A DNA stretch of 64,000 nt, taken from the sequence record NC_027399.1, one strand, 5' to 3'. Shown here one piece after another: positions 1 to 64,000 of the stretch. The notes below the pieces were generated by a model. The model searched no databases, had not been told where the DNA came from, and worked only from the letters and a program-made list of their open reading frames with translations. The translations under genes and the position numbers were made by a program. Within the stretch, counting starts at the first letter, position 1. Each line of letters begins with the position of its first letter.

Positions 1-2
1 AA

Positions 3-830
3 GAGATATTAAATTTTATAGAAAATCTTGGTATTGAATGTGTAACGAATACACGCTCTGTTTTAAAAAGTACTATGGAATTGGATATTTTTATACCTGA
101 CTTGAATGTTGCAATAGAAATTAATGGTATGTACTGGCATAGTACTGAATACAAAGAACGACTGTATCATCAAAACAAAATGTTGGAATGTAAAGAACAT
201 GGCATTCACTTAATACAGATATGGGAAGATGAATGGAATACCAAACAAGATTTGGTTAAATTTCGTTTGATGAATGTATTAAAATGCTCCAGTACTATAT
301 ATGCAAGAAAATGTAAAATAAAAGAAATCAATAAAAAAGAATGTGATAATTTTATTAATACATACCATATCCAAGGTTCTAGTTCATCATCTATTAGAAT
401 TGGTTTATATTACGAAAATGAATTATATGCAGTTATGACATTTGGAAAATCCAGATTTGATAAAACTGTTCAGTATGAATTGATACGATATTGTTCAAAA
501 AGTACAGTCGTTGGCGGTGCATCTAAATTATTAAAGTACTTTGAGAAGAAATACAAACCAGTGTCGTTGATTTCTTATGCAGATGCGTGTTGGAGTACTG
601 GTGATTTATATATTAAACTTGGTTTTACATATAATGGATTAACTGAACCTGGTTATTTTTATTACAAATCAAGTACTGGTAGAATTTCAAGGCATCAATG
701 TCAAAAGAAAAAACTAGTCAATCAGGGATATGATGAAAATTTATCAGAATATCAAATATGTACCACTGTACTTAAATATAACAAAATATTTGATTGTGGT
801 AATTTTAAATTCACTAAATATTACATATAA
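3..830 (+). CDS. Hef-like homing endonuclease (Vsr/DUF559-like nuclease + Mom-like GNAT domain), 5'-truncated by window edge
   Basis: Frame is open from base 3. LDIFIP..AIEINGMYWH..KMLEC..GIHLIQIWEDEW nuclease motif, followed by IYARKC..YAD..WSTG.LY.KLGF GNAT/Mom-like domain. Paralog of 18992..20701. Confidence 0.7.
   Translation, partial: EILNFIENLGIECVTNTRSVLKSTMELDIFIPDLNVAIEINGMYWHSTEYKERLYHQNKMLECKEHGIHLIQIWEDEWNTKQDLVKFRLMNVLKCSSTIYARKCKIKEINKKECDNFINTYHIQGSSSSSIRIGLYYENELYAVMTFGKSRFDKTVQYELIRYCSKSTVVGGASKLLKYFEKKYKPVSLISYADACWSTGDLYIKLGFTYNGLTEPGYFYYKSSTGRISRHQCQKKKLVNQGYDENLSEYQICTTVLKYNKIFDCGNFKFTKYYI
815..820 (+). promoter_or_regulatory. late promoter-like TAAATA
   Basis: TAAATA ~30 nt upstream of the 850 ORF; the same motif precedes other structural-looking genes. 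Confidence 0.45.
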
Positions 831-849
831 CTTATAAGGAATATATAAA

Positions 850-1473
850 ATGTCTGACATTAAAAAAATCATGGAAGCTGAAAATCGTGTAGAAGCACTG
901 AAGTTCATGCAGATTAATGAAAGTAATATTGAAAAACTGGAAGTGGTTCTCGCAATCAAATCTGGTATTGCCGATAAACTACAACGTGCTTCTGAGCAGT
1001 TGATGAACTACAGCGTTGACGTTCTCGGTCCAATTGTTGATCGTATTAAAGCAGAAGAAGGTATTGAAGTGGCCGAAGAATTTCAGTCCAGAGTTAAAAA
1101 CATCCTTCAACATGCAGCAGATGTAGTTATGGATGCTAAAGACCAGATCACTAACGAAACTCTTAAACTTACTGGTGATGTAGCTGATAATCCAGATGTG
1201 GCTGATATCGGTATTGATGATGATCTAACCGTTGATGAGGAAACCCCAACTTTTGATATGGAATCTGATGCTTCCTTTGATGATATTGAAGAACCTGTAC
1301 CGGAAGATCGTGCAATGAAAGAATCTGTACAATATACCCAAGTTGGTATCAAAATGGAAAGTACTAAAGGTACTATTGGTACAAAATATTTCAGTACTCA
1401 TAAAGAAGCTGAAAAATGGCTCAAAGAAAATGAATCTAAAGTCAAAAAAGTACTTGGGTTCGAGAAAAAATAA
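850..1473 (+). CDS. acidic late protein, probable virion/head-associated
   Basis: 207-aa ORF with a D/E-rich linker, downstream of TAAATA. Confidence 0.5.
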   Translation: MSDIKKIMEAENRVEALKFMQINESNIEKLEVVLAIKSGIADKLQRASEQLMNYSVDVLGPIVDRIKAEEGIEVAEEFQSRVKNILQHAADVVMDAKDQITNETLKLTGDVADNPDVADIGIDDDLTVDEETPTFDMESDASFDDIEEPVPEDRAMKESVQYTQVGIKMESTKGTIGTKYFSTHKEAEKWLKENESKVKKVLGFEKK

Positions 1474-1481
1474 GGTTAATT

Positions 1482-1832
1482 ATGAAATTTCGTGATATTG
1501 TAAAAATCACAGAAGATGCACCACCAAAAGATATTCGCAATATGATCACCAGTATTGCATTATCACTAGTTGCATCTGGTAGGGAAGAGGTTGGTATTCA
1601 GTCATTGGTTAATGAAATTAAGAAAAGGACTGGTATTGATGTTCCTTATAATGTGATGATGGATATTTTAAATTCGTTGCCATTTGTTCAGGATGCAAAT
1701 TCTGATAGAGTACAATTTTCAGGAACTGATACCAGTACTGACTTTAAGCAACCTAATTCAGAAGAAAGTTCTGAACAAAAAGTACAAGATATGGCTGGTA
1801 AAGCAGCCACCGACAGTATGAAATCACTATAA
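1482..1832 (+). CDS. hypothetical protein, possible internal head protein
   Basis: 116-aa ORF; N-terminus MKFRDIVKITE resembles T4-type capsid-targeting leaders. Confidence 0.5.
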   Translation: MKFRDIVKITEDAPPKDIRNMITSIALSLVASGREEVGIQSLVNEIKKRTGIDVPYNVMMDILNSLPFVQDANSDRVQFSGTDTSTDFKQPNSEESSEQKVQDMAGKAATDSMKSL

Positions 1833-1837
1833 AATTT

Positions 1838-1867
1838 TTGAACAAAAAGACAAAAATAAGCTATAAT
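1838..1867 (+). promoter_or_regulatory. sigma70-type early promoter
   Basis: TTGAAC-18-TATAAT. Confidence 0.6.
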
Positions 1868-1884
1868 TATGGAGTAACAAGGGA

Positions 1885-2592
1885 ATGTTTGTTCCACCTA
1901 TTATTAGCAGATATTCTTATGTTGATTATAAAAGAATTGAAGGCGGCTCTCAGGGTCGCCTTTATTCTACCCCAACCGGAAATCTGCCATCGGTAACTAC
2001 AATTCTAAGTGCCACATCCAATGATGAAGGATTGAAAAAATGGCGTGAATTTGTGGGAGAAGAAAAAGCCAATGCTATCACACTGGAAGCAACGACAATT
2101 GGTACCTTTATGCATGAAAATTTAGAAAATAGATTAAATTCTAAGCCAGATCATGAAGGTGGTATGCCAGTACGTGTATTAGCAAGAAAAATGGCTGATA
2201 AAATTCAAGAAGAAGCGTGGCCTAAAATTAATGAAGTATGGGGTCAGGAAGTACCACTGTACTATGAAGGTCTATGGGCTGGAACAACAGATTTGGTTGG
2301 AATTCATGACGGAATTCCAACCATCATGGATTACAAAAATTCTAGAAAAAAGAAAACATGGAATCATATTGAAAATTACCGTTTACAAATTGCCGCATAT
2401 GCGTTGGCTCATAACTATATGTATGGAACTGATATACGACGTGGTGTAATATTTGTTTGTGTAAGAGAAGATCCTCAAAATTTACAATATCAGGAATTTA
2501 TAATTGAAGGTGATGATTTTGATGAAGCCGTACAAATGTGGATTTCTAGAGTAGAGCAATATTATATAATGAATGGGCAAATTATAAATTAA
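1885..2592 (+). CDS. PD-(D/E)XK RecB-family exonuclease
   Basis: PSVTTIL, GT.MH, AGTTDL..IMDYK, YRLQIAAYALA motifs. Confidence 0.85.
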   Translation: MFVPPIISRYSYVDYKRIEGGSQGRLYSTPTGNLPSVTTILSATSNDEGLKKWREFVGEEKANAITLEATTIGTFMHENLENRLNSKPDHEGGMPVRVLARKMADKIQEEAWPKINEVWGQEVPLYYEGLWAGTTDLVGIHDGIPTIMDYKNSRKKKTWNHIENYRLQIAAYALAHNYMYGTDIRRGVIFVCVREDPQNLQYQEFIIEGDDFDEAVQMWISRVEQYYIMNGQIIN

Positions 2593-2612
2593 ATTAGCAA
2601 ACTGGAGTAACA

Positions 2613-3149
2613 ATGAAAGACAACGTATACATTTATATTATTAAAGTACTGGAAGGTAAAGGTTACAATATCAATGAAGTAATCAAGAAAAGCGATAAAG
2701 AAATCAAATCTCTTCCTCTATCTCGTCAGATTATTGAGGGTATTATTTCTTATAAAGAAAAAGGTTCCCCAAAACTAGAAGAAATCGAAAAGAAAATCTT
2801 TGATAAGAGATATAACCCAGACGTGGAAGTAAAAACTTCAGATATTATCGAATATGTAAAAAACACCGATGAACAAAATGAAGTCCTGGATAATATTAAA
2901 CAAGAACAACTTGAAGAAATTCCTGATGATGTAATTGTAATTAAACATACTGCTCCTAACAAAGAAGATTTGGATATCATCAAAGATGCCCTTCAACAAA
3001 AAGAACTCCGTACAATTGCAAAATATGTTAAACACCTGAAAGACACCGTTCCTTCTGCTATTATGTCTGCTGTTGATAGTGTGACTATTAATGACCTAAT
3101 TAATGCACGAATTGCAGAAGTAAAATCAGCAGAAGAAAAAACTAAATAA
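2613..3149 (+). CDS. hypothetical protein
   Basis: 178-aa ORF with GGAG RBS. Confidence 0.7.
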   Translation: MKDNVYIYIIKVLEGKGYNINEVIKKSDKEIKSLPLSRQIIEGIISYKEKGSPKLEEIEKKIFDKRYNPDVEVKTSDIIEYVKNTDEQNEVLDNIKQEQLEEIPDDVIVIKHTAPNKEDLDIIKDALQQKELRTIAKYVKHLKDTVPSAIMSAVDSVTINDLINARIAEVKSAEEKTK

Positions 3150-3180
3150 TCCTATAACGAACTTTGATTAAGGGTTTAAT

Positions 3181-3756
3181 ATGGCTCAACAACAAATCGC
3201 TTTACAACAAATCAGAACAGGTAAACAGCGTGATTTACCGGATGCGTTGGAAAAAGGACAACTAGGATTCAGTACTGACGTAGGTCGTATGTTCGTTGGT
3301 TTACCATCCTCATCTGATCCTGCAAGTTTAGTAGCAGGTCGTAATTGGGACAATGCACCAAATAGTGGGAAAGAAAATGTAGAAATTATTACGGAGTTTA
3401 CACCATGGCAGGTTGTTTCTAATATTGTAAACCGACCGTATGTATTCTCTGTACCGAAGGGTGGCAGTACGCAAATTTCAATTCAAAGTGATAATAGAGT
3501 GTTTCTTGATTATATGGCATATAACGATACTTCCAGTATTCTGGAAAGTGGTAATGTACAAATGTTGTGTAATGATTCAAAAACACTACTGGCACAATTT
3601 AATAATACAACTCAAGAAGAGGGTATCATTTCATTGACTTTCTCGGATGCAACATTCGATGAAAGTACTAAATTGATGGTATTCACTATCACTAATAATG
3701 ACACGGAAAGTGATTATAGTATAGAATTCGTATATAGAGGCTGGGATAAACCGTAA
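3181..3756 (+). CDS. virion structural protein with Mtd_N-like N-terminus
   Basis: IQ.R.G...LP..L..G.LG...D..RMFVG pattern typical of tail/baseplate N-terminal domains. Confidence 0.6.
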   Translation: MAQQQIALQQIRTGKQRDLPDALEKGQLGFSTDVGRMFVGLPSSSDPASLVAGRNWDNAPNSGKENVEIITEFTPWQVVSNIVNRPYVFSVPKGGSTQISIQSDNRVFLDYMAYNDTSSILESGNVQMLCNDSKTLLAQFNNTTQEEGIISLTFSDATFDESTKLMVFTITNNDTESDYSIEFVYRGWDKP

Positions 3757-3775
3757 AAGGCTCCCAGCCTTTTTA
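3757..3775 (+). terminator. rho-independent terminator
   Basis: AAGGCT-CCC-AGCCTT followed by T tract. Confidence 0.6.
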
Positions 3776-3824
3776 TCCCCTAAAATAATTAAAAACAATA
3801 AAAAAAAACTTAAAAGGATGTAAA

Positions 3825-6140
3825 ATGATTAACGTTATTAAACGTGATGGATCAAAAGAACCACTCGACCTTGATAAAATTCACCAGATTTTATTTTTTG
3901 CATGTGAAGGTATTTCTGGTGTGTCTGTGTCCGAAATTGAAATTCGTGCTAAATTGCAATTTCATGAAGGAATTAAAACTTCTGTAATTCATGATATCCT
4001 AATTAAAAGTTCATCAGAGCTTATTTCTGAAGATACTCCAAATTATCAATACGTAGCTGGTCGTCTTTTGAATTATAGTATTCGTAAAGAAGTTTATGGT
4101 CAGTATGAACCAATTCCTTACGGAGAATATGTAAATAACATGGTTCAAAAAGGTATATACGATCCTATCATTCTGGAAAAATATAATTCAGCAGAAATCG
4201 AAGAACTCGGGAAATGCATTAAACACAAACGTGATGATAAATTTACTTTTGTTGCAATGAGTCAATGGCAAGGTAAGTATCTGTGTAAAAACCGTGTAAC
4301 TAAAGAAATTTATGAAACACCACAAATGGCTTATATGACTATCGCTGCTACGATTTTCTCTGAATACAGTACTGAAATTCGTTTGTCATATGTTAAGAAG
4401 TTCTATGATGCTATTAGTACTTTTGATATTAGTTTACCAACTCCGATTATGTCCGGTCTTCGCACTAATACACGTCAGTTCTCAAGTTGTGTAGTACTGA
4501 ATGTTGGCGATAGTCTTGATAGTATTGGTTCCAGTAATCATGCAATCCTGCGTTATATTTCACGTAAAGCAGGGCTTGGTGTTAATATGGGACGTATTCG
4601 TGCAATTGATTCTGCAATTCGTGATGGCGATGCAGTACATACTGGTGTAGTACCATTCTTATCTGCATTAGCAAAAACTGTCAAAAGCTGTTCCCAGGGA
4701 GGTGTAAGAGGCGGGGCAGCAACCGTACATTTTCCAATGTGGCATTTGGAATTTGAAAATATTGTAGTACTGAAAAATAATAAAGGAACTGAATTTAACC
4801 GAGTAAGACAACTGGACTATTGCTTCCAAATCAATAAGACATTATATCAACGATTGATTGATGGAAAAGACATTACATTCTTTAGCCCACATGATGTTCC
4901 TGATCTATATGATGCATTTTGTGCTGATCAAGAAGAATTTGAACGTCTGTATATTAAGTATGAACTCGATGAAACTATTCGTAGGAAAACTATGCCAGCG
5001 ATTGAAGCATTTAGTCATCTAATACAAGAGCGTGCAGAAACTGGCCGCATTTATATTCAGAATATTGATAATGCCAATGAGCATGGTTCATTTATTCCAG
5101 AAATTGCACCAATTGAGCAAAGTAATTTGTGTCAGGAAATTGATTTACCATCTGTTCCATTTGAAGATATTAATAATGGTGAAGGTCTTATTAGCCTATG
5201 TACTTTGAGTGCTATTAACTGGGGTAATTTTGACAAACCCGAAGATATGGAAGAAGCGTGTGATTTGGCTGTCCGTGCCCTGGATGCTATTCTTGATTAT
5301 CAGGATTATCCAGTACTACATGCTGAACGAGCTACAAAGCTCTACAGACCACTTGGTGTTGGTATTATGAGCCTAGCCTATTTCCTGGCTAAACGTGGCT
5401 TAAAATACGATACAAACGCATTGAGCACTATTAACGAATGGTCAGAAGCGTGGTCTTATTATTTGATTAAAGCATCCGTAAACCTTGCAAAAGAAAAAGG
5501 GCATTGTGATGGATTTAAGAATACTAAGTACTCACTGGGTTTATTCCCACATGACACTTATAAATCAGATTCATATATCAATGAAATTGCACCATATGAA
5601 TTAAAACAAGATTGGGATTCCCTACGTGAAGAAATGATGGTGTATGGTATTCGTAATGCTACATTACATGCAAATATGCCAGGAGAAACATCATCACAAA
5701 TCAGTAATAGTACTGCTGGTATTGAAAAGATTCGTTCTCTTGTAACAGTAAAAACTTCTAAAGATGGTGTTCTTAAACAAGTTGTACCTGAAATTTCAAA
5801 ATTAAAGAACAAATATGACCTACTATGGGAACAATCTGATAATATTGGTTATCTTCAGGTGTGCGGCGTTATGCAGAAATACATGGATCAAGGTATAAGT
5901 ACTAATACGAGTTATAATCCTGAAAAGTTCCAAGATGGAAAAGTGCCAATGTCAGTACTGTTAACAGAACTTCTAATGGCTTATAAACTTAACACAAAAC
6001 AACTATACTATCATAACGTGTTGGACAATGCTTCTGAAGTTGATATTGACAAATATATGGAAGAAAAAAATAAATTAACAAAAAATGATATTGTTTTGCC
6101 TGAGCTACCAGAAGATGATTGTGAGAGTTGTAAATTGTAA
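3825..6140 (+). CDS. nrdA: class Ia ribonucleotide reductase alpha subunit
   Basis: ATP cone VIKRDG, PTPIMSG, RQFSSC, SQGGVRGGA, QSNLCQEI, C-terminal CESC. Confidence 0.97.
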   Translation: MINVIKRDGSKEPLDLDKIHQILFFACEGISGVSVSEIEIRAKLQFHEGIKTSVIHDILIKSSSELISEDTPNYQYVAGRLLNYSIRKEVYGQYEPIPYGEYVNNMVQKGIYDPIILEKYNSAEIEELGKCIKHKRDDKFTFVAMSQWQGKYLCKNRVTKEIYETPQMAYMTIAATIFSEYSTEIRLSYVKKFYDAISTFDISLPTPIMSGLRTNTRQFSSCVVLNVGDSLDSIGSSNHAILRYISRKAGLGVNMGRIRAIDSAIRDGDAVHTGVVPFLSALAKTVKSCSQGGVRGGAATVHFPMWHLEFENIVVLKNNKGTEFNRVRQLDYCFQINKTLYQRLIDGKDITFFSPHDVPDLYDAFCADQEEFERLYIKYELDETIRRKTMPAIEAFSHLIQERAETGRIYIQNIDNANEHGSFIPEIAPIEQSNLCQEIDLPSVPFEDINNGEGLISLCTLSAINWGNFDKPEDMEEACDLAVRALDAILDYQDYPVLHAERATKLYRPLGVGIMSLAYFLAKRGLKYDTNALSTINEWSEAWSYYLIKASVNLAKEKGHCDGFKNTKYSLGLFPHDTYKSDSYINEIAPYELKQDWDSLREEMMVYGIRNATLHANMPGETSSQISNSTAGIEKIRSLVTVKTSKDGVLKQVVPEISKLKNKYDLLWEQSDNIGYLQVCGVMQKYMDQGISTNTSYNPEKFQDGKVPMSVLLTELLMAYKLNTKQLYYHNVLDNASEVDIDKYMEEKNKLTKNDIVLPELPEDDCESCKL

Positions 6141-6237
6141 TATATTAATTACTAAAAATATCACAAATTAATATCAATAGTAAAAAGCTAAACACCATAT
6201 AACGGTTTTTACTTTCGAATACAAATAATAATATAAT

Positions 6238-6263
6238 AAATCCCACAATTAAGTGGGATTTTT
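6238..6263 (+). terminator. rho-independent terminator
   Basis: AAATCCCAC-AATTAA-GTGGGATTT plus T tract. Confidence 0.7.
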
Positions 6264-6290
6264 ATTCTATAAAACAAAGGAATGTAACAA

Positions 6291-7415
6291 ATGTCAGTGT
6301 TTCAAAAAAATACAAAATCACATTTAGAAAAGAATATGTTTTTTGATGAAGCGGTAGATATCCAACGCTTTGAAACTAACAAGTATTCTACCATTGAGAA
6401 ATTAACCGAACAACAAAAAGGATTTTTCTGGAGTCCCGGTGAAGTTGATGTAAATAAAGACAAAATTGATTTTACTAAATTATCTGAAGCGGAAAAGCAT
6501 ATTTTCACTTCCAACCTCAAACGTCAGATACTACTTGATTCAGTACAGGGTCGTGGTCCAAACACGGTACTTCTACCACTGGCTTCGTTACCGGAAGTAG
6601 AAAATTTTATTGAAACTTGGGCGTTCTTTGAAGGTGCAATTCATAGTAAATCATATACTCATATTATTCGTAACATCTACACCAATCCATCTGAAGTATT
6701 TGATACTATGCTTGATATTCCTGAAATTCTGGATTGTGCCGTTGACGTATCTAAGTACTATGATGATTTAGAAGAATACGGTACTTGGTATCGTATGCTT
6801 GGTGTTGGCACACATACTATCAATGGTAAAGAACTTGTTATTGACATGTATGAACTGAAAAAGAAACTGTGGTTGTGCTTAAATTCCATTAACGTATTGG
6901 AGGGTATACGATTTTATGTCTCATTCGCTGCATCCTTTGCATTTGGTGAAAATAAAATCATGGAAGGTAATGCCAAGATCATTAGACTAATTGCGAGGGA
7001 TGAGTCTCTCCATTTAGCAGCAACTCAAATGATGCTTCGTTTGTTGAAAAAAGAAGATCCAGACTTTGTTAAAATTTCTGAAGAATGCTATGATGAAGTC
7101 CAGAGTATGTTCCTGGATGCTATTAAGCAAGAAGAAGACTGGGCTGATTATCTATTTAAAGATGGTTCTATTATTGGTCTTAATGCTGAAATACTAAAAC
7201 AGTATGTTCGCTGGATTGGATCTAAACGTATGGCAGCAGTTGGAATTAAGTGTCCATATGCTGTAACGAAAAATAGCCCACTCCCATGGATGGAACATTG
7301 GATTAGTAGTGCGGGTGTGCAGGTTGCACCACAAGAAACTGAAATTAGTTCCTATGTAATTGGTGGTATCAAAGCCGATATTACAGAAAACACGTTCAGT
7401 ACATTTAAACTATAA
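6291..7415 (+). CDS. nrdB: class Ia ribonucleotide reductase beta subunit
   Basis: FFWSPGEV, LKRQILLDSVQGR, EGAIHSKSY, LEGIRFYVSF, RDESLH, VAPQETEISSY. Confidence 0.97.
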   Translation: MSVFQKNTKSHLEKNMFFDEAVDIQRFETNKYSTIEKLTEQQKGFFWSPGEVDVNKDKIDFTKLSEAEKHIFTSNLKRQILLDSVQGRGPNTVLLPLASLPEVENFIETWAFFEGAIHSKSYTHIIRNIYTNPSEVFDTMLDIPEILDCAVDVSKYYDDLEEYGTWYRMLGVGTHTINGKELVIDMYELKKKLWLCLNSINVLEGIRFYVSFAASFAFGENKIMEGNAKIIRLIARDESLHLAATQMMLRLLKKEDPDFVKISEECYDEVQSMFLDAIKQEEDWADYLFKDGSIIGLNAEILKQYVRWIGSKRMAAVGIKCPYAVTKNSPLPWMEHWISSAGVQVAPQETEISSYVIGGIKADITENTFSTFKL

Positions 7416-7422
7416 AATACAA

Positions 7423-7455
7423 AATTCAGTACTTAATCAGTACTGAATTTTTTTA
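7423..7455 (+). terminator. rho-independent terminator built on two AGTACT sites
   Basis: AAATTCAGTACT-TAATC-AGTACTGAATTT plus T tract. Confidence 0.65.
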
Positions 7456-7468
7456 TAAGGTATAAATT

Positions 7469-7660
7469 ATGGATGAAATAAATCATATTACAAAAGATGT
7501 TTTTACTATTGATTACGGGGTTGAATACAAATTCGTAATGCAAGGTGGGTTTGAAATTTTAGGAACCGTTGTTGATGTGTTTGATAACGGGATTGAGCTA
7601 TCAGATGGCACTCGACTGGTGCAGGAGCATATTCTTTTATTCAAAGCGATGAAACGATAA
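7469..7660 (+). CDS. small hypothetical protein
   Basis: 63-aa ORF with AAGG RBS. Confidence 0.55.
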   Translation: MDEINHITKDVFTIDYGVEYKFVMQGGFEILGTVVDVFDNGIELSDGTRLVQEHILLFKAMKR

Positions 7661-7665
7661 AATTT

Positions 7666-7695
7666 TTGAACAGACACAAATTCATGTGATATAAT
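7666..7695 (+). promoter_or_regulatory. sigma70-type early promoter
   Basis: TTGAAC-18-TATAAT. Confidence 0.6.
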
Positions 7696-7732
7696 AAACT
7701 TGATAAAACACCAACACTAAGGAAACAAACAA

Positions 7733-7975
7733 ATGAACGAACTAAACAAAGAAGCTCTAAATGAAATGGTAGAAAACAACATCGAAGCAGCACAAGAAGA
7801 AATTGGTTATGAATTGTCAGAAGAAGATCTGGCAAAATCTCGTGATATCATTGCTCAACTGACTAAGTACTACAACATCAAAGATCAGAAACAAGAACAT
7901 AACAAAAAGATCAAAGCACAACGCCGAGCTAAAAATAAAGTACAACGTAATTCTCGTCGTATTAACCGAAAATAA
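7733..7975 (+). CDS. small protein with acidic N-terminus and basic C-terminal tail
   Basis: 80 aa, ends RRAKNKVQRNSRRINRK; AAGGA RBS. Confidence 0.7.
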   Translation: MNELNKEALNEMVENNIEAAQEEIGYELSEEDLAKSRDIIAQLTKYYNIKDQKQEHNKKIKAQRRAKNKVQRNSRRINRK

Positions 7976-7990
7976 AAAGAGGTACCCAAG

Positions 7991-9108
<1,118 letters not shown>

Positions 9109-9111
9109 TAA

Positions 9112-9134
9112 AAAGGAGGACCGTTGTCCTCCTT
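9112..9134. terminator. bidirectional terminator between convergent genes
   Basis: AAGGAGGAC-CGTT-GTCCTCCTT with an A tract on the 5' side. Confidence 0.65.
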
Positions 9135-9777
9135 ATAGTTTATTTAATTCAGTACCAATGAACTGCATTTGATCTTTGATTTTATTGACAAGTAATTCAA
9201 CTTCGAATTTATTACAAGGTTTATCAACTGTAATCATTGTATATCCTACGATTTCATACCCTTTGGTGTCCAAAATAGGAATAGTGATAACAGTATCATA
9301 TGTGACCCTTGTGCTTTTAACATAAGCACATGTGAAGTTTTTCGGATCATAATTTTGACTACATTCGTTGTTTGAAGTATAGATATTTTCAAAATGTACT
9401 TTGTTTAAAAGTAATTCTTGAAAAGTATTATTTTTCTTGTCAATCAAATACATATAATTACTTATCTTTCTTTCTGGATAACGGTTTTTAAATGCTATCC
9501 CTTCTTGTGATACTATTATTTTTGTATTTTTATCTTTGTTAAATTTATATACAACTATATATTGTACTGAATCATCAAGATTTATAATTTCTTGCATATT
9601 GGTATCAATCCTGTTGATATGATAACTATATGGAAAAGCATTCTCTTGAATATGCGGAACTATTTGATTAACCAAAAAATCAGTTATTGTATCTTTATTG
9701 TAAATCATTAAAGAGAGTATAGTAACGAAAAACGCTATAATACAAAGCTTTGATAGACCATGTTTTGTGCTGAGCAT
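9133..9777 (-). CDS. T4 gpT-like holin paralog 2 (one N-terminal TM + periplasmic domain)
   Basis: One N-terminal hydrophobic helix; YIVVYKF and ITIPILD..GY.VGY.MI align with T-type AVYSF and SCPYF..AGTITM blocks. Confidence 0.5.
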   Translation of the reverse strand: MLSTKHGLSKLCIIAFFVTILSLMIYNKDTITDFLVNQIVPHIQENAFPYSYHINRIDTNMQEIINLDDSVQYIVVYKFNKDKNTKIIVSQEGIAFKNRYPERKISNYMYLIDKKNNTFQELLLNKVHFENIYTSNNECSQNYDPKNFTCAYVKSTRVTYDTVITIPILDTKGYEIVGYTMITVDKPCNKFEVELLVNKIKDQMQFIGTELNKL

Positions 9778-9789
9778 AAGTTTACCTCC

Positions 9790-10512
9790 TTAATATTCCA
9801 AATAATAACCAACATCATTCGCAATATTTTGTGCTATGTTGTTGAATTGCTCAACTTCAGCTTCATCTTTAGGAACTCTTTTGAAATATACAGCAATATA
9901 CCCAGTTATTGTTGCAAATTTAACAGGAGCAGAAACAAGATAAACATTTCCATCATTAACTAATGCAGGATAGTTAATCTGAGATGTATATTCGTTTCGT
10001 GTCTCATTACTATCTTTCAAATACTCTGTGTATATTTTTTTTATTTCAACATAATATATGTGATTATTCCATAATTTATTAGTTTCTGCAAGAAATGAAC
10101 TTAGTGGCAAGTTATCTAAATGGTAGACACTAATATCGTCTTTATTTGGTGGATTAACCTTATAGGTAACTAAAATACGTCTTTCTGAAAATTGTGTATT
10201 TTCAGGAACATACTTATAAACTAATATCATAGATATATCATTTGGATAAGCATTGATTGCTTTAGTTAGCCCTTTATCAATAGTATCTTTATTTTCTTTC
10301 TTTATAGTATACTTCGTAGAATTTCCTAGTTCTTCATGTTTATTGGGATTGTTTAATGTATTATTGATATATAATGTCCAAGAATCTGCTGTACTATATA
10401 TAATAAAACCAATAACCAAGCAAAAAAACACTGTAATTATTTTAGAAGTCTTCCATTTCGTGATCATATCAAGGAGTTTATTAATATTTTCACTATCAAA
10501 ATTGATATTCAT
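9790..10512 (-). CDS. T4 gpT-like holin paralog 1
   Basis: TM helix then ADSW, ILVYKYVPEN, SAPV..ITGYIAVYFKR and NIAQNIA, colinear with T4 holin T as I recall it; late promoter upstream. Confidence 0.6.
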   Translation of the reverse strand: MNINFDSENINKLLDMITKWKTSKIITVFFCLVIGFIIYSTADSWTLYINNTLNNPNKHEELGNSTKYTIKKENKDTIDKGLTKAINAYPNDISMILVYKYVPENTQFSERRILVTYKVNPPNKDDISVYHLDNLPLSSFLAETNKLWNNHIYYVEIKKIYTEYLKDSNETRNEYTSQINYPALVNDGNVYLVSAPVKFATITGYIAVYFKRVPKDEAEVEQFNNIAQNIANDVGYYLEY

Positions 10513-10543
10513 ATCTCAATCCCCATGAGTAGACTATATAGAG

Positions 10544-10549
10544 TATTTA
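10544..10549 (-). promoter_or_regulatory. late promoter-like TAAATA for holin-like operon
   Basis: TAAATA on - strand ~32 nt upstream of the 10512 start; GGGGA/GAG RBS. Confidence 0.5.
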
Positions 10550-10585
10550 CCCAAAAACTAATTTTACCATGAGATAATTCTTAAT

Positions 10586-10942
10586 ATGATAATTTTATAC
10601 TTTCTATGGATTAATATATTATTAGTACTGATAACTTCAGGATTTAGTACTACTGCAATTGTTGTTTATATTTTAAGTTCAGTGTTTATGATTATGAGAT
10701 CATTATCTATAATTTTCAGTACTGAATTAGCAAAAAAGAATAATGATTTTTATGTCTTTTTATCAGAACTCAAAGATGATAATCCAAAATTAACTAAAAG
10801 TAATATCGTGTGTTCTAATATAATACACTTGGTACTAATATTTGTATTTTTACATAGTTATATTGCATTGGGCTTTGTATTATTTAATGTTATTATTAGA
10901 CTTATCGAATCATATAAAATGGAGAAATTATTTAATGGCTAA
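10586..10942 (+). CDS. multi-pass membrane protein
   Basis: 118 aa with 3-4 hydrophobic segments. Confidence 0.55.
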   Translation: MIILYFLWINILLVLITSGFSTTAIVVYILSSVFMIMRSLSIIFSTELAKKNNDFYVFLSELKDDNPKLTKSNIVCSNIIHLVLIFVFLHSYIALGFVLFNVIIRLIESYKMEKLFNG

Positions 10943-11459
10943 AATTATTTTATGTACAGATAAAAATTACGGTATAGGATATAAAAATACAATTCCGTGG
11001 CATAGCAGTGAAGATTTTAAACACTTCAAAGAAGAAACTTTGAATAAAACTGTTGTGATGGGATATAATACATGGAAATCCCTACCAAATAAACCACTTT
11101 CAAAAAGACTTAATATTGTGCTTGTTAATCGTGCATATGAAGATCGTGATATGTATGATCAAACCAACGTCTTATTTCTGGATGAAGATAATTTAGAAAG
11201 TATTATTCGTAATAACCCTGATTGTGTTATTATTGGCGGTGCATCAATTTATAAAATGAGTTTGCCTCATGTAGATGAAATCGTACATAGTATAATTCCC
11301 AAAGAATTTGTATGTGATTGCTTTTTTGACTTCACTATTGATAAGCGTGTGATTATTGAACGTGAAAGTTGTAAAACACTTGATGATGGTATTATGGTGG
11401 ATTATTATAAATGCAAACCAAATCCAGATTATGATGATTACGTGGATTCATATCAATGA
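10935..11459 (+). CDS. folA: dihydrofolate reductase
   Basis: GIG.KNTIPWH..EDFKHFK..T..K.VVMG..TW.SLP.KPL..R.NIVL, IIGGASIY; start moved to ATG 10935 after GGAG. Confidence 0.95.
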   Translation: MAKIILCTDKNYGIGYKNTIPWHSSEDFKHFKEETLNKTVVMGYNTWKSLPNKPLSKRLNIVLVNRAYEDRDMYDQTNVLFLDEDNLESIIRNNPDCVIIGGASIYKMSLPHVDEIVHSIIPKEFVCDCFFDFTIDKRVIIERESCKTLDDGIMVDYYKCKPNPDYDDYVDSYQ

Positions 11460-12040
11460 AGATAAAGGATATGGAAGTTCATTTATGTGAGCGTGGTGAA
11501 ATTTCTTCATTCATTGAAGAACATCATTATTCTAAAAATATTAATGGTTGTATAACTGATTATTGTTTCAAATTAACATATAATAATGAAATAATTGGTG
11601 CTATGTTTTATGGAAAAATGGCTATGGCTAACCAATACAAAAGATTTGTTGATAGAGAAGAAGATTGTATTGAGTTGCGTAGATTATGCTGTATTGATGA
11701 TACACCAAAAAACACTGAAAGTTTTTTTATTGGTAAAACACTAAAATGGCTTAAAAAGAACACACAAATAAAGGTGGTTGTTAGTTATGCAGATCAAGAA
11801 TATGGTCATAGTGGTATAATTTATAAAGCATCTAATTTTGAATATAATGGATTTAAAAAAGGTGCTAAAGTTATAATCCACAATGGCAAACAATATCATG
11901 ATAAAGCTATTAGAACTAAGTATAAAGGGAAGTTAAAACCATTTGCACAAAGATTAAAAGATGCATTAGACAGTGGTGATGCTTATTATAAACAAACTGC
12001 TGGAAAACATACTTACACTTACAAGTTAAGGAAAACTTAG
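11456..12040 (+). CDS. Mom-family (GNAT) DNA modification protein
   Basis: HHYS, IELRRL..DDTPKNTESFFIG, VVSYAD..GHSGIIYKASNF.Y.G signature of Mom-like proteins. Confidence 0.75.
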   Translation: MKIKDMEVHLCERGEISSFIEEHHYSKNINGCITDYCFKLTYNNEIIGAMFYGKMAMANQYKRFVDREEDCIELRRLCCIDDTPKNTESFFIGKTLKWLKKNTQIKVVVSYADQEYGHSGIIYKASNFEYNGFKKGAKVIIHNGKQYHDKAIRTKYKGKLKPFAQRLKDALDSGDAYYKQTAGKHTYTYKLRKT

Positions 12041-12063
12041 TATCATATACTCAAGGAAGAATA

Positions 12064-13422
12064 ATGTCAATAAAAAAAGAAACTACAAAATTAAAACCCA
12101 CCGCAGATCAGAAAGTTATACTTGATGATTTTTTGGATAGAGTTGATAATTATCCAGGTAGGACTGAAGCTGTTCTTTCTGCACCTGCTGGTACTGGTAA
12201 AACGTTCACCACTGCTGAAATTATTAAATTACTTTATAAAGATTATAATATTGCGGTAACTTCTCCTACACACAAAGCAAATTCCGTAATTCAAAATATG
12301 CTTATCAACCAAGCAGGGATTACAAAAGAAGATGCAAAGGTAAGTACTATTCATTCTTTTCTTGGGCTTAAATTGGTACAGGAAAAAAATCATCAAGTAC
12401 TGAAGCACGATCCACATAGTAAATTATCAACAACCAACGTTGATGTTCTTATCGTGGACGAATGTTCTATGATTTCAGAAGAATTATATTTCCATATACA
12501 GAATCAATTACATCGTGTACGAAGGGCAGTGTTATACATTGGTGATAAATGTCAGTTACCACCAGTAGAAGCTGAAGTTATTGGTAAAGAAAAATTATCC
12601 CCAACCTTTGATGTTTCAGTACAGTATACATTAACTGAAGTACTACGTCAGGCAATGGACAATCCAGTACTATCAGTCGCTACTGCTATCAGAGAATGCA
12701 TCGGTACCAATAAAGATCCAATGCATATTATGGTCAATAACACAAAAGGCCATGATACTATCACACCCATTGATGATGAAGATTTATTTCTGAATGTATA
12801 TAAGGATTTTATTATTGAAAACAAAGGTAATAGTAATAAAATTTTTGATTTCGTGAATGAAAATAAAATCCTTGCATATACGAATATGAGAGTTAATATT
12901 GCAAACATGTATATCAGAAATCAATTATATGATGTACTTGATGAATTTGTAAAAGGGGAACCTATTGTATTTGAGAGTATTACCGAAAATAGTCCATATT
13001 CTGTTCAACAAATTATTCAGTGTCCAAGAGTGAGAAAAGAATCATTTATGGGTATTGATTGTTGGCAGTTTCAGTTACTTAATGGTAGTTTCATTTACGG
13101 TGTTGGTCCTTCATCACGTGCGGCAATGGAAGATCATTTACAGGATATGGTAAGAAAGATTGAAAAGAAAGTTTTTAATCCATTGACAAAACGACCATAT
13201 GTATGGCAGGATTATTATATCATTCGCAATAAAATGCATATCATTAATTACCCATACGCAACAACTGTCCACAAATCACAGGGTAGTACATTCGATAATA
13301 TTTGGTTTGATACTGATTTCATTGAGAGAATCCCAAACAATGATATGAAATGTCGAATTCTTTATACTGCAATGACACGTCCCAGATATAGTGTAATGTT
13401 AAGACAGAATGATTACTATTAA
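12064..13422 (+). CDS. dda: Dda/RecD2-like SF1B DNA helicase
   Basis: APAGTGKT, SPTHKA, STIHSFL, IVDECSM, GDKCQLPPV, EVLRQ, YATTVHKSQGST, LYTAMTR. Confidence 0.92.
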   Translation: MSIKKETTKLKPTADQKVILDDFLDRVDNYPGRTEAVLSAPAGTGKTFTTAEIIKLLYKDYNIAVTSPTHKANSVIQNMLINQAGITKEDAKVSTIHSFLGLKLVQEKNHQVLKHDPHSKLSTTNVDVLIVDECSMISEELYFHIQNQLHRVRRAVLYIGDKCQLPPVEAEVIGKEKLSPTFDVSVQYTLTEVLRQAMDNPVLSVATAIRECIGTNKDPMHIMVNNTKGHDTITPIDDEDLFLNVYKDFIIENKGNSNKIFDFVNENKILAYTNMRVNIANMYIRNQLYDVLDEFVKGEPIVFESITENSPYSVQQIIQCPRVRKESFMGIDCWQFQLLNGSFIYGVGPSSRAAMEDHLQDMVRKIEKKVFNPLTKRPYVWQDYYIIRNKMHIINYPYATTVHKSQGSTFDNIWFDTDFIERIPNNDMKCRILYTAMTRPRYSVMLRQNDYY

Positions 13423-13424
13423 AA

Positions 13425-13430
13425 TAAATA
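13425..13430 (+). promoter_or_regulatory. late promoter-like TAAATA
   Basis: TAAATA upstream of the 13462 start. Confidence 0.4.
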
Positions 13431-13461
13431 ACAAAAAGAACTCTATGTTTTGGAGAACAAG

Positions 13462-14022
13462 ATGAACAACCAAATGCATGTTTTTAAAATTACAGTACCA
13501 GGTAAAGTACTGGATGATAAACTATATTATCAATATACCGATTTCGAAGATGTAGTAGGTGATGCTACTAAACCACCAAGTGATGCACAAACTGTTGAGA
13601 AAAGTAAGGCGTATGTTCGTATGCGTTATTTCAATATTCAACTGGCATCTCTAATGATTCCTGTGTATGCTACATTTGAACCAACTACTGCTGGTACTTG
13701 TGCTGTTATTCCAGATACACCAGTACTGCACATTGGATACGTAAGTTATGAACCGTTCCTTAGTACTCTAAGTGATGCCGCACGTGCAGCCTTGGATACT
13801 GAAGACAAACGCACCGCTGCCGCAGCAAGTGTTATTGAACAACTTCTAATCGACGCCCTGGCTAAAGATCTGGTTGGTGAACAAGTACAAGTTCAAAAAA
13901 CCACCAATCGCACTACAAGTCCACTAACAACCACTGAGGTTGATTATCGTGAAATCAGTATCGTGGAACTTGATGTTCCAGGAAGTGAAGTATTAGTTAC
14001 TGTAGAATATGTAAAATTATAA
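13462..14022 (+). CDS. hypothetical late (probably virion) protein
   Basis: ATG after GGAG; downstream of TAAATA. Confidence 0.6.
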   Translation: MNNQMHVFKITVPGKVLDDKLYYQYTDFEDVVGDATKPPSDAQTVEKSKAYVRMRYFNIQLASLMIPVYATFEPTTAGTCAVIPDTPVLHIGYVSYEPFLSTLSDAARAALDTEDKRTAAAASVIEQLLIDALAKDLVGEQVQVQKTTNRTTSPLTTTEVDYREISIVELDVPGSEVLVTVEYVKL

Positions 14023-14043
14023 TTTTTCAATTGGAGTCTTGAC

Positions 14044-14232
14044 ATGCAGGATAAAAAATTCTATGATCGCATTATTGAAGATGAACAATTCTTTGATAAA
14101 GTAATCTATGATATTGAGCATTTTATTGAAAATGCTCCAACGGTGAAAGCACGTCAACTAGGCTATGCAGTAAAACAAGGCTTAGTTGAAATCAAAAAAA
14201 TTGCATCATACTATTCTGATGCTAAAAAATAA
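14044..14232 (+). CDS. small hypothetical protein
   Basis: 62 aa, GGAG RBS. Confidence 0.6.
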   Translation: MQDKKFYDRIIEDEQFFDKVIYDIEHFIENAPTVKARQLGYAVKQGLVEIKKIASYYSDAKK

Positions 14233-14300
14233 TGCTTTACTAATGTTTTAAAATAACATATAATACAATCTTACCAATAAAAAACGGAGTAGTATAATAC

Positions 14301-14810
14301 ATGAAAGAAATTATTGCCAATGACAAAATTATTGCTAAAACTGTTCGTTTAGTAATGGACGGTTCTAGTGAAGTAATGGCAATTGCTAAAGCACGTCAGG
14401 AAGCCGATAATTTGGGTCTTGATATTGTGGTTGTAAATAATGGGGATGTACCTGTAGTTAAAATTGTAGACCTTAACAAATACAAATACGAACTCAAACA
14501 ATCAGAAAAAGCATCTCTGAAAAAACAGCGTCAGAATGTTATCAGTACTAAGGAGATTCAATTCACTTTCGGTACTCAGGATAATGATTTGATCGTTAAG
14601 GCTAAATCTGCTACTAAGTTTTTATCAGAAGGTAAAAATGTATTAATTGTTATGAAAACCGTTGGTCGTGGAAATACACCTCAATTAGTTAAACAAAATA
14701 TTGATGCGATGAATGCTTTTGTGAAACGTCTTGGTGAAGTAGACTTTATCCAAAAAGTCGAATATCACGGCAAAAAAGTAACATGCACTGTCAAAAGTAC
14801 TGTAAAATAA
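14301..14810 (+). CDS. infC: translation initiation factor IF-3
   Basis: ND.I....VRLV, A...GLD.V.V....PVVKI.D..KYKYE, KEIQF......D...K......FL..G..V.I.M...GR; both domains present. Confidence 0.9.
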   Translation: MKEIIANDKIIAKTVRLVMDGSSEVMAIAKARQEADNLGLDIVVVNNGDVPVVKIVDLNKYKYELKQSEKASLKKQRQNVISTKEIQFTFGTQDNDLIVKAKSATKFLSEGKNVLIVMKTVGRGNTPQLVKQNIDAMNAFVKRLGEVDFIQKVEYHGKKVTCTVKSTVK

Positions 14811-15365
<555 letters not shown>

Positions 15366-15373
15366 TAATAAAA

Positions 15374-15990
<617 letters not shown>

Positions 15991-16002
15991 GGAGTAAATC
16001 CA

Positions 16003-16920
16003 ATGCCTAGTAAGAGTCAATCACAAGCACGATTATTTGCAGCAATGGCACATGATCCAGAAATTGCAAAACAACATGGTGTTTCTATGAGTACAGCAAC
16101 AGAATGGAATAAATCAGATGCAGAAATGGGTAATCTAAATAAAAGTTCTAAACTACCAAAGCATGTAAAAAAAGAAAAGACTGAAGAAAGTTCTACGCGT
16201 GACATTCTTGATTATCTCAATAATCTTGAATTACAGGACGAAATAGAACAAGAAGAGAAAGCGGTACAGTACAGTACAGAACGCTCTAGAATGCACCAAA
16301 AAGGCTGTCAGTGCGACGATTGTTCCAATAATGAGCACCACTATTACCCTGATGTACAACACGCCCATGATTGCTCCTGTGATGATTGTGCTTCACATAT
16401 TGAGTTACAGGAAATGCCGCAGAGATTTGACGCGTTTGCTGGACAAGACCGAGATGAATTCGTTGATAAAACCGCTGAAATGACAGGCCGACACAACATG
16501 GTTCCATTTGCTGAACATGCTGATTATACTGTGTATAAAAATAAAAACGGTTCAGGGTTTATTGCTTATGGTAAAGATGGTAAACAGCTTGCAGTACTTA
16601 GTGGGTATGTGAGTGATAATGCAGTACATGGAGTACCAAATGTATTTGTTGAAGAAGCAATTGCATCCAAGACTGGTACTAAGGGTGTAATTTATACTAT
16701 TTTCACTGATCTGTTAAATGCAGGATATAAAATTTTAAGTGATGAATTACATTCAGATGATGCAATTGCTTTTTGGTCTAAATTGATTTCATCTCATCAA
16801 GTATATGTGGTTGGTGACGGCGAAGTACTGGCTCGTGCTAATACTCAAAAATTACACAAGTATTGGAGTTCAGATGAAACAAGTCCAAGTGCAGAATTAC
16901 GTTTATTACTAGTAAAATAA
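16003..16920 (+). CDS. multidomain late protein (MPSKS..QAR leader, duplicated H-x-C-x-C-D-D-C motif, C-terminal GNAT-like domain)
   Basis: MPSKSQSQARLFAAMAHDPE phage motif; two CxCDDC motifs; ILSDELHSDDAIAFWSKL resembles the phage GNAT-like SD..QS....LW motif. Confidence 0.55.
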   Translation: MPSKSQSQARLFAAMAHDPEIAKQHGVSMSTATEWNKSDAEMGNLNKSSKLPKHVKKEKTEESSTRDILDYLNNLELQDEIEQEEKAVQYSTERSRMHQKGCQCDDCSNNEHHYYPDVQHAHDCSCDDCASHIELQEMPQRFDAFAGQDRDEFVDKTAEMTGRHNMVPFAEHADYTVYKNKNGSGFIAYGKDGKQLAVLSGYVSDNAVHGVPNVFVEEAIASKTGTKGVIYTIFTDLLNAGYKILSDELHSDDAIAFWSKLISSHQVYVVGDGEVLARANTQKLHKYWSSDETSPSAELRLLLVK

Positions 16921-16926
16921 AAAAAA

Positions 16927-16946
16927 ATGGGAGCTTATGCTCCCAT
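16927..16946 (+). terminator. terminator hairpin
   Basis: ATGGGAGC-TTAT-GCTCCCAT. Confidence 0.6.
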
Positions 16947-16954
16947 AAATATTT

Positions 16955-16984
16955 TTGAACAAAAACATTAAAATCAACTATAAT
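16955..16984 (+). promoter_or_regulatory. sigma70-type promoter
   Basis: TTGAAC-18-TATAAT upstream of topoisomerase. Confidence 0.6.
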
Positions 16985-17020
16985 TTATACGTTATAACAA
17001 AGATACAAAAGGATTTAATA

Positions 17021-18988
17021 ATGGCTAAGAAACAAGAAAGTTCAGTACTTCAAGAACATGATGTACAACGCCTTAATGATTATCAACATGCTCGTCTACG
17101 CAGTGAAATGTACTTAGGATCAAGAAGTATCCATGAAAGCCAAGTTCTCATTTTTGGGGAAAATTCATACCAAGTTACTAACATGGAATGGGTGCCTGCA
17201 TTACTTACTGCATGTCGTGAATTATGGGATAATTCACTTGATGAGTTTAAAAAAGCCGGTACTAAAGAACCGGTACTTAAAATTGAATTTGATGAAAATG
17301 AATTAACATTCAGTTGTATTGATAATGGACGCGGTATTCCGATTGATTATGTTCCAGATTTCAATACTAATCTCTGTACTATGGTAATGACTGAAACAAA
17401 GACTGGTAGAAACTTTGATGATTCAAAGCGTGATGAAACTATTGGTCAAAATGGTCTGGGTGGATCTGTGGCAATGCTTGTAAGTTCTAAAGCTGAAATG
17501 GAAATACATCGAAAAGGTCGTCCATATAAAACATCAGCGTCCAATGATTCATATGATGGATTTTATAAATTCAGTCAAAATTTTAAAGAAGGAACTGAAT
17601 TTATTCCAGAAATTCAAATTTCTGAACCAGTAATTAGAAAAATTAGTTCTGATAAAACAGGAACAAGTATTAGACTAACATTTAGTCCTTCTGTATTTCC
17701 TAACAGAAAATTACCAATTGAACTGTTGTATAGCATTCTTAAAGAAATGGCATCAGCAAATCCAACATATAAAATCTTTTTGAATAATAAACGAATTAAT
17801 GTTAAACCAACTCCAGAAAAAACATTATTTAATGCATCTAAACTAATGCAACTAAATGTTAACGATGAATCTTTTAACTTTAACAGTACTTTTTATATTA
17901 TTCCAAATGCTGTTAATAATATGAATACTAATTTTCATATGCATGGTTTAGTTAATAATGCACCAGCGTTCGATGGTGGTACTCATCTAGATACATTCAA
18001 GAAACATTTTTCACTTGGTATTGCTAATGCTCTTGAAAAAGAAGCGAAGAAGCGTAAGATGAAGCCAAACCGTTCAGATATTGAAGAAGGGCTTCTGATT
18101 TATAATGTAACTACAATGAAAGCACCTTCATTCAATTCACAAATTAAATCCAAATTAACTAACGAAAATGTAGTTAAACCAATTCAACAAGCAATGAGTA
18201 CTGAATGGTTCGAAGAATTAGTTAAAAAGAATAAAGATTGGGTTGATGAAATATTTGAACGTTGTGCTGCACGTACAAATAAAAAAGATGCAGAAGAAGA
18301 TCGTCGTCTTGCTAAAAAACTTCTTAAAGGTAAAGTTGCCAAACTACTTGATTCAGTTGGTACTGATCGTTCCAAATGTATTCTAATGTTGGCAGAAGGT
18401 GATTCTGCTATTTCTAACATGGCTAGTGCTCGTGATCCTAATATTCATGGTATCTTACCTTTACGTGGTAAAATTATGAATGTGAGTGGTGAAGAGAAAA
18501 CAAAAGAATTAATGGATTCTGATGCATTACATGATATCATGGCTAGTATTAACCTAGTTCCAGGTGTGAAGGCAAATCGTGATGAATTGAGTTTTGGTAA
18601 ATTATACATAGCAACGGATGAAGATACTGACGGCCTTAATATAGCCGCATTGATTTGTAATTTTCTTTATAAATTCTGGCCTGAACTATTTCAGGATGCC
18701 GATAATCCATTTGTGTATGTATTCAAAACTCCATTTATTATTCTGGAGAAAGGGAAAGAATCAAAATACTTCTATGGTTATAATGTTTCTGAATACAATC
18801 CTGAAGATTGGAAGGGTTGGAAAGCCACACGTGCAAAAGGATTAGGAACATTGGAAAAGAGTAATTTCAGAGACGCATTCACCAATAGTGTAGCGGTTGC
18901 AATTACCGATGATGGTAATTTAGGTGAAACACTGGATTTGATATTCAATAAAAAGAGAGCAGATGATCGTAAAGCATGGATGGCTTAG
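17021..18988 (+). CDS. 39: DNA topoisomerase II large subunit (T4 gp39+gp60 fused, GyrB-like)
   Basis: HARLRSEMYLGS, ELWDNSLDE, DNGRGIP, GQNGLGGS, LAEGDSA, PLRGKIMN, ATDEDTDG, RAKGLG; start moved to ATG 17021. Confidence 0.95.
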   Translation: MAKKQESSVLQEHDVQRLNDYQHARLRSEMYLGSRSIHESQVLIFGENSYQVTNMEWVPALLTACRELWDNSLDEFKKAGTKEPVLKIEFDENELTFSCIDNGRGIPIDYVPDFNTNLCTMVMTETKTGRNFDDSKRDETIGQNGLGGSVAMLVSSKAEMEIHRKGRPYKTSASNDSYDGFYKFSQNFKEGTEFIPEIQISEPVIRKISSDKTGTSIRLTFSPSVFPNRKLPIELLYSILKEMASANPTYKIFLNNKRINVKPTPEKTLFNASKLMQLNVNDESFNFNSTFYIIPNAVNNMNTNFHMHGLVNNAPAFDGGTHLDTFKKHFSLGIANALEKEAKKRKMKPNRSDIEEGLLIYNVTTMKAPSFNSQIKSKLTNENVVKPIQQAMSTEWFEELVKKNKDWVDEIFERCAARTNKKDAEEDRRLAKKLLKGKVAKLLDSVGTDRSKCILMLAEGDSAISNMASARDPNIHGILPLRGKIMNVSGEEKTKELMDSDALHDIMASINLVPGVKANRDELSFGKLYIATDEDTDGLNIAALICNFLYKFWPELFQDADNPFVYVFKTPFIILEKGKESKYFYGYNVSEYNPEDWKGWKATRAKGLGTLEKSNFRDAFTNSVAVAITDDGNLGETLDLIFNKKRADDRKAWMA

Positions 18989-18991
18989 GAT

Positions 18992-20701
18992 ATGAAACAT
19001 GATGAAGTAGTTAGTATAATTAAAAAATTTGCCAATGAAGTCAAGTCCAATGGGGAATCAGTACTAAAGCAAATTAAAAAGATGGATAGATATGAAGAAG
19101 TTATTTCATATCTAAAAAGCTATTATGGTGACTATGATATTAAAGTTCTAATTGGTTCAGTACTAAATGATTTAGATACCATTCCCATTGCTGCTTGTGG
19201 GAATGTATGTAGATTTGATGGATTAAAATTGAGGTACGTATGTACCTCATATAAAATGAACAAAGAAGAAACATGTCCTGAGTGTCATATTAAATTAAAA
19301 GAAATAATGAACAACAACAGAATGCAATCTGTGGAAATGAAGTACGGTACTCCATATATATCTAAAGTTCCAGAATTTAGAGAGAAAGCAAAAAATACAA
19401 TGTTTAATGAGTATGGTGTATATAATATTTCTAATTTGGATTCTGTGAAAAAGAAAAAAAGTGATAATTATCACAATAAAAGTTTAGAAGAAAAAGAACG
19501 TATTAAAGAAAAAAATAAGAAAAAAGTAATACAGACATATGGTGTTGATAACGTATCTAAATCTGAAATTGTAAAACAAAAGAAACTTGGTAATAAAAAT
19601 CCATTCAATAATAGTACTTTTAAAATTAAAAATATCATTAATACAACCAAACGAAGATATAATAGCATAACAGACTATTTAAAAACCAATGATAAACCAT
19701 ATACACTAACTTACATGCCATTTGCATATAAAGATGACCATGTATTTCAATGCAAGTGTGGTGAAATTATAAGTTGTAAAATACAATCGTTTGATACAAT
19801 ACGTTGTTATAAATGTTTCCCATTGGAAGTAAGTTCTGGTGAACTTTGGTTGAGACAAGAAATTGAAAATATTATAAGTAATACATCAACAAGTACTGAA
19901 ATGTTATTAAATCAAAGGTATGATTTTATTGATAACAGAGATATTGATATATACTTACCTGAATTGAAAATAGGTTTTGAATTCAATGGTTCGTACTGGC
20001 ATAATGATGAACACAAAGATAAGTACTATCATCAGAAGAAATCGATTTCTGCAAAAAACAATGGTATCAATTTAATACATATCCATGAATCTGATTATAA
20101 TAAAATAAAAGATAAAATTGTAATGAGATTAAAACATGTATTAAACAAAAATGATAAAACAATTTATGCAAGAAAATGTATTGTAAAAGAAGTATCATTT
20201 AAAGAAAGTGAAGTATTTTTGGATGAATATCATTTTCAACAATCATGTGTATCAGGTATAAGAATTGGATTATATTATGATAATGAATTAGTAGCATTGG
20301 CTACGTATGGAAAATCCAGATATGACAAAAAATATGAATATGAATTATTGAGATTCTGTACAAAGTATTCGGTACCGGGTGGATTTAGTAAAATAATGAA
20401 ATACTTTGAGCAAACATACAACCCTAAATCATTGATGACATATGCCGATCTGGACTGGAGTAATGGTAATGTTTATGAAAAAAATGGGTTTGAGTTTGTG
20501 AAATACACCGAACCAAGTTACTTTTACGTGGATAAATATCAAAATAAAATTTCAAGATATGATTGTCGTAAAACTGAATTATTAAAACTATATGATTGGG
20601 CTACCAATGATATGACGGAAACTGAAATCTGTAAAAAATTAAATTACAATAAAATATATTCATCTGGAAATATAGTTTATCGTAAAATATATAACAAATA
20701 A
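18992..20701 (+). mobile_element. free-standing Hef-like homing endonuclease gene between topoisomerase subunits
   Basis: YG-V-x-N repeats, CxC/CxxC motifs, IDIYLPELKIGFEFNGSYWH nuclease, C-terminal Mom-like GNAT; splits the 39/52 operon. Confidence 0.75.
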
Positions 20702-20716
20702 CAAAGAGGCAATGGA

Positions 20717-22123
20717 ATGGCTAAAAAAGAAAAAACTCAAGGTATTGATAATGCAACATTAACGCTATTAGATTACAACAGTTCTGAATATTTGAATAGC
20801 ACTTCACTAGAATATTCAATGTATACATTAGATCGTGCTATTCCCGGAATTGATGGTCTAAAGAGTTCACAACGAAAAGCAATTTTTACGCTAAGTAAAA
20901 TATCAGGTGAAATTAAAACAGTATCATGTGCTGGTCGCATGATTAGTGATGGTATCTATTTACATGGTGATTCATCTGCAAGTGGTACACTACAACAACT
21001 GGCATCACCTGTAGCAAACAATTATCCACTCATTGGTAAACGTGGTGGTTTTGGTACACAGGTAAACAGTACACCAGCATCCCCGCGATACACATATGTG
21101 AAGAAGAACAAAAGTACTGAAGAATTAATTCTTCGTGATATGGAAATTATCCCAATGCAAGAAAACTATGATGGTACCACTATGGAACCAACACATTTTC
21201 TTCCAATCATTCCATTATCGTTGTTTGGTAATGACAGTATGTCGGTTGGTTATAAGAGTACAATTCTTCCTTATAAAATTAAAGATATTATTGATAACTG
21301 TATCCGTGTTATTGATAAAACTGAACTAAGAGAAATGATCCCATATTATGTATCAGTTGGTGCAAGCGAAACTGTAACTAAACTTGATGAAAACAAATAT
21401 GAGTTCTATGGAACAGCAGAAGTTATTGATGCCAGTACCGTAAAAGTTACTGGATTGCCACCCAACTATAGCGTTGAAAAATTTGTTGAAAAATTAATTA
21501 AGATGGGTGATGATGGTGAAATTCGTGATTATGATAATGGTAGTACTGATACCATTGATATAACGATAAAATTACCACGTGGTACATCAAGCAAATGGAC
21601 TGAAAAGGATGTGATTGATTATTTTGGTCTATCCAAGAAAATTACACAAATTCTTACAGTACTCGATGCGAATGGTCGTGTTCGTGTATATGATAACACT
21701 TCTGACCTAATTAAAGATTTCGTCGAATTTCGTTTTGGCTATTACATTAAACGTTATGAGAAAAAAGTTAAAGATTGTACTGAAGAAGTTATATATAAAA
21801 TTCTAATTAAAGAATGCTTTGATAATGATATGATTGGTAAAGTTAAATCATTTAAGAATCGTGCTGAGTTAGTTGATTTTGTAACTAAACTCAATATTGA
21901 TATTGGGGCAAGTGAAGATAATATTCAAAGCATAGTTAATTATCCTTCTTATCGCTGGACACAAGAAAACTATAATGCAGTATTGAAAGATATTCAGGAT
22001 AATATGGATTTAATTGATAAGTACAACGATTTACTTAATAATAAAAATAAAATTTGGGATATCTACAAAGAAGAACTTAAAGAGCTTCGTAAGATTGATT
22101 TTACACCAAAACAAGAAAACTAA
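20717..22123 (+). CDS. 52: DNA topoisomerase II medium subunit (T4 gp52, GyrA-like)
   Basis: RAIPGIDGLKSSQRK, YLHGD, G.FG....PASPRYT with catalytic Tyr, GYKSTILP. Confidence 0.95.
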   Translation: MAKKEKTQGIDNATLTLLDYNSSEYLNSTSLEYSMYTLDRAIPGIDGLKSSQRKAIFTLSKISGEIKTVSCAGRMISDGIYLHGDSSASGTLQQLASPVANNYPLIGKRGGFGTQVNSTPASPRYTYVKKNKSTEELILRDMEIIPMQENYDGTTMEPTHFLPIIPLSLFGNDSMSVGYKSTILPYKIKDIIDNCIRVIDKTELREMIPYYVSVGASETVTKLDENKYEFYGTAEVIDASTVKVTGLPPNYSVEKFVEKLIKMGDDGEIRDYDNGSTDTIDITIKLPRGTSSKWTEKDVIDYFGLSKKITQILTVLDANGRVRVYDNTSDLIKDFVEFRFGYYIKRYEKKVKDCTEEVIYKILIKECFDNDMIGKVKSFKNRAELVDFVTKLNIDIGASEDNIQSIVNYPSYRWTQENYNAVLKDIQDNMDLIDKYNDLLNNKNKIWDIYKEELKELRKIDFTPKQEN

Positions 22124-22133
22124 TAATAAAGTC

Positions 22134-22161
22134 GGGAGCACATATAATAGTGCTCCTTTTT
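22134..22161 (+). terminator. rho-independent terminator
   Basis: GGAGCAC-ATATAATA-GTGCTCC plus T tract. Confidence 0.7.
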
Positions 22162-22163
22162 AG

Positions 22164-22169
22164 TAAATA
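22164..22169 (+). promoter_or_regulatory. late promoter-like TAAATA
   Basis: directly after the terminator, 28 nt before the 22197 start. Confidence 0.55.
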
Positions 22170-22196
22170 CCCTATATAAAACGGGAGAAAAGAAGA

Positions 22197-24524
22197 ATGG
22201 AAAATTTTACTCCTTTATGGGATATAAAATCGGAATCTGAATTTATTCAAGAGAGTGCTGACATATTAGTAACAACAAATATTAATAAAGATCCAGATGA
22301 TAAAAACACTTCGTATGTTCTCAAGGACGGGGAATATATACTAATTCAGTTTCTAATAGAAACAAAAAATAAAGATGATACCAGTTTTGTGGCAGAAGAC
22401 CATTATACGTTGTATGCCGGTGAAGATGTTAATAATTTGAAAAACATAACCACTGGTATTACTAAAAATAAATCAATCGCAGGAAATCACTATGCTAAAT
22501 TAACAAAAGAGCAATTTGATTTAATTGATGAAAATACATCACCCATCTGGTATTTCAAATTACATTGTAAAAATAACGGAACATTTGATAGTATTGAAAT
22601 TACTACATTTACAATAGTGAGTGTAACTCGCGTTTCTCCATCTGATAGCATTACCATTGGTACAATTACAACCAGTTCACAATCTATCACTTATAACAGT
22701 ACTGAATTTTGGGTAACTCCCGGTGTAGTTGTTGGTGATGATAACAATAATTATTGTATAGGTGATATTAGTTTCGGTAATGATAGTACTCTGTTTGTAC
22801 AGGCGTTTGGTCGTAAAGTACCAGGAACCACACCGAGAGTATTTTATCCAATTTATCGTTTAATGTCTATTACAGAAGATGAATTACCACAAACTGATAT
22901 TACTGGAAAGAGAGCAATTCTTTTTCCACAAAAAGAAGAATTCCCAATTACTGGCAATAACAAAGAAGTGAAAGTGAACATTCTTGATGAAACAACAAAA
23001 ACCTATGATACAGGTTTGGTGTTCAATCCAAATGGACAATTCTTACAAGCATTTTTATATGATTCATCACCATATGATTTGTATTTTAAAGTTCAAATAC
23101 AAGATATAGAAAGTTCGTATACTAATGATAGTGAGCGTTATGCAATTTCACAAAGTTTTAAATCCGGTCAGATGTTTTTATGTCCAAGTGAATTTGATTT
23201 CATTTATTCAAACGATGTTCCAGTCGCTAATCATTTATATCAGTTGAAATCTGGTGTTACTTACCCATATGTTGTTGACAGTGATACAGAAGACGGTTTG
23301 GAAAAACCCGTATTTAATAGTGATGACTGGGTTGATCTTGGTTTGTATGATAAAACACTGGGTACGGGGATTATTGGTGAAACAAAAATATTCAGAATGC
23401 TTGCAAACTCTGGTACTTCTGGTAAAATTAGTTTTATTACTGATAGTGATTTGGGTACTATTCATGTAGGTGAATATTTTGGTCACAGTACTTATCCTGT
23501 TATTGAAACAGATTCTGAATTTAACGTATCTTTTAAAATAGTATCAGGTTCTGATATTACAAAATATGGACTTGAATTAAAACCAAATGGTTATTTATGT
23601 GGTACTGCGTATGCTAAAAGTACTGATTTCACTGCAAATGATGATATCCCACTCGAATTTGAAGTTGAGGCTTATGATACTTCTGGTCTGAGAAATACAA
23701 AAACATTCCAATTAAGAATTATTCGTGGATTTGGAGAAAACTATATAAGTTCACATTTAGTACCATCTGTACAATTCGAAAGAGAATGGTTTAAATGTAT
23801 TAGTTCTACGATATTTGGTAATCAGCAATTATTCAGAATTTCTGACGAACGATATGGGTTACAAAAAGTTCCGCGTATTCTATTAAAAGAGAATTATGTT
23901 TCACAGGATTATAATTATAATACACTAAAAGAACTAAAAAGAGTACTAAGGAAAAATATTATTGATGAAAATAATATCCCACAAGGTACTTTCAATTTAG
24001 TAATGGGTAATTACAAAGTACTATCATGTCTTGACAATTTAGGAAATTTACAGTACGATTTATTATTCAGAGAAGTACACCCATCTGGTTCTATTATTTC
24101 AGTAAGTAATAATCCAAGAAGTTATTCGATTAAAAATTATACTTCTTTGACTGAAGTTTTTGGTTTAAGACAGAATTTGTTCAATGCTATTGGAGAAGAC
24201 ACTACCAATCTCATAACAGATCCAGATGATTTGAATAACAGGGGGTTATATGTAACGGGTTTGGACAGTTCACAAATGCTCGATACCGTTCCTCGTTTCA
24301 TGAATCATCCATATGAAGGTGATGGTCTTAGTTCTGAATTCATGGTATTAATACCGGTTGCTTACTGTTTGCCGGGTAAAGGCGATGATTTGTTCTATAA
24401 TCTCTATCAAAACAATGAGCACAAACTTATGGTAGGTACTGAATTTGAAGTTCCAGCAGTTGAATTTATTACTCATGTTGGCTATATGAAGGAAAAATTT
24501 CAAATTATTTTACAAAAATCTTAA
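22197..24524 (+). CDS. virion structural protein (baseplate/tail-like, beta-rich, Ig-like segment)
   Basis: 775 aa, S/T/G-rich; GLELKPNGYLCGT..FEVEAYD resembles a He_PIG/cadherin-like module; late promoter. Confidence 0.55.
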   Translation: MENFTPLWDIKSESEFIQESADILVTTNINKDPDDKNTSYVLKDGEYILIQFLIETKNKDDTSFVAEDHYTLYAGEDVNNLKNITTGITKNKSIAGNHYAKLTKEQFDLIDENTSPIWYFKLHCKNNGTFDSIEITTFTIVSVTRVSPSDSITIGTITTSSQSITYNSTEFWVTPGVVVGDDNNNYCIGDISFGNDSTLFVQAFGRKVPGTTPRVFYPIYRLMSITEDELPQTDITGKRAILFPQKEEFPITGNNKEVKVNILDETTKTYDTGLVFNPNGQFLQAFLYDSSPYDLYFKVQIQDIESSYTNDSERYAISQSFKSGQMFLCPSEFDFIYSNDVPVANHLYQLKSGVTYPYVVDSDTEDGLEKPVFNSDDWVDLGLYDKTLGTGIIGETKIFRMLANSGTSGKISFITDSDLGTIHVGEYFGHSTYPVIETDSEFNVSFKIVSGSDITKYGLELKPNGYLCGTAYAKSTDFTANDDIPLEFEVEAYDTSGLRNTKTFQLRIIRGFGENYISSHLVPSVQFEREWFKCISSTIFGNQQLFRISDERYGLQKVPRILLKENYVSQDYNYNTLKELKRVLRKNIIDENNIPQGTFNLVMGNYKVLSCLDNLGNLQYDLLFREVHPSGSIISVSNNPRSYSIKNYTSLTEVFGLRQNLFNAIGEDTTNLITDPDDLNNRGLYVTGLDSSQMLDTVPRFMNHPYEGDGLSSEFMVLIPVAYCLPGKGDDLFYNLYQNNEHKLMVGTEFEVPAVEFITHVGYMKEKFQIILQKS

Positions 24525-24537
24525 AAAGGAGTGTATA

Positions 24538-24846
24538 ATGTCTCATCCATTATTTGATGCCAGTGATTTTACAGATAAGGAATTATATGCTAAAATTAAT
24601 GAGCAAATTTTACGTATAGCAAAAGCACGCTCGATTGGTATGAGTGAATCAGTAATTAGTCAAATGCAGATGCTTTTGGATTCTTATTATACAGAAATTG
24701 AAAACAGATCAACCAAAAAGGTTATAAGTAAAATGGAAGATTCAGATCCTTGTGTGTTTGATTTGAGTTCATATCTGGAAGACAACGACGGTGTGAAGAA
24801 GAAAAATGAAAGTACAGGGAAACAGATATATAAGTCCCAATGGTGA
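24538..24846 (+). CDS. hypothetical protein
   Basis: 102 aa, GGAG RBS. Confidence 0.65.
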   Translation: MSHPLFDASDFTDKELYAKINEQILRIAKARSIGMSESVISQMQMLLDSYYTEIENRSTKKVISKMEDSDPCVFDLSSYLEDNDGVKKKNESTGKQIYKSQW

Positions 24847-25324
24847 TGTTAAATGTAATCTAAATGCAGTAGTTTATGCCATTAATTGTGGTGCTGATAT
24901 TCAGTACTTGCAATTAATGGATTTGGATGAAAGAGAAAGATTACTTTTCAATGATAACTGTAAGAAGTTTGGTTTAGAACAACGTATGTTGGACTACACA
25001 ATAGATCATGAACGTAATCATGAATTATGGTGCTATGATCCATTCTATGATAAAATCAACCTCAAAGAGTTCTTTTTGAGTAAATGTGAAACGCCAGAAG
25101 CAAGAGAGCGAGTTCTTTATGAACTGGAATTGTATGAATTTTACAATATGTCCAAATTACTTCGTTGTATGATTTGGTTGGTTGATTACTTTAAAGAAAA
25201 TAATATCTTTTGGGGTTTGGGTCGTGGTAGTTCAGTATCATCTTATTGTTTATTTTTGATTGGATTACATTTGGTGGATTCGTTGAAATACGATTTAGAT
25301 GTTAATGAATTTTTGAAATATTGA
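24806..25324 (+). CDS. stand-alone DNA polymerase III alpha (DnaE) fragment lacking catalytic PDxD
   Basis: RV.YEL..Y....FWGLGRGSSVSSYCLFLIGLH.VD.LKYDL....FL then stop. Confidence 0.75.
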   Translation: MKVQGNRYISPNGDVKCNLNAVVYAINCGADIQYLQLMDLDERERLLFNDNCKKFGLEQRMLDYTIDHERNHELWCYDPFYDKINLKEFFLSKCETPEARERVLYELELYEFYNMSKLLRCMIWLVDYFKENNIFWGLGRGSSVSSYCLFLIGLHLVDSLKYDLDVNEFLKY

Positions 25325-25327
25325 TTT

Positions 25328-25356
25328 TTGAACAAAAATCACAAAAATGATATAAT
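25328..25356 (+). promoter_or_regulatory. sigma70-type promoter
   Basis: TTGAAC-17-TATAAT. Confidence 0.65.
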
Positions 25357-25388
25357 AAAGAAAACAGTTAATAAAAAGGATTTTTAAA

Positions 25389-25736
25389 ATGGTAAAGCAC
25401 GTATCTTATCGTGGTAAAGTTGTTGATATGGAATTACTTAAATCACAAAACCAATATAAAGCTGCAATTGGTAATGCACAACTAAATGCTCGTGGTGATA
25501 AAATTGGTCGAGGTGGTACGGTCATTAAAACGCGTGAACAATTGATGCAAGAACGTGAAGCTGCATTACAGGTTCCTGATTTTATTCCAGTACAGAATTC
25601 TTCCAGTACTGAATATTCAACTGAATGGGATGATTCACAATTTAATGCATTTCCTGACATTACGGAATCGCCACAAGAAGCCCCAGCAGAAGTTCAGACG
25701 AAAAAAGCTGCACCACGTAGGACAAAAAAGGGTTAA
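25389..25736 (+). CDS. conserved phage hypothetical protein
   Basis: S.RGKVVDME.L..N...AIGN...NARGD.IGRGG.VIKTRE motif familiar from large myophages. Confidence 0.7.
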   Translation: MVKHVSYRGKVVDMELLKSQNQYKAAIGNAQLNARGDKIGRGGTVIKTREQLMQEREAALQVPDFIPVQNSSSTEYSTEWDDSQFNAFPDITESPQEAPAEVQTKKAAPRRTKKG

Positions 25737-25740
25737 AGCA

Positions 25741-26073
25741 ATGAATGATAAAGTATTGAAAGCATGTAGAGGTAAAGTACTCGTAACTGATTTGGAAGTA
25801 GGTGAGCGAGTAACAAATGGTGGTATTGTTTTAACTAATGACAACGGTCGCAGTCGAGGCATTCGTTCCCGATGGGCTAAAGTTTATTCAATTGGTGAAG
25901 GCGTAACTGGTATTGAAGAAGGTCAATGGATTTTAATTGATCATGGTCGATGGAGCCGCACTATTGAAGTTGACGGTATTAAACTAAATCTAGTTGATTA
26001 TCCAGCTTCGGTAATGTTAGTGTCAGATGACGACCCACGCCAGCGATGCACTTCATTTGGTTATTTTTCTTAA
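25741..26073 (+). CDS. groES: GroES-like co-chaperonin
   Basis: GKVLV..GERVTNGGIVL..R.AKV.SIG.G....G.W.L; start at ATG 25741. Confidence 0.85.
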   Translation: MNDKVLKACRGKVLVTDLEVGERVTNGGIVLTNDNGRSRGIRSRWAKVYSIGEGVTGIEEGQWILIDHGRWSRTIEVDGIKLNLVDYPASVMLVSDDDPRQRCTSFGYFS

Positions 26074-26081
26074 TATTATTA

Positions 26082-26110
26082 AAAGTCCAGAATATTCTGG
26101 ACTTTATTTT
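26082..26110 (+). terminator. rho-independent terminator
   Basis: AAAGTCCAG-AATATT-CTGGACTTT plus T tract. Confidence 0.65.
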
Positions 26111-26124
26111 TTAATGAGGAAAAT

Positions 26125-26394
26125 ATGATAACACCAGAAGGACAATTCAGCTTCAAAGATATTATATTAGTGTCAAAGAATAATAGATTTATGCTGGAAG
26201 ACAGAAAAAGAAAAAACAAAGTATATGAAGTACAACACGATACTTTTAAAACTATGTTAGTACTTGCTGCACAAGCAAAGGGGAGAGGATTTACTAAAAA
26301 AGTAAATTCATTTGAGTTTTTATATAACCAATTAGAAGTTACAGAAGATTTATTTACTGCATTAATGTATGATTTTACTGATTGGACTGATTAA
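26125..26394 (+). CDS. hypothetical protein
   Basis: 89-aa ORF, GAGG RBS. Confidence 0.65.
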   Translation: MITPEGQFSFKDIILVSKNNRFMLEDRKRKNKVYEVQHDTFKTMLVLAAQAKGRGFTKKVNSFEFLYNQLEVTEDLFTALMYDFTDWTD

Positions 26395-26405
26395 AGGAAA
26401 AATAA

Positions 26406-27365
26406 ATGAGTAGTAGTACTTTATGGACAGAAAAATATCGCCCACTTACAATGGATGATTATGTTTCAAAAAATGACGCCCTTCGTCAAAAAATGGAAGA
26501 ATGGATCCGTACTGGTGATATTCCCCATATTGGATTTTTTGGTCCAGCAGGAACTGGTAAAACCAGTGCAATTGGTGTTTTACTGAATGGATTGGAACAA
26601 AACGGTCACATTGATATGGGTGATGTGACTATTCTTAATATGAGTTCAGAAGGTATGGATGCTATTCGTGAAAAAATCGAAAGCACAGCACAGTTATCAT
26701 GTTATGGAAGATACAGGATTTTTGTTCTCGAAGAGTTTGAAACTACTTCACAGCGTTCACAAGGTTCAATGAAACGTATTATGGAAGATTATCATGAAAC
26801 TTCTCGCTTCATCATTACCAGTAATGAACCACATAAAATCCAAAAACCTATCATTTCCCGATTACAAGTAATTAATATCGAAAAACATGATATTGACCAA
26901 TTCATGACGCGAGTACTCGATATCCTTATCAAAGAAGGTGTTGAACTTGATACAGAAGAAAGTATTAATACAGTACAGGAATACATCAAAGCATCATACC
27001 CAGATTTTCGTAAAACACTAAATGTATTGCAACAAAATGTCATTAATGGTAAACTTGTCCACATGGAAGATAGTATTGAATCTTCTGCAACGTACAGAAC
27101 CGAGATAGTAGAAGCACTGAAAAACGGTACTATTCGTGCAATGCGTGAAAAAATTGTACAAAGTATTCCAGAAGATGAGATGGATGCATTCTTTTCTTAT
27201 CTGTACCGCAATGCTGAAATGTTCAGTACTGAACCTGTTACTCTGATGAAAATCAAAGTAAAAATTCGTGATGCAGTTGTTAAACAAGCTACTGTATCAG
27301 ACCGAGAAATGAATCTAAGTGCTTTACTTTGTGAAATAGATTTGATCTGTTCAGGGAATATGTAA
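26406..27365 (+). CDS. 44: sliding clamp loader ATPase subunit (gp44/RFC-like)
   Basis: LWTEKYRP, GPAGTGKTS, degenerate Walker B FVLEEFE, FIITSN, ISR, YPDFRK.LN.LQ. Confidence 0.92.
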   Translation: MSSSTLWTEKYRPLTMDDYVSKNDALRQKMEEWIRTGDIPHIGFFGPAGTGKTSAIGVLLNGLEQNGHIDMGDVTILNMSSEGMDAIREKIESTAQLSCYGRYRIFVLEEFETTSQRSQGSMKRIMEDYHETSRFIITSNEPHKIQKPIISRLQVINIEKHDIDQFMTRVLDILIKEGVELDTEESINTVQEYIKASYPDFRKTLNVLQQNVINGKLVHMEDSIESSATYRTEIVEALKNGTIRAMREKIVQSIPEDEMDAFFSYLYRNAEMFSTEPVTLMKIKVKIRDAVVKQATVSDREMNLSALLCEIDLICSGNM

Positions 27366-27368
27366 AAA

Positions 27369-27992
27369 ATGAATAAACAAGATTGTCTTGTATTTGATTG
27401 TGATGAAGTTCTTCTTAACCACTTAGGGGCTTTTCGCTCCTTTGTTTTTGAACATTACAATATCACACCGAATACTGAATACCCCGTTGAATATAATTTG
27501 GGATCGTGGTTTGATGTTTCTAACACTGAAATTAATGAAATGATCAAACACTTCAATGAACGTTCTTATCAATTCGGATTACTAGAACCATTACAGCACA
27601 ATACAGTAGAAGTAATGCATGAATTGCGAAGAGAATTCCCTAAAAATAAAATTGTAGTATTAACTAAATCAGGAACTGGTGGTCATGGTGAAGTACTTAG
27701 AAAAGTAAATTTAATTAATGTCTTCGGGTATATATTCGATGACATTATTATAATTGAAATGTATGAATCCAAAAAAGGTGCACTATATCAATTACAACAA
27801 AAATATAATGTAAAATTTTTAGTTGATGATTATATTAAAAATATCAAGGATGCTATGCAATTGGGAATTCGTGGTATTATGCTTAAATCCACATATAATG
27901 AAATTTACAGTTCAAGTACTGAATTTGATTATGTAAATAACTGGAGTGAGCTTAGATTAAAAATATACGAAATTTTGAACAGTAGTAAATAG
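27369..27992 (+). CDS. HAD-family 5'(3')-deoxyribonucleotidase-like phosphatase
   Basis: DCDEVL motif I, LT motif II, K..LVDD motifs III/IV. Confidence 0.75.
   Translation: MNKQDCLVFDCDEVLLNHLGAFRSFVFEHYNITPNTEYPVEYNLGSWFDVSNTEINEMIKHFNERSYQFGLLEPLQHNTVEVMHELRREFPKNKIVVLTKSGTGGHGEVLRKVNLINVFGYIFDDIIIIEMYESKKGALYQLQQKYNVKFLVDDYIKNIKDAMQLGIRGIMLKSTYNEIYSSSTEFDYVNNWSELRLKIYEILNSSK
27986..27991 (+). promoter_or_regulatory. late promoter-like TAAATA
   Basis: upstream of the 28030 gene pair. Confidence 0.45.
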
Positions 27993-28029
27993 TATATATG
28001 ATTGTAGATTTATAAAGGAATATAAAATT

Positions 28030-28575
28030 ATGCAAAACCCACAATCTACTATACAACAGTTATACGATAATCAGGGAATGTTGGATATTCTTATTGCTAT
28101 TGAAAAATATTTTGAAGATAATGATTTATATGCATATAAAGATATTCAAAGTGGTGAGATAGTTGAAGGCCCAAATATTGAAAAATACTGGGTAGAAATT
28201 GTACTGAAATATTATCGTGAAAATTTTCCAGATCCTGCTGCATTTAAAATTCTGGAACGTCATGGTACTAAAGTTAAAGTTAAAGGTGATTATGAAATTC
28301 GCCCAATTGAACACCCACGTTCCCGTAGAGATATGGAGCAAGTTCCTGCACAAAATGGTACTGTTTCTATGCCCAAAGAAGAACGAGTACCAGTACTTTT
28401 AGTTAGAGTTCAAATTCCACGAAGTGTTATTAATCCAGAAAGCTTTGATGAATACAAACTAAGTATTGCTGAATTGAATAAATCTCAAATTCAGGATGTA
28501 TCAGAATTTGAATCTGATGTGGAACAAGATGCTCCGGTGTCAGATGATGAACAATCAAATGCCGGGGGTATGTAA
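28030..28575 (+). CDS. conserved hypothetical protein of large myophages
   Basis: E.YF...DLYAY.....GEIVEGPNI..YWV....PDP motif. Confidence 0.7.
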   Translation: MQNPQSTIQQLYDNQGMLDILIAIEKYFEDNDLYAYKDIQSGEIVEGPNIEKYWVEIVLKYYRENFPDPAAFKILERHGTKVKVKGDYEIRPIEHPRSRRDMEQVPAQNGTVSMPKEERVPVLLVRVQIPRSVINPESFDEYKLSIAELNKSQIQDVSEFESDVEQDAPVSDDEQSNAGGM

Positions 28576-29252
28576 TGAAAGAACAACTAAATGAACAAGG
28601 ACTGCGACCAAATATTCTTCATGATTTGGTATATCCAATTATTAGTATAGATGAATATGAACCTAAAATTAATCAAGATAATATCGTGGTTATGTTTCAG
28701 GTATTGAATAATTATGATGCAGCATATGATTTATCTTCTTTTATTGAGAAGACAAGTAAAAATGCCATTGATACTGAAGCAGCGGAAACACCTAATCTTG
28801 ATGGTCGTTATACTGTATTTGTCGAGATGCCACGAAATGTTGAATTTCCAGAAGCATTGTATGATATGATCGTTAATATTCAAAATCTGTGTCCAGATCC
28901 GAGTTGGAAATTACAGTTATATGGGGTTAATGATCCAATTGATTTGGATGTAAAGGAAATCACCAAACTGATTAATTTGAGTTCACCTGAGAGTATTAAA
29001 GAATTTTTAGATGTAGAAGACGTAAAAATACTAAATGAGGGTGTTTTACAAATTTCAGTACACAATAAGGATTTGTATTATAGTACCGCATCTGCATTTG
29101 GTTCGGAAGATTATGTAAAAAAACTTCTTTCCGAAAATGTTGATATTGATAACACACCTTTATCTAATTATCTGAGTACTGATTTTACTGTTGTTAGAAG
29201 TAATGACAAGTACATTGTTGAAAAGAATGGGAAATATTTAATACTTAAATAG
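28575..29252 (+). CDS. conserved hypothetical protein of large myophages (partner of the upstream gene)
   Basis: GLR...L.DLV...ISIDEY.PK...IV..F.V....A.DL..FIE..D.E...G.Y.VFVE.PR. Confidence 0.7.
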   Translation: MKEQLNEQGLRPNILHDLVYPIISIDEYEPKINQDNIVVMFQVLNNYDAAYDLSSFIEKTSKNAIDTEAAETPNLDGRYTVFVEMPRNVEFPEALYDMIVNIQNLCPDPSWKLQLYGVNDPIDLDVKEITKLINLSSPESIKEFLDVEDVKILNEGVLQISVHNKDLYYSTASAFGSEDYVKKLLSENVDIDNTPLSNYLSTDFTVVRSNDKYIVEKNGKYLILK

Positions 29253-29263
29253 GGATTTATTGT

Positions 29264-30079
29264 ATGAGAGTATTGAAATATGTACAAGCATTACACCAGA
29301 ATACTAAAATTGATGAATTCAAAAAAGAAAACGTCAAGAAACATGACAACAAAGATATAGCTATTAGGATGTATCTTCGTCGATTTGAGGTTAATCGAAT
29401 TGGAAAAAACTGGAGTGGTGAAGTAAGAGAAGATTTGGATACTGATGCAATACTAAAATCATATCTAGCCCGAAAAATTTACATCAACGAAAAGAGAATT
29501 TATATAGATCACTATCGTGAAATGGAAGAAAAGTTCACCGCTGGGTTATGGAAAATCTGGAGTATTGAACAATTTGGACACGAAGTACCTGAATTGAATG
29601 TACCAACTACATTCGAAGAATTACATAATATTTTAGTTAACAAAAATATTCATGATAAATTTTCTTTGAAAGATACTATAGATTTAGCATTGACACACAG
29701 TATGCTACATGGATACAATGGTTTCTTCGAAACGTTTGATGAATTCGATTTACTATGTGCACTACCAGGAGAGAAAAGTTGGACTTTGAGTCAAACATTT
29801 TCTCAAAAAAGCGATAACCGAAAACTGAGTCCACAACGCTGTATTCAAGTTGCTATTGCTATGTATAAACTGGACTATCTGAATTGTTCAGAACCATATC
29901 CACACTTCTGGAAGCAAAAAGCAATGGAATGTATGAACTATGCTTTGTGTAATATGGAAAAAAGTTATGAAATAAAATTCAGGAACGCAACTGTATACGA
30001 CAATCCTGAAATTTGTGAGAACCCAGACAGATACCCTCCACCAAAACCAATAGCTGAATACATCAAAAAAAGGACGTGA
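29264..30079 (+). CDS. hypothetical protein
   Basis: 271-aa ORF. Confidence 0.7.
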   Translation: MRVLKYVQALHQNTKIDEFKKENVKKHDNKDIAIRMYLRRFEVNRIGKNWSGEVREDLDTDAILKSYLARKIYINEKRIYIDHYREMEEKFTAGLWKIWSIEQFGHEVPELNVPTTFEELHNILVNKNIHDKFSLKDTIDLALTHSMLHGYNGFFETFDEFDLLCALPGEKSWTLSQTFSQKSDNRKLSPQRCIQVAIAMYKLDYLNCSEPYPHFWKQKAMECMNYALCNMEKSYEIKFRNATVYDNPEICENPDRYPPPKPIAEYIKKRT

Positions 30080-30093
30080 AAACGTCCTTTTTT
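30066..30093 (+). terminator. rho-independent terminator
   Basis: AAAAGGACG-TGAAAA-CGTCCTTTT plus T tract. Confidence 0.7.
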
Positions 30094-30095
30094 AT

Positions 30096-30124
30096 TTGAC
30101 AAATCATTTCAAAAGAGTTATAGT
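30096..30124 (+). promoter_or_regulatory. sigma70 promoter
   Basis: TTGACA-17-TATAGT. Confidence 0.7.
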
Positions 30125-30162
30125 ACTGAAAATGTTTAATTGAATAGGACGGATAAACCCAA

Positions 30163-31278
30163 ATGAAAGGTAAATTTTTCTTCAAAGAAAAAGGTAAAGA
30201 AATCGAAATCCAGGAGTTTGATTTCGAATACGTTCTTAATTCTTTGTGTAAAGAATATAATCGCCATTCCAACAAAGAGTATTGCTATACTGTGATTGTT
30301 AGTAGAACTTATAATTCTATTGGGGAACCAGTTTTTGATGTTCGCACATTAAATTTAAAAGAAATTTATTACGACAATGTTCGTTTGTGTGTATACGATC
30401 TCATGATGGACAAAATTGCATTTCGCCGTCCAGAAATCAAAAACTTACCAGTTCCTGCATTACAGAAAGAATACCAGGAATGGAAAGAAGGTAAAGTTAA
30501 AAAATCGAGTACGCCAGTTGTTGTCGATATTCCTTTTAAAGAACTAAAACGTACTGAAATCTCCAGTAACGATCATCGTATTCCAGATATTATGTCACAA
30601 TTTAATGTGGATAGTTCTAAAGCATTAAAAGTACTGGACTGGATTGTTAATCTTCCAGTATGTACACAAGAAGTTACAATTAAAGTTCAAAACATCAGTA
30701 CAAGACAACTGGAACTCAATGATGCATTACAACAACACAGTGAATATATTCATAAACTAATGAATAACTTAACATCTGCGTTAGAAACATTATTTCCATT
30801 AAAGCCAACATTTACTCAGAAGTTATTTGGTAAACAACCAGTTATTAAAATAGAACAATCTGATTTAAAAAATGTGATGGATACATTGAAGAAAGCAGTA
30901 CAGTATGACACCACTAAGTTTAATGGTATTGATACTATGTTTTCTTCTTTAATTAGTGATATTCGTGCAATGCAGGACGAATTTGGTACAGCAGAAAATG
31001 CATGTGATTTTGCTATCAGTACATTAGAAGATAACTTTGAATTTGAATTAATGAAAAATCGCATTCTGAAAATGTCGATTACTAATACATCATCAGAAGC
31101 TGCACTAATTGGGTTCAATAAGAAATACAGAATAGATGTGGATCAAATGGTTGATATTCAAACAACAACGATTCCATGGATTATCATGCGTTTGCAGAAT
31201 CAGGTAGGACAAACTGTTGATTCTGAAACAGTTGATATTCTTAAAAATTTGGCATACGGTAAAAAAGATGACAAATAA
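30163..31278 (+). CDS. TelA/KlaA-like helical protein with N-terminal extension
   Basis: C-terminal helical region with TFTQKLFGK and TTTIPW resembling TelA-family segments; adjacent to a clear TelA. Confidence 0.45.
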   Translation: MKGKFFFKEKGKEIEIQEFDFEYVLNSLCKEYNRHSNKEYCYTVIVSRTYNSIGEPVFDVRTLNLKEIYYDNVRLCVYDLMMDKIAFRRPEIKNLPVPALQKEYQEWKEGKVKKSSTPVVVDIPFKELKRTEISSNDHRIPDIMSQFNVDSSKALKVLDWIVNLPVCTQEVTIKVQNISTRQLELNDALQQHSEYIHKLMNNLTSALETLFPLKPTFTQKLFGKQPVIKIEQSDLKNVMDTLKKAVQYDTTKFNGIDTMFSSLISDIRAMQDEFGTAENACDFAISTLEDNFEFELMKNRILKMSITNTSSEAALIGFNKKYRIDVDQMVDIQTTTIPWIIMRLQNQVGQTVDSETVDILKNLAYGKKDDK

Positions 31279-31281
31279 CGG

Positions 31282-31309
31282 TTGACACAGTAACAGAGTG
31301 CTGTATAAT
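31282..31309 (+). promoter_or_regulatory. sigma70 promoter
   Basis: TTGACA-16-TATAAT. Confidence 0.65.
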
Positions 31310-31370
31310 CTTTTATATCGAAACAACATACAGCACTTAAAACTTTTAATTCACCGAAGGAAACATTACA

Positions 31371-32498
31371 ATGTCCGAGAAAGAAATTAATCCCACTAAA
31401 GCAGCCAAGAAAACTAACACTAAAACACGTAAAGCTCTAGCTATGGATGATTCTATCCTGGAAACTCCAAAAAAGAATCTACCGTCAAATGTTGCTTTGC
31501 GTGATACAAAAGGTACTCAACTCGCATTAACTATTGAAAACATCAATAGCATTGGTACTGTAACTGGTACTAAAGTTGCTGCATTAAGCAATGACATTCT
31601 AACTAAAGTCAATGCAAGTGATACCAGTACTGAATTTGGTAAATCAGTATCCACTATTCTGAATCTTACTCGTTCAGTTGATATTGAATCACTTGTACAG
31701 GATAAAAGCCTTATCGGTTGGTTGCGTTCTAAATTTGTTGATGTTAAACAAAAAGTAGGCGACCAGTACAAAAATAGTAAAGAACAAATTGATGAAATTC
31801 TTACAACTATGGAACGCGGTATTATCCGCCAACAAGGTGAGCAGACGTGGCTTGAAAATTCTTATAATGAAAGTAAGAACTATCTCTTTGAATTACGTGA
31901 TTCACTTGATAATTTGCTTGAAGTAACTGCTGAACAACAATCTATTCTTACTGAATACCAGAAAGATGAAAATGTTGATGTATATGTTATTCAAGATCAA
32001 AAAGCAATCGTGGATGCATTGGAACGTCAGGTTGATACCGTTCGTCGACTGATTCTGATGGTGGAAATTAATATTCCACAGATCGCGGCGATGAAGAAAG
32101 TTAATCTCAGTACTATCTCAAAATTCCATGATATGAAAACTATCATGATTCCGAGTTGGACTACTACTCTTAGTCAGAACTTGATCAGTGACCGTCAGAA
32201 AAAAGATCAAGAACTTACTGAATTGTTGGCTAATGAAACAAACCGTATGTTGCGTGTGGGAAGTGAAATGGTTGGTAAGAATATGATCGCAGCAGCTAAA
32301 GCAGCAGGTCGAGGTGTAGTTGATGTTGAAACTCTTCGTATTGCACAGAAAAACATCGTCGATGGTATGACTCAAGTTATTCATGAAGAGAAGAAACTGA
32401 AAGAAGAACGTGCTAATGCTGCAATTGAAATGAGTAAAATGTCACTTGAGTTAAAAGAAACTCTTCGTGATATTGCAGAGAAATCCGGTAAAATCTAA
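31371..32498 (+). CDS. telA: TelA/KlaB toxic anion resistance family protein
   Basis: coiled-coil; IPSW..L, TN.ML...E....AAK.AGRGVVDVETL..ER..A C-terminal TelA signature. Confidence 0.75.
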   Translation: MSEKEINPTKAAKKTNTKTRKALAMDDSILETPKKNLPSNVALRDTKGTQLALTIENINSIGTVTGTKVAALSNDILTKVNASDTSTEFGKSVSTILNLTRSVDIESLVQDKSLIGWLRSKFVDVKQKVGDQYKNSKEQIDEILTTMERGIIRQQGEQTWLENSYNESKNYLFELRDSLDNLLEVTAEQQSILTEYQKDENVDVYVIQDQKAIVDALERQVDTVRRLILMVEINIPQIAAMKKVNLSTISKFHDMKTIMIPSWTTTLSQNLISDRQKKDQELTELLANETNRMLRVGSEMVGKNMIAAAKAAGRGVVDVETLRIAQKNIVDGMTQVIHEEKKLKEERANAAIEMSKMSLELKETLRDIAEKSGKI

Positions 32499-32519
32499 TA
32501 CACAATCATACTCACAGTT

Positions 32520-32550
32520 AAAAAGGTTCCACTTCTGGAACCTTTTTTTA
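32520..32550 (+). terminator. rho-independent terminator
   Basis: AAAAGGTTCCA-CTTC-TGGAACCTTTT plus T tract. Confidence 0.75.
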
Positions 32551-32566
32551 ATATTGGAGGTTATTA

Positions 32567-33247
32567 ATGACAAAGTTGTTATCACTTGATATTGAATCAT
32601 TTGGTGTACCTGAACGTTCTGGGTATAATATCGTAGTACCAAATTATGCGGTTGTGCTTATCCCAGATAATCCCATGCATTTAATTGAATCTTTTTCGTA
32701 TGTAAAACTACCATTTCAACCACAAGTAGAAAATGGGTTAAAAGTTGATGCAGGTTCGATGGATTTTTGGTTCAATGAATGTAGGAAGTATTACCCAAAT
32801 GCACTAAATGAAGTTACAAGTACGTTCAATTTAAAAGAACCTGAAGTTTATCAAGTAACAAAATCTTCTAGATTTAAATCCAATGATGTTATTTCTATGT
32901 GGAAAGACCTAAGATATAATATCTATGGTGAAGAAGAATCGTTGGAAATTTGGGGCAATGGTTGTAACTTTGATTGTAGTATTTTACAAGCAAATCATTT
33001 ACTTCAATTCAATAAAGGTGACTTGTGGAATTATGCTTCACCACAAAACGCCCGTTCTTTAAAACGATTGTTAAGTGCTGAAGAGCGTGAAGAAATGGAT
33101 GAAATTGTTAAAAAACAGTTATTAAAATTCACTGACTTTGCAGCAGGGCATGGTTTTAACGCACTGGAACTGCATCACCCATTATATGATGCAGCACGAG
33201 AAGCCATTCAGATTTCTTATTGCTTGAATAAAAAATCATCAAAATAA
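32567..33247 (+). CDS. DEDDh 3'-5' exonuclease (T4 DexA-like)
   Basis: LDIES, IWGNGCNFDCSIL, HHPLYDAAR. Confidence 0.85.
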   Translation: MTKLLSLDIESFGVPERSGYNIVVPNYAVVLIPDNPMHLIESFSYVKLPFQPQVENGLKVDAGSMDFWFNECRKYYPNALNEVTSTFNLKEPEVYQVTKSSRFKSNDVISMWKDLRYNIYGEEESLEIWGNGCNFDCSILQANHLLQFNKGDLWNYASPQNARSLKRLLSAEEREEMDEIVKKQLLKFTDFAAGHGFNALELHHPLYDAAREAIQISYCLNKKSSK

Positions 33248-33312
33248 AAGTTGAAAAAATTTTGAATACAGGATATACTAGTTATATCCTTTTTAATTTA
33301 AGAGATGATCAA

Positions 33313-34410
33313 ATGTTAAGTTATGTCATTTTGTTACTACCTGCACTTATTGTTATGTTTGTGATGAAATACATTTATAACAAAGAAATTAGTACTAAAG
33401 AATTTTTGATTCATGGGGCTATTTGTATTATTAGTGCAACTGTTGTATTGGCACTTTCTTATGCAATAAATTACGCTTCATTGACTGATACCCAGATTTT
33501 AAATGGTAAAGTACTAAGTAAGAACAAACACGTTGAGACTTGTACTCAATATAGCTCGTGTGAGCATTATTATGTAAAAGAAAAATGTCATTATTACACA
33601 GATAGTAAAGGAAAACGTCACAAAAGTTGTGAAACATATAAAGTGTTTGATTATCCGTATGAAGTTGACTGGTATGTCAATACCAGTGTGGGTGACTTCA
33701 AAATTAAACGAGTCAACCGACAAGGTACTACAACACCAAATAGATGGTCAGTTGTTAAAATAAATGATTATGCAAGTAATACTTCATATTATATAAATTA
33801 TCTTCTTTCTGATAAAAATTCATTATTCAGTACTGAAAATGATATCAAAAATTACAGCGAAAAATATTTGAATTCTCTACCAGAATATCCTGAAATTTTT
33901 GATTATTATCATACTGAACATGTAATCAATACAACAAAAGCAGATGTTTCTGGTTTTGATGAATACATTAAAGATGAACTGAAAGATTTGGGATCATCTA
34001 AACAAGTAAACATTGAAATATTAATTTATGATTACAAAGATGTTGACTTTGTTGATGCAGTATTGTTAAAATGGAAGGGTGGTAAGAAAAATGATGTTAT
34101 CATGTTCTTTGGTATTGATGAAAATTCAATTGTAAAATCTTTCGTAAGTACATCTTTCGCCAAAGGGGTTGGTAATGAAGAATTACATTCCAAAATGAGA
34201 ATTGATGCATTACAAGAGAAATTAAATCTTGACTTAATCAAGAAAGAAGTACATAATATCAGTACAAAGTTCGTAAGACAACCAAATGAAAACTTTTCTT
34301 ATCTAGCAACAAAACTGGAACCAAGAAAAGATGTGATGATTTTGGTGTCTATTATACTGTTAATTCTGTCCTATTTCGTTGGACTATACATGAGAGATAA
34401 TGAAGTATGA
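33313..34410 (+). CDS. membrane protein with large soluble domain (2 N-terminal TM, 1 C-terminal TM, TPM-like part)
   Basis: hydrophobic termini; W.GGKKNDVI.F motif; start moved to ATG 33313 after promoter TTGAAA-17-TATACT. Confidence 0.65.
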   Translation: MLSYVILLLPALIVMFVMKYIYNKEISTKEFLIHGAICIISATVVLALSYAINYASLTDTQILNGKVLSKNKHVETCTQYSSCEHYYVKEKCHYYTDSKGKRHKSCETYKVFDYPYEVDWYVNTSVGDFKIKRVNRQGTTTPNRWSVVKINDYASNTSYYINYLLSDKNSLFSTENDIKNYSEKYLNSLPEYPEIFDYYHTEHVINTTKADVSGFDEYIKDELKDLGSSKQVNIEILIYDYKDVDFVDAVLLKWKGGKKNDVIMFFGIDENSIVKSFVSTSFAKGVGNEELHSKMRIDALQEKLNLDLIKKEVHNISTKFVRQPNENFSYLATKLEPRKDVMILVSIILLILSYFVGLYMRDNEV

Positions 34411-34961
34411 ATAAAAATCTAATTGCTGTTTGTGCTGGACTGGTTTTAATTTTTTTGTGTGCAGTAGGTTATGTATCGATGTATAGTTCTGCTCATGATA
34501 CTGCTGTGTCATTTGAAGAGAATATTAAAAAGTACTACGATGCTAGTGAATCACAATTGAGTACATATACACTGACTATTCAGGAAAAAGTACAAATTTC
34601 CGACAAATATAAAGATGGCCTGAAAGAAGTAATTGAATCATATTTCAAAGGTCGTGAAGGTGCAGATCAAAACTTTGTAATGTCATATGTTCAACAGCAT
34701 GTCCCAAATCTTGATCCTAAAATGTATCAAGAACTAATGGTGACGATTGATTCAGGGCGAGAGAAGTTTAACAATCTTCAGAAAATGAAAATCGAGCAAT
34801 GTACTGAATATGGTAAATTCAGAAAAGGATTCTGGAATTCCAAAATTCTGGATAAGGATGTATTCCCAGGTAAAGATATTGAACATTACTGTGCAGTGGT
34901 ATCCGATACACGTACCAAGAATGCAATGAAAACTGGAGTACAAGAAGTTATTAAATTATAA
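34407..34961 (+). CDS. LemA-like membrane-anchored protein
   Basis: N-terminal TM then helical bundle; translationally coupled (ATGA) to the upstream membrane gene. Confidence 0.5.
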   Translation: MNKNLIAVCAGLVLIFLCAVGYVSMYSSAHDTAVSFEENIKKYYDASESQLSTYTLTIQEKVQISDKYKDGLKEVIESYFKGREGADQNFVMSYVQQHVPNLDPKMYQELMVTIDSGREKFNNLQKMKIEQCTEYGKFRKGFWNSKILDKDVFPGKDIEHYCAVVSDTRTKNAMKTGVQEVIKL

Positions 34962-34964
34962 TTT

Positions 34965-34993
34965 GAAGGGGAGACGAAAGTCTTCCCTTTTCT
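34965..34993 (+). terminator. rho-independent terminator
   Basis: AAGGGGAGAC-GAAA-GTCTTCCCTT plus T tract. Confidence 0.7.
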
Positions 34994-35007
34994 TGTTAGG
35001 TGAATAT

Positions 35008-35598
35008 ATGTATCACAATGAAACAATAGAGCTATTTGAAATAATCAACTCATTTGAGCCGGAGATGTTAAAAACATTACCCAGTTATGATGTACAACAC
35101 AACGGACGTTCTTTCAGTTATATTTCAACATATGCAGAATCAGAACATCCAATAAAATACAACGAATTTACGGTTAAATGGGTAACAGAAAGGGAAGATG
35201 AAGTTGTACCAACTATTTCAGTTGGTTCTTCAACTTTAACATCATTGACTCGTACTTACAATAATGTCAGTACTGATTTATTGAATACTTGTACAGTACT
35301 TGTATCAAGTGATTTATCCAGATTGATTTCAGTACAATGGGAAATGGGCTTGAATAGCAATATGATTTACCCACAGGCTATGATTAGTTCTACAATTATT
35401 AAAAAAACAACATCTGAAATGAAATTGATGAATGCGTTGTATTTGCGAAATGAAAGTGTATTAATTAATGGTGTACTTTATGATTTAAATGCAAATGCAA
35501 ATGCATTCACTGAAGATATTAGTGATGATAAATCACATTTTTCTATACTAAACGTCATTAATTTAAGGAACATTTTTAATGAATTACGATTGGCTTGA
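35008..35598 (+). CDS. hypothetical protein
   Basis: ATG 35008 after AGGTG RBS. Confidence 0.65.
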   Translation: MYHNETIELFEIINSFEPEMLKTLPSYDVQHNGRSFSYISTYAESEHPIKYNEFTVKWVTEREDEVVPTISVGSSTLTSLTRTYNNVSTDLLNTCTVLVSSDLSRLISVQWEMGLNSNMIYPQAMISSTIIKKTTSEMKLMNALYLRNESVLINGVLYDLNANANAFTEDISDDKSHFSILNVINLRNIFNELRLA

Positions 35599-36142
35599 AA
35601 CCCTTATTAACGAATCATGTAATGCACTAAAAGAATATGATATTTCAGTGTTTTTCAATCCACTATTCAATGATCACAAATTTGAATCATTTGATATAGA
35701 AAAAAGAGATAATTTTATTATCTTAAAAAATGGTATTAGTCAGAAAGAAGTCGTGACATATAAAAAGAATTCAAGTCCTTATAATATTAGTACTGCGATA
35801 GTTGGTAGTTCTGCGATAAATGGTAATATCAATGTTTATAACAAAAATCCATTTCATGATGATTTACCTGATTATCACAGTATTGAGTATGTAAATTACA
35901 CTTATTCATTTGTTTTCAGACAAGACGGTTTTATCGGGTTTGATGTAAAGAAAAAATCAGAAACTCTATTGAATATTATTGTTGGAAATAGTGATATTTT
36001 GATATACAATGAAAAAGGTTATAACTGGTACAACAAAGAAACATTTGAAGAATTTTCATTTCAAAATTCATTAATTGAACCAAGAAAAAATTTTGATTTA
36101 TTTTATATTAATTCTGTACTTAAAAATTTTAAATTAGTTTAA
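35579..36142 (+). CDS. FQxS-motif family protein
   Basis: C-terminal TFEEFSFQNSLIEP. Confidence 0.6.
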   Translation: MNYDWLETLINESCNALKEYDISVFFNPLFNDHKFESFDIEKRDNFIILKNGISQKEVVTYKKNSSPYNISTAIVGSSAINGNINVYNKNPFHDDLPDYHSIEYVNYTYSFVFRQDGFIGFDVKKKSETLLNIIVGNSDILIYNEKGYNWYNKETFEEFSFQNSLIEPRKNFDLFYINSVLKNFKLV

Positions 36143-36152
36143 GGATAATAAA

Positions 36153-36515
36153 ATGTGGTATATTATTAGTGTAGTAGTACTTTCTGTTTTGGTTGGTATT
36201 GTATTACTGAAAGGTGTAACGTATACAATGTCTAAAATAGACAAGTACCAGGAAAATTCAGTAATCGATTTGTTTATTGATTACCCAAAAAGCATCATTG
36301 CTTTTCTGTTTGTTATGGTACTGATTGGTTTTTATATGGTATCTCATCAAATTGGAGAAATGTACACTTGTGCCATCCGAAGTAGTTCACAGAATGTAGA
36401 AACCGAATATAGTTGGTATTTTGATAAATGTCGCTTCAAAAATAAAGATGGTGCATGGGTAGATATTGATCGTTTATTGGGTATGCCAGATGGCAAAGAA
36501 CATGAACAGCAATGA
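36153..36515 (+). CDS. two-TM membrane protein
   Basis: two hydrophobic helices, C-terminal CxnC. Confidence 0.65.
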   Translation: MWYIISVVVLSVLVGIVLLKGVTYTMSKIDKYQENSVIDLFIDYPKSIIAFLFVMVLIGFYMVSHQIGEMYTCAIRSSSQNVETEYSWYFDKCRFKNKDGAWVDIDRLLGMPDGKEHEQQ

Positions 36516-37026
36516 ACATAAATTCTTCATAGAGCCAGAAGATGAAATAGACTATTTTGATGCAATAGACAGTACTGAAGATGGATATACACATATCAAT
36601 ATATATAGTAAAGGTAAAACTAAATTAGGACGCGATTTATCTAATTTTAGTCCCTATAGTTTTACGCTTGAACCATATGGATGGTTTCCATCAGTAGAGT
36701 CATTTTATTTCTGGTTTTTAACTGGACAAAAACACCATGAGCTACGTAAGCTCTCTGGGGCGGCAGCTAAGGCTGCTGCGGAAAAGTATACCCATGACAG
36801 GCTTGAGATGACCGATGAGCGTCTTGGTGTGATACAGGCCGCTATTTGTGCCAAGATAGTACAGAACCCCGACTTAGCAGAGCGTTTAAAGAAAAGTACA
36901 TTAGCTTTTAAGCATTATTATTGCTATGGTACTAAAGTAATAAACGTGGAAGATGAACATGGGTGGTTTGTTCAAACAATCGAAGATATAAGGACTGCAT
37001 TAAAAGAAGGAGATGAACATGAATAA
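36502..37026 (+). CDS. NADAR-family protein (T4 gp30.3-like)
   Basis: HINIYSKGKTKLGRDLSNFS, FPSVESFYF, AKIVQNP, F.HYY.YG. Confidence 0.75.
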   Translation: MNSNEHKFFIEPEDEIDYFDAIDSTEDGYTHINIYSKGKTKLGRDLSNFSPYSFTLEPYGWFPSVESFYFWFLTGQKHHELRKLSGAAAKAAAEKYTHDRLEMTDERLGVIQAAICAKIVQNPDLAERLKKSTLAFKHYYCYGTKVINVEDEHGWFVQTIEDIRTALKEGDEHE

Positions 37027-37252
37027 TACACAGTTTGAATCATTTGATATAGAGAGTATATTAAAACCAACTGATAACTGTACTGTACTTATGAATATGT
37101 ACTGGATAGTCAAAGATGAAAAAGTCTTTAGATCATTACGAACTAAAGTATGGCAATGCAATAAATTTGAGAGTGTAGTTAAACATGTAATCGAATCTTA
37201 TCCCGGTTGTGAGGTTCGTTTTCTTGAATATGCTTATGTAAAGAAGGATTGA
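37013..37252 (+). CDS. hypothetical protein
   Basis: 79-aa ORF in coupled operon. Confidence 0.6.
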   Translation: MNMNNTQFESFDIESILKPTDNCTVLMNMYWIVKDEKVFRSLRTKVWQCNKFESVVKHVIESYPGCEVRFLEYAYVKKD

Positions 37253-37695
37253 TTATGAAATATTATATGGTAACGGAAGGTGATTCGAGTGGTATTCATT
37301 TTTTATGGTCTTATTATGAATTACTTGACTGTTGCACCGTAGAAGATGCAGAAGATTTATACAGAGAAGAAAATGGATATTCACTGGATGCACCTTATGG
37401 ATTGAGAATTTATAGTAAAGAAATTACAGAAAAAGAATATCATGATGGATTGCATTTTAACGATTATTATGGTGTTAGAACGCTAATTACCGAATTGATG
37501 TTTAAAAATAACATTTTCCCACTAAAAAGTTGGGCTTTAATGTTTGCAAATCCAAAAAAACCTGTTAGAATAGGGTTTCCTGGTTCACATCTAGTCTATC
37601 GTATGAATGATAAACGAGAGCTTAGCTACCAGTATGATTATGATTCACATAAGTTTGGTCTTCTACCAGCATTTAAAGGTTTGACAAATGAGTAA
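37249..37695 (+). CDS. hypothetical protein
   Basis: 148-aa ORF. Confidence 0.65.
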   Translation: MIMKYYMVTEGDSSGIHFLWSYYELLDCCTVEDAEDLYREENGYSLDAPYGLRIYSKEITEKEYHDGLHFNDYYGVRTLITELMFKNNIFPLKSWALMFANPKKPVRIGFPGSHLVYRMNDKRELSYQYDYDSHKFGLLPAFKGLTNE

Positions 37696-38023
37696 AGATT
37701 CATTAGAATTTATTTTACGTTGTGATTGTGGTGAAAAATCAGATCATGTAATTCACATTGCACAGTACGATCTAGACGAAGAGTACGGTGATAATAAACT
37801 TGGCACTTGTTTAATCAGTGCTCGTTTAGAACCATGTTTTACATGGTATGAACGTGTTTGGATTGGTATCAAATACATCTTTGGTTACAATAGTTATCAG
37901 TATATGGATACAATGGTTGATGTTGATATCCTACGTGAAGTAGTACAACAGTTAAAAGATGAACGTTCAGAAGAAGACAAAAAAGCTTCTCGTGAAAAAC
38001 GCTCAGAGGTTAAGGTTCTATGA
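37688..38023 (+). CDS. conserved phage hypothetical protein
   Basis: CDC..H motif; W.ER.WIGIKYIFGY motif. Confidence 0.7.
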   Translation: MSKDSLEFILRCDCGEKSDHVIHIAQYDLDEEYGDNKLGTCLISARLEPCFTWYERVWIGIKYIFGYNSYQYMDTMVDVDILREVVQQLKDERSEEDKKASREKRSEVKVL

Positions 38024-38214
38024 GTGTGTTATTTGAAAAGAAATATTGTACTAAATGCTTGACAGCTTATACAATTCAGGGTATGATTTGTTGCTCAAAC
38101 TGTCAAAGCACAGATGCTCAAACGTTTTTGGTTGATGATCGTTACACCGATTTAATTCAATTCAAAGCGAATCGAAATTTAAAACATTTTAGTGCTTTAC
38201 ACGACAAAGATTGA
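38020..38214 (+). CDS. small zinc-ribbon protein
   Basis: CTKC..CSNC. Confidence 0.6.
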   Translation: MSVLFEKKYCTKCLTAYTIQGMICCSNCQSTDAQTFLVDDRYTDLIQFKANRNLKHFSALHDKD

Positions 38215-38259
38215 ATGCTATAATCATCTTAACTTAAACAAAAACAGGAATTACTTTAT

Positions 38260-38751
38260 ATGACTAACGTTAATACCAATCTAGTAACTGATATCAAAAA
38301 AGTTATTACTTCTCATCATTTCTTTGCACCAGAAAAACAACGAGTCATCTCTGATATCAAAGAAGATGAACTTAGTATTATTATTCGTTTTAAAGAACCT
38401 GGTGATGAAATTTCATCACAGTTCACTGTACTTCGTGGTAAATTCCGCGAAGAAGGCGTTGACAAGATCCCAGCTTACATTCTTTTTATTACACTTGGTA
38501 GTGTAATTAAGCTGGAAATTGATGAAAATCTGGAGCGTTCATATAAATTCATGCTTGCACCAGTTACAGATGATGATAACATTGAACTGGATTTCAAGAA
38601 TGATTTCACTGAAGAAGAATTCTTTCAGCAAAGTACAATCCATGATTTCCGTTCAGTAACTTATGAACATGTCGAACTTATCAAAGATATGATTGAACCA
38701 GTTACCAGTTACGAGAAATATCTCGATGGTCAAGCTGAAGGCAACGAATAA
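38260..38751 (+). CDS. FQxS-motif family protein
   Basis: FTEEEFFQQSTIHDF; early promoter TTTACA-17-TATAAT upstream. Confidence 0.75.
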   Translation: MTNVNTNLVTDIKKVITSHHFFAPEKQRVISDIKEDELSIIIRFKEPGDEISSQFTVLRGKFREEGVDKIPAYILFITLGSVIKLEIDENLERSYKFMLAPVTDDDNIELDFKNDFTEEEFFQQSTIHDFRSVTYEHVELIKDMIEPVTSYEKYLDGQAEGNE

Positions 38752-38755
38752 AAAT

Positions 38756-38784
38756 AAATAACCCACTTCGGTGGGTTATTTTCT
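38756..38784 (+). terminator. rho-independent terminator
   Basis: AAATAACCCAC-TTCG-GTGGGTTATTT. Confidence 0.75.
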
Positions 38785-38801
38785 ATATAAGGATATAAAT
38801 T

Positions 38802-39359
38802 ATGTTAAAAGAAATTCAAAAATTAACAAATTCAATTGTAGATTTTCTTAAAGATAAAAATGGTTTTAGTACTGAAGTATCAAAACAGGGTGTTCAGCTA
38901 ATCGTTAAAAATCCTAATGGTACTGAAACTTTGTATGATGTTTATGAATTGCTTTTATATAAACTTAGTGCTAATAAACTAGGTGGTGATATTCAGTTAA
39001 ACATTAATGATAGTACTGAGGGTAAGATTTTTGCAATTAACACGAATGTAAATTTTGATATTCATTCTAAAATCCTCGAAATTAATAATTCATTTGATGA
39101 TTTCAAACACGATACCATTCGTGGTGTTTTTGTTAGTACTCAATTGTCTGAAAGTACAAATCCGTTTTCGGTACTAACTATGTATAAAAATGGTACATGG
39201 GTTCGTTACGATTTAACACTGTCGGAATTACTGTACGCTTGTGTAAATGGGTATAAATTACAATTGAACGATTCAGGTTTTGTATACAATGAATTACGTG
39301 AATTGTGTGAAAATGTAAAAAAAGAAATGAAGCAAGAAGAAAATACAATATCCAAATAA
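38802..39359 (+). CDS. hypothetical protein
   Basis: 185-aa ORF, AAGGA RBS. Confidence 0.7.
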   Translation: MLKEIQKLTNSIVDFLKDKNGFSTEVSKQGVQLIVKNPNGTETLYDVYELLLYKLSANKLGGDIQLNINDSTEGKIFAINTNVNFDIHSKILEINNSFDDFKHDTIRGVFVSTQLSESTNPFSVLTMYKNGTWVRYDLTLSELLYACVNGYKLQLNDSGFVYNELRELCENVKKEMKQEENTISK

Positions 39360-39375
39360 TGAGGTAGATCTCTGT

Positions 39376-39798
39376 ATGACATTACATGAAGTACTGAATA
39401 GTTTCTTTGAATTGAATATTTCAGAAATGAAAACCAAACAAAATAGACACCAACATAGTGTTTGGTATGATGCCCAACCACAACCGTTTTTAATCAATTT
39501 TAAAGAAACTGAAACATACACAATAATGAGATTTCATCATTTTGATGGTGAAAATAATTACAGGGTATCATATGATGCAGGAACTGATCGACTGATTTAC
39601 ACAGTAATGGGTACCATTTCATCAACCATTACGATTGGAAACTTCTCTTCTTATAAATCAGAAGATAATTTTTTTCAGGATTCACTGATTAATGATTACA
39701 ATGATTTATCATTCGAAGATATTGACAAAATGATGAATATGTTCTATAATGTAAAAAATACAAGTTTATCCCTATTTGGTGAAGATGATGAAATTTGA
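39376..39798 (+). CDS. FQxS-motif family protein
   Basis: KSEDNFFQDSLINDY. Confidence 0.7.
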   Translation: MTLHEVLNSFFELNISEMKTKQNRHQHSVWYDAQPQPFLINFKETETYTIMRFHHFDGENNYRVSYDAGTDRLIYTVMGTISSTITIGNFSSYKSEDNFFQDSLINDYNDLSFEDIDKMMNMFYNVKNTSLSLFGEDDEI

Positions 39799-40225
39799 TT
39801 TAGAAAAATTTCTGGATTTGGATTTAGATTCATTTTATATCAGAAAGTTTATTTTTAAACCACACACAAATGTGGTTGATTATGCTGTGATTGAACTACA
39901 TGAATCAGACTATACAATTTGGTACGATGTTGATGATTGTATTCAACTAAAGGAATGTGATGAATGTAAAGGTTATGTTCTGTTGTATGACCTCAATACA
40001 AATGAAATTACATTAAAAACTTCACATTATGATGAATACGGTATTATAACAAGACGTGAATGCGTTGCATTTTCACATGATGATTACACAGAAGAATCAT
40101 TTTTTATGATTAGTACCTTACATGATGTTGGAGAATTTACATTTGAAACTTTCGATAAATTTAATAAAATTTTGAAAAAGATTAAATCAATGATCAAGGA
40201 AATTGAAAATGAACAGTCCAAGTAA
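39788..40225 (+). CDS. FQxS-motif family protein
   Basis: YTEESFFMISTLHDV. Confidence 0.7.
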   Translation: MKFDLEKFLDLDLDSFYIRKFIFKPHTNVVDYAVIELHESDYTIWYDVDDCIQLKECDECKGYVLLYDLNTNEITLKTSHYDEYGIITRRECVAFSHDDYTEESFFMISTLHDVGEFTFETFDKFNKILKKIKSMIKEIENEQSK

Positions 40226-40622
40226 ATGTTATATTGTTATTCGTAATGATTTGGATATGCCAGAAGGTAAATTTGGTGCACAAATCGGCCATGGCATCGA
40301 CGCAGTATGGAAAGAGGTTTTGGTAGCCGGTACAATGGTGCGTGCTGCAAATATAGCCAATGAACAACCAAAAGAGCGTGATATCAAAATACAGGATGAA
40401 ATTTCTAAATGGGTGAGTGACGGTAGTAGAAAGATTATTCTAAAAACAAAATCAGAAGACGAATTACTGAAAATTTATAAAAAGGTATTGTCTGAAGGTT
40501 GTATTTGTACTAAAATTTATGATTATGGATTTAATTTTTTTGATGGTTTAACTTTAACTGGTATTGTTGTACATCCATGTTCAGAAGAAATTAAAACATT
40601 AAAACGAGTACGCTTATGGTAA
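40209..40622 (+). CDS. peptidyl-tRNA hydrolase type 2 (PTH2)-like
   Basis: YIVIRNDLDMPEGKFGAQIGHG, W...G.RKIILK..SE.EL, DYG, T.I...P. Confidence 0.85.
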   Translation: MNSPSKCYIVIRNDLDMPEGKFGAQIGHGIDAVWKEVLVAGTMVRAANIANEQPKERDIKIQDEISKWVSDGSRKIILKTKSEDELLKIYKKVLSEGCICTKIYDYGFNFFDGLTLTGIVVHPCSEEIKTLKRVRLW

Positions 40623-40990
40623 ATGAACATTTAAAAGAATTATGTTCTTTATGGAAATCATCTGATGTAAAATTTGAACCTGTACCCAAAAATAAAGATA
40701 ACTGGCATAATTCTATTGTTATGGGGTCTTGTGGTTTTTTTCTTTTACCTATGGTACTAAAAGATAAAAAAATAGGTATTGTTGTTTTATACAATGATCT
40801 TATATATTATTTTTTGTACGAAGATGAAATTCAGTACGTACATAATAATATGACACATACATACAAAAGAGATACCACACATGAAGAACTATTCCAACTA
40901 AGTACTTTATACGATGAAGTAATTCAGTACGAAAACTTAATAGAAGTTTTTAACTTATATGATTCCGTAATGGAGGTAATTGAAAGATGA
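40616..40990 (+). CDS. FQxS-motif family protein
   Basis: TTHEELFQLSTLYDE. Confidence 0.7.
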   Translation: MVNEHLKELCSLWKSSDVKFEPVPKNKDNWHNSIVMGSCGFFLLPMVLKDKKIGIVVLYNDLIYYFLYEDEIQYVHNNMTHTYKRDTTHEELFQLSTLYDEVIQYENLIEVFNLYDSVMEVIER

Positions 40991-41328
40991 TGAGTCATTG
41001 TAAATTCTGGCTTCCTGTTATGGTTGTTCTGTTTATTATTTTTACAGTAGTAAACTATAAAATCCACAATTCTATCCCAAGACAGCCTACAGCAGAAGAA
41101 TTAGCTATTCATCAAAATAGTGGTTTATATGCTGAAGTACTCAATAAAATCAAAAACAAATGTACTGGTATCAGTGATAATGAAAGGAATACATTCTATA
41201 CATGCCAGGACGGTTCTAAAGTATCAGTGATTTACTGGAAACGTCAAGATAGAAGTGGGTATGTCACTCGTGATTTTGATAAGGATGGGAAATTAATTTC
41301 GATTTATGGACACCCAGATGATATCTAA
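40987..41328 (+). CDS. membrane-anchored hypothetical protein
   Basis: N-terminal TM helix. Confidence 0.65.
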   Translation: MMSHCKFWLPVMVVLFIIFTVVNYKIHNSIPRQPTAEELAIHQNSGLYAEVLNKIKNKCTGISDNERNTFYTCQDGSKVSVIYWKRQDRSGYVTRDFDKDGKLISIYGHPDDI

Positions 41329-41770
41329 AGAACAACATAAATTTTTATTCAAAATATTGAATTCTTATAAAGTTAATAAGTTCAGTACTAAACACGTTCA
41401 CAATCCAAAAATTGTTATTAGCACAAGACGATATATAGGAAATAACAATTTTGAAATATACTTATATAAAGGAACTATTTCATTAGAAATTCAAAGATAT
41501 GGTATTATTTTATTATTAATTGAGTATAATCCAATTTCTGACAATATGACGTTATTATTCAATGATAATGAACATTGTTCTGAAATCGTTTATCGTATAA
41601 ACGATGTGTCGGAAATTCTTGAAGAAGATGGTTATTTTCAACAAAGTCTTGTACAAAATCTTCCATTGGAATATAATGATTTTTGTAAAATGATGGATGA
41701 TATCACAACCATCAAAAATTCAATGCTGGAACGTTTTGAGTTAACAGAGCAAGTGTGCGACAATGACTAA
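41306..41770 (+). CDS. FQxS-motif family protein
   Basis: LEEDGYFQQSLVQNL. Confidence 0.7.
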   Translation: MDTQMISKEQHKFLFKILNSYKVNKFSTKHVHNPKIVISTRRYIGNNNFEIYLYKGTISLEIQRYGIILLLIEYNPISDNMTLLFNDNEHCSEIVYRINDVSEILEEDGYFQQSLVQNLPLEYNDFCKMMDDITTIKNSMLERFELTEQVCDND

Positions 41771-42017
41771 AGTAGTTAGAAAGCGTAGAGTACTTGATAA
41801 TGATGAATTCAAATCATTAGAGATTCATCGTCAATTGTTTCACCGTCTTTGTGCTGGTGAGAAACAAATTGTAGTTACTGAAACATATGAAGAACCAGAA
41901 AATATTTTCGGTAACTATTTCCCTGTATTCAATTTGTATATTAAACGCGGTCTATTGGAAGTAATTACAATAGATCAGTTACCGGAAGATGAACATGAAT
42001 TTACTGTTATCAAATAA
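41763..42017 (+). CDS. hypothetical protein
   Basis: 84-aa ORF. Confidence 0.6.
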   Translation: MTKVVRKRRVLDNDEFKSLEIHRQLFHRLCAGEKQIVVTETYEEPENIFGNYFPVFNLYIKRGLLEVITIDQLPEDEHEFTVIK

Positions 42018-42078
42018 AGAACCATTAGATCGTGATGATGATTTTTATGATGAACGTTATGGTGAATCGGAGGAATAA

Positions 42079-42633
42079 ATGGGATTAGATATCTATAAAT
42101 GTAAAATTAGTTCTACTAAACAAGAACATGGTTTTATTACATGTTCACAAGAAGAAATTGATTCTAATAAATCAATGAAAGAACTATTCCAGAAATATAA
42201 AAATTATATCAATATCGGCACTGAAGAATACATTGATATTGAACAAAGTTTAATCAAATTTAATCTTTCTGATGAATGGTTTTTATCTGGATATGAGTTC
42301 AATGAAGATGAGGATTCATATTATGCAGTATTTGATTGTACTCTACCATTGTTCGATTCCGTAAAAGTATTATATAATGAACTCATCACAAAAGATGAAA
42401 AAGTTTATACATTATATTACACAGAAATTGGCTATCAACGTAGAGATTATAAACCTGGAATCTATGCTGATCTTTGGGGATGTGACCAGGACGATCATGA
42501 CGGATATTACAGCTTAAATGTAGTAACAGATAATTCAGTACTTGAACTTGTTAAAATGTATGCGAATGAAAATTCTCCACTTAGTCAATGGGTACTAAAC
42601 GATAATGATGAATTTATTATCTTCGATTATTGA
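42079..42633 (+). CDS. hypothetical protein
   Basis: 184 aa, MGLDIY phage N-terminal motif, GGAGG RBS. Confidence 0.75.
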   Translation: MGLDIYKCKISSTKQEHGFITCSQEEIDSNKSMKELFQKYKNYINIGTEEYIDIEQSLIKFNLSDEWFLSGYEFNEDEDSYYAVFDCTLPLFDSVKVLYNELITKDEKVYTLYYTEIGYQRRDYKPGIYADLWGCDQDDHDGYYSLNVVTDNSVLELVKMYANENSPLSQWVLNDNDEFIIFDY

Positions 42634-42663
42634 GATTTCTAAATAAAATAAAACATAACAAGG

Positions 42664-43557
42664 ATGTTTATGAAACCTATTACAGTACTGTCATTATTCA
42701 ATGGGATGAGTGTTGGGTATATGGCACTAAAGAATGCTGGAATTCCAGTACAGAAATATTACTCATCAGAAATTGATAAATTTGCTATTGCTGAATCGCA
42801 AGCCAACTACCCTGATATTATTCAGTTAGGTGATATAACTAAATGGGAAGATTGGGATATCGACTGGGGTAGTATTGACCTACTTATTGGTGGAAGTCCT
42901 TGCACTGATGTAAGTTTTGCGGGAAAACAAGAGGGGTTAGTGAAACCAGATGAAAACGGTGATGGTGGAACAAGAAGTGGTTTATTTTATATAATGATTG
43001 ACATATTCAATCATATTAAATCGATAAATCCAGATTTAAATTTTTTATTTGAAAATGTCAAGATGAAAAAAGAACATCTTGAAGAATTTAATAATAATAT
43101 AGGGGTTGATCCTGTTCTAATCAATTCTGAATTATATACTGCTCATTACAGACAGAGATATTACTGGATTAGCTCAAATAAGCTAATTCTCAATCCCACC
43201 TACAAAGCCCCAGTACTTCAAGATATTATTGTTAATGCATATACTGACAGGAATAAATCATATTGCATTGATGCCAATTACTGGAAAAAGGGGAATATCA
43301 CACAGTACTTACGCAAATCAAGAAGACAGATTGTTTATCTAAGAGACGATCATGATTTATTCAGTACTGAAGAAAAAATTAACACATTTAAACTCAATGT
43401 TGACTATAGACATTTAACAGTAGACGAAGTATGTTTATTACAGGGTGTACCTGTTGGATTTTTTAAAGTAAGTAGTGCAACACAAGCATACAAAATGCTA
43501 GGTAATGGATGGACATGTCCAGTTATTGAACATCTATTAAAGGAAATTTTCTTTTAA
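42664..43557 (+). CDS. C5 cytosine DNA methyltransferase
   Basis: motif I VLSLFNG, IV GGSPC, VI FENV, VIII R.RYYW, X LGNGW; TAAATA at 42640. Confidence 0.92.
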   Translation: MFMKPITVLSLFNGMSVGYMALKNAGIPVQKYYSSEIDKFAIAESQANYPDIIQLGDITKWEDWDIDWGSIDLLIGGSPCTDVSFAGKQEGLVKPDENGDGGTRSGLFYIMIDIFNHIKSINPDLNFLFENVKMKKEHLEEFNNNIGVDPVLINSELYTAHYRQRYYWISSNKLILNPTYKAPVLQDIIVNAYTDRNKSYCIDANYWKKGNITQYLRKSRRQIVYLRDDHDLFSTEEKINTFKLNVDYRHLTVDEVCLLQGVPVGFFKVSSATQAYKMLGNGWTCPVIEHLLKEIFF

Positions 43558-43586
43558 TTAATAATTTAAAATGGAAAATAATATCA

Positions 43587-43796
43587 ATGATTAGTAAAGT
43601 ATACCTTGATGAAAATATTTCTAACGAAAAGACACAATATGCAGTTTATGATTCCTTGACTGATAAAGTACTAACAGAGAGTATTCATTCTTATAAAGCA
43701 GATGTTGAAGATTTTATGACACACAAATATGGTGCTGACTGGCGTACAACACATGCATTATATAGTATTCGTGAAATTAAAATCGTAGTGTTATAA
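43587..43796 (+). CDS. small hypothetical protein
   Basis: 69-aa ORF. Confidence 0.6.
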   Translation: MISKVYLDENISNEKTQYAVYDSLTDKVLTESIHSYKADVEDFMTHKYGADWRTTHALYSIREIKIVVL

Positions 43797-43849
43797 ACAT
43801 AAAAAATCCACCACATGTGGATTTTTTTCTATTTGAGATTAAATTAAAC

Positions 43850-44287
43850 ATGCACAATGAAGAAATAATTCATTTTCTTAAATTTTATTTAAAATGTATC
43901 AATGCTGTTCAAAAATTAATGGAATGTGAAATGATTAATGATTTTAATGATCATTTTGGATATATAAGTACAGATTTATATCCCGTCCCTGTTCGTGCAA
44001 AATGGAATTATGATCAAGATGCATATGCAATGCAACTGGATTTTGATTTATTCGGACTACCATCTAAATTTAATATAGAAACTATTTGTTTTGATAAAAA
44101 TGATGGTTTGATTTTAATTTGTTATAACAATAAAACAGAAGTTGATTTAAAATACAGAGAATGGTTAACCGAAGAATCGTATTTTCAGTCCTCATTAATT
44201 TATGATTTGGGTAGTACTGATTTACAGTACTGGAAAAAATGCATTGATTTATTTGAAAAGATTGAAGGAGTAATGACAGGTGTTTAA
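43850..44287 (+). CDS. FQxS-motif family protein
   Basis: WLTEESYFQSSLIYDLGSTDLQYWKKC; close paralog of 54399..54863. Confidence 0.7.
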   Translation: MHNEEIIHFLKFYLKCINAVQKLMECEMINDFNDHFGYISTDLYPVPVRAKWNYDQDAYAMQLDFDLFGLPSKFNIETICFDKNDGLILICYNNKTEVDLKYREWLTEESYFQSSLIYDLGSTDLQYWKKCIDLFEKIEGVMTGV

Positions 44288-44675
44288 AATAAAACTAATT
44301 TATACCACCGGTGATACATTCGAAACACGTGAAGTAGAAAGATTTATTAATTGCGAATGGGATACAGAAGAGAAAGCTATTCATGAAATGAATAAAATCC
44401 GAGAGCACTGGATTTTCAATAAAAAAATTAGTTCTACTCGTGATAAAGGCACAAAGAAGAGATTGGTATCACAAGCTATTATGCAATCATGGTATAAACC
44501 TGGTAATTCTGAATATACTATTCTGCTAGTTGATAATGATGGAAATTCTTTTGAGATGTATGCTGCATGGTTAGGGTATTTTGAAATTCTTCATAGTACT
44601 GAAGTAGTCAATACAAACCAATTAGACAACTATATTGATTTCGATGAATTAAGATCAAACATGGGATTGTGGTAA
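44280..44675 (+). CDS. conserved phage hypothetical protein
   Basis: I.Y.TGDTF..W.GYFE.LH; GTG start after GGAG. Confidence 0.65.
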   Translation: MFKIKLIYTTGDTFETREVERFINCEWDTEEKAIHEMNKIREHWIFNKKISSTRDKGTKKRLVSQAIMQSWYKPGNSEYTILLVDNDGNSFEMYAAWLGYFEILHSTEVVNTNQLDNYIDFDELRSNMGLW

Positions 44676-45109
44676 TGAATGGTCCAACTGTACTAAAAAT
44701 CCTTCGTAAATTTAAACACCCAATATTGGTCGGTCGCTGGAAATCATTAAAAGAAAATAAAAATACCGACGATCAAAAAAATATCAATTATAGATGGTAT
44801 TGGGATTATTCTAAAGATTATGGTGATTCACTTTGTGTAAAAATTAAATTCAATAATTATAATAAATGGTCTAGAGATAAAAAATATGTATATTCATATG
44901 ATATTCACTTATCAAAGGAACATGTATTTATTTTTCATAGAAGTTACAACAAATTTTCAACTAAACATTATGTACTATTTTCTATAAATGAATTATATGA
45001 AGATTTAGAAAGTGTATTATTTCAGCAATCATTATTGACTTCTACTGGTATGGTGAGTACTCAAGAAATTGAAGTACTTAAAGAATTAAAAGATATATAT
45101 TTTACATAA
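44669..45109 (+). CDS. FQxS-motif family protein
   Basis: DLESVLFQQSLLTS. Confidence 0.65.
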   Translation: MVMNGPTVLKILRKFKHPILVGRWKSLKENKNTDDQKNINYRWYWDYSKDYGDSLCVKIKFNNYNKWSRDKKYVYSYDIHLSKEHVFIFHRSYNKFSTKHYVLFSINELYEDLESVLFQQSLLTSTGMVSTQEIEVLKELKDIYFT

Positions 45110-45128
45110 TACAAATTGAGGATAATAA

Positions 45129-45656
45129 ATGTTTGGTATTTTATATAAATGCAATGATGGTAGAGACTATTATTGTACGTCTTCGAGATTTGCACATTTC
45201 TCAGAAGATATTGAATCGATTGCTGAATTTGCACAACAAAAAACTGCTGAAAAAATTGCAAACCATTTTACCAAAACAAATGATTTTGAAGAATTATATG
45301 GTACTGGTAAATTGTTAGTGATTAAAGTAGTTAAAGTGCCTTTAAGTCTAAAGGAAATTCCATTGATTAAACTAAAATCTGGATACCGAATTTATTCAGA
45401 AGAAAATGATGAATATTATAGTGGTAATAAAAATCCAAAAAGTTTCAATCATTTAAATCTTGATGATTTACATTGTAGTACTGTTTATAAGTCAGAAAAA
45501 GAAGCACAAAAAACGATTGATGCTATGATTAAAGAATTTTATGATTATGCATTCAACACTTATGAACCAGGTCATAGTCGTTATGAATATCACGTAAAGA
45601 TATATGAAACAGATTACCTCATTGCTTCTAAATTAAAAATTGTTTATATTGAATAA
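45129..45656 (+). CDS. hypothetical protein
   Basis: 175 aa; internal duplication-like A..F..K.A / .YKSEKEA pattern. Confidence 0.7.
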   Translation: MFGILYKCNDGRDYYCTSSRFAHFSEDIESIAEFAQQKTAEKIANHFTKTNDFEELYGTGKLLVIKVVKVPLSLKEIPLIKLKSGYRIYSEENDEYYSGNKNPKSFNHLNLDDLHCSTVYKSEKEAQKTIDAMIKEFYDYAFNTYEPGHSRYEYHVKIYETDYLIASKLKIVYIE

Positions 45657-45719
45657 AAAGCTTGACATATAAATTGACAATGATATAATAATTGCAAATC
45701 AACCAAAGAGTGAATTTGT

Positions 45720-45959
45720 ATGAAATATTATAATGGCTTTAGTGATATTGGTGTAAAGTTTGAAAATGGTAAAGGATACTATTTCCATGGTATGTCACCT
45801 TGGATTGAAACCAATGTATCTGAAGGATTAATTAAGTCCCTTGCATACTATAAAAAACTTAATGAATATGATATTCCTATGCGTGAAAAATCATCATTCA
45901 GTACTTCAATCGTTGATAACAAAGATCTTCTTATGGAGAAATTTAATGCCTTATCGTAA
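45720..45959 (+). CDS. hypothetical protein
   Basis: 79 aa after a TTGACA..TATAAT promoter (45662-45691). Confidence 0.6.
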   Translation: MKYYNGFSDIGVKFENGKGYYFHGMSPWIETNVSEGLIKSLAYYKKLNEYDIPMREKSSFSTSIVDNKDLLMEKFNALS

Positions 45960-46104
45960 AAGTCGCGGTAAAATGAATCCTGAAACAAAAGCTGCATTAA
46001 TTAATACGATGCTGATCGGAACAAATTATCATTGTATTGTTATTAATGGTGAAGTACATAAAATTAATGTCAAAGAAATCCTTGACGAACGTCCTGATCT
46101 TTGA
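45946..46104 (+). CDS. small hypothetical protein
   Basis: ATG 45946 after GGAG. Confidence 0.5.
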   Translation: MPYRKSRGKMNPETKAALINTMLIGTNYHCIVINGEVHKINVKEILDERPDL

Positions 46105-46110
46105 TATAAT
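46082..46110 (+). promoter_or_regulatory. sigma70 promoter
   Basis: TTGACG-17-TATAAT. Confidence 0.6.
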
Positions 46111-46152
46111 CGTTTACATCATCTACTGATACTATTAATTAAAGGAAATACC

Positions 46153-46584
46153 ATGAAATCTAAAATTCAGATGCGTCGTGCCAAACATATGATTGCTATT
46201 TGGTTAAAACCAGGTGATAAAGAATCATTAAAAGATGCATTTGATACTGCTAAACGTTGCTGGAATCGTTCTTCACAACGTGTATTGAAAACATGGGCTA
46301 AGGAACTCTATAAGAATCCCGAACGTTATGAATTCACTGGTATGGCACATAAAGAGTTGAAATTGGAAGATTTCTTCACTGAAGATGATTGTCAATATGT
46401 ACTTGATACTGTACAAGAACACGTATCAGGTAGTGACAATCATTATGCTATTCGTAGTATTATCCAACACAAATGGGTTTATGGACTTAGCACTGATTAC
46501 GCTATCCAATATGGCTTAGAAGCATACTTTGGCAAAGGTTTAAAATTTCGCCCTAAACGTCCAGTACTGAAAGGTATCAAATAA
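46153..46584 (+). CDS. hypothetical early protein
   Basis: 143 aa, AAGGA RBS. Confidence 0.75.
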   Translation: MKSKIQMRRAKHMIAIWLKPGDKESLKDAFDTAKRCWNRSSQRVLKTWAKELYKNPERYEFTGMAHKELKLEDFFTEDDCQYVLDTVQEHVSGSDNHYAIRSIIQHKWVYGLSTDYAIQYGLEAYFGKGLKFRPKRPVLKGIK

Positions 46585-46940
46585 TGAAACAATATGCTAT
46601 CAAATATAAACCCAATGGGAAAATCATTTCTTTGTATAATACAAAAGAAGCTGCATTGGAACGTTGTAAGTTTATTGGTGGTGATTCTAATGTATTTGGT
46701 GTATTTGAAGTATTTGTATATTTCGACCGTTATGATTCATCATATGAATGGATCGGTGTAGTACTGAAATCTAATAATACTGTATTGAATATCTTTGCTG
46801 ATACTGGTGAAATTTCTAATAGTTGCCAGTACTTAATTAAAAACAAGCATTGCTATACCAAAAAAGTACAGATCCGTACTAATGGAAAAGAAATCAAAGC
46901 ACCAAAAGTCAAAAAAGATGAGTTTTCATTTGAGGATTAA
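46584..46940 (+). CDS. hypothetical protein
   Basis: 118 aa, TAATG coupling. Confidence 0.7.
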   Translation: MKQYAIKYKPNGKIISLYNTKEAALERCKFIGGDSNVFGVFEVFVYFDRYDSSYEWIGVVLKSNNTVLNIFADTGEISNSCQYLIKNKHCYTKKVQIRTNGKEIKAPKVKKDEFSFED

Positions 46941-46943
46941 ATA

Positions 46944-47486
46944 ATGGCTGGTATTGAAAAAGTTTGTGAATATAGTGGTGAATATCCGGGCGGTTTAATG
47001 TATGGATATAAGCGTAATCATATTCAGGTTATTCCAAAATATCGCAAAGAATTTCGTGGTAAGAAAGCAACACTGCATGTATTTAAAAATGGTTTAAAAG
47101 AAGTATATAAATGTGGTGCACGAAGTGATGCAGAACTCAAATGCATAAATCCTAATCCATCCGAAGAGAATTGGGATAATCATGAGTACTATCGAATGGG
47201 TAAACGTACTCCCTGGGGAAAACCAGAAGTTTATGGTGTGTTCTTTGAAAATATCAAAGAATATAAAAATGCATTGAAGCAATATCATCAACGCCTTCTA
47301 ATGGAATATGCTTATATTCTTGAAGTTCCAGAAGTACAAGGCGAAGTCAATGGTTTGTACAGTAATTACAGTACAGATCTGACTTCGGTAAAACGCCGTA
47401 TGCGTCGTTTGGTTGGACGAAAAAACTTGACAATCATTTATCATGATTGTACAATGTACGAATTCTATGAATCATTGGGGTATTAA
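46944..47486 (+). CDS. conserved phage hypothetical protein
   Basis: MAGIEKVCEYSGEYPG.LMYGYKRNHIQV motif. Confidence 0.75.
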   Translation: MAGIEKVCEYSGEYPGGLMYGYKRNHIQVIPKYRKEFRGKKATLHVFKNGLKEVYKCGARSDAELKCINPNPSEENWDNHEYYRMGKRTPWGKPEVYGVFFENIKEYKNALKQYHQRLLMEYAYILEVPEVQGEVNGLYSNYSTDLTSVKRRMRRLVGRKNLTIIYHDCTMYEFYESLGY

Positions 47487-47487
47487 T

Positions 47488-47754
47488 ATGAAAAAGATTA
47501 TCATTGCAGCATTGCTCTGTACTCTAACTGGAGTAGTATCCAGTACAGCAAATGCTTCTCTTCTTGGTAATAACAACAATAAAGAAGAACAAAAAGGAAA
47601 ATACCATATTACATGTTGGCATCCAAATGGTAGTGAATACGTCAATCGTGATATTAAAGACTTTTATTCTTATAATTCTTTACTATTGAAGATTATCAAT
47701 TTAAATGATAGTGTTGACTATGTTAATAGTGAATGTTATATTGAAAAATATTAA
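47488..47754 (+). CDS. secreted/periplasmic small protein
   Basis: MKKIIIAALL..ANA signal peptide, two Cys. Confidence 0.65.
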   Translation: MKKIIIAALLCTLTGVVSSTANASLLGNNNNKEEQKGKYHITCWHPNGSEYVNRDIKDFYSYNSLLLKIINLNDSVDYVNSECYIEKY

Positions 47755-47770
47755 CTCTATTTCGAGAAAT

Positions 47771-47944
47771 ATGGTTTGGTTAATACAATCGATATTTCTT
47801 ACTATATTGACATTGTTGATTTTATTTACACCATCCATGATATATGTATATTTTGGTGGTAGTGATCCAAATATTGAATTTTCATGCAGAGTATTGGGAT
47901 TTATTATTTGGTTGACCATTCTTTTGTATATAATGAGAAAATAA
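47771..47944 (+). CDS. small membrane protein
   Basis: two hydrophobic segments; start uncertain (47705 or 47771). Confidence 0.45.
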   Translation: MVWLIQSIFLTILTLLILFTPSMIYVYFGGSDPNIEFSCRVLGFIIWLTILLYIMRK

Positions 47945-47945
47945 T

Positions 47946-48775
<830 letters not shown>

Positions 48776-48779
<4 letters not shown>

Positions 48780-49048
48780 AAATTTTAAAACTTCGTGTAT
48801 CTGATTTTAGTTCAGAAATTTATGTTGGTAATGATTTTAGCCCAGATCCCCTCGAAATGCTTGAAAAGATTCGCACTGCTGGTGCTATTGGGACTGAAAC
48901 AGATCGTACAATGCATTTTATTACTGAATCCAAAGATAAATTCGAAAAAGCACAAGAAGATGTAAAAAAGCTCTTGACAAAGAATGGTTATGTACTATAT
49001 AATCCATGTACTGTCCTAATTGATTGTAAGACTGGGAAGAGAAAATAA
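48776..49048 (+). CDS. hypothetical protein
   Basis: 90 aa, ATGA coupling. Confidence 0.65.
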
Positions 49049-49049
49049 T

Positions 49050-49346
49050 ATGTCAGAATTGCAAGAAAAATACATCTCTCTTAAAAAAGAACTCAACTCT
49101 GCTAAAGAGCAGAAAGAAAAATTGTTACCTCGTTATAAAGAACTCAACGAACTAGATAATAACGGGTATAGTGTTGCACTAAATGATTTGATAAACAAAC
49201 GCACCAAAGCAGAAGAACGTGAGTTCAATAACCTAAGCAAAAATATTAGTGCATTAAATAGCAAAATCACTGGATTGCAGAAAACGATCATCAAACTCGG
49301 TTCTGAAATCATTGAAGAAATCGCTAAAAAAGCTGAACAAAATTAA
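49050..49346 (+). CDS. coiled-coil protein
   Basis: heptad-rich 98 aa. Confidence 0.65.
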   Translation: MSELQEKYISLKKELNSAKEQKEKLLPRYKELNELDNNGYSVALNDLINKRTKAEEREFNNLSKNISALNSKITGLQKTIIKLGSEIIEEIAKKAEQN

Positions 49347-49446
49347 TTTTTAGTGATATAATATAAACATCAGTAAAAAAGCTGATAAACATGGCGTCTC
49401 AATGAAGAGACATTCTATAAAAGAAACAAAAAAGGGTTATACAACA

Positions 49447-49647
49447 ATGGCTAATGAAGTAAACAACAACGAACTAATCGATATCACCGATGTTGAACGT
49501 ACTGAAAACTACATTCAGTTCCAAATCTCTCAAGCAGAATCGATGTTGGAAGAACATCATCGCGTTGGTTCCAGGCCATTTATTTTCCACCACATTGTGA
49601 CGTGGAAGAAAAATCTTCAATCTGAGCTTGATGCTCTTCGTAAGTAA
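49447..49647 (+). CDS. small hypothetical protein
   Basis: ATG 49447; promoter-like CTGAAC..TATAAT upstream. Confidence 0.6.
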   Translation: MANEVNNNELIDITDVERTENYIQFQISQAESMLEEHHRVGSRPFIFHHIVTWKKNLQSELDALRK

Positions 49648-49655
49648 TATCAAAT

Positions 49656-49688
49656 CAAGCCACTACGTATATGTAGTGGCTATTATTT
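49656..49688 (+). terminator. terminator hairpin
   Basis: AAGCCACTAC-GTATAT-GTAGTGGCTT. Confidence 0.65.
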
Positions 49689-49726
49689 TAAGTACATGTT
49701 TAAGTACATTACAAAGGTGAATTATC

Positions 49727-50230
<504 letters not shown>

Positions 50231-50258
50231 TATTTTATAATAAAAAGGGATATTTTAT

Positions 50259-50504
50259 ATGAATGAAAAAATTGTAAAACTAAACACTTTACTACAAGAA
50301 ATTGTAGATCTAAGTTCTCACATGGATGATACACATATTCATATGGTTGAGGAATTATGTTCATCTGTACTTGCAGTATTTGCTGATCATGATTATGTTC
50401 CTATGGTACACGTAGAGGCACCTGAAGAAGACGGCGAAACTGAAATTTCTCCTGGTGTATTTGCTGTTCGCAAGGACAATAAAATTACGATTGTTAAAAA
50501 ATAA
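50259..50504 (+). CDS. small acidic hypothetical protein
   Basis: 81-aa ORF followed by hairpin AAGGAGACT/AGTCTCCTT. Confidence 0.6.
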   Translation: MNEKIVKLNTLLQEIVDLSSHMDDTHIHMVEELCSSVLAVFADHDYVPMVHVEAPEEDGETEISPGVFAVRKDNKITIVKK

Positions 50505-50549
50505 TATTAAGGAGACTGCTAATAGTCTCCTTTATTTTTGGATAGATTT

Positions 50550-51436
<887 letters not shown>

Positions 51437-51438
51437 AT

Positions 51439-51645
51439 ATGCATGTAAAAATTAACCCAGAAAAGAACTTTTATAATGAAGTATTCGGTTCTGAAGATTT
51501 AGTACGTCATTTTCCTGAATTAGAAACAACTGGCGTCGAAGTTTATTATGATGGTGACTTGTATCATATCATTAAAGATGGTAAACTAGCTGGAGATTGC
51601 TGTTTCTTTGATGAAGAAGAAATGGAACATCTTACCATTCTATAA
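51439..51645 (+). CDS. small hypothetical protein
   Basis: 68-aa ORF. Confidence 0.6.
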   Translation: MHVKINPEKNFYNEVFGSEDLVRHFPELETTGVEVYYDGDLYHIIKDGKLAGDCCFFDEEEMEHLTIL

Positions 51646-51654
51646 ATAAAAAAA

Positions 51655-52055
51655 ATGGAGGCGACTGTATTCAGTACTGAATCAATTGATCGTTGCGTAA
51701 TCAGATTCAGTTAGCGTAGTATTAGCTGGGACGCGTACTTGTGAGCCGCAACCACAACGTACTTAAAATCCAACGCGTGGAGGGTAAGCATTCTGTACTG
51801 AATAGCAGAAGGGCTACAAAAACTTATACTTCAAAAAGGTTCGGGAAGTATTCGTAATAAACCGTTTAATCGTCTTATCAGTACTATGAACAACCAATAT
51901 ATTTGTGGTGGATATTATTGGACTCAAGTAGATGATGTTATCTTTGTACGCTTTCTAACCAAAAGGTCAGATAATAAAAATGTAAGAAAATTTCAGTACT
52001 GATAGCTGGAACCTTACTATAGTAAAAAGACCTGATATGACTCGCTTAGGTCTTT
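51655..52055 (+). ncRNA. putative structured non-coding region (unassigned)
   Basis: No ORF over 60 aa; GC higher than flanks; stems CTGAATC/GATTCAG, GTAC-TTGTG/CACAA-GTAC, TTCTG/CAGAA, ATACTT/AAGTAT; TATAAATA at 51641; ends with hairpin AAAGACCT/AGGTCTTT. Confidence 0.35.
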
Positions 52056-52067
52056 AAATTATATAAT

Positions 52068-52145
52068 GCGAGGGACGCTACGCCTTAGTTTAGGGCTAAA
52101 TCGTAAGGATTGAGTACTAAACCGCCTTGAGAGTCCCAAGGCAAC
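52068..52145 (+). ncRNA. putative pseudoknotted small RNA
   Basis: GCCTTG/CAAGGC hairpin whose loop AGAGTCC can pair with 5' GGACGCT; internal CCTTA/TAAGG and TTTAG/CTAAA stems; follows TATAAT. Confidence 0.45.
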
Positions 52146-52258
52146 TTTTAATTTAAATGAATTTGTACAAAACACAAAAAGGTGATATAATGATTCTATC
52201 TGAAGAAGATTGGGGTGTTTATCCTAAAGACGAATTTGATGGATTTTAATAAAAAATC

Positions 52259-52288
52259 TTGAACAAAAACAAAATAATGTGATATAAT
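52259..52288 (+). promoter_or_regulatory. sigma70-type promoter for ncRNA A1
   Basis: TTGAAC-18-TATAAT. Confidence 0.65.
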
Positions 52289-52291
52289 ATT

Positions 52292-52422
52292 AGTACTGAA
52301 TGAGGATAGGTGCAGTTGGTGAGATACCGCATGAGAAATCATAGACACCGTAGAAAGCGAAGGGCTTGGTGAGCGACGGCAATAGACAAGCATAGTAGAG
52401 GCTTGAAGAACTCATTAGTACT
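52292..52422 (+). ncRNA. small RNA family A, copy 1
   Basis: terminal stem AGTACTGAATGAG/CTCATTAGTACT; identical 18-mer and 20-mer shared with 53021..53120. Confidence 0.7.
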
Positions 52423-52526
52423 TTTTTAATTTAAAGAATTATGCACTAGTTGTTTTAAATCAGTAAAACACCGAAGATGCAAGTACTATATAGTATGTCA
52501 AAATCAAATACAATAAGAGTATACAT

Positions 52527-53000
52527 ATGAAAGTCGAATTGGGAAGTACTATCAAAGCAGGTTATACTGTTTCAGTTACAACGTGGGAAAATGATGGAGA
52601 TAATTATCAAACAAATGACATTGTGGGTTTATCTAAAGAAGATGCCAAAATGTTTATTGATACTTTACCCATTTTTAAATCCGTTAATAGTAAAAAGAAA
52701 GGTCTTGGAAACAAAGAACTTAATATTAACCAGTACTTGGGTAAGTTCGAAGACCTAATCAATAACAATATTATCACAGTGTCATTTGCTGAAAAATATT
52801 TTGGTTATATTAACCCAAATAGTGATTATGATGAAGATGAACAACAAGACACGATTATTGAAGCATTGTCTGAAATTCTAGGATATCCAGTTGAATACGA
52901 TTATGGTTTTATCAGAGTCGTTGAAAAAGTTCAAGTACTCTACTTCGATGAAGATACCGTAATTCCTTCAGGTTTGAAAGTAGACACCAGTACTTTATAA
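52527..53000 (+). CDS. conserved phage hypothetical protein
   Basis: IKAGY.VSVTTWENDGDNY..G motif. Confidence 0.75.
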   Translation: MKVELGSTIKAGYTVSVTTWENDGDNYQTNDIVGLSKEDAKMFIDTLPIFKSVNSKKKGLGNKELNINQYLGKFEDLINNNIITVSFAEKYFGYINPNSDYDEDEQQDTIIEALSEILGYPVEYDYGFIRVVEKVQVLYFDEDTVIPSGLKVDTSTL

Positions 53001-53020
53001 CATATAAAATACAGAACAAA

Positions 53021-53120
53021 TACTGAATGAGGATAGGTCATTGTGACCGGATGAAGTGAAAGGCTTGGTGAGCGACGGCAAAACCCAACCGTAGTAGAAG
53101 CTCTAGGAACTTATTCAGTA
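53021..53120 (+). ncRNA. small RNA family A, copy 2
   Basis: terminal stem TACTGAATGAG/CTTATTCAGTA; GGTCA/TGACC, GGCTT/AAGCT and ACGG/CCGT stems; lies directly 5' of tRNA-Leu. Confidence 0.7.
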
Positions 53121-53140
53121 CATTTTAATTTAAGAATTAA

Positions 53141-53228
53141 GGCCGTATGTCCAAATTGGTAAAGGAGACAGACTTAAAATCTGTTGGTGATATTCACCTT
53201 CTCGATTCGAGTTCGAGTGCGGCTACCA
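53141..53228 (+). tRNA. tRNA-Leu(TAA)
   Basis: acceptor GGCCGTA/TGCGGCT, anticodon arm ACAGA-CTTAAAA-TCTGT, long variable arm, T arm CTCGA-TTCGAGT-TCGAG, encoded CCA. Confidence 0.93.
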
Positions 53229-53257
53229 AATTTATAGTACTTCATTAGGTAAACAAT

Positions 53258-53581
53258 ATGTGTACTGAAGCAAGAAGATATGTTTATATTTTGGTTCGCA
53301 AAGATTTAGAACTAAAGGATATTATTGTTCAAACTGCTCATGCTTCATATGAAAGTGCAAAAGAATTTAAAAATAATGCTGATAGAACATCTATTATAGT
53401 TTTAGAAGTCAAGGACTTATACAAACTAAATGATGCTAAAAGTTATTTAAATTCTAATGGCATTAATTGGACTGTGTATACTGAAAAATCTTTAGGATTT
53501 GGAGAAACTGCTATCAGTACTGAAGCACTCAATAACGAACAACGAAAAATTATGCGTAAGTTCCAATTATTGAAAATATAA
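53258..53581 (+). CDS. PTH2-like protein (second, divergent class)
   Basis: YVYILVRKDL....VQTAHA, IIVLEV, F.E...TAI...L..R..L.LL. Confidence 0.7.
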   Translation: MCTEARRYVYILVRKDLELKDIIVQTAHASYESAKEFKNNADRTSIIVLEVKDLYKLNDAKSYLNSNGINWTVYTEKSLGFGETAISTEALNNEQRKIMRKFQLLKI

Positions 53582-53594
53582 ATATAATAACAAA

Positions 53595-53670
<76 letters not shown>

Positions 53671-53675
53671 AATTC

Positions 53676-53772
53676 AACAGGTAGTAACGCTCTTAGGTGT
53701 ACATTAATATAGGAATAAGGGTTAACAGTACTGTACACAAACGAGTAACCCCGAAAGACCCGAAACCTGTTA
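53676..53772 (+). ncRNA. small RNA B (7-bp closing stem, possible pseudoknot)
   Basis: AACAGGT/ACCTGTT+A; GTGTACA/TGTACAC hairpin; loop GGGTTA can pair with downstream TAACCC. Confidence 0.55.
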
Positions 53773-53781
53773 AAGTTTTAC

Positions 53782-53832
53782 GGATGATTATAAATCTGAA
53801 TTGACAGAAACAGCTAAAACTGTTATTATCCT
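53782..53832 (+). ncRNA. 50-nt tRNA-like mini RNA, copy 1
   Basis: GGATGAT/ATTATCC, TCTG/CAGA, AACAG/CTGTT; covaries with copies 2 and 3. Confidence 0.75.
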
Positions 53833-53839
53833 ATTTTAT

Positions 53840-54024
53840 TCCACAATCAGACGTATATGGTGTAAGTTACGTCGATGAAATCCAGAACAAGATCTCTGGT
53901 ACTCTAGGAAGTGGTGAATGTTAACCTAGACGGGTTTGTTAATTGGACGATAAGCAATTAATACTTGACTAGCAGGTTTAAACTAGAGGTGACTGTCCTT
54001 CACTAAACTGGAAAACCGGGTGGA
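53840..54024 (+). ncRNA. small RNA D (~185 nt, multi-hairpin)
   Basis: TCCAC/GTGGA closing stem; GACGT/ACGTC, CCAGA/TCTGG, CTAGG/CCTAG, TTAATTG/CAATTAA, CTAG/CTAG, GTGA/TCAC stems; no ORF. Confidence 0.55.
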
Positions 54025-54079
54025 CTTTTAATTAAAAAAGTGTTGAACAAAAAGTTCAATAATGATATAATAAGTACCA

Positions 54080-54155
54080 ATGTAAGGCGTGGAACAATGT
54101 TTACATAAGTTACTTAGTAGCCTGTACGCCCCACGTCAAGGTAGCCGAAAGGCAA
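54080..54155 (+). ncRNA. small RNA C
   Basis: starts right after promoter 54043-54071; GGCGT/ACGCC or CGTGG/CCACG stem; GCC-GAAA-GGC GNRA hairpin. Confidence 0.45.
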
Positions 54156-54162
54156 GTTTAAT

Positions 54163-54213
54163 GGGTGGTTATAAATCTGAATTGACAGAGACTATTAAAA
54201 CAGTCACCATCCA
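54163..54213 (+). ncRNA. 50-nt tRNA-like mini RNA, copy 2
   Basis: GGGTGGT/ACCATCC, TCTG/CAGA, GACT/AGTC, then A and AATTTTAATTT. Confidence 0.75.
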
Positions 54214-54235
54214 AATTTTAATTTAATAGTTTAGT

Positions 54236-54379
54236 ATGAATAAAAAACAGATACATAAACAATATGATGAAATTGCAGTGAAGGTTTTTCGTGGTGAATT
54301 AGGTTATAAACCATCTGTTAAATCTAAATATTCAAAATCTTCTTCACTAAAGTTCAATCATAAAATAGAGTTTAAATAA
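54236..54379 (+). CDS. small basic hypothetical protein (47 aa, not in ORF track)
   Basis: open frame MNKKQIHKQYDEIAVKVFRGELGY...; weak RBS. Confidence 0.35.
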   Translation: MNKKQIHKQYDEIAVKVFRGELGYKPSVKSKYSKSSSLKFNHKIEFK

Positions 54380-54398
54380 TACTGGACAATAATATATA

Positions 54399-54863
54399 AT
54401 GAATATCACTAATGTAAAAGATTTTTTAGAATATTTTATTAAGAATACTCGTGCACGTGATGAATTAGAAAAGAATGGATTCATCCAAGGTAACGATTAC
54501 AGTAATTTCTTTTATAGTATTGATAAACATGAATATTATGTCGATGCAACTTTAAGTGATAATCCATATTATATAAAAGATGGGTATTGCATTGGATTTA
54601 CGTTTGAAGATAAATCAGTAGATGCACCAATAAACTTTTATGCATTATATTATAATAAAAAAGATAATATTTTGAAATTAGGATTTACTAGTGACATGGA
54701 TGAAGATGTTGTATTCAATTGTAACACATGGTTGGAACATGATTCATTCTTTCAAAGTACATTAATTCATAACTTTATGACAACAGATTTAGAGTACTGG
54801 AAAAATTGCATAGAATTACTTAATGTAATTTATAATGAACAAATCAAACAAAAATGGCAATAA
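54399..54863 (+). CDS. FQxS-motif family protein
   Basis: WLEHDSFFQSTLIHNFMTTDLEYWKNC. Confidence 0.7.
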   Translation: MNITNVKDFLEYFIKNTRARDELEKNGFIQGNDYSNFFYSIDKHEYYVDATLSDNPYYIKDGYCIGFTFEDKSVDAPINFYALYYNKKDNILKLGFTSDMDEDVVFNCNTWLEHDSFFQSTLIHNFMTTDLEYWKNCIELLNVIYNEQIKQKWQ

Positions 54864-54960
54864 TAGCAGGACGGTTCAGTATTTGGTAGTATGTTTGGCT
54901 GAATAAACGTGTAAAAAAGTGTTGAACAAAAAGTTCAGTACTATATAATTGACTTACTAC

Positions 54961-55034
54961 GTCCCCTTAGTTCAGTTGGATAGAACAACTGCCTTCTAAG
55001 CAGTAGGTCACTGGTTCGAGTCCAGTAGGGGATA
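54961..55034 (+). tRNA. tRNA-Arg(TCT)
   Basis: GTCCCCT/AGGGGAT, D arm GTTC/GAAC, ACTGC-CTTCTAA-GCAGT, ACTGG-TTCGAGT-CCAGT; CCA lies 2 nt past the discriminator. Confidence 0.93.
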
Positions 55035-55047
55035 TACCATACAATAT

Positions 55048-55071
55048 GGGAATAGTTAGAAGATATTCCCA
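55048..55071 (+). other. acceptor-like microhelix
   Basis: GGGAATA-GTTAGAAGA-TATTCCC+A followed by the same ATTTTAATTT trailer as the RNA genes. Confidence 0.3.
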
Positions 55072-55181
55072 ATTTTAATTTAAAAAGCGTTGAACAAAAA
55101 GTTCAATAATGATATAATGGTATTATAAAATGTTGTAATACTTAATATTAACTTTTAAGAAGATAATTAGTATCATACACA

Positions 55182-55273
<92 letters not shown>

Positions 55274-55331
55274 TAAAATTCAATTAAAAAAGTGTTGAAC
55301 AAAAAGTTCAATGCTGATATAATAAAAGAAT

Positions 55332-55422
<91 letters not shown>

Positions 55423-55430
55423 GATTTTAT

Positions 55431-55481
55431 GGATAGTTATAAAGTTGAATTAACAGCGACACTTAAAATTGTCACTATCCA
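55431..55481 (+). ncRNA. 50-nt tRNA-like mini RNA, copy 3
   Basis: GGATAGT/ACTATCC, GTTG/CAGC, GACA/TGTC, then A and AATTTTAATTT. Confidence 0.75.
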
Positions 55482-55540
55482 AATTTTAATTTAAATAGTA
55501 CTTGACAAAAATGTTCAGTACTGATACAATAAAGAATATT

Positions 55541-55618
55541 GGCCCTTTACTCTCAAGTGGTTAGAGAATCCGACTCATAATCGGTAGGCTCTGAGTTCGA
55601 ATCTCAGAAGGGCCACCA
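55541..55618 (+). tRNA. tRNA-Ile2(CAT) (lysidine-type; Met less likely)
   Basis: GGCCCTT/AAGGGCC-A-CCA and GACTCATAATC arm closely resemble enterobacterial tRNA-Ile2; own promoter TTGACA-17-TACAAT. Confidence 0.88.
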
Positions 55619-55637
55619 AATTTTAAAACATAATATA

Positions 55638-56345
55638 ATGAAAATACAATTACAATATCCATATAATCAAGATTGGGATACAGGTTCATTAACAATTAAT
55701 CCCGAAGGTCGAAGAACTGTTATTTTATATAACAAAACTACAAAAATCACAAGTAGTACTGCTTATGCACGATATTTGTTAGCAGTGCACAATAACAGAT
55801 ATTTAACTGAAAATGAAGAAGCTGACCATATTGATGAAGATTTCACTAATGATGATATATCTAATCTTCAAATTTTGACAATAGAAGAACATAGAGCTAA
55901 ATCAATTGCGAATGGGATTCAAGCTAAATATGATGAATTTGTGTGTAAAGGTTGTGGAATAAAATTTTTAAGAAGACATAATCAAGTTAAGTCATATACA
56001 AAATATTGTAGTAAAAAATGTTCTTGGAAAAATAATCCTCCACCAACAAAAACAAAAAATGGTGACACGACAATCGATTATGATAAAGTAAAAGAATATA
56101 TAAACGATGGATTGTCAGATACTGAAATTGCAAAGAAAATGAATATAAATCGCAATTCAGTACTAAATTATAGAACTAAACACAATATACCTTCTAAAAA
56201 ATTTGCTAATGTGAATATTTTAGAAGATAATATTGATGAAATAAAACAACGTTTGCTTTCTGGTGAAAAGAAAGTTGATATATACAAAAGCTATGGTTCT
56301 TCAAAAAATGTTTTTGCAAGATTTTTAAAGAGACATGGATTATAA
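55638..56345 (+). mobile_element. HNH homing endonuclease in tRNA cluster
   Basis: EADHIDEDFTNDDISNLQILT..EH HNH motif, CxxC..CxxxC zinc finger, two C-terminal HTH-like segments. Confidence 0.8.
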
Positions 56346-56354
56346 TAGAATAAT

Positions 56355-56427
56355 GACTCTGTAGCACAATCGGTGGTGCGATTGACTGTTAATCAATTGG
56401 TTGGGGATTCGAGTTCCTCCAGAGTCG
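56355..56427 (+). tRNA. tRNA-Asn(GTT)
   Basis: GACTCTG/CAGAGTC, GCAC/GTGC D arm, ATTGA-CTGTTAA-TCAAT, G73, no encoded CCA. Confidence 0.9.
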
Positions 56428-56445
56428 CTTAACAAACCAAAGAAT

Positions 56446-56593
56446 TGTACCTAAATAACGAGTATATGGATTCTCTATGATTGTCCCTGTATGAGTTAGA
56501 GAGATTATTCATAAGAAGTCGAGTGTATAGATTCTCAAAGAAATGATTGTTTATACATGAGTTATCTTAAAACGAATATCTCAAGGTACACCA
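56446..56593 (+). ncRNA. CCA-ended ~147-nt RNA with two tandem repeated hairpin modules
   Basis: GTACCT/AGGTAC-A-CCA; two modules CGAGT.TAT.GATTCTC..ATGATTGT..ATGAGTTA. Confidence 0.6.
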
Positions 56594-56600
56594 AACAATT

Positions 56601-56649
56601 GACTCTGTAGTTCAGTTGGTAGATCTTATATAGTTACCAACCAGAGTCG
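56601..56649 (+). pseudogene. internally deleted tRNA-Asn-like remnant or mini RNA
   Basis: same acceptor GACTCTG/CAGAGTC-G-CTT as tRNA-Asn; D-arm-like TAGTTCAGTTGGTAGA; no anticodon or T arm. Confidence 0.6.
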
Positions 56650-56657
56650 CTTACAAT

Positions 56658-56722
56658 GGAAGGTGGTAATACATCAGTATTACCTTTTAAGACAGAAGAT
56701 ATGAGTATCTTCCCTTCCACCA
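56658..56722 (+). ncRNA. 65-nt CCA-ended tRNA-Ser-like mini RNA
   Basis: GGAAGG/CCTTCC-A-CCA, GGTAATAC/GTATTACC hairpin, GAAGAT/ATCTTC hairpin stacked on acceptor (6+6 bp). Confidence 0.6.
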
Positions 56723-56724
56723 CA

Positions 56725-56812
56725 CATTGTACTCTTCTCCCGTAAGGAGAATGACAAAAAACTATCCGAAAGATAGAAAGCCTGAAATAACAGGGTGCAA
56801 TTAAATTACAAT

Positions 56813-56813
<1 letters not shown>
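56725..56813 (+). ncRNA. three-hairpin cloverleaf-like RNA
   Basis: CATTGTA/TACAATG encloses TTCTCC/GGAGAA, CTATC/GATAG and CCTG/CAGG hairpins. Confidence 0.5.
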
Positions 56814-56877
<64 letters not shown>

Positions 56878-56882
56878 ATTTT

Positions 56883-57007
56883 GGACAAATCGTACTGAAT
56901 TAGTACTGTAATAATAGACACTTATTGCTGTAAACTGGAATGCGGTATACATTCCTTCAGATACAGAGTGTGACAGTATGATGTTAAAGGTATCCTTTGA
57001 CTGTCCA
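56883..57007 (+). ncRNA. multi-hairpin small RNA
   Basis: GGACA/TGTCC+A; ACACT/AGTGT, CTGTA/TACAG, GGAATG/CATTCC, GACAGT/ACTGTC, AAAGG/CCTTT stems. Confidence 0.45.
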
Positions 57008-57033
57008 AATTAATTTAAATGGAGTACTGAATA

Positions 57034-57234
57034 ATGTCCAAATATGTTAATCGACAAAAACGAAAAGCACGTTCCAAGGATGAAATTCTTCAATTGATTC
57101 AAGAAAATAAAAAAGATGTAGTGATTGATGAATATATTTTTCAGTATGGTAATCAACGAGGAATGGTACAAGAAAGTAATGGTAAGTATCATTCTGAGCA
57201 TTACGATCTTATTAAAAGAATTCTATTGAAATAA
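57034..57234 (+). CDS. small hypothetical protein
   Basis: 66 aa, GGAG RBS. Confidence 0.6.
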   Translation: MSKYVNRQKRKARSKDEILQLIQENKKDVVIDEYIFQYGNQRGMVQESNGKYHSEHYDLIKRILLK

Positions 57235-57244
57235 GGAGAATTAC

Positions 57245-57439
57245 ATGTTTTGGAACCTAGTTTGTTTATTTGGTCGTACATTTGTATTAGCTGTTATTCA
57301 TTCTCCTGGTATTAAAAACTTTGTTTCATACGAATTCAAAGAATCGTATCACAATAATACTGAAAAGCGTTCAGTTCAAATGTGCAAAGACTTTGGCATT
57401 GAGATGAAAGAGCCATTCAAAAAATATAGTGATGAATAA
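57245..57439 (+). CDS. small hypothetical protein
   Basis: 64 aa, AAGGAG RBS. Confidence 0.6.
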   Translation: MFWNLVCLFGRTFVLAVIHSPGIKNFVSYEFKESYHNNTEKRSVQMCKDFGIEMKEPFKKYSDE

Positions 57440-57454
57440 AGAAAGTAATCAATA

Positions 57455-57580
57455 ATACCTATCATCTAATATCAGTACTGATGCGTATCAGCAGATGGCT
57501 TGATGGGCAGTACTGACAGGATACATCGTTCGCCGGGTGCGGGTTCGGTGGATATACGTAAAGTCGTATTGGGTATGCCA
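57455..57580 (+). ncRNA. 126-nt CCA-ended RNA with tRNA-like acceptor/T-arm 3' domain
   Basis: ATACCTA/TGGGTAT-G-CCA with adjacent ATACG-TAAAGT-CGTAT hairpin (7+5 bp); internal TCAGTACTG/CAGTACTGA arm. Confidence 0.65.
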
Positions 57581-57603
57581 AATATAATAATAAAAATATG
57601 TAA

Positions 57604-57679
57604 TAATGTGATAGCTCAAATAGGTAGAGCGGGAGGCCATAGTGCTGACTAGTTTGTGAGTTCAATTCTCACCCATTAT
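57604..57679 (+). pseudogene. pseudo-tRNA
   Basis: TAGCTCAAATAGGTAGAGC D arm and GTGAG-TTCAATT-CTCAC T arm intact; acceptor and anticodon stems disrupted; CAT in loop region. Confidence 0.55.
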
Positions 57680-57690
57680 TAATAAAATTG

Positions 57691-57725
57691 TAAGCTACCC
57701 TGTTATTTGGGTAGCTTTTTCTTTT
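57691..57725 (+). terminator. terminator ending the RNA island
   Basis: AGCTACCC-TGTTATTT-GGGTAGCT plus T tract. Confidence 0.7.
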
Positions 57726-57744
57726 TATAACAAGAGAGATTATC

Positions 57745-58161
57745 ATGAGTAATGTTACTTTACTGAATATTTTACAAGAATGCTATGAAAAACTTGAAAA
57801 TTCCAATCCAAGTGTCATATTCAACTCATCATTTGATAATTATTCTACTATAAATTATAGAGTAAAAATTTTAGTATATAATCACTTTGATTTATCATCA
57901 TTAAGTGATTGTAGTAACATTTACTTGCACATTAGTGATTATGATGGTGTGGGTGAATATACTATGTCGATTGATATTTACAAAGGATATTTCTATTATA
58001 AAAACAAAAAATTTGACAATTTTGAAAATTTATTCCCGTTGACTGAAGATACAATGTTTCAGTACTCAACACTTTATGACACATCATCCTTGACAATCGA
58101 TGAGTTAAATTTTATAATGTCTATTAGTTTGGATATTCCAATTTATGAAGCATCATTATAA
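57745..58161 (+). CDS. FQxS-motif family protein
   Basis: LTEDTMFQYSTLYDT. Confidence 0.7.
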   Translation: MSNVTLLNILQECYEKLENSNPSVIFNSSFDNYSTINYRVKILVYNHFDLSSLSDCSNIYLHISDYDGVGEYTMSIDIYKGYFYYKNKKFDNFENLFPLTEDTMFQYSTLYDTSSLTIDELNFIMSISLDIPIYEASL

Positions 58162-58178
58162 AATCTAGGAGCATTTTT

Positions 58179-58337
58179 ATGAAAATTAAGTGTTGTGTAT
58201 GTGATTGTGAAATTGATGAAAAGCATGTATATGGCGAATGGGATGATTACTGCTCCGATTGCTGGGAATCTGAAGGACGTGATGCAGAACTATGGGAAGA
58301 TGAGAGTGAGTGGGATGAGGATGAGGATGAAGAATAA
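58179..58337 (+). CDS. 52-aa zinc-finger protein with highly acidic tail (not in ORF track)
   Basis: MKIKCCVCDC..YCSDCW..WEDESEWDEDEDEE; AGGAG RBS. Confidence 0.7.
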   Translation: MKIKCCVCDCEIDEKHVYGEWDDYCSDCWESEGRDAELWEDESEWDEDEDEE

Positions 58338-58433
58338 ACGTATGTTTAAAGTACTGTTTCTTCATGCGTTTTAATTTATAGAGGCTGATTCATTGAATCG
58401 GCCATTTTCTTTGTTAAAAAAAGAGATAAAAAT

Positions 58434-58841
58434 ATGAAAAAATTTCTTTCAAAAGAACACGAAGAAAATATTCTTAATGCATTGAGTGTATTTCCAGAGA
58501 GTGTTATAAGTAATAATAAGAATTCTACATATTATTATGGTAAAGGTAATTGGTTTTATTTTAGCGACAGTTCATATATGTGTGTATTAAATCTATGTAC
58601 TGAAGAATATTCTTATTGTTTGAGGATCGATCCTCGTTATAAATTAATCCTACTATGCGAAAAGAATGATGAATTTTATGAAAGTGAGATAGATGATACC
58701 GATTCATATATTAGTAATTTTTATCTCGAAGAAGATGTTTATTTTATGGATAGTACTGTGAATGAAATTACTATTCCTTTTAGTATAATGAAACGTTCAC
58801 ATGAATTTCTAAAATACAGCAGAGAAAAATTTCATGACTGA
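58434..58841 (+). CDS. FQxS-motif family protein
   Basis: LEEDVYFMDSTVNEI. Confidence 0.65.
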   Translation: MKKFLSKEHEENILNALSVFPESVISNNKNSTYYYGKGNWFYFSDSSYMCVLNLCTEEYSYCLRIDPRYKLILLCEKNDEFYESEIDDTDSYISNFYLEEDVYFMDSTVNEITIPFSIMKRSHEFLKYSREKFHD

Positions 58842-59205
58842 TATAAATGAAGTTATTGAGCATTTTTATAATTGGGTACTAACGGATCCAATAAAAACTG
58901 GATTAATTGAAAAATATAACTGCTCTATGTATTCTTATTGTTCAAATAAAGCTACGATGTATAGTAAGGATGTTGATAATTATTTACTAATCTCTGACGA
59001 TGTAGTTTATGATGTATTTGACAATGAAATTGTCATTGATGGTGGTGATGTTGATATTGTAAAATTACATGATATGGATTTCTCATGTACTGAATCAGCG
59101 GCGTTTCAATTAAGCACATTATATGATTTCCGATGCAGTACTGAAAGTATTGTATTATTATTGAAAATAGTACATATTTTAAGAAAAAAGAGAATGGTAT
59201 TATAA
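58834..59205 (+). CDS. FQxS-motif family protein
   Basis: CTESAAFQLSTLYDFRCSTE..LLLKIV. Confidence 0.7.
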   Translation: MTDINEVIEHFYNWVLTDPIKTGLIEKYNCSMYSYCSNKATMYSKDVDNYLLISDDVVYDVFDNEIVIDGGDVDIVKLHDMDFSCTESAAFQLSTLYDFRCSTESIVLLLKIVHILRKKRMVL

Positions 59206-59621
59206 TGGTGGAATTTAATGTTCAAGATTTTTATGATTTTGTAATGAAAGCCGAAAAGAATAATCGTGAATATATTAAAACAATTGGGGATAATATATAT
59301 GAACACTTCTGTTATTCTTTAAAGGAGGGAATGTCTGCATTTTCAAATTCAACTATGGATAATGCATTATATAATTTATTAATGCATAATTGTCATTATG
59401 TATTTGATATTTACAGTGATCAAATAATTTATAAAATTATGTTTTTTGATAAAAAACAAATTGAAAATACAATTAATTTGGATTGTTATGATTCTGAATC
59501 AAAAGAAGGATTTGCTTTTCAGTTATCAGTTTCATATGATTTCCCATTTAGTACTGAAGATTATATTTTAATGTTAAAGATTGTTGATAAATTAAGACTA
59601 AACGAAAGGAATTTCAAATGA
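59205..59621 (+). CDS. FQxS-motif family protein (tandem paralog of upstream gene)
   Basis: SKEGFAFQLSVSYDFPFSTE..LMLKIV. Confidence 0.7.
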   Translation: MVEFNVQDFYDFVMKAEKNNREYIKTIGDNIYEHFCYSLKEGMSAFSNSTMDNALYNLLMHNCHYVFDIYSDQIIYKIMFFDKKQIENTINLDCYDSESKEGFAFQLSVSYDFPFSTEDYILMLKIVDKLRLNERNFK

Positions 59622-59702
59622 ACATTACTAGTGTTAAACTAATTTTTGAAAACTGTGAAGCAATAGACATTCCTTTTAATGATATATTGTTTTTGCATAT
59701 AG
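59618..59702 (+). CDS. 5' part of a gene interrupted by an assembly gap
   Basis: ATGA coupling, AAGGA RBS, MNITSVKLIFENCE.. runs into N's. Confidence 0.5.
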
Positions 59703-59709
59703 NNNNNNN
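59703..59709. other. assembly gap (7 N)
   Basis: nnnnnnn in sequence. Confidence 0.99.
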
Positions 59710-59711
59710 GA

Positions 59712-60047
59712 ACTTTTAATTCTTTGTCTATAGAAACAGTTTTAAAAGAATTTGCTATTGCACTGAATAAGGATATTGAATGTAATTTCTGGAATAACCA
59801 GAGCATCGAAGAAAGACTTGCTATGCGTGATATAACATGGGTAGAACTGTGCAATAATAATGAGAAAGTATCATATTATATTGAATGGCCTGAATACGAT
59901 GAGTATTATAGTACTGCACAACGTTTGCAGTACACACCAGATGGTAATTTAATTTTTACCAGTTCCACACAATCATTCATCAAAATCGAAACTGATGATA
60001 TCGATCATATGGCTAAATCAATTGGGATGTACGGACATGAAAAATGA
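59712..60047 (+). CDS. hypothetical protein, 5' end in the gap
   Basis: frame of the 59724 ORF is open back to the gap. Confidence 0.55.
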   Translation, partial: TFNSLSIETVLKEFAIALNKDIECNFWNNQSIEERLAMRDITWVELCNNNEKVSYYIEWPEYDEYYSTAQRLQYTPDGNLIFTSSTQSFIKIETDDIDHMAKSIGMYGHEK

Positions 60048-60480
60048 TAACGATGGGGATTTTATAAAAATTCATTTAAAAAGAACCTGGACAGATGTTG
60101 CATCAGGTGATATAATGAACGTAGAATATAGCACAGAAAAGATTTTAGTTAAAAACCAACTTAATGCAAATGATGAAGCAAATGATTTCATTGAAAAAAA
60201 TGTTGGCGTTTATGTTCTTGATGGAATAGAATATAAAACTGAACTCATCGAAAAAGATGTTATGCAAGATAAACAGGTCTTTTTAACTAAAGAACAAATG
60301 TTCGATTTTATTCTCAATAATACTGTGACAATCATTCCAGATAACACCATCTGGACTGATGAAAATGGTAATAAAGTCAAAAAGAAATATACAGTATCGA
60401 TTAATTCAACATCAATGTGTGGGTTTGACTTAGAAGATGCTATTAATTACTACGTAAACAATAGGAGTTCAATGAAATGA
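60037..60480 (+). CDS. hypothetical protein
   Basis: ATG 60037. Confidence 0.65.
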   Translation: MKNDNDGDFIKIHLKRTWTDVASGDIMNVEYSTEKILVKNQLNANDEANDFIEKNVGVYVLDGIEYKTELIEKDVMQDKQVFLTKEQMFDFILNNTVTIIPDNTIWTDENGNKVKKKYTVSINSTSMCGFDLEDAINYYVNNRSSMK

Positions 60481-60806
60481 TATTCATCATTGTAGCAGTT
60501 ATTTGTTGTGTTACGGTTATTATATGTAAATCAATTCAGGTAAAAAGTTATCATAAAGCACTGGAGATGGAAAAGAATTTATATAGTACTGAAATTCTTT
60601 GTGAAGACCCTAATGCGAAAAAATCACCATATTCACTAACAAGAGAACTCCATGTAGAATCAGAAACATGGGGATGGACTGTAAACAGAAACGGTGAAAA
60701 AGTCAAAAGTTCAAATGGTTATTATCAAATTCTCAACTTAGATAAAGCACAAGAACTGATGAATACTATGGAAAAAATTGATGGATACAAAATAACCAAA
60801 TTTTAA
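60477..60806 (+). CDS. membrane-anchored hypothetical protein
   Basis: N-terminal TM; GGAG RBS. Confidence 0.65.
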   Translation: MIFIIVAVICCVTVIICKSIQVKSYHKALEMEKNLYSTEILCEDPNAKKSPYSLTRELHVESETWGWTVNRNGEKVKSSNGYYQILNLDKAQELMNTMEKIDGYKITKF

Positions 60807-60822
60807 TCCAGGAGAAATATAT

Positions 60823-61161
60823 ATGGATATTAGTAGTACTATAAAATTCTTGGCAGAGAATTTTGAAAAGATTATCACAAGGGGTGGTTTAATAGTTCAC
60901 CCCAATACGAATATTATGTATCAAATTAGGTTTGACACTCAGTCTTACGATCAAGTACTTGTATTTTCCAAGTTCAATGATTATAAAGAAGTAGTAATGT
61001 TTTGTTGTACAGAATTTGGTGTATATATCAAAGATACTGAAACTCAAACAATTTCCCATTACTTTTACCATACATTAATGGGCACTGATTTATTTGGTCT
61101 TAAATTTAATGATTTGGCTAATTTACATTACATGTTCAAACACTATCCACACACTAATTAA
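60823..61161 (+). CDS. hypothetical protein
   Basis: 112 aa, AGGAG RBS. Confidence 0.65.
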   Translation: MDISSTIKFLAENFEKIITRGGLIVHPNTNIMYQIRFDTQSYDQVLVFSKFNDYKEVVMFCCTEFGVYIKDTETQTISHYFYHTLMGTDLFGLKFNDLANLHYMFKHYPHTN

Positions 61162-61170
61162 GGAAGTACA

Positions 61171-61998
61171 ATGAAAAATATTATTTTTAAAAACGTTGCG
61201 TTTGTAAAAGATCTATACACTGGTGCATATGTATCTGGTAATAAACTAATTATCTCTGCTGGTAATGATTATGAAGTGCAATTTGAGTCCAGTGATAAGG
61301 CATTTGAAGGTTTAACTGAACTAGATAGTCTGTTGAATGCAGAAGAACATACCAAATCACCAAAAGCAAATACTGTTTCTGATGAAATTACTTCTCTCTT
61401 GAACGGTATTAAAAACGGTTCAGTACTGAATACTATTAACGGCATTAATGATAAACTTCGTAATAAAGTAAGTTCATTTAAAAACGATGCACAAGAAAAA
61501 GCAATGGAAATCGCATTTGAAAAACTATTTAAAGAAGGTTCACTTGCTATCGATAAAGCTATTTCTGATCTGGACAACGCTTTCAACGTTCTGTTCCCTG
61601 AAGATGAAACAGAAACACCAAAACAACCAAATACAACTAGCACAAAAACCACTGAAAGCACAGAAAATGTTAAATCCAAAAAATTTAACATTGATGATAT
61701 TTTTAGTACTCTAAATGTTGGTCAGGATCAAAGTGTACTAACTTTTGATAAAATCATGGCTTCTGATAAGATCATTGATGATATGACAAGTACTGAACTT
61801 CGTCGTATTATTGAGATTTTCATTGATGAAATTGTGAATTCCGAAAAAGGTAAAGAGATGATTGATTCAATCAAAACCAATTTTGGTACAGCAGAAGTTG
61901 ATGCCGCGATCCAGAAAATCAAAGATACTGCATATCAGGTTTGTATTGAAAATTCAAAACTAACATTTGCTGATGTGATGCAAAAATATTTCTTTTAA
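61171..61998 (+). CDS. hypothetical multidomain protein
   Basis: 275 aa, beta-rich N-terminus, T/P/K linker, helical C-terminus; AAGGA RBS. Confidence 0.75.
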   Translation: MKNIIFKNVAFVKDLYTGAYVSGNKLIISAGNDYEVQFESSDKAFEGLTELDSLLNAEEHTKSPKANTVSDEITSLLNGIKNGSVLNTINGINDKLRNKVSSFKNDAQEKAMEIAFEKLFKEGSLAIDKAISDLDNAFNVLFPEDETETPKQPNTTSTKTTESTENVKSKKFNIDDIFSTLNVGQDQSVLTFDKIMASDKIIDDMTSTELRRIIEIFIDEIVNSEKGKEMIDSIKTNFGTAEVDAAIQKIKDTAYQVCIENSKLTFADVMQKYFF

Positions 61999-62018
61999 TG
62001 TATAAAATTTGATATAAT

Positions 62019-62048
62019 AAAAGCCTCCCTTCGTGGAGGCTTTTTTCG
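62019..62048 (+). terminator. rho-independent terminator
   Basis: AAAGCCTCC-CTTCGT-GGAGGCTTT plus T tract. Confidence 0.75.
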
Positions 62049-62072
62049 TTCTTTTTTAATTTAAATTGAGTC

Positions 62073-62101
62073 TTGACAAATAATACATTTTTATGTATAA
62101 T
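62073..62101 (+). promoter_or_regulatory. sigma70 promoter
   Basis: TTGACA-17-TATAAT perfect consensus. Confidence 0.8.
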
Positions 62102-62136
62102 AATCCTAATAATTAGAAAAGTATCAGGTGTGATTT

Positions 62137-62721
62137 ATGTTAAGTACTTTTAAGCGAGTTTATTTAAGAAACAACAAAATGCAAGTTCGTTTACACAAAG
62201 ACGAAGCTGATTCGTTTATGGCTAAAGCTATTGTTAAATCTGAATTGTACAAACGCCTTTCACCAAAAGAAAGCTCGCCATATGGATTTAATCACCCACA
62301 CAGCCATTATGTTGGATTGGTGTGTGAACACGCTGCTTATGTGTTGTTCACGGAACTGGAAGAAATGACTGGCATCAAATACGATATCGATCCAGCATTC
62401 CAGAATAGTAAAAGAGATGGTGAATGTGATTTAATTGTTAACAATCTACGTATAGAAGTGAAGGGTATTAAGTACAAATCATGGACTAATTATGGTCCGT
62501 GTATCAGTACAAGACAATTAAAGAATATTGAGAAAAAAGCAGATATCATTCTGTGGGTTTTGTATAATGAAAAACGTCATGAATTTTCGTTTGAAGGTTT
62601 TAATTATGTAAAAGATGTACATACTGTACCAGTTAAAATTACTGGTGCTAAAGGTAAACCACAAATTAAAAATCATCCAGTTATTGATATTATTAAACCA
62701 TTACAGGAATTACCAATATGA
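62137..62721 (+). CDS. restriction-endonuclease-like PD-(D/E)XK nuclease
   Basis: G..CE.A helix, CDL..N..IEVK, D..LW.L pattern. Confidence 0.6.
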   Translation: MLSTFKRVYLRNNKMQVRLHKDEADSFMAKAIVKSELYKRLSPKESSPYGFNHPHSHYVGLVCEHAAYVLFTELEEMTGIKYDIDPAFQNSKRDGECDLIVNNLRIEVKGIKYKSWTNYGPCISTRQLKNIEKKADIILWVLYNEKRHEFSFEGFNYVKDVHTVPVKITGAKGKPQIKNHPVIDIIKPLQELPI

Positions 62722-62975
62722 TCAAATGTAATATCGTAGTGTATAATTATGAGATTAATTCACGCGATGGAAGTGAAGAATTAGTGAATTCATATTTAGA
62801 ATATGTAGTTAATTTTCCAGTACTGCCAGCGATTGGTTCTGAATTGAAAATTTATACATACAATGAAAAAGTATATGTAGTACTGGATATTGAATACAGA
62901 ACACGTATTATGGACTGTCATAATGTTGACAATCCAAGTACTATGGAAATTAATATCATTGTTAAGGAAGTATAA
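62718..62975 (+). CDS. small hypothetical protein (paralog of next gene)
   Basis: PVLPAIGSELKI....Y.V.DIE motif. Confidence 0.6.
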   Translation: MIKCNIVVYNYEINSRDGSEELVNSYLEYVVNFPVLPAIGSELKIYTYNEKVYVVLDIEYRTRIMDCHNVDNPSTMEINIIVKEV

Positions 62976-63217
62976 TGAACCAACAATACATGATTAAAGT
63001 GGTTTTGTACAAAAATGATAATCAGAGAACTAAAATCTGTTCTTCTTATGTTCAGTCATTACCAAGAACCGGAGAACTTATTACAGTACTTAATGATAAA
63101 TTCATTGTTGAACAGATTGAACACACACTGTATCCAATTAGTACAACCGATACTGTTTCGTGGAATATGAATCAACATTCTGAATCTGGTATTGCTATTA
63201 TTTGTACAAAAACATAA
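62975..63217 (+). CDS. small hypothetical protein (paralog of previous gene)
   Basis: QSLPRTGELITV....F.V.QIE motif. Confidence 0.6.
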   Translation: MNQQYMIKVVLYKNDNQRTKICSSYVQSLPRTGELITVLNDKFIVEQIEHTLYPISTTDTVSWNMNQHSESGIAIICTKT

Positions 63218-63227
63218 GGTACCACAT

Positions 63228-63674
63228 ATGATGTATTTTATATTTCTGTACTTAATATGTCACCTTGTTATTGTTACTATTATGGACAGACATTCACACT
63301 TTGGATATAGTTATAAAGTTGCTAAGATTTATGGTTTTAAATCTTATTTTGTTGCACTATTTTATAGTTATATACTCGATCCAAAGTATATGATATTGTC
63401 TCTTATACTACAAAAAGAAGCAAACATTGATACTATTTCTAAAATAGAATTCGTATGTAGGCGATTTCTTAATTCAGATGATAAATGTTCAGTTAAATTT
63501 CATTCGGATAAAGTTATTTTTGTATATAACAATGTATTCACTTGTGGTATTGAATTAAATCAGGTATTAGGTATAGTTGATATTTCATGGAATCATAACG
63601 TCATTATGCATCCAAGAACTATCAAGCTAATAGAAGCATGTAAAATAAAAGTTGACAGCGACACAAAGAGATGA
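63228..63674 (+). CDS. membrane-associated hypothetical protein
   Basis: two hydrophobic segments; ATG 63228 after AAGG. Confidence 0.55.
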   Translation: MMYFIFLYLICHLVIVTIMDRHSHFGYSYKVAKIYGFKSYFVALFYSYILDPKYMILSLILQKEANIDTISKIEFVCRRFLNSDDKCSVKFHSDKVIFVYNNVFTCGIELNQVLGIVDISWNHNVIMHPRTIKLIEACKIKVDSDTKR

Positions 63675-63710
63675 TATTATATAGAATAAACACATATTAA
63701 AGAGGTGTAT

Positions 63711-64000
63711 ATGGATGCTTTAGCTACTCTATTCAAACTGAATACTTCAGAAAAAGAAGGTTATTTGAGTATCAGTGATCTTGAAAATACAAGTGAATAT
63801 ATTTTCAAAAATACAATCAAAATTAAAGCTAATAAGGATAAAAGCAATACACATTTCACAAAATGGATTGCTTATTGGGAGGGTGTTAATTTCGCAGTTG
63901 AAATGACAGTTCTACCAAAAGTATTAAGTACCGGATTTGTTAAAGTTGTTATTATTGATAAAAATCTTCGACCAATTTCAGAAATTGGTGAATACCCGGT
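63711..64000 (+). CDS. hypothetical protein, 3'-truncated by window edge
   Basis: GAGGTG RBS, MDALATLFKLN.. open to end of window. Confidence 0.65.
   Translation, partial: MDALATLFKLNTSEKEGYLSISDLENTSEYIFKNTIKIKANKDKSNTHFTKWIAYWEGVNFAVEMTVLPKVLSTGFVKVVIIDKNLRPISEIGEYP

Follow-up and report, generated by a model that had tools for sequence, protein, structure and literature searches.

Positions 57455-57580 (+) of a 64,000-nt stretch of sequence record NC_027399.1 (the window, that is, the whole stretch analysed) encode, to judge from the comparison of homologous sequences, a real, conserved and structured RNA module. We read it as probably the gene for a small, stable, non-decoding RNA that is built on a tRNA frame, excised by RNase P and trimmed to its CCA. 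The folds, alignments and searches described below establish the structure, conservation, strand, module boundaries and genomic setting of the element. The element is very probably a stable, processed RNA with the frame of a tRNA, and it forms a new family of a long-known and unexplained kind.

The window belongs to Klebsiella phage K64-1 (Alcyoneusvirus, 346.6 kb), which the part around the element matches at 100% identity; to the phages RaK2, Muenster, KP13-7 and RCIP0023 this part is 94-99.8% identical. Seven tRNA genes (ARAGORN and Rfam) lie on the plus strand at 53141-56428, and the 126-nt element, on the same strand, lies at the downstream end of this K64-1 tRNA island, with tRNA-like elements on both sides of it. 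Record annotations across the element disagree: a minus-strand ‘hypothetical protein’ in RefSeq K64-1, a plus-strand open reading frame (ORF) in RaK2 and no ORF in EJP2. No ORF across the element is conserved. Because the calls differ between records, they are most likely spurious and the stretch non-coding, and a 126-nt RNA gene would correct them in the GenBank and RefSeq records. The only informative functions that Pfam and PHROGs gave for neighbouring proteins belong to a PTH2-like ORF and to an HNH endonuclease, both located elsewhere in the island. The former, a 107-aa ORF at 53258-53581 (+) inside the tRNA island, matches the peptidyl-tRNA hydrolase family PTH2 of Pfam (E 5e-6; 27.2 bits against a cut-off of 23).

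Architecture of the 126-nt element

An earlier note on this DNA had proposed a non-tRNA RNA that ends in a tRNA-like acceptor/T minihelix with an encoded CCA, and this core is supported, with (G/A)CCA as the end, the strand of the tRNAs and a phage tRNA island as the setting. The acceptor strands ATACCTA and TGGGTAT pair over 7 bp, the discriminator G and the encoded CCA follow, and the hairpin ATACG-TAAAGT-CGTAT abuts the 3' acceptor strand without a gap, all as described there (Table 1). The long interior arm, TCAGTACT / AGTACTGA, was likewise located, at 57472-57479 and 57509-57516. The 7+5 minihelix had been called perfect; both stems are there, but one acceptor pair is a U-G wobble, so that ‘perfect’ does not strictly apply.

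Folded at minimum free energy (MFE), the 126 nt form a four-way junction whose spacing is exactly that of a tRNA (7 bp/2 nt/4 bp/1 nt/5 bp/3 nt/5 bp/7 bp), linked by UC (2 nt, with U at position 8), A (1 nt) and GAU (3 nt). The place of the D loop is taken by a 51-nt insert, in which an internal loop leads to a stem of 8-9 bp (UCAGUACU:AGUACUGA) with a hairpin tip. In place of the anticodon loop stand 17 nt that fold, in all four sequence variants of the element, into a closed hairpin: a UU/UU internal loop, then a short stem, CCG:CGG, under a G-rich tetraloop. A 7-nt anticodon loop with U33 and an anticodon is absent from the element, and the loop in the T position is a non-canonical 6-nt UAAAGU, which provides neither the 7-nt TTCRANN T loop nor its elbow with the D-loop GG. 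On this model, 57455-57580 is a whole tRNA cloverleaf frame with both decoding loops sealed by hairpins. Two statements of the earlier note fall away here. It saw no anticodon arm, yet a 5-bp stem occupies the anticodon position (57524-28 with 57546-50) in the MFE fold, the RNAalifold consensus and the folds of the four variants. It also saw a tRNA-like handle on a cargo RNA; the interior is instead the rest of the cloverleaf, its D and anticodon loops replaced by closed hairpins, and the end-to-end alignment of real tRNAs to a covariance model of the element (R1), as that model's next-best matches, also disfavours a division into handle and cargo.

Table 1 Positions of the parts of the element and of features near it
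Feature	Position	Strand	Remarks
5' leader CAATA	57450-57454	+	Directly before the predicted RNase P site (57454/57455); identical in four of four variants
Acceptor stem, 5' strand AUACCUA	57455-57461	+	Pairs with 57570-57576; the RaK2 change CU>UC keeps both pairs via G-U wobble
Arm I, D-arm position	57464-57522	+	4-bp AUCU:GGAU (57464-67 with 57519-22; invariant in four variants), internal loop, long stem, tip
Arm I long stem, 8-9 bp	57472-79 with 57509-16	+	Two CAGUACUG palindromes; invariant in four variants
Arm I hairpin tip	57480-57508	+	Sequence and length vary; a hairpin in each variant
Arm II, anticodon-arm position	57524-57550	+	5-bp CAUCG:CGGUG, UU/UU loop, 3-4 bp CCG:CGG, G-rich tetraloop
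Junction GAU, variable-loop position, 3 nt	57551-57553	+	Invariant in four variants (RNAalifold)
T-arm-like hairpin	57554-57569	+	5-bp AUACG:CGUAU, 6-nt loop UAAAGU; loop invariant
Acceptor stem, 3' strand UGGGUAU, discriminator G57577, CCA 57578-57580	57570-57580	+	CCA invariant; trailer AAT shared
Degenerate tRNA-like element	57605-57678	+	25 nt downstream; Rfam tRNA 23.4 bits (cut-off 29); no ARAGORN call
Terminator-like hairpin and T run	57692-57725	+	9-bp stem with 5 G-C pairs, then TTTCTTTTT; would end the unit
Promoter cassettes	54035-54071, 54915-54949, 55083-55118, 55288-55323	+

With hairpins closing the D and anticodon positions and a non-canonical T loop, the RNA cannot decode and is probably not charged. 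The element is neither a decoding tRNA nor a tmRNA; as the earlier note had stated, the sequence has no tmRNA-type tag ORF, and ARAGORN and Rfam give no tmRNA call. Compared with canonical tRNA (RF00005), it has the spacing 7/2/4/1/5/3/5/7, the U at position 8, a discriminator, CCA, an AAAT trailer and a place in a tRNA island, and it differs in having the 51-nt D hairpin and the UAAAGU loop and in lacking an anticodon loop. This unusually clean design, with the frame intact and the loops sealed, would set apart what lets the processing machinery take an RNA for a tRNA from what lets it decode.

Detection by motif, descriptor and covariance model differs sharply in weight. The bare 7+5 minihelix followed by NCCA occurs 16 times in the window against 10.5 +/- 3.5 in shuffles; it is not rare, so the motif alone proves little. 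A descriptor of the full cloverleaf geometry plus CCA matches the element and is expected 0.09 times per shuffled window; it has one other match, at 8614-8751 (-), which lies opposite to the genes and is probably due to chance. The fold z-score of the element is modest (-2.08). The real support for the element is its conservation with structure-preserving changes. With filters off, the matches that R1 ranked next in the window were tRNA-Gly (E 0.005) and tRNA-Met, with exact ends, and in the T4 tRNA region it matched genuine tRNA-Gly, Leu, Arg and Thr, again with exact ends; that the next-best matches are genuine tRNAs with exact boundaries marks the frame as tRNA-like. ARAGORN made no tRNA or tmRNA call at 57455-57580 (a relaxed run yielded a mis-bounded call only) and found nothing in an in-silico copy from which the D-position insert had been removed, and no Rfam family, tRNA and tmRNA included, matches 57455-57580 at E up to 10. 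The frame of the element is tRNA-like and its sequence is not.

Homologues, covariation and module boundaries

A blastn search against about 50,700 phage records found the element in only ten, namely nine Klebsiella Alcyoneusvirus records and E. coli Asteriusvirus EJP2. Exact-pattern scans of IMG/VR (three distinct patterns), JGI metagenomes and GTDB genomes were screened with R1; from IMG/VR and JGI came one further variant, the fourth, carried by a contig of 366,160 bp from an uncultivated phage, together with two metagenome copies of types already known, and the remaining pattern matches were discarded in the screen as chance occurrences inside coding DNA. The four sequence variants are thus the K64-1 type, the RaK2 type, EJP2 and the 366-kb metagenomic phage. 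When whole records were searched with R1, K64-1 and EJP2 each had a single copy and the related Asteriusvirus phages PBECO4 and ph0011 had no copy; the element is therefore dispensable in the Asteriusvirus lineage. It represents an independent and unannotated family in RaK2-like jumbo phages, which are considered for Klebsiella therapy.

Separate folds of all four variants give the same cloverleaf, the RNAalifold consensus agrees with it, and 128 of 128 stem cells across the variants are standard pairs. Three pairs are compensatory, all with the changed state in EJP2 and the metagenomic phage: the closing pair of the T-like stem (A-U to G-C) and two pairs of arm II (A-U to C-G at 57525:57549 and G-C to A-U at 57535:57540). 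Another three pairs gain or lose a G-U wobble: two belong to the acceptor stem of RaK2, with its CU>UC swap, and the T-like stem has one U-A to U-G change. Only one of 500 column shuffles reached the pairing or covariation observed, and in slid registers 27-43% of cells pair. Each variant contains at least three G-U pairs, which become A-C mismatches if read from the other strand, and this places the RNA on the plus strand. The arm II tetraloop varies (GGUG, GUGG and GCAG); no variant departs from the others in the UAAAGU loop, in the junction nucleotides or in the CAGUACUG stems. RaK2 has A as its discriminator, the other three variants have G, and all four encode CCA. The stem and the CCA, on whose presence in homologues the earlier note had staked its proposal, are kept in every homologue found. 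The covariation is real but thin, coming from three compensatory pairs among four variants of two genera and one metagenomic phage.

Each of the four variants has a context of its own. In K64-1, it follows a 64-aa ORF, 15 nt past the stop codon, with two small ORFs upstream; in RaK2, it follows the preceding 66-aa ORF and has the downstream sequence in common with K64-1; in EJP2, it lies between two unrelated ORFs; and in the metagenomic phage, it lies 7 nt downstream of an odd 86-nt tRNA-like gene ending in CCA. Similarity among the variants begins at the CAATA leader, 5 nt upstream of the acceptor stem, and ends in EJP2 and the metagenomic phage at AAT, 3 nt past the CCA. The 40 nt upstream of CAATA are unrelated (38-42% identity), with 38-45% identity for the differing flanks overall. 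Contigs from four wastewater runs show the element to be present, in varying contexts, with a break or change of context at 57446-57449. The trailer, CCAAAT, is the same as that of the phage's own CCA-encoding tRNAs (Leu, Gly and Met). Since the leader and trailer boundaries fall at the ends of the acceptor stem across contexts, the conserved unit is exactly the predicted RNA, moving as a discrete module.

The 86-nt tRNA-like gene of the metagenomic phage (L129:7074-7159, +) has a canonical T arm and an ACCA end; in the ARAGORN call it is a tRNA-Gly(tcc) whose anticodon is oddly placed. At the same locus, ARAGORN also makes a tRNA call with a 4-base anticodon (ctgg; 3851-3936).

Probable transcription and processing, and possible roles

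The 126-nt element has no promoter of its own, and the neighbouring tRNAs and small RNAs each have TTGAAC, about 17 nt and TATAAT. Lacking a promoter and starting 15 nt past a stop codon, the RNA must be cut from a longer transcript. On its 3' side, 25 nt of A/T lead to the degenerate tRNA-like element (Table 1), in the same apparent transcription unit. A near-identical strong promoter cassette, consisting of AAAAAGTGTTGAACAAAAAGTTCA, a few variable bases and TATAAT, stands before single tRNA or small-RNA genes of the island at the positions given in Table 1.

The minimal substrate of bacterial RNase P is a 12-bp acceptor/T stack with a 3' RCCA, and the element has both features, a gapless 7+5 bp stack followed by GCCA in three variants and ACCA in RaK2. 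Transcribed inside a longer transcript, the RNA would present its stacked minihelix and RCCA to host RNase P, which would cut between A57454 and A57455. RNase P normally uses the elbow between the D and T loops, so that cleavage of an RNA with a non-canonical T loop and no such elbow may be inefficient. The host 3' trimming pathway handles an encoded CCA with an A/U-rich trailer; on the element, tRNA 3' trimming would halt at the encoded CCA, and the cloverleaf frame would then shield the ends of the RNA and presumably make it stable. Most likely, what does the work in the RNA are the invariant features of its hairpins, which the scaffold presents (the CAGUACUG duplex, a GUUC/GUUC tandem-U loop and the UAAAGU loop), and these hairpins may bind, or act as a decoy for, a host or phage protein. 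Two GGAU motifs were considered as CsrA sites and dropped, both being largely base-paired.

Stable tRNA-like RNAs in phage tRNA islands have been known since the 1970s, and the species 1 and 2 RNAs of T4 are the classic cases. Their genes, rnaC (139 nt) and rnaD (119 nt), lie at the end of the T4 tRNA cluster. Like the K64-1 RNA, they are small non-tRNA RNAs encoded on the tRNA strand in the tRNA cluster of a lytic phage, and their 3' parts are tRNA-like: rnaC has a T-arm-like hairpin with the loop UUCGAAU, and an encoded CCA comes directly after rnaD. The K64-1 RNA differs in keeping the whole cloverleaf spacing and in its 6-nt UAAAGU loop, where rnaC has a canonical-looking T loop. The T4 RNAs also have demonstrated expression, having been detected by Northern blot (PMC9697503), whereas the K64-1 RNA is predicted from sequence. 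Decades on, the function of rnaC and rnaD is still described as unknown (PMC3014915, PMC9697503, PMC12685909); a T4-like phage carries a convergent adaptive single-nucleotide polymorphism in rnaD, a hint that its role depends on the host (PMC12685909). Homology between the two systems was considered and rejected, as R1 with filters off matches T4 tRNAs and neither rnaC nor rnaD. By analogy of setting and probable biogenesis, the K64-1 RNA would belong with the T4 species 1 and 2 RNAs in kind and to neither of their families, and it offers a second system, beside theirs, for asking what such RNAs do. A stacked acceptor/T-like helix with a 3' RCCA also serves as a processing and stabilising handle in the tmRNA precursor, the C4 antisense RNA of P1/P7 and eukaryotic mascRNA. 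The element differs from tmRNA in having neither tag ORF nor pseudoknots, and from C4-type antisense RNA in having no evident target, because its sole variable single-stranded part, the arm I tip, is not conserved.

The best placed of the alternatives, although itself unlikely, is a role in cis, in which the fold would do nothing but recruit RNase P to cut a polycistronic transcript, uncoupling the fates of the upstream and downstream mRNAs and leaving an excised RNA without a role. Such punctuation would suit an element that, unlike the neighbouring tRNAs with their strong TTGAAC...TATAAT, has no promoter, and that in K64-1 starts 15 nt past a small-ORF stop; in EJP2, it starts 6 nt past a stop codon, and an SD-like GGAGAG begins 10 nt past the CCA, before the next start. 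A minihelix would be enough for RNase P, yet about 95 nt of extra structure are kept, largely invariant and compensated. The flanking genes moreover differ in the four contexts, and the metagenomic copy follows a tRNA-like gene, not an ORF.

Somewhat less probable again is that the tRNA frame is a delivery and stabilisation scaffold for a decoy. Phage tRNAs counter tRNA-targeting defences, for example the T5 tRNA-Tyr against a retron (bioRxiv 10.1101/2023.03.15.532788), which makes a decoy role for a non-decoding tRNA-like RNA conceivable. In one version, the CCA-ended acceptor minihelix could soak up host defence enzymes that attack tRNA 3' ends or acceptor stems. In another, also conceivable, the CAGUACUG RNA duplex could titrate or guide a factor that reads the motif on phage transcripts or DNA; if true, this version would tie a genome signal that is over-represented about 7-fold to a dedicated small RNA.

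Decay of a tRNA gene is an improbable origin for what is seen. The element would then be a pseudogene that lost its loops, for instance by insertion of the two-palindrome segment into the D loop, and is now drifting. The tRNA-like frame (from the R1 matches) is compatible with this, as are the other degenerate tRNA pieces of the island (56603-56655 and 57605-57678, the latter at 23.4 bits) and the lack of the element in PBECO4 and ph0011. Against drift speak the four variants, from two genera and a metagenome, in which all stem changes keep pairing, three of them as compensatory pairs, and the T-like loop and junction nucleotides are invariant; both replaced loops are tidy closed hairpins in every variant, and the module moves between contexts as an exact unit.

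Charging, the AGTACT palindrome and neighbouring elements

Aminoacylation, which the earlier note had allowed for, finds no support and is unlikely. K64-1 has G as the discriminator and RaK2 has A, although the two are otherwise 95% identical. The acceptor stem has A1-U72 and A3-U70 and no G3-U70, the base at -1 is A, not G, and there is neither an anticodon nor a long variable arm. To our knowledge, no known E. coli identity set fits the element, the acceptor-only sets of Ala and His included. A charged tRNA-like RNA that acts with EF-Tu or on the ribosome, as tmRNA or the tRNA-like structures of plant viruses do, would have in its favour the encoded CCA, the purine discriminator, the 12-bp acceptor/T stack and the PTH2-like peptidyl-tRNA hydrolase gene of the same island (53258-53581), but it is very improbable given the discriminator switch between close relatives, the unmet acceptor-only rules for Ala and His (A1-U72, A3-U70, A at -1) and the lack of anticodon, long variable arm, tag ORF and tmRNA call.

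The long stem of arm I consists of two copies of the CAGTACTG palindrome, whose core, AGTACT, is abundant throughout the window: 157 copies against 21 expected (about 7-fold over), with 32 copies of CAGTACTG against 0.5 expected. The flanks of AGTACT are symmetric, with TTCAGTACTGAA as the extended form, and examples lie at 7438, 35268, 55516, 57473 and 57508. Copies are found between genes, inside promoters (for example, 55497-55524) and in coding DNA, there in two reading frames, so codon usage is no explanation. All relatives sampled (RaK2, EJP2, ph0011, PBECO4 and the metagenomic phage) are enriched in the motif, 5-24 fold, and the T4 tRNA region lacks it. Because the arm I stem is built from a motif that is abundant genome-wide, its invariance could arise at the DNA level and not from the RNA; the constraint may act on RNA, on DNA or on both. 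As an account of the whole element, a DNA-level feature, with two TTCAGTACTGAA palindromes 35 nt apart as possible protein-binding sites and a coincidental fold, would draw on this enrichment in the window and in all relatives examined, on the copies inside promoters and on the ten motif pairs that lie within 45 nt of each other (16 expected, so no commoner than chance), but it has as slim a prospect as charging does, since the motif accounts for only 16 of 126 nt, compensatory changes fall in the other helices and the module boundaries coincide exactly with the acceptor-stem ends. Literature searches yielded nothing on the 126-nt RNA and nothing on an AGTACT motif in these phages. An over-represented palindrome of the K64-1/RaK2 phage clade calls for a separate explanation.

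Other RNA-like elements lie near the 126-nt RNA gene. The degenerate element at 57605-57678 has good D and T arms but lacks a recognisable anticodon arm. It is 88.7% identical to a ‘tRNA-Cys’ of the N4-like Escherichia phages PBM-2 and PBM-3, with compensatory changes in the acceptor stem, and ARAGORN does not call this counterpart either; it may be a non-canonical tRNA common to unrelated phages. A second CCA-ended non-tRNA element is found at 56658-56721 (+), where GGAAGG pairs with CCUUCC and is followed by A and CCA. It has a 7-bp hairpin stacked on the 6-bp end stem and an 8-bp hairpin inside (fold z-score -4.67). RaK2 has a nearly identical copy; other relatives have the part upstream of 56717 replaced, and the matching stretch is annotated as ‘tRNA-Met’ or ‘tRNA-Ile’ in several Asteriusvirus records. 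This element lies in a 600-nt ORF-poor region (56429-57035, +) that is 99% identical between K64-1 and RaK2, more than the flanking genes. It includes a partial copy of the two ends of tRNA-Asn (56603-56655), and a segment at about 56915-57010 is conserved in EJP2 (L004, about 1660-1770) between other genes; the region may hold further structured RNAs.

A mini RNA of ~50 nt, to which the earlier note had likened the minihelix of the 126-nt element, occurs in three copies (53782-53832, 54163-54213 and 55431-55481, all +). The resemblance is partial: in one copy the stacked hairpin has 5 bp and a loop of 6 nt (CUAAAA), in the remaining two the stem has 4 bp and the loop 8 nt, and all three lack a clean N-CCA end. 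All are closed by an end stem of 7 bp, at which the copies differ by several compensatory changes, and all contain a conserved UAUAAAUCUGAAUUGACAGA segment that is single-stranded, as well as a stacked hairpin whose loop is of the UAAAA type. Each copy stands at the end of a small transcription unit, and an A/T-rich run with TTTT comes after it.
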